The notes under the pieces are model-generated. The model saw only the letters and a program-made list of their open reading frames with translations, was not told the DNA's origin and did no database searches. The translations under genes were made by a program, and so were the position numbers. This document shows, in pieces, positions 1-39,274 of a stretch of 39,274 nt of DNA. The DNA is taken from the NCBI GenBank assembly GCA_003331565.1, contig QOPE01000002.1, forward strand, positions 1 through 39,274, given 5' to 3'. This DNA comes from SAR86 cluster bacterium. GTDB taxonomy: Bacteria > Pseudomonadota > Gammaproteobacteria > Magnimaribacterales > D2472. Numbering within the stretch: the first letter of the stretch is position 1; every line of letters starts with the position of its first letter.

Positions 1-1
1 C

Positions 2-1123
2 GGAATTCTTGGTGCCCTAAATGAAGAGCTATATGACACATCGGTTGAATCAACATCATTTATAAAGGATTTAAAATTTAGACCCGGTGGTGTCTTTGGA
101 TCCTGCAGATATAAACTGAAAGACTTTAGTAAAAATCAAAAAGAATATCAGAGAATCATTGATGTATTTCGTGCTCATGACATTGGTTACTTTTTTTATA
201 ACGGAGGCAATGATTCTGCAGATACTGCACTAAAAATTTCTGAGGCATGTAAAAAACTTAACTATGATTTAAATTGCATTGCGATACCAAAGACAGTGGA
301 TAATGATCTAGCCGTAACCGATTGTTGTCCAGGCTTTGGTTCAGTTGCTAAATATGTAATTAACTCAACAATTGAAGCTGCTCTTGATGTTGAATCAATG
401 GCGGCTAGTTCAACTAAAGTTTTTATCCTGGAAGTTATGGGTCGGCATGCTGGATGGATTGCTGCATCAAGTGCAGTCGCCATAGAAAGTTATCCTCATG
501 CACCTGATCTCATTCTTCTACCTGAAATTACTTTCAAGGAAAGAGACTTTTTAAGGAAAGTAAAAGATGCGGTAGCAAGTAAAGGTTTTTGCGTAGTCGT
601 TGCGTCTGAGGGAATTAAAAATAATAAGGGTAGATTTATTGCAGAAAGTGGCCTGAAAGATGCTTTTGGACACTCGCAGCTTGGGGGTGTTGCTCCTACT
701 TTAGCAAATATTATTAGTAAAAAAACAGGTCTAAAGAATCATTGGGCAGTTGCTGACTATCTTCAAAGGAGTGCTCGACATATTGCATCGGGAGTTGATC
801 TTGATCAAGCCTTTGCTGTTGGGAAGCATGCTGTTAAGTATGCAAGCAAAAATATGCATGGAGTAATGCCTGTAATAAAACGCTTATCTAACAATCCCTA
901 TAAATGGACAATTGAACCTGCTTCTTTAAAAAAGATTGCAAATGTAGAAAAAAAATTGCCCGCTTCATTTATTACAAAAGATGGATATGGAATAACCAAA
1001 AAAGGCATTGCTTATTTCAAGCCTTTAATTTCTGGCAAATTGGAGCATAAGTTTTCATCAATGCCTAAATATAAAAAAGGCAAACTCAAGTTAGTAAAAA
1101 AGAAGCTGCCTTTATGGGTCTAA
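2..1123 (+). CDS. pfp: Phosphofructokinase, probably PPi-dependent (5' end outside window)
   Basis: Frame 2 is open from the window edge (GILGALNEE...), upstream of the track ORF 296..1123. PFK-family motifs GGNDS, IPKTVDNDL and MGRHAGW are present. Asp in GGxDS and Lys in PKT are the signature usually linked to PPi rather than ATP use. Confidence 0.85.
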   Translation, partial: GILGALNEELYDTSVESTSFIKDLKFRPGGVFGSCRYKLKDFSKNQKEYQRIIDVFRAHDIGYFFYNGGNDSADTALKISEACKKLNYDLNCIAIPKTVDNDLAVTDCCPGFGSVAKYVINSTIEAALDVESMAASSTKVFILEVMGRHAGWIAASSAVAIESYPHAPDLILLPEITFKERDFLRKVKDAVASKGFCVVVASEGIKNNKGRFIAESGLKDAFGHSQLGGVAPTLANIISKKTGLKNHWAVADYLQRSARHIASGVDLDQAFAVGKHAVKYASKNMHGVMPVIKRLSNNPYKWTIEPASLKKIANVEKKLPASFITKDGYGITKKGIAYFKPLISGKLEHKFSSMPKYKKGKLKLVKKKLPLWV

Positions 1124-1597
1124 GTCATTAAGGAATGAAATTGCCGATCTGATTTCCTTAATTAAATCCTCTTTTTGTTCTTGATTAAGAAAATTACCCA
1201 CCTCAATATGCTTGCCTTTAGATAAAAAAAATAATTTATTCGTTTCGTTGTTAGTTTGTTTAATCTGAAACTTAACAAATGCTCTAAACTCCTCCCAAAC
1301 AAAATCTCTAAAGATCCTCCCCTTTTCAATCTTTATTTTTGAGTGAGATAGGTAAATGACTTCTTTTTGCCTGCTCCATTTAAAGTTTGCATAAAATCCT
1401 AGGCTTACAAAAAAAATCTCTAAACCTGCAAATGGAAGAATTAGTGTTGCACCCAACATAAAAAAAGCTAGGCCAATAATTAAGCAAGTTGAAAAAAGGA
1501 GAGTAAAAAAAATAACTCTTTGGGTTCCGTAAAGCGAACGGTTAGGCTTAATTTCAAAGAAAAAACTATTTTGTTTATTTTGTTCAACCTTTATCAT
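1112..1597 (-). CDS. DUF2244-like integral membrane protein
   Basis: Track ORF 1112..1702 trimmed to the ATG at 1597 (MIKVEQNK...). It has a PNRSL motif, two hydrophobic helices (..ILPFAGLEIFF..) and a soluble tail, which matches my memory of DUF2244 proteins. Function unknown. Confidence 0.65.
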   Translation of the reverse strand: MIKVEQNKQNSFFFEIKPNRSLYGTQRVIFFTLLFSTCLIIGLAFFMLGATLILPFAGLEIFFVSLGFYANFKWSRQKEVIYLSHSKIKIEKGRIFRDFVWEEFRAFVKFQIKQTNNETNKLFFLSKGKHIEVGNFLNQEQKEDLIKEIRSAISFLNDLDP

Positions 1598-1603
1598 GTT
1601 TAC

Positions 1604-2803
1604 ATGGTTACTCGAAGTGATTTTAACAAGTACATATTGCCTGTATATAATCCAGCTAAATTTATTCCAAAAAAAGCAAAAGGCAGTTATGTATGGGATC
1701 AAAATAATAATAAGTATCTTGATTTTGCTTCAGGTATTGCCGTATCAAACCTAGGTCATTGTCATCCAACTTTAGTAAAAACATTAAATGCGCAGTCAAA
1801 AAATCTTTGGCATCTTTCAAACGTATTAGCAAATGAGCCTGCATTAAAGCTGGCAAAATTAATTTGTAATAAGACATTTGCCGAAAAAATCTTCTTTACA
1901 AATTCTGGTGCAGAAGCTGTTGAAGGAGCTGTGAAGACAGCAAGAAAATATGCTTCAACTAATTTTTCAAACAAAAAAAATGAGATCGTTGCTTTTAATG
2001 ATGCTTTTCATGGCAGAACGATGATGGCTATTGCTCTTAATGGCTCCAAAAGGATGACCGAAGGTTTTGGTCCTATGCCAGGTGGCATTAAGCAGCACCC
2101 ATTTAATCAAGTAGATGGTTTAAAAAAGATCATCAATAAAAATACTGCTGCGGTTGTAATCGAACTAATTCAAGGTGAGGCTGGAATAGTGCCTGCAAAA
2201 AAAGTATTCATTAACGAAATTAGAAAGTTATGTAAGAAAAATAATGCTTTAATTGTTATAGATGAAGTGCAATCGGGTGTAGGTAGAACTGGTCATCTTT
2301 ATGCATATGAGAAGTACAACATAAAGCCTGACATTCTTTGTTCTGCTAAAGGCATGGGAAATGGAATACCAATAGGTGCAATTCTTACTACTAATAAAGT
2401 TGCAAAGGCAATGCATGTTGGCGCTCATGGTTCAACATATGGAGGTAATCCTCTGGCTTGCTCTGTTTCATATGAAGTATTCAAAGAAGTATCTAAAAAA
2501 AGCTTTCTTAATTCGGTAATAAAGAAAGAAAAAATTTTTTTAAGCTTATTAAATGATTTAAACAAAAAATATAATTGTTTTACTGCAGTTAGATCAGCAG
2601 GATTATGGATTGGTCTTGAGCTTAACTCTAAAATAGAGAATTTAACCCTTCAAAATATTATGTCTTCTGCATACGATGAAGGATTAATGATTTTAAAAGC
2701 AAACAATAATACTCTTAGGCTCGCACCAGCACTGACAATTTCAGAAAAAGAGATTAAATTGGGTGTTAAAAAATTAGAAAAAAGTCTTTCAAGAGTCCTC
2801 TGA
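1604..2803 (+). CDS. argD: Acetylornithine/succinylornithine aminotransferase (class III PLP aminotransferase)
   Basis: Track ORF trimmed to the ATG at 1604; [33 protein letters not shown] is collinear with the E. coli ArgD N-terminus. Motifs [12 protein letters not shown] and [11 protein letters not shown], with the PLP lysine in CSAKGMG. Confidence 0.85.
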
Positions 2804-5038
2804 CACATCGAAAACTTCAGTAACCCTATCAACTTTTCGATATCCTTGCGGCAACATTAAGCCTCGCTTAGCTCTATCTGAGAGATAATTTTCAAGATCT
2901 TTAACACTGAAATTTTTAAATTGTTTCCCGCTATGAAGTTGCAGCTTTGACTCTGCTCCTAACAAACATACATGTTTCATTGCTTCTTCACCACTTTCAA
3001 ATTTAGCCTTGGGAATATTAATGATTTTATTTCCTTTTCCTCTTGGAAGAATTGGTAAGCTGTCTAATGAAAAAATTAACATTCTTCCTATAGAAGAAAT
3101 GGCAACAATTAACTGATGATGCGGGAGTATCTTAGTTGGCGGAACTAGTTTAGATTGAGGAGTTAATTTAATAAAATTCTTACCGGTCTTCTTGTTTGAT
3201 AGAGTATTCCTAATTTCACTGATAAATCCATATCCAGCAGATGTTGAAATAATAAATTTTTCTTCATCAGCGCCAGCTATTACTCCTTGAAAAGACACAC
3301 CTGACTCGGCACTTACTCTACCAGTAATTGGCTCACCCATGCCTCGAGCTGAGGGCAACGAGAAAGATGGTAACGAAAAACATTTTCCCGTTGAATCAAA
3401 GAAATTTGCCATTTGATTATTTCTACCTTGTGCGAAATGTCTTAGGCCATCATCGCCTCGATAATTTAATGAGCTTGGATCAACATCATGTCCTTTTGCT
3501 GCTCTGATCCATCCTGCTTTTGAGAGGATGATGGTTATTGGTTCGTTGGAAATGACTTCCTCTTCAGAAAAAGCCTTTGCGTTAGAGCTTTCAATAAGCG
3601 GAGAATTCCTTTCATCTCCAAACTGTTCTTTAATTTCAAGCAATTCTTTCTTTATATAAGTCTTTAACCTTGATTTGGAGCCAATGATCTTTTCCAAATC
3701 TTTTTTTTCATCCTTTAATAGCTTGCTTTCTTCTTCAAGTTTTATTTGTTCGAGTTTTGCAAGCTGTCTAAGCTTAATCTCAAGAATCGCATTGGCTTGA
3801 ATTTCCGAAATCTTAAATTTCTTAATAAGTTCTTTTTTAGGTTCATCACTTTGTCGTATGATTTTAATGACCGTGTCTATGTCCACATAAACAATTAAGA
3901 GGCCTTCAAGGATATGCAATCTATCATCAACTTGCTGAAGCCTATGGTTAAGTTTTTTAAGCACCGTCTCTTGTCTAAACTTCAGCCACTCATAGAGTAA
4001 GTCTCTAAGGCCAAATACCCTTGGCGATCCAGATCGGTCAATCAAGTTAATGTTTGCTCTGTAGTTCTTTTGTAAATCTGTAGTTGCGTATAAATGGTTC
4101 ATAACCTCCTCACCATCAATACGATTAGATTTAAGAGAGATAACAAGCCTAACTGGCTCTTGGTGATCAGCCTCATCTCTAAGGTCAACAACCATTGGAA
4201 GCTTCTTTTTGTTCATCTGGTCTGCAATCTGCTCTAAAATTTTTGATCCTGATGCTTGGTGTGGAAGAGCATCAATAATAATATCATTGCCCTCCTTTAC
4301 CCATTTTGCTTGCATTTTAAAACCGCCTCTGCCGGTTGTATAAATTTCAATGAGCTCTTCATCTGAAGCAATTATTGGCGCATGATTTGAAAAATCTGGA
4401 CCTTTGACATGCTTGAGTAGTTTTGAAATGTCAGCTTTGGGATTATCAAGTAGATAAATACAAGCATCTATAACTTCTGAAATGTTATGAGAAGGAATAT
4501 CTGTGGCCATGCCCACAGCGATTCCTGTAGTTCCATTCAACAAAATATTTGGAACTTTAGATGGCAAAATTATTGGTTCCGAAAGAGAGCCATCAAAGTT
4601 AGGCTGCCAATCAACTGTGCCTAACTTAATCTCTTCGAGCAAAAGATTTGCATATGCAGTTAATCTTGATTCTGTATATCTCATTGCAGCGAAAGATTTT
4701 GGATCATCCTGTGTTCCCCAATTTCCTTGCCCATCAACAAGGGGATATCTAAAAGAAAAGTTTTGTGCCATCAAAACCATAGCCTCATATGCAGCACTGT
4801 CTCCATGCGGATGAAATTTACCGATTACATCTCCTACGGTTCTTGCAGATTTCTTGTACTTTGATCCAGCATTTAAACCTAGCTCGCTCATTGCATATAG
4901 GATCCTTCTTTGAACAGGCTTCATTCCATCACCAATATTTGGAAGCGCACGATCTAAGATGACGTACATCGAATAATTTAAATATGATTCCTCTGCATAA
5001 TCTCTTAGTTTGATTGCATCAATTTTTTGGTTACTCAT
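2789..5038 (-). CDS. parC: DNA topoisomerase IV subunit A
   Basis: 749 aa with a type IIA topoisomerase A-subunit N-terminus ([19 protein letters not shown]) and the active-site Tyr in AAMRYTES. I see no GyrA box (QRRGGKG). It is translationally coupled (ATGA) to a short, ParE-sized B subunit. Confidence 0.9.
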
Positions 5039-6932
5039 ATGTCCACCCTAGCAATTTTTCCTTTTTTTTCGAGCCATGTCTTTCTATCCCCTGCCCTTTT
5101 CTTTGACAAAAGAAGATCCATCATTGCATTGACATTGTCTTTTGAGTCTATGGTAAGTTGAACCAATTTTCTGGTTGCTGGATCCATAACAGTCTCTCGA
5201 AGCTGGCTTGGGTTCATTTCACCAAGCCCTTTAAACCTTTGAATATCTATTTTTGGGTTTCCTTTTTTAGAACTAAGCTCTTTTACAATCTTATCTTTTT
5301 CTTTTTCATCAACTGCATATAATTTTTCTTTTGCGCAATCTATTCTAAAGAGTGGCGGCATCGCAACATAAATTCTGCCATCTTGAATAAGATTTTTATA
5401 ATGCCTTAAAAAAAGTGCACATAGCAGTGTTGCTATATGTAACCCATCTGAGTCAGCATCTGCGAGGATACATATTTTTCCATACCTGAGGTTTGATAGG
5501 TCTGTTTCTCCAGGATTAACACCCATAGCAGTGGCTAAGTCTTTAATTTCCTGAGACTTAATTATTTCACTGCTTTCTAGATCCCATGTATTGAGAATTT
5601 TTCCTCTGAGCGGCATGATTGCTTGAAAGCCTCTTTCGCGTGCTTGTTTTGCAGAGCCCCCAGCTGAATCACCCTCAACTAAAAAAAGTTCAGTTTCATT
5701 GAGATCGATTGAATTGCAGTCAGATAACTTACCTGGAAGAGCGGGGCCTTGAAAGGTTTTTTTACGTGCGACTGTTTTAACTTCTTTTGATCTTTTCTGA
5801 GCAGATTCAATAGCAAGGTCAGCAATTAGTTCTGCCTCTTCAGTATGCTGATTGAACCAAATACTTAAAGAATCTTTTGTAGCTGCACTGACAAAGGATT
5901 GATGATCTTTAGAATCTAATCTTTCCTTGGTTTGACCGGCAAACTGTGGGTTTTTAAGTTTTGATGAAACAACAAATGCGGCATGATTAATTGTGTCGTC
6001 AGAAGTTAGCTTAATCCCCTTTGGCAAAAGATTTCTAAATTCACAAAATTCTTTAATTGCATCCAAAAGTCCAGATTTAAAGCCATTAAGATGTGAGCCA
6101 CCTTGTGCAGTTGGAATCAGGTTTACATAAGATTCGTTAAGGAGTTTTTTGGAGTTATTCATAACCCAGTTGATAACAAAATCAATTGAATTATCTTCGT
6201 TAGATTTTGAACTTAAAATTGAATCTTTTAAGAGAAACTCTTCCTCTTTAATCTCATCACCTAAATAACCTTCTAAACCATTCGGATACTCCCAAGTTTC
6301 TTTATCGTCTTTTTTAAATTCACTTGCAAATGAAATTTTTAAACCCGGACATAAGACTGATTTTGCCTTTAGTAAATGTTTTAATTTTTTAACATCAACT
6401 TTCGAGGATTCAAAATACTGAGGATCAGGAATAAATCTTATGCTTGTTCCTGTATTCCTGTTGCCAACCTCGCCTGTAACTTTTAATTCTTTTGATTTTT
6501 CTCCGCCACTAAAACTCATTTCATGAATTTTTCCATCTCGCTTTATCGTTGCTGATAAATTTGTTGATAAGGCGTTCACAACGGATACACCGACTCCGTG
6601 AAGCCCACCAGAAAAGTTGTAATCCTCACCAGAAAATTTTGCTCCAGCATGGAGCTTACATAAAATTAACTCGACACCGCTTACTTTATGTTCAGGATGA
6701 ACATCAGTTGGCATCCCTCTTCCATCGTCACTTACTTCAATGAAACCATCCTTAAAAAGATTGATCTTAATTTGAGAGCAATGCCCAGCTAAAGCTTCAT
6801 CAACTGCATTATCTAGGACTTCTTGAATCAAATGATTAGGACAGCTGGTATCGGTATACATACCTGGCCTTTTTCTTACAGGATCTAATCCAGACAGTAC
6901 CTCAATGGATTTAGCGTCGTATTGTTTAGCCA

Positions 6933-6933
<1 letters not shown>
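5035..6933 (-). CDS. parE: DNA topoisomerase IV subunit B
   Basis: 632 aa with GHKL ATPase and TOPRIM motifs ([33 protein letters not shown]). It lacks the roughly 170-aa insertion typical of proteobacterial GyrB. Confidence 0.9.
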
Positions 6934-8639
<1,706 letters not shown>

Positions 8640-8738
8640 TTACTCTAAATAAAAGCTATTAAGTTGTAAGTTTTAATAATAGACTAAAGTATTACTAATG
8701 TTGAAAGTGTTATCTGCAGAACCTACAATGTGCGACCT

Positions 8739-10076
8739 ATGAAAAGAAATAGAAACTATATTTTATTAAGCATATTGAGCATAACTTTTACTATTGAGGC
8801 CGATAATCTTCTTGATATTTATAATGAGGCTCTCGAAAATGATCCGCAATTTAAAGCTGCCGAGTACACCTACTTATCTGGTAAAGAAATAAAAAAACAA
8901 GGTATGGCTGCATTATTGCCAAATATTTCTCTTTCAGGTCAGACCACATGGAATGAATATTATCAGTTAGGAGAACTGCAGAATGAATATAATAGCTTCA
9001 GTCAGGCTGCAAGAATCTCTCAACCCCTTCTAAGACTCGATACATGGTTCAACTTCAGAAGGTCAAAATTTCTTACAGATGCAAGTGAGGCAGACTTTGC
9101 ATTTCAACAACAAAATCTGATCGTTAGAACAGCAGAATTATATTTCAACGTTTTAAGGTCAATTGATAATTTAAATGCAGCTATCTCAGAAGAAGTTGCT
9201 ATTAAAAAACAGTTGGATCAAACAAAACAACGTTATGAAGTGGGTCTTTCTGCGATTACAGAAGTACAAGAAGCACAATTAGCTTATGACGTTAGTTTGG
9301 CCGCAAAAATAAGACGAGAAGGTGAAGTTTTTACGGCTAGAGAAGCATTAAATGCACTTGTTGGCCGTGAGATTGTTTCTGTTGATACGCTAGTAAATGA
9401 GATGAGGGTTACTAATCCTGTGCCTGATTCAAAAGACGATTGGGTTCAAAAGGGAATTGAGAATAACTTTAGACTAAAAGCAGCCAACCTGAGGACCAAA
9501 GCTTCAAAAAATAATGCTAGGAGCGCCGCGGCTAATCATCTCCCTAAAATTGATATTGTCGGTAGCAGGGTGGAGTCAGAAACTAATCAGTTTTCATTCG
9601 ACGGTATTGACACAGGTTCTGCTTTTCAAATTACTGTTCCTGATGAAACACAAAGAGATAATTATAGCCTTCAGTGGAGTGTGCCAATCTTTCAAGGTGG
9701 AGCTGTTAACTCAAGACGAAAGCAAGCTTATGCGGACTATAATAAATCCTCACAAGACGCACTTTTTGTTCAGCGTTCAGTGATTCAAGAAGTTAGATCG
9801 CAATATTCGAATGTTGTAACACTTGTTGCTAATCTTAGAGCTCAGCGTCAAGCAGTTATATCTGCTACAAGTGCACTTGAGGCTACTAGAGTTGGATATG
9901 AGGTCGGAACCAGAAATATTGTAGATTTATTGCAGGCTGAGAAAAATTTATATGCTGCTGAAAGAAATTTAGCAAATGCAAAATATGATTATCTTATGTC
10001 TACACTCAGGTTGCACTTGTCTGCTGGAACCCTTGACCCAAAAAATCTTATCGACATAAACAGTCTGCTAGGATAA
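8739..10076 (+). CDS. tolC: TolC-family outer-membrane efflux channel
   Basis: Signal peptide (MKRNRNYILLSILSITFTIEA), LLDIYNEALENDPQFKAA and two internal repeat halves typical of the TolC/OMF family. ATG at 8739 is preferred over the in-frame GTG at 8730. Confidence 0.85.
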   Translation: MKRNRNYILLSILSITFTIEADNLLDIYNEALENDPQFKAAEYTYLSGKEIKKQGMAALLPNISLSGQTTWNEYYQLGELQNEYNSFSQAARISQPLLRLDTWFNFRRSKFLTDASEADFAFQQQNLIVRTAELYFNVLRSIDNLNAAISEEVAIKKQLDQTKQRYEVGLSAITEVQEAQLAYDVSLAAKIRREGEVFTAREALNALVGREIVSVDTLVNEMRVTNPVPDSKDDWVQKGIENNFRLKAANLRTKASKNNARSAAANHLPKIDIVGSRVESETNQFSFDGIDTGSAFQITVPDETQRDNYSLQWSVPIFQGGAVNSRRKQAYADYNKSSQDALFVQRSVIQEVRSQYSNVVTLVANLRAQRQAVISATSALEATRVGYEVGTRNIVDLLQAEKNLYAAERNLANAKYDYLMSTLRLHLSAGTLDPKNLIDINSLLG

Positions 10077-10102
10077 TCATCTCAAAACCAACTGCTCTCT
10101 AA

Positions 10103-10912
10103 ATGCCTGAATTACCTGAGGTTGAAACATCCGTGAGAGGTATTTCTTCTCTCAGCGGAGAAAAGATTCAGCAAATAAAAGTACATATCCCAAAATTAAG
10201 ATGGCCAATCAAGGAAAATGATTTTCTTGATCTTGAGGACAGAAAGATAGTTTCTATTTATAGGCGAGCAAAATACATAATTTTTAATTGTGAAGAAAAA
10301 TTTTTAATACTTCATCTCGGAATGACTGGAACCCTTCGGATAATCCAGACGAAATCTAATGAATATAAAAAACATGATCATGTTGAGTTGATTTTTAAAA
10401 AAAATAAGTTGCTTTTTAATGATCCAAGAAGGTTTGGCTCTATACACATAACTAATAATATAAATGAGCATTTTTTAATTAAAAACCTGGGAGTAGAGCC
10501 ATTAGATGAAGTATTTAATGAAGATTACTTATATACAAAAATCAAGAAATCCAATGCATCCATCAAGTCACTTATCATGAACCAAAAAATAGTTGTTGGT
10601 ATAGGCAACATATATGCAAATGAAATTCTTTTTTTATCAAGGATCAATCCTAGAAAAAAAGGTAAATACATTACAAGAAAAAATGCATCTGAAATTACTA
10701 AGCACTCAAAAAGTATCCTAAGAAAAGCAATTAATGCAGGCGGTACAACATTACAAGATTTTTTTTCGCCCTCTGGGAATAAAGGATATTTTAAAGTTGA
10801 CTTAAATGTTTATGATCGAGAGGGAGAGAAATGCTTCGATTGCTCAAACTTGATAAAAAGAATTGAACAAAACCAAAGGTCAACATTTCTTTGTAGAAAT
10901 TGCCAGAGTTAA
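10103..10912 (+). CDS. mutM: Formamidopyrimidine-DNA glycosylase
   Basis: N-terminal MPELPEVE (catalytic Pro2/Glu3) and a C-terminal C4 zinc finger CFDC..CRNC. Confidence 0.95.
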   Translation: MPELPEVETSVRGISSLSGEKIQQIKVHIPKLRWPIKENDFLDLEDRKIVSIYRRAKYIIFNCEEKFLILHLGMTGTLRIIQTKSNEYKKHDHVELIFKKNKLLFNDPRRFGSIHITNNINEHFLIKNLGVEPLDEVFNEDYLYTKIKKSNASIKSLIMNQKIVVGIGNIYANEILFLSRINPRKKGKYITRKNASEITKHSKSILRKAINAGGTTLQDFFSPSGNKGYFKVDLNVYDREGEKCFDCSNLIKRIEQNQRSTFLCRNCQS

Positions 10913-11388
10913 GAAAATTTACTTTTTAAAGCTTTTTCAATATGCAACGGAACAAATCTAGATACATCTCCGCCGAATTGTGCAATCTCTTTCACGAGAC
11001 TGGAAGAGACGTAAATTAGCGTGTCTTTAGGTGTAAAGAAAATGCTTTCAATATCCGGTGCTAGGCTCCTATTCATCGTTGCTAACTGAAATTCATATTC
11101 AAAATCAGCGACAGCCCTAAGCCCTCTAATGATAGCTATTGCATTATTTTCTCTAGCCAAATCAACAGTTAATTTTTTTGAGTAGCCTATAGCTCGAATT
11201 TTGCTGTTACCAGAAAAAACTTCATTTAAAAGATCTAGGCGCTCATCTGTACTGAAAAGTGGATTTTTAGATTTAGATTCTGCAACCCCTATTACAACTT
11301 GATCAAATAACGATGCGGCCCTTTCTACAATATCAATATGGCCGAATGTGATTGGATCAAATGAACCTGGATATATAGCGACTTTCAT
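10909..11388 (-). CDS. coaD: Phosphopantetheine adenylyltransferase
   Basis: 159 aa with MKVAIYPGSFDPITFGHIDI (nucleotidyltransferase HxGH-type motif) and full-length CoaD-like sequence. Confidence 0.95.
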   Translation of the reverse strand: MKVAIYPGSFDPITFGHIDIVERAASLFDQVVIGVAESKSKNPLFSTDERLDLLNEVFSGNSKIRAIGYSKKLTVDLARENNAIAIIRGLRAVADFEYEFQLATMNRSLAPDIESIFFTPKDTLIYVSSSLVKEIAQFGGDVSRFVPLHIEKALKSKFS

Positions 11389-11408
11389 TGATCGAATGAT
11401 ACTAGAAA

Positions 11409-12320
11409 TTAATTCTTCATCAAAATTTTTACAGTATTAGGTGATTGATAGCCAATCATCTTTGCTAGCTCATGAACTTGTTTGGTGCGTGTAAAGTTTT
11501 TTCTAAAAACGAGGCGAATTTTTCTATTGGCACTTTGGTCATCAATTTTCCTTACTAAAATTCCCATGTCGGTTGTCCATGCTGACTGAAGTGCTAATGC
11601 TGGGACAAGGGTGCAGCCCTCGCCTGCAGCAACAAGGTTAATCAGCGTTTCAAGACTTGAAGCAATGGTATTTAAATCAGATTCATCTTGTTGTGAGATT
11701 AAATTTGAAATCTGATTTCTGAGGCAGTGAGTTTTATTTAATAACAAAACATTTTGAGAAGCCAGATCTTTAGGTTGCACAGAGTTTAAATCCTCTAACT
11801 GATTACCTCTCTTGAAGGCAACCCAAAATGGCTCCTCAAATAAATCAATTGAGGTAAAGGCAGAATTTTTTTCTCCATCACTGATTAGCAATACATCAAG
11901 TTCACCAGAGCTCAATTTATCCAAAAGAATTGAAGTTACATTCTCATCAAAAATTACCTTTGCTTCAGGAATAGTTTTTTTAAGATACAAATAAAATTTT
12001 GGGATTAGATAAGGGCCTAATGTTGGGATGATCCCAACTTTTAATGGAAGTGACCAAGGGTTTTTACTTTTGAATGAAAATTCAGTTAAAGCATCAACAT
12101 CCTGAATAATAACTCTTGCTTTAGAAATTATTTCTTCTCCAAATGTTGTTATTGATAGCGATTTTGTTGTTCGTTCAAAAATTTTATTACCTAAATAATC
12201 CTCAAGTTTTTTAATTTGGCCGCTAAGCGTAGGTTGTGAAACATTGCAATGCATAGCTGCTTTATAGAAGCTTTTATAGTCAGCGACAGCAATAATGTAT
12301 TTAAAATCTCTTATATTCAT
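11409..12320 (-). CDS. oxyR: LysR-family peroxide-sensing regulator, OxyR-like (Cys199 present, Cys208 absent)
   Basis: HTH block HCNVSQPTLSGQIKKLEDYLG. THCLRNQ places the Cys at residue 199 by my count. SSLETLINLVAAGEGCTLVPALA aligns with E. coli OxyR. The gene is divergent from a rubrerythrin gene. Confidence 0.8.
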   Translation of the reverse strand: MNIRDFKYIIAVADYKSFYKAAMHCNVSQPTLSGQIKKLEDYLGNKIFERTTKSLSITTFGEEIISKARVIIQDVDALTEFSFKSKNPWSLPLKVGIIPTLGPYLIPKFYLYLKKTIPEAKVIFDENVTSILLDKLSSGELDVLLISDGEKNSAFTSIDLFEEPFWVAFKRGNQLEDLNSVQPKDLASQNVLLLNKTHCLRNQISNLISQQDESDLNTIASSLETLINLVAAGEGCTLVPALALQSAWTTDMGILVRKIDDQSANRKIRLVFRKNFTRTKQVHELAKMIGYQSPNTVKILMKN

Positions 12321-12372
12321 AGTTAAATGAGAATGATTATCATTTATAAAAATTATAAATAAATACTATTAT

Positions 12373-12409
12373 ATAGTTTTTATCTATATATAAAATAGGA
12401 AATAACTTT
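12373..12409. promoter_or_regulatory. Candidate OxyR operator (four phased ATAG/CTAT elements) in the oxyR-rbr divergent promoter region
   Basis: ATAG(12373-76)-N7-CTAT(12384-87)-N7-ATAG(12395-98)-N7-CTTT(12406-09). This matches the E. coli OxyR pattern ATAG-N7-CTAT-N7-ATAG-N7-CTAT at 15 of 16 core positions. An extra CTAT lies at 12366-69. Confidence 0.45.
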
Positions 12410-12464
12410 TTGTATTTAATTTCATAATAACAATAATAATGTAATCAATATTAAGGAGATTGTT

Positions 12465-12881
12465 ATGGAACTTAAAGGATCAAAAACTGAGCAAAACTTA
12501 AAAGATGCATTTGCTGGAGAATCTCAAGCCAACAGAAGATATCTTTATTTTGCACAAAAAGCTGATGTAGAAGGTTTTAACGATGTTGCTGCTGTTTTCA
12601 GATCAACTGCTGAAGGAGAGACTGGTCATGCACATGGTCATCTAGAATATCTTGAAGCTTGTGGCGACCCTGCAACTGGCGAGCCATTTGGTGACACGAT
12701 TGCTAACTTAAAATCAGCTATTGCTGGTGAAACTCACGAGTATACAGACATGTATCCAGGTATGGCTAAAAGTGCAAGAGATGAAGGTTTTGATGAAATT
12801 GCTGATTGGTTTGAAACATTAGCAAAAGCAGAGAGATCACATGCTAATCGTTTCCAAAAAGCTTTAGACGAAGTAGCTTAA
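12465..12881 (+). CDS. Rubrerythrin-family diiron protein lacking the rubredoxin domain (erythrin-like)
   Basis: AAGGAG RBS 7 nt upstream. [23 protein letters not shown] plus ExxH motifs ([25 protein letters not shown]). Only 138 aa, with no C-terminal CxxC pairs. Confidence 0.9.
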
Positions 12882-12900
12882 CTTTAATTCTTTTAGATTT

Positions 12901-12927
12901 AGGGCTGGCAACAGCCCTATTTTTATT
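12901..12927 (+). terminator. Intrinsic terminator/attenuator hairpin between rbr and the Fe-S protein gene
   Basis: AGGGCTG-GCAA-CAGCCCT is a 7-bp stem (5 G:C pairs) with a GNRA loop, followed by ATTTTTATT. It runs directly into the ATG at 12928. Confidence 0.6.
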
Positions 12928-14289
12928 ATGGCAGAAAAAATAGAGTCATCGAGAGAAGGCGGTATAGACGCTCCAACAAGGCATGCTCTTGATTGGACCA
13001 ATCCGGATTTCTATAACCAAGATAAAATTGATGATGAACTTTATCGCACCTTTGAGATTTGTCATGGTTGTAGGAGATGTGTAAGTCTATGTGATGCTTA
13101 CCCTACCCTGTTTGATTTAATTGATGAATCGCCCTCATACGATATCGACACTGTTGAAAAAAGTGACTATAACAAGGTTGTCGACGAATGCTACATGTGT
13201 GACTTGTGTTACCAAACGAAATGTCCATATGTTCCTCCACATCCTTGGGCACTTGATTTTCCTCACTTAATGCTTCGCGCTAAAGCAAAAAAATTTAAAG
13301 ATAAAAAAGATGGCTTGCAAAAAAGAATCAGAAATAAGCTATTAAGTAGTACTGACTTCACTATGAAATATGGCTCGATTCCTCTGGTTGACGTAACAAT
13401 TAATACTCTAAATGGTTCACAAATCGTTCGAAAGCCGCTTGAAGGCTTGCTTGGAATACATGCAAAAGCTGATTTACCAAAATTTAAATCAAATAATCTT
13501 AAAAAGAGAGTAGAAAAACTAACTAATTCTGTTGATAAAGTTCAGGCAAATGAAAGCACTACTGGAAAAGTGATGGTTTTTGGAACCTGTTACTGTAACT
13601 ACAGTGTTCCAGAGGTTGGCGAAGACCTATTTACTGTTTTCAGGCATAACAACATACAAACAGAACTTATGCAGCAAGAAAAATGCTGTGGTATGCCTAA
13701 ATTTGAGCTTGGTGATTTAGAGTCTGTAAAAAAAGCAAAAGAATATAATGCGCCTAGGTTCTTAGAAGCAATTAATGATGGGTATGATATTGTTGCTGCT
13801 GTCCCTTCATGCGTTTTGATGTTCAAACAAGAGCTGCCTCTAATGTTTCCTGGTGATGAGGAACTACAAAAAATTAAATCCAGAATATTTGATCCATTTG
13901 AGTACTTAAGTCTTCGTGATAAAGATGGGTTGCTAAAAAAGGATTTCAAAATAGAGTTTGATAAAATTTCATATCAAGCTGCATGCCATCAGAGAGTGCA
14001 GAATATTGGTCCAAAAACAAAAGAAATACTCTCGCTAATTCCAGGTGCAGAGATAGACATGATTGAGAGATGTTCAGGTCATGACGGAACTTATGCAGTA
14101 AAAAAAGAATCGCATGAAAAGTCTATTAAGATTCGAAAACCAGTAGTGAGTAAAGTTGAGAGGTTTGATCCAAAAACCTTTACATCGGATTGCCCAATGG
14201 CTGCTAAGCATGTTGGCAATGGAGTAACAACAGAAACAGAAACAGTTTTGCATCCGATGAGTATTCTCAAAGATGCATATGGATTATAA
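12928..14289 (+). CDS. (Fe-S)-binding oxidoreductase, HdrD/GlpC/GlcF-like, with two CCG domains
   Basis: Ferredoxin-type clusters CHGCRRCVSLC and CYMCDLCYQTKCP. CCG-type repeats (..EKCCGMP..PSC.. and ..RCSGHDG..SDCP..). Confidence 0.85.
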   Translation: MAEKIESSREGGIDAPTRHALDWTNPDFYNQDKIDDELYRTFEICHGCRRCVSLCDAYPTLFDLIDESPSYDIDTVEKSDYNKVVDECYMCDLCYQTKCPYVPPHPWALDFPHLMLRAKAKKFKDKKDGLQKRIRNKLLSSTDFTMKYGSIPLVDVTINTLNGSQIVRKPLEGLLGIHAKADLPKFKSNNLKKRVEKLTNSVDKVQANESTTGKVMVFGTCYCNYSVPEVGEDLFTVFRHNNIQTELMQQEKCCGMPKFELGDLESVKKAKEYNAPRFLEAINDGYDIVAAVPSCVLMFKQELPLMFPGDEELQKIKSRIFDPFEYLSLRDKDGLLKKDFKIEFDKISYQAACHQRVQNIGPKTKEILSLIPGAEIDMIERCSGHDGTYAVKKESHEKSIKIRKPVVSKVERFDPKTFTSDCPMAAKHVGNGVTTETETVLHPMSILKDAYGL

Positions 14290-14311
14290 AAAATACCTTA
14301 GGAGAAAATAA

Positions 14312-14896
14312 ATGGTAGAGCTATCAAAAGATGATTTATTTACATTAGAAGAATATTCTGAAAAGAGATCAAGTTTTAGATCTGGCGTTTTGGATGAAAA
14401 AAAGAATAGAGGTGTCATGGTAGGAAATCATGTTCACTTAATTTTTGAAAATAAAAATACGATTCAGTATCAGGTTCAAGAAATGTTAAGGATTGAAAAG
14501 ATTTTCGAAGCCAAAGACATTCAGGAAGAATTAGATGCCTACAATCCTTTAATACCGGATGGTAAAAATCTAAAAGCTACAATGCTGATTGAGTACGTTG
14601 ATGTTGAGATTAGGCGTGAGGAACTTACAAAACTTAAAGGAATCGAAAGAAACGTATGGTTCAAAGTTGGTGATACTGAAAAGGTTTATGGAATCGCTGA
14701 TGAGGATCTAGAGCGAGAAGATGACACAAAAACTTCTGCAGTTCATTTTATGAGATTCGAGTTCAATGAAACCCAAATAGCTAAATTTAAAAATGGCTCT
14801 GGTGTAGTTTTAGGTATTGATCATAATTACTATGATGTCCCACCAACGACACTTCATCATGACATTGTAAATGCATTAGCATCAGACTTTAGCTAA
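14312..14896 (+). CDS. DUF3501-like protein (function unknown)
   Basis: AGGAG RBS upstream. Blocks QYQVQEMLRIEKIFEA, EELDAYNPLIPDG and TSAVHFMRFEF match my memory of DUF3501 family members. There are no cofactor motifs I can recognise. Confidence 0.7.
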   Translation: MVELSKDDLFTLEEYSEKRSSFRSGVLDEKKNRGVMVGNHVHLIFENKNTIQYQVQEMLRIEKIFEAKDIQEELDAYNPLIPDGKNLKATMLIEYVDVEIRREELTKLKGIERNVWFKVGDTEKVYGIADEDLEREDDTKTSAVHFMRFEFNETQIAKFKNGSGVVLGIDHNYYDVPPTTLHHDIVNALASDFS

Positions 14897-14981
14897 AAAA
14901 ACTATTTATTAAGGGCGTAAAAACTCTTGCAAATACCAAAGATCCTAAAAGGAATATAAGCAAGATTGTTTTTTTATTCAT
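14889..14981 (-). CDS. Possible 30-aa hydrophobic micro-protein coupled to the monooxygenase gene
   Basis: Not in the ORF track (too short). The ATG shares its A with the TGA stop of the upstream gene (TGATG at 14983..14979). The translation is MNKKTILLIFLLGSLVFARVFTPLINSFFS, with a KK n-region followed by a hydrophobic core. No homology evidence. Confidence 0.3.
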   Translation of the reverse strand: MNKKTILLIFLLGSLVFARVFTPLINSFFS

Positions 14982-16432
14982 CAAATTATATTAAATGAAT
15001 TAATATCAGGTTTTGACATTGCCTTTTTAAAGTCTTCATAAGTCCATGGCCAGCTTGCTGGAATTCCTGAAGCATTTAGGTACCAGCTTGAACAACCACC
15101 TTTATACCATACGGTTTTCTTTGCAGCCGCAGCTCTTTTCCTTTCATAGGTTTCTGTTACATTAGCCTTAACATCAATATGGCATTGTCTTTTTTTAATT
15201 ATCTTTATGAGCTCAAGTATGTAATTCATTTGTTGTTCGGCTATATCAATTAGAGAAAAATTTCCTACGGGACCATTAGGACCGTTTAATAAAAACAAAT
15301 TTGGGAATTTAGGAACAGCGATTGACAGATAAGCTTTTGGATATTCTTTCCAATAATCATTCAGGGAAATTCCGTCAATACCAAATGCTTTAATTGGCCT
15401 TAAAAATTGGTCAACCTTAAATCCTGTTGCAAAGACAATTACATCAAGATCAATGACATTACTGTCTATCAATTCAATTCCATCATTAGTAATTTTTTTT
15501 ATTGTCTTGGAAATTAATGTACATTCAGGTTTTTGAATTGCTGGATAGTAATCTGATGACCAAATTAACCTTTTACATAGTGGTGTGTGATTAGGCGTTA
15601 GCTTTTTCTTAAGTTCCTCGTTATGTATATTCTTTTCTAGATTTTCCTTGCACGCAAAAGCTATTTCATTTGCACCAACCGAGTCTTTATTAAGAAGAGC
15701 TTGGGAATAGATTTCTACCGCATTAAAGTATTCTTCAAAATTCATAGCTTCAGTTAGATTTTTAGGGTCTCGGAATGACAATTTTTCCTCATCGCTGAAG
15801 CTTCCATTCTCAAGGGGCATCATCCATTGTGCAGTTCTTTGGAAATGGTACAAATGCTTACATTTTCCTGATAAGGCACTTACTATTTGTATCCCGGTAG
15901 ATCCTGATCCGATAACTCCTATCTTTTTGTCTTTTAATGAAATCTCATGATCCCACCTAGCGCTATGAAACTTATCTCCATTAAAATTTTTTATACCTTC
16001 TATATCTGGTAAATGTGGATGATGCAAAACTCCTGTTGCTCCGATTACAATTTCGGCTTTGTAAATCTGTGACTTGTTAGTAGTAATCTCCCAAACACCT
16101 TCTTTAAAAGAAAGACTTATGATTTCAGTCTTGAATAAGCAAATTTGATCAAGATCATTTTTAAAAAAAATACCTTCAAAATACTCACGAATCTCTGGCC
16201 CAGAGGAATAATAATTTGACCAATTAGGATTTCTTTCAAAGCTATAAGTGTAGTGATGGGATGGAACGTCACAATGTAAGCCAGGATAACTATTGTCTCT
16301 CCAGGTTCCACCTACCCCATCCGCCTTTTCAAAAATAGTTATGTTTTTAATTCCAAATTCTTTAAGTTTAATTGCAGCCAGGATACCTGCCATTCCTGCA
16401 CCAATTATTGCCACCTTTAGATTTTCTGACAT
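14981..16432 (-). CDS. Class B flavoprotein monooxygenase (Baeyer-Villiger/FMO type)
   Basis: FAD Rossmann motif VAIIGAGMAG, GGTWRDNSYPG, the BVMO fingerprint FNGDKFHSARWD (FxGxxxHxxxWD) and a second dinucleotide fold GVIGSGSTG. Confidence 0.85.
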   Translation of the reverse strand: MSENLKVAIIGAGMAGILAAIKLKEFGIKNITIFEKADGVGGTWRDNSYPGLHCDVPSHHYTYSFERNPNWSNYYSSGPEIREYFEGIFFKNDLDQICLFKTEIISLSFKEGVWEITTNKSQIYKAEIVIGATGVLHHPHLPDIEGIKNFNGDKFHSARWDHEISLKDKKIGVIGSGSTGIQIVSALSGKCKHLYHFQRTAQWMMPLENGSFSDEEKLSFRDPKNLTEAMNFEEYFNAVEIYSQALLNKDSVGANEIAFACKENLEKNIHNEELKKKLTPNHTPLCKRLIWSSDYYPAIQKPECTLISKTIKKITNDGIELIDSNVIDLDVIVFATGFKVDQFLRPIKAFGIDGISLNDYWKEYPKAYLSIAVPKFPNLFLLNGPNGPVGNFSLIDIAEQQMNYILELIKIIKKRQCHIDVKANVTETYERKRAAAAKKTVWYKGGCSSWYLNASGIPASWPWTYEDFKKAMSKPDINSFNII

Positions 16433-16446
16433 AAGTTTTTGTTAGA

Positions 16447-17331
16447 TTAATGATTTTTCATTTGAGAATCTAAATATCCAATTAGCTGTAAGTCATTCCT
16501 ACTTTTTGCAGAAAACTTGTTGTTGTTACTCCAGGCATCGTGATTAAGTTCTCCAAATGGCTCCACAATATCTCCAGTAACAGTAACCCTTTGAATGATT
16601 CGCTCACCTTCGAAATTATTTACAACAAAGTGTTGTGTTGATCTATTGTCCCAAATCGCAATTGTATTCTTTGACCATTTATACCTAACAGAGAAATCTG
16701 GTTTTTGTACCCATTTTGTAAGAAACGATAAAAGTTGTTCACTTTCTTCATGACTAAGCTCAACAATTCTTCTTGTGAAATGCTCATTGACATATAAAAC
16801 TGCTTCACCCGTATCTGGATGTTTTCTGACAACTGGATGAATCATCATTTTTTCAGGATGCATATGCGGTGAAGCATCATGAAGAGCGGTAATTGATGAG
16901 CATAAATCCTGCATTGGTTTAGATAATGCTTTGAATGCGGCAACTAAGTCGGTCCACATGGTATCGCCACCGACATCAGGTGCTGCAGTCATCTTAAGGA
17001 TAGACATTAAAGCTGGTCTTTTTTGAAAAGTTAGATCCGTATGCCATTCGTCTGCTATTCCTCCAGTGGATGCAGCTAGTTCAAAGATCTTTGGATGTTT
17101 TACGTTTGGATTATTAATATGCGGATGTCCTTCCAGCTCACCAAATAGCTCACCAAAGGCTACGTGCTCTTCAATTGTTAGTTCTTGGTCAGGAAAAAAT
17201 ATAACCTTATGTTCTGAGAGTATTGCTCTAAATTCCTGCACGTCATCTTTTGAAATATTTTTTAAATCAAAATCATTAATTTCAGCACCGATGGTTGTTG
17301 AAAGTTTTGAAATATTTTTAAAAAGACTCAT
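16447..17331 (-). CDS. TauD/TfdA-family Fe(II)/2-oxoglutarate dioxygenase
   Basis: HxD iron ligands in EWHTDLTF and the distal block WDNRSTQH. At 294 aa it is TauD-sized. Confidence 0.85.
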   Translation of the reverse strand: MSLFKNISKLSTTIGAEINDFDLKNISKDDVQEFRAILSEHKVIFFPDQELTIEEHVAFGELFGELEGHPHINNPNVKHPKIFELAASTGGIADEWHTDLTFQKRPALMSILKMTAAPDVGGDTMWTDLVAAFKALSKPMQDLCSSITALHDASPHMHPEKMMIHPVVRKHPDTGEAVLYVNEHFTRRIVELSHEESEQLLSFLTKWVQKPDFSVRYKWSKNTIAIWDNRSTQHFVVNNFEGERIIQRVTVTGDIVEPFGELNHDAWSNNNKFSAKSRNDLQLIGYLDSQMKNH

Positions 17332-17429
17332 TAACTTATCTTAGCTTGAATCAATTTGCTTTGAAATGTCTCAGCTGTCTACTAGGATTTATTTGTTATT
17401 ATTAGATTCTAATTTATGGGGTAAACAGT

Positions 17430-19364
17430 ATGAAAAAGAGTATCTTATGGTTCCTTTGTTTGAACCTGGTTTTGATCTTGGATGCGCAAGAGACAAGAAC
17501 TGAAAACAATGGCAATTTAATCCTTGAGGACATCCCAATAATTCCACAGGCAATAAAGGATGATTTATCAAAATTTCAGAATGTTCGCTCTGCGGGATTT
17601 AGAGGTTTTAACCATGAAAATGGCATCTTCATTACCACAAGATTTGGAAATGTCAGTCAGCTCCACTCAGTGGACTCGCCAGGGGCTACACGACAGCAAG
17701 TTACTTTTTTTCAAGAGCCTTTAGGTTCTATTTCAACTAACCCCAATAATTCTTCAATTGCTTTCACAATGGATAAAGGTGGCACTGAGAATGCACAAAT
17801 TTATTTATTAGATACTGACAATGGTGAATCTAAGTTGTTGACTGATGGCATTTCAAGAAATGGCGGTCCCTTATGGAGTAATAATGGAGCTATGATTGCT
17901 TTTCAGAGCACAAAACGAAACGGTAGATCAAATGATATTTGGTTGATGAGTGTGGAGAATCCTAACGAAGCAAAGATACTCCTTAAATCTTCTGACGGAA
18001 GTTGGTGGGGAGCAAGTGACTGGACCAAAGATGACAGTAAAGTATTGGTCCAAAATTATATATCCGTTGCAAATTCGAAAGCTTATATTGTTGATCTTAA
18101 ATCTAAGAAAAAGGAATTAGTTCTTGGTAAAGAAAATGAATCCTCTGTAAATGCTGCCCTAGCATTTGATAAAAATGATCAAGGCTTATTTTTTATTACC
18201 GATAGATTTGCACAATATAATCAGCTTGCTTACAAAAACCTAAATACTGAAGAAATAACCGTCATTTCCAAAGATATTTCTTGGGATGTCGATGGTTTTG
18301 CCATTAATGAAAAAAGAGGCCGAGCTGCATTTGTAGTAAACGAAAATGGCTACAGTTCGTTATATTTACTTAATCCTCAGACGTTTAAATATAAAAAAGT
18401 TAAATCAATCCCCATTGGTTTGATAGGAGGTATGGAATTTAACAGGAATAATAAATCCTTAGGTCTAACAATAAATACTTTCCAATCTCCGTCCGATGCT
18501 CATGTGCTTGACCTCAAAAGCAATCCTCTTGGCTATGGTGATCTTACGCGTTGGACGTTCTCTGAAGTAGGAGGATTAGATACCTCAAAGTTTGTTGAAC
18601 CTAAGCTTATTCATTATCCTTCATTTGATAGCAGAAAGATTCCTGCATTTATATATGCAAATAAAACTAAAGATCCTCAACCGGTAATAATTTATATTCA
18701 TGGTGGTCCTGAGGGCCAATCCAGACCAAGCTTCAGCAGTACGTTCCAGTTATGGATAAAAAATCTTAATGCTGCGGTCATAACTCCAAATGTTCGTGGC
18801 AGCGAAGGTTATGGAAAAGAATATCTCTCACTTGATAACGGGTTTAATCGAGAGGATTCAGTTAAAGATATTGGTGCCTTGATTGATTGGATTGAAACAC
18901 AACCTGACCTAGATAGTGAGCGAGTTGCTGTTTACGGAGGCTCTTACGGAGGATACATGGTCCTTGCAAGTGCAGTTCATTATAGTGACAGATTAAAAGC
19001 AGCAGTAGATATTGTAGGCATCTCAAACTTTGTTACTTTCCTCAAAAACACAAAAGATTACAGGCGTGATTTAAGGCGAGTTGAATACGGTGATGAGCGT
19101 GATCCAAAAATGGAAAAGTTTCTTCAATCGATTAGTCCAAATAATAATGTAGATAAAATTAAAGTTCCGTTGTTTGTTGTTCAGGGCGAAAATGATCCCA
19201 GAGTTCCTGTTACAGAAGCAAAGCAAATAGTAGCAGCTCTTAGAGAGAAAGATAAAAAAGTTTGGTACATGAATGCACTTAATGAAGGACATGGATATAG
19301 AAAAAAAGAAAATCGCGATATTTATCAGCAAGCAGTAGTTTTATTTTTGAGGGAGCATCTTTAA
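17430..19364 (+). CDS. Secreted S9 (prolyl oligopeptidase family) serine peptidase with an N-terminal beta-propeller
   Basis: Signal peptide MKKSILWFLCLNLVLILDA. Nucleophile elbow GGSYGGYM, Asp in GENDPRV and His in NEGHG. Confidence 0.9.
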   Translation: MKKSILWFLCLNLVLILDAQETRTENNGNLILEDIPIIPQAIKDDLSKFQNVRSAGFRGFNHENGIFITTRFGNVSQLHSVDSPGATRQQVTFFQEPLGSISTNPNNSSIAFTMDKGGTENAQIYLLDTDNGESKLLTDGISRNGGPLWSNNGAMIAFQSTKRNGRSNDIWLMSVENPNEAKILLKSSDGSWWGASDWTKDDSKVLVQNYISVANSKAYIVDLKSKKKELVLGKENESSVNAALAFDKNDQGLFFITDRFAQYNQLAYKNLNTEEITVISKDISWDVDGFAINEKRGRAAFVVNENGYSSLYLLNPQTFKYKKVKSIPIGLIGGMEFNRNNKSLGLTINTFQSPSDAHVLDLKSNPLGYGDLTRWTFSEVGGLDTSKFVEPKLIHYPSFDSRKIPAFIYANKTKDPQPVIIYIHGGPEGQSRPSFSSTFQLWIKNLNAAVITPNVRGSEGYGKEYLSLDNGFNREDSVKDIGALIDWIETQPDLDSERVAVYGGSYGGYMVLASAVHYSDRLKAAVDIVGISNFVTFLKNTKDYRRDLRRVEYGDERDPKMEKFLQSISPNNNVDKIKVPLFVVQGENDPRVPVTEAKQIVAALREKDKKVWYMNALNEGHGYRKKENRDIYQQAVVLFLREHL

Positions 19365-19368
19365 TGCT

Positions 19369-19665
19369 ATGTATGAATTTCCTCTCTCTAAAAGAATTGA
19401 GAATCAAATCAAAGCTTATTTTACCAACCTAGAAAAAATTGATCTTACACTTACAATTGATGAGAACATAAAAATCTTTGTAATTGATGAAAATAATGTT
19501 GATCCGCCATCAATTGAAATAAAGCAAGTAAAAGAAAATTATGAGCTTCACTTTTGGGACGGTTATTCGCAATCAGAAGTTATCGAAAATCTAAAAGAAA
19601 AAGAAATCACTAAATCACTTAGAAGATTTCTTAAAAAAATAAATAAGTACCTTGATGTCTCTTGA
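19369..19665 (+). CDS. Hypothetical 98-aa acidic protein (no recognisable family)
   Basis: The ATG lies 4 nt after the peptidase stop, and the 3' end overlaps the next gene by 11 nt. This operonic position is the only support. Confidence 0.5.
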   Translation: MYEFPLSKRIENQIKAYFTNLEKIDLTLTIDENIKIFVIDENNVDPPSIEIKQVKENYELHFWDGYSQSEVIENLKEKEITKSLRRFLKKINKYLDVS

Positions 19666-20377
19666 GATCTACTTAATTCTTGGAGCTATTTCATTTTTTA
19701 CTTCAATGATTACTGCGATTTTTAGTGTGGGTGGGGGCATGATTATGCTTGCATCCCTAGGGCAATTTGTGGGTGCATCAGCATTGATACCCTTGCATGC
19801 CTCTGTTCAGCTTCTTAACAACATTTCTAGAGTATATGTCTATAAGGAGCATATTAACTTTGAGATTTTAAAAACTATTTTATGGGCTTCATTTATTGGA
19901 TCATTAATCGCGATTTTTATTTTTCAAAACCTTGATGAATATATTCTTACCTTGATCATTGGTTGTTCAATTCTTTTTCTAACCTGGGTGCCAATAAATA
20001 AATTTATTAAGCATGGCCTAGCAAATGATTTAATTTGTGGTTTGCTTGCAGGAGTCGCAGGTATTTTTATAGGTGCAAATGGACCAATAGTCACAGCCTT
20101 TATGAGACTAAAAAGTTTATCACCAGAGTCGTTGGTGGCCAATCATGGGCTGGTAATGGTATTTCAGCATTCAATAAAAATTATATTATTTATAAGTGTT
20201 ATCGGTTTCTCGTTATTAAGCTATATTCCTCTGATCGTTTTTCTTGGCTTGATGGGTTATCTCGGCACGAAAGCTGGAAAAAGGTTAATTAATAAAATTG
20301 ACTTTAAACTTTTTCAAACTGTCTTAAAGTTTTTGCTTTCCGTATTGGCAATCTTATTAATATTAAGAACAGAATAA
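19655..20377 (+). CDS. TauE/SafE (TSUP, DUF81) family anion permease
   Basis: About 240 aa and polytopic. The N-terminal block FFTSMITAIFSVGGGMIMLASL is typical of TSUP proteins. ATG at 19655 is preferred to the TTG at 19652. Confidence 0.8.
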   Translation: MSLEIYLILGAISFFTSMITAIFSVGGGMIMLASLGQFVGASALIPLHASVQLLNNISRVYVYKEHINFEILKTILWASFIGSLIAIFIFQNLDEYILTLIIGCSILFLTWVPINKFIKHGLANDLICGLLAGVAGIFIGANGPIVTAFMRLKSLSPESLVANHGLVMVFQHSIKIILFISVIGFSLLSYIPLIVFLGLMGYLGTKAGKRLINKIDFKLFQTVLKFLLSVLAILLILRTE

Positions 20378-20394
20378 ATTCTTAATATTTTTAT
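20359..20394. terminator. AT-rich hairpin plus T-run between convergent genes (possible bidirectional terminator)
   Basis: AATATTAAGAA (20359-69) and TTCTTAATATT (20379-89) form a perfect 11-bp stem with a 9-nt loop, followed by TTTTA. The stem is almost all A:T, so its stability is doubtful. Confidence 0.35.
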
Positions 20395-20404
20395 GGATGT
20401 ATTT

Positions 20405-20896
20405 TTAAAGATCTAAGATTTTTTTGTTATGTTGAGGATGTACTTTAATAAACTTTTCTAGGGAATTAAAAAGCAGAAGATATAAGCTCGTACTTAATAG
20501 TAGCCTAAAATCAAAAGGTATTGCCGCAATATAAATTTCAATTAAAGAGCCGCCACCAGATATCCATACGGCGCCATTAACAACAAAAAACCATAAAAGA
20601 ACATTGCTTATACAGCTATAAACAAGATTATTTATCTGTCTACTTACTATTGGGGTAATGAGAAAAATAAAGATAATGCAAAATAAAATTAATAAGTTTA
20701 CTGGGGGCAAAAATATACTCGTAAGAAACATTACTCCAGCAGGCAAAAATGATTGAATACTTTTTCGGCTTGTTAAGCGAGGCATAAAAATTGCGACTGC
20801 TAACATTGGTGAAAAATTAGTGGGCAAGCCTATCAGTCGACTGACAATCAATAGACCAACAAGCAGCATTAAACTCTTATTCATGAATAGATTCAT
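20405..20896 (-). CDS. Small polytopic membrane protein, unassigned (DUF6580-like / solitary S-component-like); candidate vitamin B12 permease
   Basis: GAGGTG RBS 7 nt upstream of the ATG at 20896. 163 aa with 5-6 hydrophobic helices. The N-terminal block SRLIGLPTNFSPMLAVAIF resembles what I remember of DUF6580 putative transport proteins. It is the last gene of the metH-btuB-cobO unit. Confidence 0.6.
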   Translation of the reverse strand: MNLFMNKSLMLLVGLLIVSRLIGLPTNFSPMLAVAIFMPRLTSRKSIQSFLPAGVMFLTSIFLPPVNLLILFCIIFIFLITPIVSRQINNLVYSCISNVLLWFFVVNGAVWISGGGSLIEIYIAAIPFDFRLLLSTSLYLLLFNSLEKFIKVHPQHNKKILDL

Positions 20897-20931
20897 TAAA
20901 TCACACCTCTAGTATTAATTCTGTAGTAGGT

Positions 20932-21537
20932 TTAATAATCGACACCTTTTCTTGCCATAATTTGAGAATTAAATGCATGCTTAATATCTCTAACTTCTGA
21001 AACGGTATCAGCCCAATTCTTTAACTTTTTACCTCCCCCTCTTCCAGTTATAACTACTGACTGATTTTGTGGTCTATTGTTTAGTGCTTGAATGACTTCA
21101 GACTCATCTAAATATTTAAAACTTAACATGTAAGTCAATTCGTCAAGTACCACAAGATGTAAACTTTTATCTGCAAGAGCTTTTTTTGCTAGCTTCCAAG
21201 AAGAAATAGCTGCAGCTTTATCCTTGTCTCTATCTTGAGTGTCCCATGTATATCCGGTCTTCATTTGATGAAAGAGGACCTCAGGGAAATTGTCTTGAAT
21301 AAATTTTTCTTCACCCGATGACTGTTCACCTTTTAAGAACTGAATAACGGCAACTTTATAGCCATACCCAAGTGCACGCATTACCATTCCAAAAGCTGAA
21401 CTTGATTTTCCCTTGCCATTGCCAGTAAGCAAAATACCAACACCCTTATCAATAGTGGCTGCCGATATCGAAGCATCAACATTTTTCTTGAGCTTTTCCA
21501 TTTTAGCTTTATGAGTAGTGTGACCTTTGTTTTTCAA
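20932..21537 (-). CDS. cobO: Cob(I)alamin (corrinoid) adenosyltransferase, CobO/BtuR type
   Basis: 201 aa with P-loop GNGKGKSSSAFG and VVLDELTY, and full-length similarity to CobA/BtuR. Confidence 0.9.
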   Translation of the reverse strand: MKNKGHTTHKAKMEKLKKNVDASISAATIDKGVGILLTGNGKGKSSSAFGMVMRALGYGYKVAVIQFLKGEQSSGEEKFIQDNFPEVLFHQMKTGYTWDTQDRDKDKAAAISSWKLAKKALADKSLHLVVLDELTYMLSFKYLDESEVIQALNNRPQNQSVVITGRGGGKKLKNWADTVSEVRDIKHAFNSQIMARKGVDY

Positions 21538-21547
21538 CTGCCCCTTC

Positions 21548-23455
21548 CTAAAATTGATACCTTATTCCAAGATGTGCTGAAAAGCCTAAAGCTCTATACC
21601 CATAAACTTCTTCATATGACTCATCAAGTAAATTATTAAGTTGGAAGTTGATGATAAATTTATTATTCAATTTATATTTTGCGTTTATATTCAGTAGTGT
21701 AACTTCAGGTAAGGTGACTCTATTAGGAAAGACTATATCAATTTGTGAACTTCTGTGCCTAATATTGGCGGTCAGAAACAATCTATTGGATGAATTCCAA
21801 TTTATATTAAGGCTTGAAATATGCTTTGGTCTTCTAAGCTCATTAACGTAAATTCCACTGGAGTTTGGCTCAATGGAATCAGTATAAGTATAGGATCCAT
21901 TAATTCTAAATCTCTCAGAAAGTTTTCTTGAAAAATTCAACTCGACTCCTTCTCTATGACTCTTACCCTCCAAGTTAATAGCTGTAAATCCAAAAGTAAC
22001 TGGATCTAAGAAATTTCCATTAATCTCATCAACCAATCTGGATTTAAATAATGTAGCTGAAAACAAACTATTGTAATTTTGCAAATCAAAATCAAATCCA
22101 AGCTCTAAATTTTTTGAATACTCCGGCTGTAAATCTGGATTACCAATAAAATTTGTGAAGTAGCCAAAACGCTCAGTGAAAGTTGGATTCTTTATAGCCG
22201 TACCATAGCTACCTTTTAATTTTAATGATTTAGATAAGGGTAAAATCAATTCTGCCCTTGCAGTAGTTCCATTTTTAAATTGAGAATTCTTATCGTAACG
22301 CGAGCTGACTGCAAAAATAGACTCCTGATTAAGTCTGGTTCTGTATTCAATTGATGCGCTGTCAGTTTTTCTTATACGTTGTTGATTAGGATCAAAGATG
22401 CCATAAATCCCATAATCATTGATCGGACCCTGTTGCTTAAAATCCTCATTCTCATGCTCAAGTAATAATGAAATACGTTGATTGGAGTTATCCCAAAAAA
22501 GCGTGCTGATAGATCTAATCTGATTTTTTGATGACTTTACTTTTGTATAAAAAATATCATTAGTATAGTCACAGCTCTGATTGTTTGATTCTGAAATTAA
22601 GATCTGCTGACTTAGATTACCCTCTGAATCAAGATAATTATATTTAAAACCAAAGTGATGATTTTTAAATTTAGCATATTTATCTTGATCATCCACCAAA
22701 CCGTCAAAATCTACATCAGCATCATATTCATTATTACCCGAACTGTAGCTTCCGATAAGTGAAAGCTTAGAGGTATCACTAATTTTCAAATTTGATTTAA
22801 AGTTTAGAGAATCATTTTCATATCCATCTTTTTCATTGCCAGACCTTGAAATATTTGCACCGTCTGTCTTAAATTTTGTAGCTCCAAAACGGAAATCTAA
22901 ATTGCTATTTGACACCCCATTACTAAATCCATACTTTTGAGAATTAAAGCTACCAAGCTCTGAGAAAACATTTGTACTTCTGGAAGTTGTTGCACGTTTT
23001 GTGATGATATTAACAACTCCAGCCATGGCATCGCTTCCAAACATTGAACTTTGTGGTCCGCGAACAACTTCAATCCTTTCAATGTCAGTTGTGATGATGT
23101 TGCCCCAATTAAATTCATCGTTCTGGGAGGCATTATTAACTTCAACTCCATCAATGAGAACAAGAAGATGATTTGCTTCACTCCCTCTTACTCTAACCTG
23201 AATTTGTGATCCTAGAACACCACTCTGACTTACAGATATTCCTGGAACATCTCTAAGCAAATCTGCAAGGTTTAAATGTGGGGTGTTCTCAATGTCTTTG
23301 GAGGATACAACATTTATTGAATTTGCAGAGTCATTAATACTGATTGGAAACAAGGATGCAGCTACAATCGTTTCATCAATTTCTGCTTCCATGTTTAATG
23401 AAAACGATAAAATCAAAATATAAATAAGGCTATAAGATAAGCTCCTAATATACAT
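21548..23455 (-). CDS. btuB: TonB-dependent outer-membrane receptor, BtuB-like (cobalamin)
   Basis: Signal peptide, TonB box DETIVAAS, plug domain (RGPQSSMFGSDAMAGVVNIITK) and a terminal ..GIRYQF. The roughly 610-aa mature size and the neighbours (metH, cobO) point to B12 as the substrate. Confidence 0.8.
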   Translation of the reverse strand: MYIRSLSYSLIYILILSFSLNMEAEIDETIVAASLFPISINDSANSINVVSSKDIENTPHLNLADLLRDVPGISVSQSGVLGSQIQVRVRGSEANHLLVLIDGVEVNNASQNDEFNWGNIITTDIERIEVVRGPQSSMFGSDAMAGVVNIITKRATTSRSTNVFSELGSFNSQKYGFSNGVSNSNLDFRFGATKFKTDGANISRSGNEKDGYENDSLNFKSNLKISDTSKLSLIGSYSSGNNEYDADVDFDGLVDDQDKYAKFKNHHFGFKYNYLDSEGNLSQQILISESNNQSCDYTNDIFYTKVKSSKNQIRSISTLFWDNSNQRISLLLEHENEDFKQQGPINDYGIYGIFDPNQQRIRKTDSASIEYRTRLNQESIFAVSSRYDKNSQFKNGTTARAELILPLSKSLKLKGSYGTAIKNPTFTERFGYFTNFIGNPDLQPEYSKNLELGFDFDLQNYNSLFSATLFKSRLVDEINGNFLDPVTFGFTAINLEGKSHREGVELNFSRKLSERFRINGSYTYTDSIEPNSSGIYVNELRRPKHISSLNINWNSSNRLFLTANIRHRSSQIDIVFPNRVTLPEVTLLNINAKYKLNNKFIINFQLNNLLDESYEEVYGYRALGFSAHLGIRYQF

Positions 23456-23477
23456 AAAAATAACTTTTAAATTTTGT

Positions 23478-26400
23478 TTAATATCCTAAAACAGGTGAAA
23501 GCCAAACCTCATTTTCATCAATGCTTTCCCCTCTTGCCTTTGAGTAGGTCTCAATCTGATCTTTGTCAATCCTGCCTAGTTGAAAATAGCGAGATTGGGG
23601 ATGAGAAAAATATAATCCGCTGACGCTTGCAGTTGGCCACATTGCTAGAGAGTCTGTAAGAGATATATTAATTTTTTTCTCAATATCTAATAAATCCCAA
23701 ATATCATTTTTAAGACGATGATCAGGACATGATGGGTATCCAGGCGCAGGACGTATGCCTTGATATTCCTCTTTTATAAAAGCCTCATTATCGAGCGACT
23801 CCTTAGCTGCATACCCCCAAAATTCAGTCCTGACTTTATGATGGGCATATTCAGCAAAGGCCTCAGCAAAGCGATCAGCCAAAGCTTTTAAAATGATTGA
23901 ATTATAGTCATCAAGATCTCTCTCAAAATCTTCAATATATTTATCAATGCCATGCCCGGCTGTCACAGCAAAAGCGCCTATAAAGTCGTCATTTGTATCA
24001 ACAAAATCTGCCAAAGAGAACGAATCAAGATCATCTCTAGATTTTTGTTGTCTCAGACAATGCAAAATAGCTTCTTCATTCGAACCATCAGTTTTTGTAA
24101 CTCCAATTGCATCCCCTAAAGATCTTGCGGGAAATAGTCCAATAATTCCTTTAGGACTGAGCCATTTTTCTTTAATTAGTCTTTCAAGAATTACTTGAGT
24201 ATCCTTCCATAACTTTCTGGCTTCTGGGCCCTTTGAAGGATCGCTTAACAAATCAGGAAATCTTCCGCTAAACTCCCATGCATTAAAATAAGGCATCCAA
24301 TCTATGTAATCTTGTAGCTCTTCGAGTGATGGATTTAATTCAGATATACCAAGCTTAAGAGGTGCTTCAGCTTTTAAAGACATATCTATTTTTGGTCTTC
24401 TTGACTGTGCATCTTCAAAAGGTCTAAGAGGAGATGCTTTTCTTGATGCGAAAGCTTCTCTTTTGTTAGCATGGGCTTTATCCAATTCTTGTTTATATTT
24501 ATCTGGTTGGTTCATCAATTTTTGTGCGACCCCTACAGATCTTGAAGCATCTTTAACGTAGACAACTGAGCCGCTGTATTCAGGATCTATTTTTACTGAA
24601 GTATGTACAGGGCTTGTGGTAGCTCCACCTATAAGAAGTGGAATCTTTAGATTTCTCCTTTCCATCTCCTTTGCAACCCCAACCATTTCATCTAACGAGG
24701 GTGTGATCAAACCTGATAAACCAATAAGATCGCAATTTTCAGCCTCAGCAACATCTAAGATTTTTTCTGTAGGCACCATGACCCCCAGATCAATGACTTC
24801 AAAGTTATTGCATTGCAAAACTACACTAACGATATTTTTACCTATATCATGAACATCACCTTTAACTGTAGCTATAACCATTTTTCCACTTGATTCCATG
24901 GCTTGACCGCCTTTCTCTGCTTCGATGTAAGGCACCAAATAGGCTACAGCTTTTTTCATAACCCTTGCAGATTTAATTACTTGTGGAAGGAACATCTTGC
25001 CAGCACCAAAAAGATCACCAACTTTATTCATGCCATCCATCAATGGTCCCTCAATGACATCTAAGGGTCTTTCTGAAAGCAGTCTTGCCTCTTCGACATC
25101 ATCAATGACAAAAGTATCAACACCCGATACAAGTGAATGATTTAGTCTTTCATTTACATCAAGCTTACGCCAATCTTGATAAGTATCACTTTGCTGAGAT
25201 CCTTTTTTACCTGCATATTTAGGTGCCAGATTAAGTAAATTTTCAGTTGCATCAGGATTTCTGTTCAAAATTACATCTTCAACTGCATCTCTGAGCTCTT
25301 CGGGCAACTCATCATATATAGCAAGCTGGCCAGCATTTACAATTCCCATATTTAAGCCATTTTTAATTGAATGGAATAAAAATACTGAGTGCATTGCCTC
25401 TCTCAGTGTATCGTTTCCTCTAAAGCTAAAAGAGACATTAGAAATTCCACCTGAGATTGAAGAGCATGGGCAACAACTTTTAATTTCTTTACATGCATCT
25501 ATGAATGATTTTCCATATTCATTATGCTCAGTAATGCCAGTAGCAACTGCAAAAACATTTGGATCAAAAATAATATCATGGGGATCTAAACCAACTTCCT
25601 TGGTTAAGAGATCGTAGGCACGTTTTGAGATTTCTACTTTTCTCTTGAGAGTATCTGCTTGACCCTCTTCATCAAAAGCCATTACCACAACAGCAGCACC
25701 GTATCTTTTAATAAGTCTTGCTTGCTCAAGAAAAGGTTGCTCGCCCTCTTTAAGAGAAATTGAATTAACAATTGGTTTTCCTTGAATGCATTTAAGACCT
25801 GCTTCAATGATTGACCATTTGCTTGAATCAACCATGAAAGGAATTTTGGCTATATCTGGCTCCCCAGCTAGCAAGTTTAAAAATTTAACCATAGCGCCCT
25901 CGGAGTCGAGCATCCCCTCATCCATGTTGATGTCAATTACCTGAGCACCGTTTTCAACTTGTTGCCTTGCAATTTGAATTGCTTCATCAAATTTTTCAGC
26001 CTCGATCAGTTTTCTAAATTTTGCTGAGCCAGTTACATTTGTCCTTTCCCCAACGTTAATAAATAAGCCATTTGGGTCAATATCGACCGGCTCAAGGCCG
26101 GAAAGCAACATTGCTTTCGCAGGATCTGATGGTTTTCGAGGTGGTTTATCAGAAATGATGTCCCTAATCATGGAAATGTGCTCTGGAGTAGTGCCGCAAC
26201 ACCCACCTACAATATTTAAAAAACCGTCGCTAGCAAATTCATCTAAAATAGAAGCCATTTCAGATGCTGTTTGATCGTATTCACCAAATTGATTCGGCAT
26301 GCCAGCATTTGGATGAGCGCTAACGTAGCAGTCTGCAATGTCAGATAATCTTTTTAGAAACGGTCGAAGTTCTTCAGCACCTAACGCACAATTCAATCCA

Positions 26401-27140
26401 ATGGAAATTGGTTTTGCATGTTTAACTGAATGCCAAAACGCTTTTGTTGTCTGTCCTGAAAGAGTTCTGCCAGAAGCATCGGTTATGGTGCCTGAAATCA
26501 TCAATGGAATGTCAATTTGCCTTTCAGAAGATACTTTATCAACTGCAAATATTGCAGCCTTTGCATTTAGAGTGTCAAAAATAGTTTCTATGAAAATAAA
26601 ATCTGCACCGCCATCCAATAAAGCTTCGGTAGATTCAGCAAATGTATCAACCAATTGATCATAATTTATATTTCTGTAAGAAGGATCCTCAACGTCTGGA
26701 CTGAGTGAGCAAGTTCTGTTTGTTGGACCCAAAACACCAGCAACAAAGATTTCTCTGTTTTCTGATTTTCCTAATCTATCAGCAGAGTCTCTTGCTAGCT
26801 TAGCTCCGGCAAAATTCAGCTCATACACCAAACTCTCCATTCCATAGTCAGCCATTGAAGGGGCATTTGAATTAAAGGTATTTGTTTCAATGATGGTTGC
26901 ACCCACCTTAATAAATTCATGATGGATATTTTGAATGATATCTGGTTTTGTAATATTCAAAAGGTCGTTATTACCTTTTAAATCGTGCTTCCAGTCCTTA
27001 AATCTTTCGCCCCTGAAATCTGGCTCATTTAAATCATATGACTGAATCATGGTCCCCATTGGGCCATCAAGAAGAACTATTTCTGAATCAAGTAATTTCG
27101 TAAGCTTTTTTCTAGCTGATGATTCTTGTAAATTATTCAT
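23478..27140 (-). CDS. metH: Cobalamin-dependent methionine synthase
   Basis: 1220 aa with Hcy, pterin, B12 and AdoMet domains in order. The B12-binding DxHxxG motif is in GDVHDIGKN. Confidence 0.97.
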
Positions 27141-27173
27141 TAATCAAAGCAATATGTTTAAATTTATATATTG

Positions 27174-27237
27174 TGATTAATCCTATGGAATTCCGTTTTA
27201 GCCAGTTATTTTTAATCGCTGCAATAGGATCAAATCA
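27174..27237. repeat. Imperfect 13/14-nt inverted repeat with a 37-nt spacer in the metH leader / divergent promoter region
   Basis: TGATTAATCCTAT (27174-86) pairs with ATAGGATCAAATCA (27224-37). On the metH-sense RNA this gives about 13 pairs (7 perfect, one G:U, one bulge), ending 33 nt upstream of the metH ATG. Confidence 0.6.
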
Positions 27238-27331
27238 CGATAGATACTATTTTATAGTTAATTTATTTAATTTCAAATTTTTAAATATATATTAGAGTTG
27301 ATTATGATAACCTGAGACAAAAAAGAAAAAA

Positions 27332-27739
27332 ATGAATCAGCTAGAACTTATAACACCAATGCTTACTTTGATTATTTGGACTTTTCTAATCTTCCTGATG
27401 ATGGCTTTTGGTCGAATTAGGTTTATGAGTAATCCTCAAGATGCAGCTCATTCAAAAGACTATAAAGATCAGCTCCCTGCTTGGGTAAACAGAACTGCAG
27501 ATAACTATAATCATCTCTTTGAGCAGCCGGTAGCATTTTATGTGGTTACTTTGTCTATAGCTTTAATTAATAACTTCGATAATTTAATAGTGCAATTAGC
27601 ATGGGCTTATGTGCTGATAAGAATTGTTCATTCGCTTGTTCAGATAACAATTAACATAGTTTTAGTAAGATTCTTTCTTTTTGCATCTGGATGGTTAGTT
27701 ATTGCTTACATGACATTTACTCAAATATTTTTAAACTAA
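27332..27739 (+). CDS. MAPEG-family membrane protein (glutathione-transferase-like)
   Basis: 135 aa with 3-4 TM helices. The block NHLFEQPVAFYVV and the C-terminal helix pattern resemble bacterial MAPEG proteins. Confidence 0.7.
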   Translation: MNQLELITPMLTLIIWTFLIFLMMAFGRIRFMSNPQDAAHSKDYKDQLPAWVNRTADNYNHLFEQPVAFYVVTLSIALINNFDNLIVQLAWAYVLIRIVHSLVQITINIVLVRFFLFASGWLVIAYMTFTQIFLN

Positions 27740-27740
27740 T

Positions 27741-28211
27741 ATGGCAAAATTTTATAATCTAATATTCATTATTTTTTCAATTTCTTTAAGTTCCTTGGAA
27801 CAAGAGCACTCATCTTCTCAAAACAAATTTTCACTCCTTGTCCATAAAACACCTACATGTGGATGTTGTAAGAAATGGGTAAAACATCTTGAGGCTAATA
27901 GTTTTTCTACGATCATAAAAGACCATCAAAATCTTCAAAAAGTTAAAGAACAATACTCCATTAAACCAAAATACCAATCATGTCATACAGCTGTCTCTCA
28001 AGAGGGATATGTTTTTGAAGGCCATATTCCAAGTAAATTTATTAAACAGTTCATAACAAATCCTGAAGTAGATGCTGTAGGTCTCTCTGTTCCCGGCATG
28101 CCGCTTGGGTCACCAGGAATGGAGGTTGAAGGCAGGTTTATGCCCTATGATGTTCTTGTTCTCATTAAAGATGGCTCAAGTAAAGTCTATGCCGAGGTCA
28201 GAGAAGGATAG
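27741..28211 (+). CDS. DUF411 (CopG-like) periplasmic metal-binding protein
   Basis: Signal peptide. CGCC motif (TCGCCKKWVKHLE), SCHTA, EGHIP and SVPGMPLGSPGME are hallmark DUF411 blocks. Confidence 0.8.
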   Translation: MAKFYNLIFIIFSISLSSLEQEHSSSQNKFSLLVHKTPTCGCCKKWVKHLEANSFSTIIKDHQNLQKVKEQYSIKPKYQSCHTAVSQEGYVFEGHIPSKFIKQFITNPEVDAVGLSVPGMPLGSPGMEVEGRFMPYDVLVLIKDGSSKVYAEVREG

Positions 28212-28254
28212 TCTGATTTTCTTTCAATTGTGATTTCAGTTTAGACTAATTCCT

Positions 28255-29352
28255 ATGTTCAGCGAGCCTGTAATCCTATATGGATCAAGTATTTCCTATT
28301 TCACTGGCAAAATGGAAAATTATTTTCAAATTAGATCCATTCCTTATGTTAGGACAGTTGATGCTTATCCAGTCTTTGAGCGAAAAATGAAAAAAATGGT
28401 AGGCATTCATCAAATGCCTGCAGTGGTGTTGCCTGATGGAAGATGGATGACCGATACAACTAAGATGATTCAGTGGTTTGAGTCTAAGTTCAATAACTCG
28501 TCAATTCTTCCAAAGGATCCTGTTCAAAGTTTTATTTGCTTTCTGATTGAGGACTGGGCAGATGAATGGTGGTGGCGTCCTGCAATGCATTACCGATGGC
28601 ATTATAAAGAAGGTGCTGAATTTGCATCTAATCATTTAGCAAAAGAGCTCTTAGGGGCTTTCCCAGCACCTCATTTTATAAAAAAAATGTTTCTTGCTCG
28701 AAGACAGAGAAATGGATATACGGTTGGCGATGGTATTTCTCAAGATAATATAGATGCAATTGAGGCAAACGTAAGAAATTTATTTAGCAACTTAGAAAAA
28801 ATCTTTTCAAAAAGATCATTTATATTTGGTGAAACTCCATCGCTTGCAGACATTGGTCTGTCGGGTCCGTTCTACAGACATTTTGCCCTCGACCCTGTCC
28901 CTTTAAAGATTATAAAAAATGAAGCTCCATCGATATTAAATTGGTTAGATGCTTTGCAAAATACTCGATTAAAAAATTCAAATCATGGATATACAGAAGA
29001 GCTTCCTGCAGACCTTGATCCTCTTTTGGAAGAAATAGGAGGGATATACCTACCATACTTGTCCAAAAACGTAGAAGCAGTTCAATACGGCAAAAAATAC
29101 TTTAAATTTAGGTCAGGTGAATTAAATATACGCAAAGCAAGATTCTCTCAGTACAGAGTTTGGTGTCTAAAGGAGCTGCGGAATAGATTTCATTCGCTAG
29201 CTGAAGAGGATCAATGCAACGTTAAGCAAATGTTAAGAAAGTTTGGTTGCTGGGAACACTTATGGATACACAAAAAGTTACCGCTAGATAGCAAACAAGA
29301 AGAAAAGCTTCCTTTTTGGGCAAATAGAAAAATGGTTGGAGTTAATGAGTAA
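28255..29352 (+). CDS. Glutathione S-transferase-like protein (long form)
   Basis: The N-terminal thioredoxin-like segment (ILYGSSISYFTGKMENYF..MPAVVLPDG) and the GST-C-like block (ETPSLADIGLSGPF) support the call. At 365 aa it is longer than canonical GSTs. Confidence 0.6.
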   Translation: MFSEPVILYGSSISYFTGKMENYFQIRSIPYVRTVDAYPVFERKMKKMVGIHQMPAVVLPDGRWMTDTTKMIQWFESKFNNSSILPKDPVQSFICFLIEDWADEWWWRPAMHYRWHYKEGAEFASNHLAKELLGAFPAPHFIKKMFLARRQRNGYTVGDGISQDNIDAIEANVRNLFSNLEKIFSKRSFIFGETPSLADIGLSGPFYRHFALDPVPLKIIKNEAPSILNWLDALQNTRLKNSNHGYTEELPADLDPLLEEIGGIYLPYLSKNVEAVQYGKKYFKFRSGELNIRKARFSQYRVWCLKELRNRFHSLAEEDQCNVKQMLRKFGCWEHLWIHKKLPLDSKQEEKLPFWANRKMVGVNE

Positions 29353-29441
29353 CTAAACTTTAAGTTTTTAGTGCTCGTTTAAGAGCATCAAAATCACCTT
29401 TATTTCCCATAGTTAAATACTCCTTCTGAAAACCTTGTAAA

Positions 29442-29518
29442 TGGTGGGCCCGGGAGGACTCGAACCTCCGACCAATGGATTATGAGTCCACTGCTCTAAC
29501 CAACTGAGCTACAGGCCC
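29442..29518 (-). tRNA. tRNA with CAT anticodon (elongator Met or lysidine-modified Ile2), CCA encoded
   Basis: The reverse complement GGGCCTGTAGCTCAGTTGGTTAGAGCAGTGGACTCATAATCCATTGGTCGGAGGTTCGAGTCCTCCCGGGCCCACCA folds as a cloverleaf. It has a 7-bp acceptor stem, a GCTC/GAGC D stem, the anticodon loop CTCATAA and a GGAGG/CCTCC T stem. It is not an initiator: pair 1:72 is G:C and there is no GGG/CCC anticodon stem. Confidence 0.95.
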
Positions 29519-29614
29519 AATCTAATAAATTGAAAGGAATGTGATTATATAAGAATTCATTGTTTAGTGAAGCCTTAAACTTTCTATTTCGTTTGAATTC
29601 GTTATTATCTAGCA

Positions 29615-30250
29615 ATGATTGATCTAGGCAGTGCCACTCCGTTTGCTAAGGGAGGCAACAGAAAATGCTTTATTCACCCTCAAGATTCATCAAAGTGCAT
29701 CAAGGTGATTGATCAGGAATCTTATAGCAACCGTCTTAAAAATCTTTCATGGCATAAAAAAATCAGAAGCAAGATGTCCTTTAATGATAATTATGAGGAA
29801 GCAAAAGGCTATCAGCAAAAATCATTAAAAAACATTGATCAATCTTCATGGAAACATATAGCAAAATATTTTGGATTTATTGAAACCAATATGGGAGAAG
29901 GTTTGGTTACTGAGCTAATTAAAAATGAAGGTGAGATTGCTGGAACTCTTGAAGATTATTTGTTTAAGTTTGGACTGACTGAGGAAATTAAAGAATCGAT
30001 TCGTGTCTTTGAAAAATGGCTATTAGATAATTTAATACTAACAAAAAATATTATTCCTCATAATTTGGTGATCAAAAAAGATAGCAATGAGTTGGTCATT
30101 AAAATCATAGATGGAATTGGATCAAAAGCATTTATCCCTTTGCCAGAGTACTTTAATTTTTTTGCAAAGCGTTATGTTAAAAGAAGAATTGAGTTGATGT
30201 GGTCAAGAATAAATTGGGATTTGAGTGGCCGCAAAGGCAACTGGAAATAA
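29615..30250 (+). CDS. YrbL-family (PhoP-network) protein-kinase-like fold protein
   Basis: MIDLGSATPFAKGGNRKCFIHPQDSSKCIKV is collinear with my memory of E. coli YrbL (..SPLGTGRHRKCYAHPEDAQRCIKI..). The later block HNLVIKK...IDGIG is kinase-like. Confidence 0.7.
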   Translation: MIDLGSATPFAKGGNRKCFIHPQDSSKCIKVIDQESYSNRLKNLSWHKKIRSKMSFNDNYEEAKGYQQKSLKNIDQSSWKHIAKYFGFIETNMGEGLVTELIKNEGEIAGTLEDYLFKFGLTEEIKESIRVFEKWLLDNLILTKNIIPHNLVIKKDSNELVIKIIDGIGSKAFIPLPEYFNFFAKRYVKRRIELMWSRINWDLSGRKGNWK

Positions 30251-30257
30251 GCTTTTT

Positions 30258-30854
30258 TTAAGGCTCAAGAATTGATGACTCCCAACCATCTTCAACTTTA
30301 GAGAAAGCATTCCTGTGATTGAGTCTAAAATCACTGCCCCTCCAAAACTCAAAGTAGTAAGGAGTAAATGAAAACCCACCCCAATAATCAGGTCGCTTGC
30401 CAAGATCGGCATTTTCAAGGGTTTCTGTGAACTTAGACTTTACAGTTTCGAAGCTTGAAATTCGTTGGGATTGATTTGAAGCAATCGCAAGTGCATTTTT
30501 TTCTTTTTGTCTTGATTGAAAGTGCTCATCAGATCTATCTTTATTAGTTTCTTTGATGTTAGCTTTCATTCTTATTTGAACATTAGTGGTCGACCAATAG
30601 AACATTGCAGAAATTTGATCATGACTTTGAAATGACTTTGCTTTCGGGCTGTTGTAGTTTGAGAAGAAAATCCATTCTTCTCCCTCTACATATTTTAAAT
30701 TAACAAAACGACTCTCAACTTCATTCAGCGTCTTATTAAACGAACTAATTGCTACAGCATGAATTAGGGGCTGATTTGCTTTCTCAGCATCAAGATAATC
30801 TTTTTGAAACTGTTGATAGGGTTCAACTTCGGGTAGATCCTTAAAAACAATCAT
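30258..30854 (-). CDS. pdxH: Pyridoxamine 5'-phosphate oxidase
   Basis: 198 aa. The C-terminal EFWRGSDFRLNHRNAF...LEP matches the PdxH signature (FWQG..RLHDR...LAP). Confidence 0.85.
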   Translation of the reverse strand: MIVFKDLPEVEPYQQFQKDYLDAEKANQPLIHAVAISSFNKTLNEVESRFVNLKYVEGEEWIFFSNYNSPKAKSFQSHDQISAMFYWSTTNVQIRMKANIKETNKDRSDEHFQSRQKEKNALAIASNQSQRISSFETVKSKFTETLENADLGKRPDYWGGFSFTPYYFEFWRGSDFRLNHRNAFSKVEDGWESSILEP

Positions 30855-30860
30855 TAAGAA

Positions 30861-32666
30861 TTATTCATCAAGAAAGCTTTTAAGATGACTTGAGCGTGAA
30901 GGATGTCTCAGCTTTCTTAAAGCTTTAGCTTCTATTTGTCTTATTCTTTCTCGAGTGACATCAAACTGCTTACCAACTTCTTCAAGTGTATGGTCAGTAT
31001 TCATACCGATACCAAACCTCATCCTTAAGACCTTAGCCTCCCTAGCAGTGAGTGATGATAAAACATCATCGGTAGCTAAGTTTAAGCTGTCTTCAGTGGC
31101 ATTCTGTATGGGAGATGAGATAACTGTATCCTCAATAAAATCTCCAAGATTTGAATCTTCATCATCACCAATCGGAGTCTCCATAGAAATAGGCTCTTTC
31201 GCAATTTTAAGAACTTTTCGGACTTTATCCTCTGGCATATCCAACTCTTGACTTAGCTCTTCAGGTGTTGGTTCGCGACCCATGTCTTGCATCATTTGTC
31301 TTGAGACTCTATTGAGCTTATTAATTGTCTCGATCATATGCACAGGTATTCTGATAGTTCTTGCTTGGTCTGCTATTGATCTAGTGATTGCTTGCCTTAT
31401 CCACCATGTAGCATAAGTTGAAAACTTATACCCTCTTCTGTACTCAAATTTATCCACGGCCTTCATTAAACCAATGTTGCCTTCTTGAATAAGGTCTAAA
31501 AATTGTAGGCCACGGTTTGTGTATTTCTTTGCAATCGAGATCACCAACCTCAAGTTTGCTTCAACCATGTCCTTCTTAGCTCTTCGCATTTTTGTTTCGC
31601 CCATGGACATAGCTCGGTTAATCTCTTTAATATCTTTAACGGTCATGCCAACTCTTTCTTCAATAGATTTGATGCCCTTTTGGCAGATGACCACATCGGC
31701 TTTAACTTCCTCAAGTGCTTTTTTTGAATATTTCTTACTCTTCATTAGAGTGTCAATCCACTTAACTTTAGTGGCGTTATCTGGGTATTGGGCAATAAAG
31801 TCTTTTCTTGGCATCTTTGCTGATCTTACAAGTAAAGACTGAATCTTTCTTTCGTTTAACCTAATTTCTATAAGATCTCTGCGAGCTAAGAATGCAAGAT
31901 CCTCAAACATTTTTGGGGAGAATTTTAAGAACTTAAAGATGTCTCCAAGCTTTAAGAATTCATTCTTTGTTTCTTTGGCATGCCTACCTTTTTTATCAAG
32001 GACCTTTTGAGTTTTATTGAACTGCTTTTTAAGATTAGTCATCCTTTTTTGGACTTCTTTTAGATCTGGACCGGTATCTTCTTCTTCATCACTTTCTTCA
32101 AGTTGTTGTGCTTTGGCGCTTCCAGGACCAGCTGATGGAACTTCTTCCATCTCTTCAAGAAAACCTGTCATTAATTCATTAAGTTTTCTCTCACCATCTT
32201 TATATTTTTGGTAAAAGTCTAGGACGTACTCAACAACATTGGGGTAGTTAACGCTGGAGTGAAGAAGATCGCGCATGCCCTCTTCGATTCTTTTAGCAAT
32301 TTCAATCTCACCTTCTCGAGTAAGCAAGTCAACAGTTCCCATCTCACGCATATACATCCGAACGGGATCGGTTGTTCTTCCCTTCTCATTTTCAACCGCG
32401 GCAAGAGCCTCGGCAGCTTGCTCTAAAGCAATATCGTCATCGTCATCAGAAGATTCAGAAAGCATTAAGGTGTCAGCATCGGGAGCGGTTTCATGAACTT
32501 GAAGACCAAGGTCATTAATCATGCCTATGATTTCATCAACTTGATCTGGATCAGAGATATCTTCTGGCAGATGATCGTTTACATCTGCATAAGTTAAATA
32601 CCCCTGCTCTCTACCTTTGTCAATCAAATCAGCAATTCGGGAGCCCTGCTTTTGAATTTTGTCCAC
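30861..32666 (-). CDS. rpoD: RNA polymerase sigma-70
   Basis: GTG start with a GAGG RBS 6 nt upstream. [18 protein letters not shown], the acidic spacer region, and regions 2-4 ([43 protein letters not shown]-type). Confidence 0.97.
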
Positions 32667-32714
32667 TTAAAACCTCTAAAAACTTTTATTTATATTGATG
32701 TTAGTCAGTAATTT

Positions 32715-34460
32715 TCAAGCTTTTTTTGAGCTTAATTTACTTAACCATTCTTGATCTTCTGTGCCTAATTCTGGCTTTTTTAGAATTAGCTGCTGTAATT
32801 CTCTTCTTTCGTATGCTGAGATCGACTCCGTATTATACTTCTCTTTTAGCATTTCCTCTCTATCTTTTTCATTTTTTAGCAAAACAGCTATGCAATCCTC
32901 TACAAGTTTGGTGGCATTTTTTTCAGAAATTTCCATCTCTTCAATGGTAGCTTGGCTGAAAAACCCCTTAATTTGCTCGTTTTCTATGGACTCTATAATA
33001 TTAGCTGGCCTAGCTCGAGGATTTCCATGATATGCATCCAAGATTGTTTTTAAAAACTGAAAACGTTCAATTCCTGCGATTTCATTAAAAGCTGGATTCG
33101 ATGCAAGTTTAGGGAATGCGATCAGTGCTTTGAAAATATTGATCATCGCTTTGACTCTTACGTTTGAGTTAGTGCTTTCAGGCTGAGGCACTTGACTGGT
33201 TTGATTACTGGTCTTAATTTCAGATAGTTGATCGGGATTCATTCCACATAATTGAGCAAGCTCATAGGAATAAATATTCCGAATAACTGAGTTATTGATA
33301 GTTTTAATTATTGGCATTGCATGGTTTGCAGCTTTTGACCTACCCTCAATTTGCTCGAGATTAAATTCTTTAACCTTTGAAAAAAAGAATGTCGAAAGAG
33401 GAATAGAATTTTCTAATAAGCTATTAAATGCACCCATGCCTTTTTGGCTTATATAAGAATCTGGATCTTCGCCCTCATCAAAAAAAATAAATTTGGCATT
33501 AATATCCTCACGCATCAAAGGAAAAAGGTTTTCCAGCGCTCGCCAAGCAGCTATTTTTCCAGCAGCATCCCCATCAAAAGCAAAATAAATATCTTTTGTG
33601 TACCTCAGTAACTTTGATAAATGTCTTGAAGTGACAGCGGTACCAAGAGTCGCTACAGCATTTTGTATACCATGCTGATATAACCCAATTACATCCATGT
33701 ATCCCTCAACAACAATTAGGGTGTCTGTATTCTTTGAATCCTTTGCCTCAAATAAACCAAATAATTCGTTTGATTTATTAAATAACCTGGTTTCAGGTGA
33801 ATTTAGATACTTCGGCTCGCCTGCTTCAATGATCCTGCCCCCTAAACCTATGAATTGTCCTTTTATATTACGTATGGGGAAAATAATCCTGTCCCTGAAT
33901 CGATCATAAAAACCTTTTTCTTTTTCAATGAACAGTCCTGATTCCTCAATTTCCTGATGATTGTATTTTTCATGTGCTTGTTTAAATAATGTGTCCCAGG
34001 AGTTGGGTGCATATCCTAGATTAAATTTTTTTGCGACCGCTCCAGTAATTCCTCTTGCTTTTAGATAATCTTTGGCATGAGAAGCTTCATCAGATTTAAG
34101 ATTGTTTGCATAAAAGCTTACTGCTGAATCAAGCAGATCACTCGAAAAATTTTCTTGAGGTGTTCTTTCATATGGCACTTCCAAGCCCAAGGAGCTGGCA
34201 AGCGTTTCAACAGCATCGACAAAATCTAATCCCTCGTACTCTCTTAGAAAATGAATAGCATTCCCAGATTCTTGACAAACAAAACAATAAAAAAATTGCT
34301 TATCTTCATTTACCGCCATTGAGGGGTTATTGTCATCATGGAAAGGACAAAGACTCCAGTAATTATTACCTTTTTTAGTGAGCGGTAAGCGCCTACCAAT
34401 TACATCCACAATATTGGTTTGTTCTAAAACTTGATCAATGAAAACTTTAGGAATGCTCAT
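32715..34460 (-). CDS. dnaG: DNA primase
   Basis: Zinc ribbon CPFHDDNNPSM..YCFVC, the TOPRIM block (VVEGYMDV) and 581 aa in length. Confidence 0.95.
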   Translation of the reverse strand: MSIPKVFIDQVLEQTNIVDVIGRRLPLTKKGNNYWSLCPFHDDNNPSMAVNEDKQFFYCFVCQESGNAIHFLREYEGLDFVDAVETLASSLGLEVPYERTPQENFSSDLLDSAVSFYANNLKSDEASHAKDYLKARGITGAVAKKFNLGYAPNSWDTLFKQAHEKYNHQEIEESGLFIEKEKGFYDRFRDRIIFPIRNIKGQFIGLGGRIIEAGEPKYLNSPETRLFNKSNELFGLFEAKDSKNTDTLIVVEGYMDVIGLYQHGIQNAVATLGTAVTSRHLSKLLRYTKDIYFAFDGDAAGKIAAWRALENLFPLMREDINAKFIFFDEGEDPDSYISQKGMGAFNSLLENSIPLSTFFFSKVKEFNLEQIEGRSKAANHAMPIIKTINNSVIRNIYSYELAQLCGMNPDQLSEIKTSNQTSQVPQPESTNSNVRVKAMINIFKALIAFPKLASNPAFNEIAGIERFQFLKTILDAYHGNPRARPANIIESIENEQIKGFFSQATIEEMEISEKNATKLVEDCIAVLLKNEKDREEMLKEKYNTESISAYERRELQQLILKKPELGTEDQEWLSKLSSKKA

Positions 34461-34836
34461 TATTATTCATCCAAGAGTCTAATATAAGTTTTGCTGCCAT
34501 GGCATCAAGATTATCATCCTTTGCAAATTCTTTTGCCTCAAAAGAGCTTAATCGTTCATCAACTAATTCAACGGCTAAATTAAATTTTTTTGAAAACTGA
34601 GTAGAAAATTTTTCTGCCAATTTACTCATCTCACTTTCTGTTTGATCCATATTCAATGGGTTACCAATAATAATGAACTCTGGCTTCCATTCAACAACAT
34701 GTTTTTCCAGTAAATTGAAAAGCTCCTGTTTAGATTTATAAAAAATAGTGCTTATGGGCATGGATGTTTTTGTAAGCGTATTTCCAATGGCCAAGCCCAC
34801 TTTCTTTAATCCAAAATCTATTGCAAGTATCTGCAT
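34447..34836 (-). CDS. ruvX: YqgF/RuvX putative pre-16S rRNA nuclease (Holliday-junction-resolvase-like)
   Basis: 129 aa with MQILAIDFGLKKVGLAIGN (E. coli ..LAFDFGTKSIGVAVGQ) and DERLSS.A near the C-terminus. Confidence 0.85.
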   Translation of the reverse strand: MQILAIDFGLKKVGLAIGNTLTKTSMPISTIFYKSKQELFNLLEKHVVEWKPEFIIIGNPLNMDQTESEMSKLAEKFSTQFSKKFNLAVELVDERLSSFEAKEFAKDDNLDAMAAKLILDSWMNNNEHS

Positions 34837-35447
34837 TATTTATAGAAATTCCAATCCCTAACTATTTCTATAAATTCATACATGGAAAGCATTTGATCAT
34901 CAAAAGGTAAGAAAGGAGAAGCCTCTTTTAATATATTCATTGCAAGATTATCAATCTCATCACTTCCTGAGCTTTGTAAAATTTGAGCATCAACAAGCTC
35001 TCCTTCAGCATTAATTATTGCCTTAATCCTCGTCATGCTGTCCTGTTCAAAGGAAATTCTATTGGTCTCATAAAATCCTATGGTTTCAACTTTTCTTTGC
35101 CAAGAATTTAAATACCTAGACTCGCTATCATTTTGCAGTGAATTAGCTTCAAGTCTTCTAATGGACATAGCCTGAAAAGATTGATTAGAAAAATTATTAG
35201 CGACACTTCGCTCCTCATCATTAATTGTTTCTTGGGTGTTATTTAGGCTGCTTAAATTACCCAATGAATCAAAGTTTGCATTAGCGAACTTAATATTCAC
35301 AACCCTCTGCGGATCAAAGCGTTCTTGAATTTGGAACAATGTAAATCCTAACCCAAAAATCAAGATGGCATGAATCATCAAAGAAGTAATAAATGCTTTG
35401 GAAAAATCCCAACGTCTAAATGATTCTCTTTTAAGCATTCTTGTCAT
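34836..35447 (-). CDS. TonB C-terminal-domain protein without a Pro-rich linker (TonB3-like position next to gshB)
   Basis: N-terminal TM anchor (AFITSLMIHAILIFGLGF). The C-terminal block YLNSWQRKVE...INAEGELVDAQILQSSGSDEIDNLAMNILKEASPFLPF fits the TonB_C pattern. The linker contains almost no proline. Confidence 0.6.
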   Translation of the reverse strand: MTRMLKRESFRRWDFSKAFITSLMIHAILIFGLGFTLFQIQERFDPQRVVNIKFANANFDSLGNLSSLNNTQETINDEERSVANNFSNQSFQAMSIRRLEANSLQNDSESRYLNSWQRKVETIGFYETNRISFEQDSMTRIKAIINAEGELVDAQILQSSGSDEIDNLAMNILKEASPFLPFDDQMLSMYEFIEIVRDWNFYK

Positions 35448-36367
35448 AAAAGTTTATAAAATAACAATTCAATTGGATTAACTCCTGATTGATCAAAAAT
35501 CTCTTTGGCACCTGTAGGACTTGTAACATTGATCTCAGTTAAATGATTGCCGATCATATCGATTCCTGCAAAAGCAATATTATTTTTAATCAAAATTTTA
35601 CCTATCTCTTTTGCAACATTTTTTTGTTGAGCAGAGATTTCTTTTGCAATGCCTTTGCCACCAGCTGCTAAGTTACCTTTAAAGCTTCCTTCTTGAGGAA
35701 TGCGAGCCAGAGCAATTGGGCAGACTTCACCATGAATGATAAGAATTCTAAAATCTCCATCATATATTTCAGGAAGAAAACTCTGCAGCATAACGTGAGT
35801 ATTATTTTTAGACAGTGATTGGAAGATCTCTATTTCTTCATCTGTAACCTGATCAAATTTATAAATTGATTCGCCACCCATGCCGTTGAGAGGTTTCAAT
35901 ATGAAGGGCTGATGGTTTTTACCAAATTCTATAAAATCCTCATCATTACAAGTAACTAGCGTGTTTGGCATGAAATCTGAAAATTTAAGAGCAAACATTT
36001 TTTCATTAAAAGTCATGAGGCTTGCTGGATTGTTAATAACCTTACATCCATCGCTTGCAGCCTGATTGAGAATAAACAAAGCATTCATATATTGCTCATT
36101 AACGGGAGGATCTTTTCTCATAAAAACATAGTCAAACTCTAACAAAGCAGATGACTCTGATAATCCAACATCCTCTAGGCTATTGATCGGATCCATAGCC
36201 TCCTTAAAGCAAACTTTTACTGATCCCTCAGAATAATAAAGATCTTTAGGCTCACAAAAGAAAACTTTATGATTTTCTTTTTTAACGTGTTGCATCATGA
36301 AAACAGTAGTATCTTTATATGCAATTAAAGAGCTCAATGGATCAATAATGAATAAAATCCTTTTCAT
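35444..36367 (-). CDS. gshB: Glutathione synthetase (ATP-grasp)
   Basis: Collinear with E. coli GshB: FMRKDPP, ILKPLNGMGGESIY, LARIPQEGSFKGNLAAGG and LTEINVTSPTG. Confidence 0.92.
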   Translation of the reverse strand: MKRILFIIDPLSSLIAYKDTTVFMMQHVKKENHKVFFCEPKDLYYSEGSVKVCFKEAMDPINSLEDVGLSESSALLEFDYVFMRKDPPVNEQYMNALFILNQAASDGCKVINNPASLMTFNEKMFALKFSDFMPNTLVTCNDEDFIEFGKNHQPFILKPLNGMGGESIYKFDQVTDEEIEIFQSLSKNNTHVMLQSFLPEIYDGDFRILIIHGEVCPIALARIPQEGSFKGNLAAGGKGIAKEISAQQKNVAKEIGKILIKNNIAFAGIDMIGNHLTEINVTSPTGAKEIFDQSGVNPIELLFYKLL

Positions 36368-36370
36368 TTT

Positions 36371-37114
36371 TTATATATCTTTATAAATGAGTTTTAACAT
36401 TGGCAGAATTGTAACAGGTGCTGTTTCTGCTCTTAGGATGTTAGTTCTTAAATAATAAACATCATCTTTTTTAAATAGCTTTCTTTCAGCATCGCTGTAA
36501 CCTGATTCACATCCTGTCACTATTGAGACATTGCTTTCGTTTTGCAAGGGGTTATAAGCGGTCAGGGAAGTAGCCTTAGGAAGGGTATCTAGCATAACGA
36601 TTCTTCCACCCTTAGCATCAAGAGCCTCTTTGAGATTATTAAAAAATTTAAGTTCAGGGATAAAGTTATTTCCAGATTGTGAGCAAGCAAGGATAAGCGT
36701 TTCGGTTACCTTTTCAGTTAATTTATTAAAGTCTTTTTTTGCCATCGATTGATCGACCTTATCAGGTAAATACAGTGAAATCTTATCAACGCCAAGCTCA
36801 GCTAACTTTGTGGCAACAGAAATCAAGCTTTCGCGTTTAAGAATAGGAAGAAAGAAATTAAAAGTAATAATTTTCTTCTTTTTTGAGGTATGAGAATCTA
36901 AAAGGTCTAACTTGATCTTATTTTTTTCTATTTCTTTTATTTCACATTCAAACGTTTTTCCATTGCCATCAAACAAAACAACACTTTGACCCTGACGAGC
37001 CCTTAATACCTTGATTAAATGATGGATGATTTTCTGATCATGAATTTCTAAAAACTCAGATGATATATCTGGACAATAAAATCTAGGGATTCTCATTATG
37101 GCATTATAATTCAT
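36371..37114 (-). CDS. rsmE: 16S rRNA (uracil1498-N3)-methyltransferase
   Basis: MRIPRFY, HHLIKVLRAR and the C-terminal SPOUT knot region (LRAETA). The true start may be the ATG at 37096 (MRIPRFY...) rather than 37114. Confidence 0.85.
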   Translation of the reverse strand: MNYNAIMRIPRFYCPDISSEFLEIHDQKIIHHLIKVLRARQGQSVVLFDGNGKTFECEIKEIEKNKIKLDLLDSHTSKKKKIITFNFFLPILKRESLISVATKLAELGVDKISLYLPDKVDQSMAKKDFNKLTEKVTETLILACSQSGNNFIPELKFFNNLKEALDAKGGRIVMLDTLPKATSLTAYNPLQNESNVSIVTGCESGYSDAERKLFKKDDVYYLRTNILRAETAPVTILPMLKLIYKDI

Positions 37115-37123
37115 AGAAAATTT

Positions 37124-37687
37124 ATGACTGAAGTAGAAATAATCTTAATACGTCATGGTGAAGCAGCATCTAGTTGGGGTGATGATCCAGATCCTGGATT
37201 ATCTAATCTTGGCAAAAACCAAGCCGAGGCAGTAAAAGAAAACCTTGAATCCTTTAAAAGCCAAAATTTCCAGTTAATCTCAAGCCCAAAAAAAAGAGCA
37301 ATTGAGACAGCCCAACCTTCTTCGTTGGATTGGAGAAGCGAGGTCAAAATAGATGATGCATTTTCTGAAATACCTGCCTCAAATATAAAGCTTGAAAGAA
37401 GAATGGAATGGTTAAAATCCATGATGAATATGGATATTACAATGTTGCCTGAGGACGTCAAAGAATGGAGATCAAGAATTATAGAAAAGCTAATAAATAT
37501 CAAATCAAATTCAATAATTTTCTCTCACTTTATGGTAATTAATGTGGTTATTGGTTATGTAAAAAATCATCCCATACTTTTGAATATGTATCCTGATAAT
37601 GGATCTCTGACTAAAATAAAAGTTTCTAATGGAAAAATTTCTTTAATCGAAATTGGGAATGAAAAAAATACCAAAATAAATACATAA
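37124..37687 (+). CDS. Histidine phosphatase superfamily protein (SixA/PGAM-like)
   Basis: The RHG catalytic motif is in IILIRHGEAASSW. LSNLGKNQA, and a second His in IFSHFMVI. Confidence 0.7.
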   Translation: MTEVEIILIRHGEAASSWGDDPDPGLSNLGKNQAEAVKENLESFKSQNFQLISSPKKRAIETAQPSSLDWRSEVKIDDAFSEIPASNIKLERRMEWLKSMMNMDITMLPEDVKEWRSRIIEKLINIKSNSIIFSHFMVINVVIGYVKNHPILLNMYPDNGSLTKIKVSNGKISLIEIGNEKNTKINT

Positions 37688-37742
37688 TTAGGTTGAGCAT
37701 TTTTTAATCAATAGTAAACTTACTACTCAGTAAATTTATATC

Positions 37743-38006
37743 GTGATAAACAAAAAGTTGCTTAATCCGCAAACCAAAAAACCCCTTAGCGAACAGGTAA
37801 GAAAGGCTATGAAGCGATATTACAAAGAATTAAATTCTGTTGAGCCTATGGGAGTATATGATTTAGTGATGGGTGAAGTTGAACCTGAATTACTCATAGC
37901 AACAATGAAATATACAAATAATAATCAATCACGTGCTGCCAAGATACTCGGCTTGAATCGAGCAACTCTAAGAAAGAAATTGCTGAAGCATAAAATCAAA
38001 TCCTAA
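37743..38006 (+). CDS. fis: Fis-family nucleoid-associated DNA-binding protein
   Basis: GTG start. KPLSEQVRKAMKRYYKEL..VYDLVMGEVEPELL..NQSRAAKILGLNRATLRKKL is collinear with E. coli Fis residues about 24-98. The N-terminus is about 11 aa shorter. Confidence 0.85.
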   Translation: MINKKLLNPQTKKPLSEQVRKAMKRYYKELNSVEPMGVYDLVMGEVEPELLIATMKYTNNNQSRAAKILGLNRATLRKKLLKHKIKS

Positions 38007-38010
38007 AACT

Positions 38011-39274
38011 TATGATTAAAACTGCTTTGATCAGTGTTTCCGACAAATCTGGTTTAGATGCATTGGCCAAAAAGTTAATTGCAAGTGATGTAACAATTAT
38101 TTCTAGTGGCGGTACTTTCAAATACCTTAAATCCATAGGTTGCGATGTCCAAGAGGTTAGTGACTACACGGGTCATCCTGAGATGATGAACGGAAGAGTT
38201 AAAACGCTGCATCCAAAAATTCATGCTGGTATTCTGGCAAATAGAGACGTGCATTTAGATGAGCTTGAATCAATGGGTTACCCTCCCATTGATCTTGTTG
38301 TTGTCAACCTATATCCATTTATCAATACCGTTCAGGGTGGTGCCACTTTTGAAGAAGCTATAGAGAATATTGATATTGGAGGTCCCACAATTATTAGAGC
38401 GGCTGCAAAAAATTTTAAAGACGTCGTCGTATTATCCGATCCTTCTCAATACGAAGATTTTTTGCTCAAGCTAAAGAATAATTCTGTAGATCTGGATTTC
38501 AGAAAATTGTGTGCCGCAAGGGTGTTTAAAAATATGGCGCAATATGATGGTGCAATAAGTAACTATTTAAATTTATCTTCTGATGTTCATTTATTAAATT
38601 CAGATGGATTAAGTCCTGCAACAAAGCTTCGGTATGGAGAAAATCCACATCAGGAAGCCCTACTCTATAAATTTAACTCCATGGGGAGTTTGCAGATTGC
38701 CAATTGTGACATCATTCAAGGCAAGCCTTTATCTTATAACAATATGGTGGATGCTGATGCAGCTTGGGAATGTGTAAAAGAATTTGATGGGCCATCATGT
38801 GTGATTGTTAAACATGCAAACCCATGTGGTGTTGGTAGCTCAGATAATATTCATGAAGCCTATCTTAAGGCCTTTCAAACAGATCCAACTTCAGCATTTG
38901 GAGGTGTTATTGCTGTTAATGGTCAATTAACTCAACAAGTCGCAAAGACAATAATTGAAAATCAATTTTTAGAAATTATAGTTGCAACTGATTATGAAGA
39001 TGATGCTTTAAAAGCCTTTGAATCAAAACCTAATGTAAGGGTTCTTAAGGCAAGTCTCAAAAAAGAGGATCCATATCCGGGCACTCTCAAAAAAATTTCA
39101 GGTGGGGTTTTATGGCAATCAAATGATGATGGAGTACTTAAAAAGCATGAAATAAAAGTTGTTACAAAACGAGTTCCAGCTGAAGATGAGCTAAATGATC
39201 TTTTATTTGCTTGGAAGGTTGCGAAGTTTGTAAAGTCAAATGCCATAGTATTTGCTAAAGATGATCAAACCATT
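38011..39274 (+). CDS. purH: Bifunctional AICAR transformylase / IMP cyclohydrolase (3' end outside window)
   Basis: Not in the ORF track because it runs off the window. ATG at 38011, MIKTALISVSDKSGL...GGTFKYL...NGRVKTLHPKIHAGIL...VVVNLYPF...IDIGGPTIIRAAAKN are classic PurH blocks. Confidence 0.95.

Follow-up and report, generated by a model that had tools for sequence, protein, structure and literature searches.

In the window, by which we mean the whole analysed stretch of 39,274 nucleotides from a SAR86 cluster bacterium, with 97-100% identity to a single-cell genome of SAR86, three genes lie adjacent and co-oriented behind a divergent gene for an OxyR-like regulator. The first, rbr (12465..12881, + strand), encodes an aerobic-type, i.e., rubredoxin-less, rubrerythrin (Rbr) of 138 aa and is preceded by the ribosome-binding site AAGGAG (12453..12458, +), as read directly from the sequence. 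The second, rfo (12928..14289, +), begins after a spacer of 46 nt and encodes RFO, a protein of 453 aa with two [4Fe-4S] clusters and a CCG region. The third (14312..14896, +) encodes a DUF3501 protein of 194 aa and begins after a spacer of 22 nt, in which a ribosome-binding site, AGGAG (14300..14304, +), can likewise be read. The three open reading frames with their lengths and spacers, the AGGAG before the third gene and the motifs quoted in an earlier note on this DNA were all found as described there by the open-reading-frame and Pfam analysis, and in the profile-HMM searches the Rubrerythrin, Fer4_17, CCG and DUF3501 models all match.

The identification of Rbr is based on Pfam and PDB matches. 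The Pfam model Rubrerythrin (PF02915) matches at 3.3e-30 over residues 11-133 of 138, with the C-terminus lying 5 residues past the domain, one Cys, no CxxC and no rubredoxin domain in the protein, and the NCBIfam rubrerythrin model is matched over its positions 3-145 of 194 only. All seven diiron ligands (E19, E52, H55, E89, E92, E123 and H126) are present and align with those of B. pseudomallei Rbr (BpRbr), where the ligands E53 and E124 are the ones mutated in the metal-free variant, and with those of sulerythrin. The product is therefore, as had been claimed, a rubrerythrin with ExxH diiron motifs that lacks the rubredoxin domain. The identity to the BpRbr structures 4di0 and 9onm is about 85% (7e-75), while sulerythrin (1j30) is matched at 4e-51 and the classical Desulfovibrio vulgaris Rbr (1b71/1ryt) at 6e-29. 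It was shown before that BpRbr is a domain-swapped dimer with no ferritin-type storage cavity, that ferriperoxin, which is also a rubredoxin-less Rbr, reduces H2O2 and organic hydroperoxides, and that the ferriperoxin (fpx) disruptant does not grow in air; peroxidase activity has been reported for sulerythrin as well. From the identity of about 85% to BpRbr and the published ferriperoxin activity, the SAR86 Rbr is predicted to be a domain-swapped dimer with peroxidase activity.

It is noted that the G+C content of rbr is 39.3%, compared with 30.6% in mutM and 35.4% over the whole window, and to this extent rbr is compositionally distinct, as the earlier note stated. However, the excess is confined to codon positions 1 and 2 (58% and 42%), and the GC3 of 17% is the lowest among all neighbouring genes. 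The composition fits the amino-acid composition of the product together with a strong bias towards A/T-ending codons, and a foreign origin of rbr, considered on account of the high G+C, is rejected because of the low GC3 and the restriction of the excess to the first two positions.

RFO was assigned by using Pfam, NCBIfam, an orthologue alignment and fold comparison. The Fer4_17 dicluster domain (residues 45-101) contains the two cluster motifs C45xxC48xxC51xxxC55 and C88xxC91xxC94xxxxC99, and it is followed by a helical linker and then by an HdrB/LutA-like double CCG domain, where Pfam CCG (PF02754) matches at 1.8e-10 over residues 215-300. The second CCG repeat (RCSGHDG...SDCP) is missed by Pfam; it is homologous to the second half of GlpC/YkgE and lies within the HdrB/LutA fold match. 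The HdrD/GlpC-type architecture proposed earlier is thus recovered, with the second repeat coming from homology and fold, outside the Pfam call. By sequence, no meaningful PDB match for RFO was obtained with either the single sequence or the profile, and fold comparison alone gave LutA (TM 0.82) and HdrB (TM 0.63, with E 3e-6 and 17-19% identity), both with an RFO homologue. Among 73 orthologues 15 of the 16 Cys are invariant, and they comprise the two complete 4-Cys motifs plus seven in the CCG region, four (C221, C253, C254 and C295) and three (C353, C382 and C422). Because of the two 4-Cys motifs, the seven invariant CCG cysteines and the HdrB/LutA fold, an electron-transfer role is expected for RFO.

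The second CCG half, by contrast with that of GlpC, carries an invariant, family-specific Cys3/Ser/His/Asp signature and lacks two of GlpC's five cysteines, and therefore an HdrB-like cluster content and chemistry should not be assumed for it. The name GlpC, which is used for RFO in several sources, is rejected, since the scores lie below the NCBIfam equivalog cutoffs (213.6 vs 278 for PRK11168 and 139.7 vs 279.9 for TIGR03379) and the second CCG motif is different. HdrB has two complete CX31-39CCX35-36CXXC motifs (5 + 5 Cys), and an assignment of RFO as HdrD/HdrB is also rejected, since only 4 + 3 Cys are conserved. In the surroundings of rfo no glpA/glpB, no hdrE or other hdr partner gene and no lutB/lutC is found, which argues further against both names.

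The third protein matches Pfam PF12007 at 8e-68 (228.6 bits, compared with a cutoff of 25) and PDB entry 3fjv at 1.8e-54, and its AF2 model (pLDDT 94.3) has a TM of 0.92 to 3fjv. It has a cysteine-free orphan alpha/beta fold, which is no cofactor-binding fold. The only fold relative of the model is 3fjv, all other matches having TM < 0.35, and the fold therefore gives no functional clue. The conserved residues include R19, F45, E46 and E57, and the invariant ones, such as E46, E57, E62, E112 and H171, are mostly Glu, Arg, Gln and Tyr, with Cys absent. Natural RFO-DUF3501 fusion proteins exist, including one in Nitrosomonas, and since their domain order is the gene order, a physical association of RFO with DUF3501 is indicated; the AF2 model of a natural fusion has pLDDT 79.5 and pTM 0.64. 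Among the members of the DUF3501 family no Rbr-DUF3501 fusion was seen, and the members extended at the N or C terminus contain no extra Pfam domain. From these sequence data, DUF3501 is probably an accessory or docking subunit of RFO.

The order rbr-rfo-DUF3501 is kept in 64 of the 66 reference loci in Gamma- and Betaproteobacteria, where the median rfo-DUF3501 spacer is 23 nt, in agreement with the earlier statement that the triad recurs in other proteobacteria. In 2 Chromatiaceae loci rfo and the DUF3501 gene are present with rbr not adjacent, and two loci encode Rbr and DUF3501 but no RFO. The system is widespread. At 50% identity, 2368 clusters make up the DUF3501 family, the genome scan, which was based on 9 closer sequences, gave at least 597 loci that encode it, and published work extends the range to Crenarchaeota and protist mitochondria. 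When all neighbouring ORFs in 80 loci were clustered, the recurring neighbours were ispA, parE/parC, proB and LysR genes and, in some Betaproteobacteria, a small secreted protein; neither a redox partner nor a donor-specific gene proved to be conserved in this clustering, and no flavoprotein or other dehydrogenase subunit turned up alongside the triad.

The triad was named the 'aerobic-type rubrerythrin' system (RBR + RFO + DUF3501) by Cardenas, Quatrini & Holmes in 2016 (PMC5114695). Their genome comparisons showed a near-exclusive co-occurrence, with all three genes in 185 genomes, the association broken in only 2 of 4461 genomes, and Rbr and DUF3501 without RFO in 25 genomes, and RFO was proposed there as the substitute for the lost rubredoxin domain. 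The triad and the hypothesis were repeated later (PMC7050145, PMC7852563, PMC7760498 and PMC12154734), and later papers described the triad in protist mitochondria and beside oxyR; it was also reported in Crenarchaeota, and in eukaryotes, where its distribution is coherent and its products have mitochondrial targeting, it was inferred for LECA. In a 2025 structural preprint the role of RFO/DUF3501 in the rubrerythrin system is still termed a hypothesis. The earlier note had presented the triad as a candidate uncharacterised module, and the novelty implied by this falls, because both the triad and the hypothesis have been in print since 2016: the SAR86 locus is an ordinary copy of the known aerobic-type rubrerythrin system for H2O2 removal. 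The functional linkage of the three genes, by contrast, is strongly backed, because of the synteny in 64 of 66 loci, the RFO-DUF3501 fusions and the published near-exclusive co-occurrence.

We now turn to the regulation. The divergent gene (11409..12320, − strand) encodes a LysR regulator of 303 aa with the Pfam domains HTH_1 and LysR_substrate. Its top NCBIfam model is OxyR, though at 233 bits, under the 329-bit cutoff, and its top PDB matches are all OxyR, so that it can be called OxyR-like. It keeps the peroxidatic Cys (THCLRNQ; the equivalent of E. coli C199), and the resolving Cys (E. coli C208) is absent, being Ile or a gap in the alignments. In the regulator's own divergent intergenic region there is an OxyR-type tetrad, ATAGTTTTTATCTAT-ATATAAA-ATAGGAAATAACTTT (12373..12409, +), which has 15 of the 16 specified bases and ends 55 nt 5' of the rbr ATG. 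It is the single match at <=2 mismatches in the 39-kb window, compared with 0.02 expected by chance. Comparable boxes precede rbr in 23 of the 67 other loci, vs 0.62 in shuffles; they lie 65-110 nt upstream of the gene, and the box is conserved even where no oxyR is adjacent. In the segment that separates the OxyR box from rbr, a sigma-70 scan yielded no promoter that was convincing. Note also that TTGTAT (12410-12415) abuts the box, with an ambiguous −10 element and a spacer of 14% G+C. Since the tetrad is unique in the window, comparable boxes are present in 23 of 67 loci, the Rhodanobacter OxyR regulon includes rbr and BpRbr was reported to be induced by oxidative stress, the triad is expected to be under peroxide control. 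This, together with the ferriperoxin activity, supports the tie to peroxide drawn earlier, and a link between the triad and OxyR was also noted in Sideroxydans (PMC7852563).

Between rbr and rfo the terminator scan gave a terminator-like hairpin (12900..12927, +), having an 8-bp stem TAGGGCTG/CAGCCCTA and a GCAA loop followed by TTTTTATT, with this tail running into the rfo start codon. The folding energy is −19.2 kcal/mol (z = −2.8). A GC-rich hairpin is present in 55 of 70 rbr-rfo spacers, compared with 33% of shuffles, and a hairpin with a T-rich tail in 29 of 70, compared with 4.5% of shuffles and 1 of 68 in the coding-sequence control. The hairpin probably acts either as a terminator that leaks or by stabilising the 3' end of the rbr transcript, and its conservation suggests that Rbr is produced in excess. 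Differential expression within the triad is indicated because the hairpin is conserved and rbr has the lowest GC3 of the neighbourhood. The hairpin, the OxyR-type box without adjacent oxyR, the Cys3/Ser/His/Asp signature and the one-cysteine OxyR-like form go beyond PMC5114695, PMC7050145 and PMC7852563, where they were not found.

Based on the above, we propose the following pathway. H2O2 would oxidise the single sensing Cys of the OxyR-like regulator, leading to activation of the rbr promoter. Most transcripts would then stop or gain stability at the post-rbr hairpin, while read-through would give less RFO and DUF3501, and with this unequal output the peroxidase would outnumber its reductase. 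In the Rbr dimer, the diferrous site would turn H2O2, and probably organic hydroperoxides too, into water or alcohol, after which the diferric Rbr would be re-reduced via RFO, whose two [4Fe-4S] clusters would pass on electrons that its HdrB/LutA-like CCG domain would take up from a pool of general use in the cell. Quinol or a thiol, either of low molecular weight or of a protein, is the most plausible candidate donor, because related CCG proteins use them and no dedicated dehydrogenase lies nearby. DUF3501 would act as a tight partner of RFO, probably docking Rbr. That the rubredoxin domain would be replaced by RFO and DUF3501 as the supply of reductant is plausible, and the whole proposal, with the Rbr peroxidase induced by the OxyR-like regulator and re-reduced through RFO with DUF3501 as the partner of RFO, is the one that we consider probable, with moderate confidence. 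Against this proposal weigh the turnover of ferriperoxin with NADPH and FNR alone, the genomes with Rbr and DUF3501 but no RFO, the two Chromatiaceae loci in which rbr is not adjacent, the lack of a conserved donor-specific gene in the neighbourhood and the two cysteines missing from the second CCG half.

An unlikely alternative is that Rbr is a peroxidase reduced in vivo by generic reductases such as FNR, ferredoxin or flavodoxin, and that RFO and DUF3501 stand outside the turnover and metallate, repair or reductively reactivate the diiron site after oxidative damage, DUF3501 being an iron- or Rbr-binding chaperone via its conserved carboxylate-rich helix. The turnover of ferriperoxin in vitro needs only NADPH and FNR, its own RFO and DUF3501 partners not being in the assay, and therefore turnover does not absolutely depend on a dedicated reductase. 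The metal binding of BpRbr is promiscuous, so that correct metallation in vivo could be a problem; the Cys-free DUF3501, with its invariant residues mostly Glu, Arg, Gln and Tyr, and the genomes with Rbr and DUF3501 only would also be in line with such a role. However, two [4Fe-4S] clusters and a CCG domain are heavy equipment for a chaperone, and catalysis would better explain the tight joint inheritance with, and the fusion to, an electron-transfer protein. The sub-stoichiometric RFO and DUF3501 implied by the hairpin would be expected for maintenance, but they are equally compatible with a catalytic reductase.

It is also conceivable, with a low probability, that RFO-DUF3501 acts primarily as the dehydrogenase of one particular metabolite or thiol (cf. 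LutABC, GlcDEF, GlpABC and Hdr) and that Rbr serves as its H2O2/O2 electron sink, with the oxidation of the donor, e.g., disulfide formation, being primary and peroxide removal secondary. The nearest CCG relatives, GlpC, LutA/YkgE and HdrB, are all in substrate-oxidising or disulfide-reducing complexes, and the invariant Cys3/Ser/His/Asp signature could shape a specialised active site, but the triad is without a flavoprotein or dehydrogenase subunit, DUF3501 is without a cofactor-binding fold, and the OxyR-type control and the inability of the fpx mutant to grow in air indicate defence. [quoted passage not shown]

Returning to the proposed re-reduction of Rbr through RFO, we tentatively suggest, with more doubt than belief, that RFO-DUF3501 may be a new type of reductase through which a diiron peroxidase is directly connected to a general pool, either in the membrane (quinol) or of thiols (glutathione or another one), where the second CCG half, with its three Cys and invariant Ser, His and Asp, may be a cluster or metal site unlike that of HdrB/GlpC and DUF3501 an unrecognised docking-subunit fold. 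If this is true, a respiratory-chain- or thiol-linked H2O2 reductase would be conserved in Proteobacteria, in Crenarchaeota and as far as the mitochondria of early eukaryotes, and in streamlined marine bacteria such as SAR86 the triad could provide the main inducible defence against peroxide. The question of the electron donor and of the role of DUF3501 is real and has been in print since 2016, and the window adds to it an ordinary SAR86 example. For the biochemistry, the conserved OxyR box and the post-rbr hairpin, which implies unequal stoichiometry, should be useful, and so should the fusion of RFO to DUF3501 in Nitrosomonas, which offers a single-chain construct ready for use.

With respect to known systems, the Desulfovibrio vulgaris Rbr shares with the SAR86 Rbr the diiron four-helix bundle and the presumed peroxide-reducing chemistry, but it has a C-terminal rubredoxin-like FeCys4 electron relay, whereas for the SAR86 Rbr, which is without it, separate proteins are proposed instead. 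In BpRbr (4di0, 8fuh and 9onm), sulerythrin (1j30) and ferriperoxin the rubredoxin domain is absent, as here, and the biochemistry of this family comes from those other members only. GlpC, LutA/YkgE and HdrB share with RFO the architecture of a 2x[4Fe-4S] ferredoxin-like domain followed by a double CCG domain, and the C...CCG...C pattern of the first CCG half in GlpC and YkgE is that of RFO. In the second half, by contrast, GlpC has CCGIAG...CETC (CxxC) whereas RFO has CSGHDG...CPMA with one C-terminal Cys, and a conserved REGSLEAPxRH extension at the N terminus is seen in RFO but not in GlpC. With the aerobic-type rubrerythrin system (PMC5114695; Gray et al. 2020, PMC7050145) the SAR86 triad shares both the families, namely the rubredoxin-less Rbr, the COG0247 Fe-S/CCG protein RFO and the PF12007 protein DUF3501, and the gene order, and between that system and the SAR86 locus there is no essential difference.

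The three genes rbr (12465-12881, 138 aa), rfo (12928-14289, 453 aa) and the DUF3501 gene (14312-14896, 194 aa) are co-oriented, and in the ORF list their coordinates and lengths agree exactly with those of the earlier note, as do the spacers of 46 nt between rbr and rfo and of 22 nt between rfo and the DUF3501 gene, the latter containing AGGAG. The motifs quoted there are present in the window proteins, and the profile searches that it proposed all gave Pfam matches (Rubrerythrin, 4Fe-4S dicluster, CCG and DUF3501). Transmembrane-like segments were seen in none of the three proteins. It had also been remarked that rbr is compositionally distinct. This holds in that its G+C content (39.3%) is higher than that of mutM (30.6%) and of the window (35.4%), with the excess confined, though, to codon positions 1 and 2 and with a GC3 of 17% that is the lowest of the neighbourhood genes, in keeping with an Ala/Gly/Glu-rich protein with a strong bias to A/T-ending codons.

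In Rbr the Pfam Rubrerythrin domain (3.3e-30) fills residues 11-133 of 138, leaving no space for a rubredoxin domain. All seven canonical diiron ligands are present (E19, E52/H55, E89, E92, E123/H126) and align one-to-one with those of the Burkholderia pseudomallei rubrerythrin BpRbr (about 85% identity, E 7e-75) and of sulerythrin (4e-51). Induction under oxidative stress has been reported for BpRbr and peroxidase activity for sulerythrin, while Hydrogenobacter thermophilus ferriperoxin, supplied with NADPH and FNR, reduces both H2O2 and organic hydroperoxides, and its disruptant shows no aerobic growth.

The Fe-S protein RFO has a 4Fe-4S dicluster domain (residues 45-101) with two complete ferredoxin-type motifs and a Pfam CCG match (1.8e-10, residues 215-300), and 15 of its 16 cysteines are invariant among 73 orthologues. 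Its first CCG half shares the C...CCG...C pattern of E. coli GlpC and YkgE. The second half, in contrast, reads C353-H ... E-R-C382-S-G-H385-D-G ... D-C422-P-M-A, with three Cys and an invariant Ser, His and Asp in place of the C ... CCGIAG ... CETC of GlpC. Sequence searches of solved structures with RFO found no relative. The AF2 model of an RFO homologue, however, matches LutA (E 1e-8, TM 0.82) and HdrB (E 3e-6, TM 0.63) over both CCG halves. The architecture and fold are common to RFO, GlpC and HdrD/HdrB, but RFO can be equated with none of them. In NCBIfam GlpC ranks first at 213.6 bits, below its 278-bit cutoff; RFO scores under the two equivalog cutoffs, there are no glpAB genes, and the second CCG motif differs. 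For HdrD/HdrB, 4 + 3 Cys stand against 5 + 5, and Hdr partners are lacking. Residues 7-23 (window 12946-12996) hold the conserved N-terminal motif REGSLEAPxRHxxDW, in which E10, G11, A15, P16, R18, H19 and W23 are each conserved in at least 95%; it is found in all RFOs and missing from GlpC and YkgE, and it may act in the docking of Rbr or DUF3501. Among the homologues, a metagenomic protein (P0274, 376 aa), 97% identical to the window RFO, carries in addition a Ribosomal_L4 Pfam match and probably stems from a chimera or a gene miscall on a short contig.

The window DUF3501 protein matches its Pfam family over the full length (8e-68). The family comprises 2368 clusters at 50% identity; its alignment has no conserved Cys, R19, F45, E46 and E57 are invariant, and further Glu, Arg, Gln, Tyr and His residues are nearly so. 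The predicted model (pLDDT 94.3) equals PDB 3fjv (TM 0.92), besides which the PDB fold search gave no resemblance, and extended family members contain no extra domains. About 16 clusters of Nitrosomonas proteins, each of about 660 aa, are fusions that follow the gene order: RFO, a 25-35-aa linker, then DUF3501. Such Rosetta-stone evidence argues for a physical association of RFO with DUF3501.

The recurrence of the triad that had been stated in the earlier note is borne out: among 66 reference loci in which 2.3 kb or more precedes DUF3501, 64 have colinear rbr-rfo-DUF3501, with median spacers in the reference loci of 86 nt (rbr-rfo) and 23 nt (rfo-DUF3501). The two exceptions, the Chromatiaceae loci L052 (rfo 2228-3547) and L058 (rfo 4584-5924), have rfo-DUF3501 with no adjacent rbr; either rbr lies elsewhere in the genome or the pair serves another acceptor. 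Upstream in L058 there is a gene judged by its sequence to encode a nuoN-like membrane protein, followed by about 600 nt with no ORF. In two Burkholderiales contigs the DUF3501 gene directly follows rbr. No further redox genes recur beside the triad among the neighbouring genes of the reference loci, and the module therefore looks self-contained. In nine betaproteobacterial loci a protein of about 170-190 aa with a signal-peptide-like N-terminus is encoded on the DUF3501 strand immediately 3' of that gene, with a median gap of 31 nt (L018, 148-723 and 720-1238; L027, 6582-7157). It is absent from the window and in Burkholderiales may represent a fourth member of the operon. In the window, an FMO-like flavin monooxygenase gene (14981-16432, minus strand, 483 aa) and a TauD/TfdA-family dioxygenase gene (16447-17331, minus strand, 294 aa) lie convergent to the triad; they may be a pair for the oxidation of organic N/S compounds, of a kind typical of marine heterotrophs, and nothing evident ties them to the rubrerythrin genes. 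The mutM-named ORF (10103-10912, plus strand, 269 aa) and the coaD-like ORF (10909-11388, minus strand, 159 aa), both named by eye from their translations, are convergent with 3' ends overlapping by 4 nt, which fits a streamlined, tightly packed genome.

Directly 3' of rbr there is a terminator-like hairpin (feature 12900-12927). Its stem (12900-12919) is GC-rich and 8 bp long, and next comes TTTTTATT, whose T-tract directly adjoins the rfo ATG; no Shine-Dalgarno sequence precedes rfo in the window. With a perfect stem of at least 6 bp and at least 4 G-C pairs as the criterion, 55 of 70 rbr-rfo spacers from Gamma- and Betaproteobacteria have a hairpin (shuffles 33%; coding-sequence controls 20/68), and 29 of the 70 have a hairpin with a T-rich tail (shuffles 4.5%; controls 1/68). 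We infer from these sequences a leaky terminator or 3' stabiliser, by which Rbr would be made in larger amounts than RFO and DUF3501. No earlier description of the hairpin was found in the papers on the triad that were consulted.

The divergent gene (11409-12320, minus strand, 303 aa) that had been called oxyR has HTH_1 and LysR_substrate domains in Pfam, and OxyR is its best NCBIfam model, with a score of 233 bits against an equivalog cutoff of 329. The peroxidatic Cys is kept (THCLRNQ, E. coli C199), with Ile or a gap at the position of the resolving Cys (C208); by this alignment the regulator may be a one-Cys OxyR variant that senses by sulfenylation rather than by disulfide formation. A predicted OxyR tetrad, ATAGTTTTTATCTAT-N7-ATAGGAAATAACTTT, lies in the intergenic region at 12373-12409 with 15 of 16 specified bases, the sole match in 39 kb for a chance expectation of 0.02. 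Of 60 other loci, only 7 have a divergent LysR gene next to the triad. Tetrads with at most 4 mismatches nevertheless occur within the 250 nt before rbr in 23 of 67 loci (mean 0.62 and maximum 4 in dinucleotide shuffles), those with at most 3 in 14 loci against 0.06 in shuffles, and 16/16 matches in two; they mostly end 65-110 nt before the rbr start codon, and the unscored positions are likewise conserved across loci. This agrees with a Rhodanobacter study placing rbr within the OxyR regulon.

On balance we favour an OxyR-controlled three-component hydroperoxide reductase. Rbr would be the catalytic diiron peroxidase, made in excess, and RFO the electron-transfer subunit, whose HdrB/LutA-like CCG domain would draw electrons from a general pool and whose two [4Fe-4S] clusters would feed Rbr. 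DUF3501 would be a cofactor-less RFO-bound partner that docks Rbr, as suggested indirectly by the genomes that encode it as a fusion with RFO and by those in which Rbr has no other partner. The sequence evidence itself covers protein identities, ligands, synteny, the operator, the hairpin and the fusions, and from these we infer induction, electron flow and docking. By analogy with the related CCG proteins GlpC, HdrD, DsrK, SdhE and LutA, the most plausible guess for the electron donor is a quinol or a thiol. That ferriperoxin works with FNR alone speaks for RFO and DUF3501 serving maintenance or metallation instead, which we consider unlikely; slightly less likely still, RFO-DUF3501 would be a substrate oxidase with Rbr as its electron sink, and a role in iron buffering is very improbable. 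The biochemical question posed by the triad is real and widely relevant.

The interpretation of the earlier note is reasonable, but the triad is not a new module, because the same triad and the same hypothesis have been in print since 2016. The aerobic-type rubrerythrin lineage, which has no rubredoxin domain, was defined by Cardenas, Quatrini and Holmes (Front Microbiol, PMC5114695), who found the full triad in 185 of 4461 genomes and RBR with DUF3501 alone in 25, with the association broken in only two, noted DUF3501-RFO fusions in Nitrosomonas, and explicitly proposed that RFO makes up for the lost rubredoxin domain. Later work on the triad includes that of Zamkovaya et al. 2020 (next to oxyR in Sideroxydans), Khaleque et al. 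2020 (Acidihalobacter) and Gray et al.; in a 2025 preprint on B. pseudomallei Rbr structures, rubredoxin replacement by operon partners appears as a hypothesis only, and our literature search found no experimental test of RFO or DUF3501. Modest but useful additions to this are the OxyR box and the hairpin after rbr, both conserved, and the distinctive site in the second CCG half. Scanning of reference genomes with the DUF3501 alignment gave, among other loci, the SAR86 single-cell genome AG-917-F05, where the OxyR-like regulator, Rbr, RFO and DUF3501 have 97-100% amino-acid identity and are arranged alike. This assigns the window to the SAR86 clade of marine gammaproteobacteria, with which its G+C of 35% is in accord. 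The window triad has all the sequence-level features of the published aerobic-type rubrerythrin system, of which the SAR86 locus is an ordinary instance.

What the first reader, a model, noticed from the sequence alone, without database searches (positions are those of the whole stretch)
20405..20896. Unassigned 163-aa polytopic membrane protein as candidate inner-membrane corrinoid transporter
Seen: the protein has 5-6 hydrophobic segments and its own GAGGTG RBS. Its N-terminal block RLIGLPTNFSPMLAVAIF resembles what I recall of DUF6580 'putative transport protein' sequences. Its size matches solitary ECF-type S components. Cysteines are at positions 73 and 95 by my count. Established: a solitary S-component-like protein, BtuM from Thiobacillus denitrificans, was shown to bind and decyanate B12 using a cysteine ligand, and it occurs next to btuB in genomes lacking btuFCD. 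Inference: this gene may play an analogous role. I cannot decide from the sequence alone whether it is BtuM-like, DUF6580-like or a new family.
Basis: inference. Interest (0 to 1): 0.6.

Follow-up and report, generated by a model that had tools for sequence, protein, structure and literature searches.

The report
Candidate stand-alone vitamin B12 importer (DUF6580)
This small six-helix membrane protein closes a four-gene vitamin B12 cassette (B12-dependent methionine synthase, outer-membrane receptor, B12-activating enzyme) in a tiny marine bacterial genome. It belongs to the unstudied DUF6580 family, which my comparisons tie to B12 uptake in several phyla, so it is most likely the missing inner-membrane B12 importer, though this copy lacks the family's usual signature residues.

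Summary
The ORF at 20405-20896 (-) is real: 163 aa, six predicted helices, GAGGTG 7 nt before the ATG, Cys73 and Cys95. It matches Pfam DUF6580 (59.9 bits, cut-off 27). It is the last gene of metH-btuB-btuR-DUF6580.

- **Cassette:** it recurs in relatives. In the host's family DUF6580 was found in exactly the 8 of 25 genomes that have btuR, always adjacent.
- **Missing alternatives:** no EcfT and no CobS in five cassette genomes. A BtuC-type permease was found in one of six.
- **Sequence:** a family-wide profile reaches CbrT (6FNP_A, E 8e-4).
- **Family ties to B12:** 13 of 40 gammaproteobacterial loci lie behind a cobalamin riboswitch plus a BtuB-like receptor. In Patescibacteria 45 of 73 carriers have a transcobalamin-like DUF4430 gene directly upstream.

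It is not a BtuM. It has no conserved cysteine and no sequence match. The family's His/Asp/Gly/Tyr/Cys signature reads Leu/Ser/Pro/Leu/Ile here. There is no B12 riboswitch; a sub-threshold SAM-II-like element precedes metH.

Best reading, at about 0.68: an ECF-independent corrinoid importer. It is untested. I found no paper naming DUF6580. This scan has noted the same idea on other DNA about 400 times.

The parts
20405..20896 (-). 163-aa six-helix membrane protein, a divergent member of Pfam DUF6580, and the candidate inner-membrane corrinoid importer
20904..20909 (-). GAGGTG Shine-Dalgarno sequence, 7 nt upstream of the ATG at 20896
   Evidence: Read directly from the sequence.
20932..21537 (-). 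btuR/cobA-type ATP:corrinoid adenosyltransferase (201 aa)
   Evidence: PF02572 at 195.7 bits. NCBIfam NF004637 at 232.5 bits (cut-off 185) and TIGR00708 at 196.6 bits (cut-off 167.75).
21548..23455 (-). BtuB-like TonB-dependent outer-membrane receptor (635 aa)
   Evidence: Plug and beta-barrel domains. The best NCBIfam match is TIGR01779 TonB-B12 at 256.5 bits, which is below its equivalog cut-off of 599.7. It is 33-35% identical over about 640 aa to receptors that follow cobalamin riboswitches in L064, L074 and L083.
23478..27140 (-). metH, cobalamin-dependent methionine synthase (1220 aa)
   Evidence: All five Pfam domains are present. NCBIfam NF007024 scores 1962 bits against a cut-off of 1497.
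27177..27251 (-). Candidate SAM-II (SAM_alpha) riboswitch in the metH leader, and so the possible regulator of the whole cassette
   Evidence: RF00521 at 31.4 bits, below the gathering score of 36, E 3.9e-4. Equivalent sub-threshold matches (27.7-29.8 bits) lie directly upstream of metH in three other genomes of the genus. The alignment shows conserved GAUUUG, UUGC and GCUAAAA blocks and a stem that differs in a compensatory way in a paralogous copy scoring above threshold.

Best explanation
The protein is a stand-alone, S-component-like inner-membrane importer of cobalamin-type corrinoids.

**Proposed pathway**
1. The BtuB-like receptor brings the corrinoid into the periplasm.
2. The six-helix DUF6580 protein binds it in the cavity typical of S-components and carries it across the inner membrane. 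It does this without an ECF ATPase module, as shown for BtuM.
3. BtuR adenosylates the imported corrinoid.
4. MetH is its client enzyme.

The four genes are probably one transcript. They probably respond to SAM, that is to methionine demand, rather than to B12.

**Shown here**
- Family membership, fold and operon layout.
- Co-inheritance with btuR.
- EcfT and CobS were not found in five cassette genomes. A BtuC-type permease was not found in five of six.
- The DUF6580 family is linked to B12 genes in other lineages.

**Inferred**
- Transport itself, the substrate, the mode of binding and the energy source.

This subclade lacks the family's conserved His and Cys. I therefore infer that it binds the corrinoid without a protein ligand to cobalt and does not remove cyanide as BtuM does.
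For: **1. Operon**
- metH, btuB, btuR and DUF6580 are co-oriented. The btuR-DUF6580 gap is 35 nt.

**2. Conservation of the cassette**
- The same cassette is found with DUF6580 at 49-93% and BtuB at 42-91% identity, with different flanking genes (L001-L006, L011-L015).
- In genus g10 the cluster is metH-btuR-DUF6580 with no btuB between, so the small gene stays with btuR and metH through a rearrangement (L036).

**3. Phyletic profile in 41 relatives**
- In family f1, DUF6580 occurs in exactly the 8 genomes with btuR, always adjacent, and in none of the other 17.
- MetH was found in 7 of those 8. In the eighth the contig ends before it.
- The one genus member with MetE lacks the cassette.

**4. 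No alternative route found**
- No EcfT/CbiQ in 5 cassette genomes, two of them at least 91% complete.
- No FecCD/BtuC-type permease in 5 of 6.
- No CobS.
- MetH is the only protein with a B12-binding domain.

**5. Fold**

**6. Remote sequence homology**
- A 106-sequence family profile hits the cobalamin S-component CbrT (6FNP_A) at E 8e-4 over profile positions 6-155 (identity of 6FNP from PMC5997447).
- Two family members carry sub-threshold ECF_trnsprt matches.

**7. Family-level links to B12 that I tested**
- 40 gammaproteobacterial loci were chosen to cover as many families as possible. In 13 a cobalamin riboswitch lies 1.9-4.6 kb upstream on the same strand, each followed by a BtuB-like receptor.
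- No cobalamin riboswitch was found in any other orientation in the 288 kb scanned.
- In 301 Patescibacteria genomes, 68 of the 73 DUF6580 carriers also have DUF4430, the transcobalamin beta-domain family. In 45 it lies within 400 nt upstream on the same strand.
- B12-binding radical SAM genes flank the pair in 3 of 3 contexts examined.
- One such operon has a cobalamin riboswitch.
- One DUF6580-DUF4430 fusion exists.
Against: - **Signature residues are missing.** Core DUF6580 proteins share H24, D60, G64, Y71 and C121; 70 of 119 representatives have H-D-Y-C. These read L, S, P, L and I here. The binding pocket may therefore differ, and so may the substrate.
- **Nearest outgroups show no B12 genes nearby.** Homologues at 35-43% identity sit in other contexts. 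In Verrucomicrobia they lie beside a Fur-family regulator and a receptor. In K189A-type gammaproteobacteria they lie in an enoyl-CoA hydratase/CoA-transferase operon. In other contigs they follow nucleotidyltransferase and kinase genes, and in Rhodobiaceae they lie beside peptidase M3. One such genome showed no B12-binding domain at all.
- **The sister family f2 is uninformative.** Its DUF6580 genes have unrelated neighbours, and one carrier lacks MetH.
- **No cobalamin riboswitch** was found in the window, in the 59%-complete genome or in any of the subclade loci scanned (L001, L013, L015, L036).
- **The cassette-bearing genomes are one related lineage.** The co-occurrence counts are not independent events.
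- **Nothing is experimental.** Absences in MAGs are not proof.
- **The subfamily profile alone finds no solved structure**.
Confidence: 0.68

Rival explanations
1. It is an S-component-like carrier for a different small molecule that serves the same pathway. Candidates are cobinamide, a lower-ligand precursor, cobalt, or a methionine-cycle metabolite.
For: - The residues that mark the B12-linked core of the family are replaced here.
- S-component families switch substrates readily, as the range of substrates among the structural matches shows.
- Related DUF6580 proteins sit beside nucleotidyltransferase and kinase genes or CoA-transferase genes, which hints at other cargoes in this branch.
- The probable regulator senses SAM, not B12.
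Against: - No CobS was found in five cassette genomes, so cobinamide or lower-ligand salvage would lead nowhere.
- The gene follows btuR and a BtuB-like receptor, and it is lost together with them.
- An imported corrinoid still needs a way across the inner membrane, and no other candidate was found in most genomes.
Confidence: 0.13
2. It does not transport. It is a membrane accessory of the cassette, for example a dock that hands periplasmic B12 to another carrier, an anchor for BtuR, or a corrinoid-processing protein.
For: - BtuM itself combines binding with chemistry on the cofactor (PMC6072759).
- CbrT alone, without its ECF module, does not support B12-dependent growth (PMC5997447). An S-component fold therefore does not guarantee transport on its own.
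- One cassette genome (G001) does carry a FecCD-type permease.
Against: - Four of five complete-enough cassette genomes show no FecCD permease, and none shows EcfT.
- No Cys or His is conserved in the subclade for cobalt chemistry.
- The protein is almost entirely membrane-embedded, with no soluble domain.
Confidence: 0.08
3. Its function has nothing to do with B12. The gene sits at the end of the cassette through history in one lineage and travels with it by linkage.
For: - All cassette-bearing genomes belong to one related group.
- The nearest outgroup homologues have no B12 neighbours.
Against: - The wider family is tied to B12 by riboswitches, BtuB, DUF4430, B12 radical SAM enzymes and homology to CbrT, in unrelated phyla.
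- The gene stayed next to btuR and metH when btuB left the cluster.
- Its sequence diverged to 47% identity while its position was kept.
Confidence: 0.09

Closest known systems
BtuM (BtuM_Td of Thiobacillus denitrificans; PDB 6FFV, 8C7P, 8OVV; Rempel et al. 2018, PMC6072759)
   Same: - It is encoded beside btuB in Gram-negative genomes that lack an ECF module and mostly lack BtuCDF.
- The proposed working mode is the same: transport without an ATPase module.
   Different: - No detectable sequence similarity. phmmer and two profiles find no BtuM chain, and structural alignment gives 12% identity.
- BtuM's defining invariant cysteine, which ligates cobalt and drives decyanation, has no counterpart. 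Cys73 and Cys95 vary among close homologues.
- It belongs to a different Pfam family, DUF6580.
CbrT, the cobalamin-specific S-component of ECF-CbrT (Lactobacillus delbrueckii; PDB 6FNP; Santos et al. 2018, PMC5997447)
   Same: - It is the only solved protein that the DUF6580 family profile reaches by sequence (E 8e-4, 22.4 bits, nearly full length).
- Shared motifs appear in the alignment around R..PN..P and S[DN].FLGF.
- Its substrates are cobalamin and cobinamide.
   Different: - CbrT needs the EcfT/EcfAA' module and is inactive alone. No EcfT was found in five cassette genomes or in five Patescibacteria carriers.
- The similarity is remote and is seen only with the family-wide profile, not with the subclade profile.
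- CbrT was not among the listed structural matches.
Core DUF6580 proteins (Pfam PF20221), uncharacterised
   Same: - A significant Pfam match.
- Shared R20, N27, P30, N107, P127 and F128.
- The same length and six-helix layout.
- The same kind of neighbours: BtuB-like receptors and B12-dependent enzymes.
   Different: - The core proteins carry the H24/D60/G64/Y71/C121 signature, and many sit behind cobalamin riboswitches or after a DUF4430 gene.
- The window protein has L/S/P/L/I at those positions.
- It has no riboswitch of that class and no DUF4430 partner.
- It scores only 59.9 bits, against 100-190 bits for core members.
Firmicute ECF systems with transcobalamin-like alpha and beta proteins (Burroughs et al. 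2007, PMC1796856; Lactobacillus sakei Lsa1836-1840, bioRxiv 10.1101/864751)
   Same: An extracellular transcobalamin-like binder is paired with an S-component. This is the same logic as the DUF4430-DUF6580 pairs I found in Patescibacteria.
   Different: - Those systems include EcfT and ATPases, and in L. sakei they were linked to haem uptake.
- The window's cassette has an outer-membrane receptor instead of a DUF4430 binder, and it has no ECF module.

Membership tests
Pfam DUF6580 (PF20221) | Score above the curated gathering threshold over most of the model | tested here: met
   59.9 bits against a cut-off of 27, E 4.5e-16, residues 9-150 on model positions 10-155 of 162. Confirmed on the genome at 59.5 bits.
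Pfam DUF6580 (PF20221) | Family signature residues, nearly invariant in 106-119 representatives: R20, N27, P30, D60, G64, Y71, N107, P127 and F128, plus H24 and C121 in the core group | tested here: inconclusive
   R20, N27, P30, N107, P127 and F128 are present. D60, G64, Y71, H24 and C121 are replaced by S, P, L, L and I. It is a member by score but a divergent subclade.
BtuM family | Invariant cysteine (Cys80 in BtuM_Td) that ligates cobalt (PMC6072759) | tested here: not met
   The only cysteines, C73 and C95, are not conserved in 16 close homologues or in 119 family representatives, where 14 and 3 sequences have Cys at those columns.
BtuM family | Detectable sequence homology to BtuM_Td (the family was defined by jackhmmer from it) | tested here: not met
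   No BtuM chain was found at E <= 10 by phmmer, by the subclade profile or by the family profile, although BtuM entries are in the library.
BtuM family | S-component fold in a genome without an ECF module, with the gene beside btuB | tested here: met
   [not shown]
BtuM family | Restores B12-dependent growth of E. coli lacking btuF, metE and btuC | not testable with these tools
   Bench assay.
ECF transporter S-components (CbrT type) | Six-helix S-component fold | tested here: met
   [not shown]
ECF transporter S-components (CbrT type) | Sequence relationship to a characterised S-component | tested here: inconclusive
   The family profile A2 hits CbrT 6FNP_A at E 8e-4. The subclade profile A1 hits nothing. 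The window protein has no ECF_trnsprt match in Pfam at E <= 0.01.
ECF transporter S-components (CbrT type) | An EcfT/EcfA energising module encoded in the genome | tested here: not met
   PF02361 (CbiQ/EcfT) was not found in G000, G001, G004, G008 or G017, with completeness from 59% to 92%. The control genomes gave matches.
   [not shown]

The most novel reading that the evidence does not exclude
DUF6580 is a widespread B12 importer family that works without an ECF module and fills the gap in the many B12-dependent bacteria that lack BtuCDF. The subclade in these streamlined marine gammaproteobacteria has rebuilt its pocket. It has lost the His and Cys that probably ligate cobalt in core members, so it would bind intact, base-on cobalamin with no protein ligand. 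It is also switched on by low SAM together with metH, rather than switched off by B12.
Probability: 0.35. Interest if true: 0.75.

Novelty: new variant of a known kind. Interest (0 to 1): 0.6.

Why it matters
BtuCDF is predicted in only about half of bacteria that depend on imported B12 (PMC6072759). For many others the inner-membrane step is unknown.

- **A likely third B12 carrier family.** BtuM and ECF-CbrT are the two characterised S-component-type carriers. DUF6580 would be a third, uncharacterised family. I found it in 59 of 400 sampled Gammaproteobacteria and 73 of 301 sampled Patescibacteria.
- **A minimal test system.** Here it forms a self-contained, gain-or-lose cassette of receptor, importer, adenosyltransferase and the one B12 enzyme, in 1.2-1.4 Mb marine genomes. 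That makes it a clean system for testing the family.
- **A marker for ocean surveys.** The cassette could help predict which abundant ocean bacteria consume B12.
- **A natural comparison.** The loss of the family's His and Cys in this subclade allows a direct test of whether cobalt ligation is needed for transport.

Tried and rejected
- **BtuM membership:** rejected. No sequence match and no conserved cysteine.
- **Canonical ECF S-component:** rejected for this organism, because no EcfT was found.
- **Cobalamin riboswitch control of this cassette:** none found in the window at gathering threshold, in the 7.5-kb region at E <= 10, in the whole 59%-complete genome, or in 26 loci holding DUF6580 homologues of this and neighbouring groups.
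- **Literature:** 'DUF6580' returns no paper.
- **CbrT as a structural match:** it is not among the listed structural matches. That shows nothing either way.
- **A NadR-like reading of two homologue contexts:** in L007 and L010 the gene follows CTP_transf_like and P-loop kinase genes. I considered a nicotinamide riboside system but did not pursue it, and no B12 gene is there.
- **The DUF6580-DUF4430 fusion (P0137):** it is a single sequence on a 1.9-kb contig, so I treat it as supporting adjacency only.
- **MFE fold of the metH leader:** no better than shuffled sequence (z -0.10). This is expected for a pseudoknotted SAM-II element and does not decide the matter.
- **Complex prediction:** not used, because no protein-protein binding claim is made and cobalamin is not among the offered ligands.

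Full report
**Observation**

The ORF at 20405-20896 on the minus strand encodes 163 residues. GAGGTG lies at 20904-20909, 7 nt before the ATG. The cysteines are at positions 73 and 95. AlphaFold2, run with a 16-sequence alignment, gives six helices with mean pLDDT 82.8 and pTM 0.75. NCBIfam has no model for the protein.

**Surroundings**

Four co-oriented genes run on the minus strand:
- metH (23478-27140), which clears the NCBIfam equivalog cut-off.
- A TonB-dependent receptor (21548-23455). Its best NCBIfam match is the B12 receptor model, but below the equivalog cut-off.
- btuR/cobA (20932-21537), which clears its cut-offs.
- The DUF6580 gene.

Rfam finds no cobalamin riboswitch in the window or in the host assembly. 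That assembly is 801 kb in 38 contigs and 59% complete. With relaxed thresholds, the only notable element in the metH leader is a SAM_alpha (SAM-II) match at 27177-27251. It scores 31.4 bits against a gathering score of 36, with E 3.9e-4.

**Is the cassette conserved?**

A homologue 56% identical lies in the same metH-btuB-btuR-DUF6580 order on long metagenomic contigs, with different downstream genes. A scan of one genome per species found 21 loci. The five closest repeat the cassette, with DUF6580 at 49-93% and BtuB at 42-91% identity.

Among 41 relatives in the same order, the pattern in the host's family f1 is clean:
- DUF6580 was found in exactly the eight genomes that have btuR.
- The two genes are always adjacent.
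- Neither was found in the other 17 genomes.

MetH is present in seven of the eight. In the eighth the contig ends just before it. In genus g10 the cluster is metH-btuR-DUF6580 with no btuB between them (L036). The one genus member with MetE lacks the cassette. These genomes are relatives, so the counts are not independent events. They do show that the cassette is gained or lost as a unit.

**Is another route for B12 available?**

In five cassette genomes, two of them at least 91% complete, I found:
- no EcfT/CbiQ;
- no CobS;
- no methylmalonyl-CoA mutase;
- a single B12-binding domain, which is MetH's own.

A FecCD/BtuC-type permease was found in one of six genomes. Absence in draft genomes is not proof. 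Even so, an imported corrinoid has no other visible way across the inner membrane in most of them.

**Fold**

- MreD scores 8.9 and CbiM 8.1-8.3.
- In the second look at Foldseek's matches, the first chain that is not an S-component scores 5.6.

The fold is that of an S-component.

**Sequence relationship to known carriers**

Neither the protein nor its subclade profile finds any solved structure. A profile of 106 family representatives does find one. It hits chain A of 6FNP at E 8e-4 over almost its full length. Entry 6FNP is the ECF-CbrT vitamin B12 transporter (PMC5997447). I take the 182-residue chain labelled 'Membrane protein' to be CbrT, judging by its size.

**Does the family as a whole deal with B12?**

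I tested this in two unrelated groups.

*Patescibacteria*
- Three independent contexts each show a DUF4430 gene 3-30 nt upstream of DUF6580, with B12-binding radical SAM genes beside them.
- DUF4430 is the domain found at the C-terminus of transcobalamin-type B12 binders (PMC4350170). Bacterial versions were predicted to scavenge B12 (PMC1796856).
- In 301 sampled genomes, 73 have DUF6580, 79 have DUF4430 and 68 have both. In 45 of the 73, DUF4430 lies within 400 nt upstream on the same strand.
- One such operon is preceded by a cobalamin riboswitch scoring 39 bits against a gathering score of 31.5.
- One fused DUF6580-DUF4430 protein exists, as a single sequence.
- Five carriers showed no EcfT.

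*Gammaproteobacteria*
- 59 of 400 sampled genomes carry DUF6580.
- I fetched 40 loci, chosen to cover as many families as possible.
- Thirteen have a cobalamin riboswitch 1.9-4.6 kb upstream on the same strand, each followed by a BtuB-like receptor.
- No cobalamin riboswitch lies in any other position or orientation in the 288 kb scanned.

The family-level link to B12 is therefore strong, and it does not depend on this window.

**Where this copy departs from the family**

In 119 representatives, 70 share His, Asp, Tyr and Cys at the columns of residues 24, 60, 71 and 121. Gly at the column of residue 64 is also nearly invariant. The window protein has Leu, Ser, Leu, Ile and Pro at those positions. 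It keeps R20, N27, P30, N107, P127 and F128.

Its subclade adds its own invariant residues: W102, G108 and D129.

The nearest outgroups, at 35-43% identity, keep Asp, Gly and Tyr but not His or Cys. Their neighbours are not B12 genes:
- a Fur-family regulator and a receptor in Verrucomicrobia;
- an enoyl-CoA hydratase/CoA-transferase operon in K189A-type bacteria;
- nucleotidyltransferase and kinase genes in two contigs;
- peptidase M3 in Rhodobiaceae.

In five such genomes none has a BtuC-type permease. Three have B12-binding proteins above the Pfam cut-off, one has none, and one has only a weak match below it. In the sister family f2, DUF6580 has unrelated neighbours and co-occurs with MetH in three of four carriers.

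For this branch, then, the B12 reading rests mainly on the cassette itself, the fold and descent from a B12-linked family. This is the main reason my confidence is 0.68 and not higher.

**Mechanism**

Most likely, the receptor delivers the corrinoid to the periplasm. The DUF6580 protein then binds it and moves it across the inner membrane without an ATPase module, as BtuM does (PMC6072759). BtuR adenosylates it, and MetH uses the cofactor.

The subclade has no conserved Cys or His. I therefore infer that it binds the corrinoid without a protein ligand to cobalt and does not remove cyanide. The transport step, the substrate and the energy source are all inferred.

**Regulation**

Sub-threshold SAM_alpha matches of 27.7-31.4 bits lie directly upstream of metH in four genomes of the genus. 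An alignment with two paralogous copies, one scoring above threshold at 40.8 bits, shows two things:
- conserved GAUUUG, UUGC and GCUAAAA blocks;
- a stem that changes in a compensatory way, ATCCTAT/ATAGGAT against CTGGC/GCC(T)AG.

If the element is real, the cassette answers to methionine demand rather than to B12 supply. This is a lead, not a result.

**Comparison and novelty**

The protein works like BtuM but fails two of BtuM's defining tests: the invariant cysteine and sequence homology. It is remotely related to CbrT but lacks the ECF module that CbrT needs. It belongs to DUF6580 by score, as a divergent subclade.

I found no paper that mentions DUF6580. This scan has noted DUF6580 as a candidate B12 importer on other DNA about 400 times. 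Those notes are unchecked AI leads. I used them only to choose the CbrT and riboswitch tests reported above.

I class this as a new variant of a known kind, the S-component-type B12 carrier. It is untested at the bench.

Noticed in passing
window 27177-27251 (-); also G004:C5:40419-40493, G008:C1:78866-78940, G002:C7:16099-16173: A SAM-II (SAM_alpha) riboswitch-like element sits directly upstream of metH in four genomes of the genus. All four score below Rfam's gathering score (27.7-31.4 against 36 bits).
   Followed up: partly
window 20932-21537 and the genomes G000, G001, G004, G008, G017: An adenosyltransferase (btuR) is kept in the cassette. Yet the only B12-binding-domain protein detected is MetH, which uses methylcobalamin, and no methylmalonyl-CoA mutase was found. 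The client for adenosylcobalamin is unexplained. Class II ribonucleotide reductase was not tested.
   Followed up: partly
L007:5115-8890 and L010:6978-8474: DUF6580 homologues at 38% identity are translationally coupled to a 148-aa CTP_transf_like gene and a P-loop kinase (APS_kinase/AAA_18 type), with no B12 gene nearby. This branch of the family may carry another cofactor.
   Followed up: no
L017, L019, L020, L022-L024, L031 (about 6000-8800 in each): In seven marine Verrucomicrobia genomes the DUF6580 gene converges on a Fur-family regulator gene and a TonB-dependent receptor 22-33% identical to the window's BtuB-like protein. No cobalamin riboswitch was found there.
   Followed up: partly
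L038:2200-5567: A Patescibacteria operon reads cobalamin riboswitch, prenyltransferase/squalene-cyclase-like protein, DUF4430 protein, DUF6580. The first two proteins together resemble a split transcobalamin (alpha and beta domains), as described for Lactobacillus sakei Lsa1840 and Lsa1839.
   Followed up: partly
L060:6706-6782 and L064:7034-7112: An SAH riboswitch lies next to the cobalamin riboswitch-btuB-DUF6580 operon in two gammaproteobacterial genomes. It points away from that operon. In L060 a metH-like open frame starts just after it.
   Followed up: no
relatives G001-G040: Most genomes of this order show neither MetH (10 of 41 have it) nor MetE (1 of 41). Most members therefore seem unable to make methionine from homocysteine by either standard enzyme.
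   Followed up: partly
L011 (JAYNUL010000131.1): A contig labelled Candidatus Neomarinimicrobiota carries the cassette at 91-97% protein identity to the window, while all other close copies are labelled Proteobacteria or Gammaproteobacteria. This is probably a binning error. Recent transfer is the alternative.
   Followed up: no
G278:C1:313404-313883, G197:C6:34801-35277, G321:C2:47144-47620, G156:C16:43968-44447, G078:C24:108120-108473: Several Patescibacteria DUF6580 matches contain one in-frame TAG or TAA. They could be pseudogenes, sequencing errors or recoding.
   Followed up: no
L035:6165-6354 (-): An IMES-1 RNA motif (139.7 bits) lies about 1.6 kb from the DUF6580 gene of a sister-family genome.
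   Followed up: no
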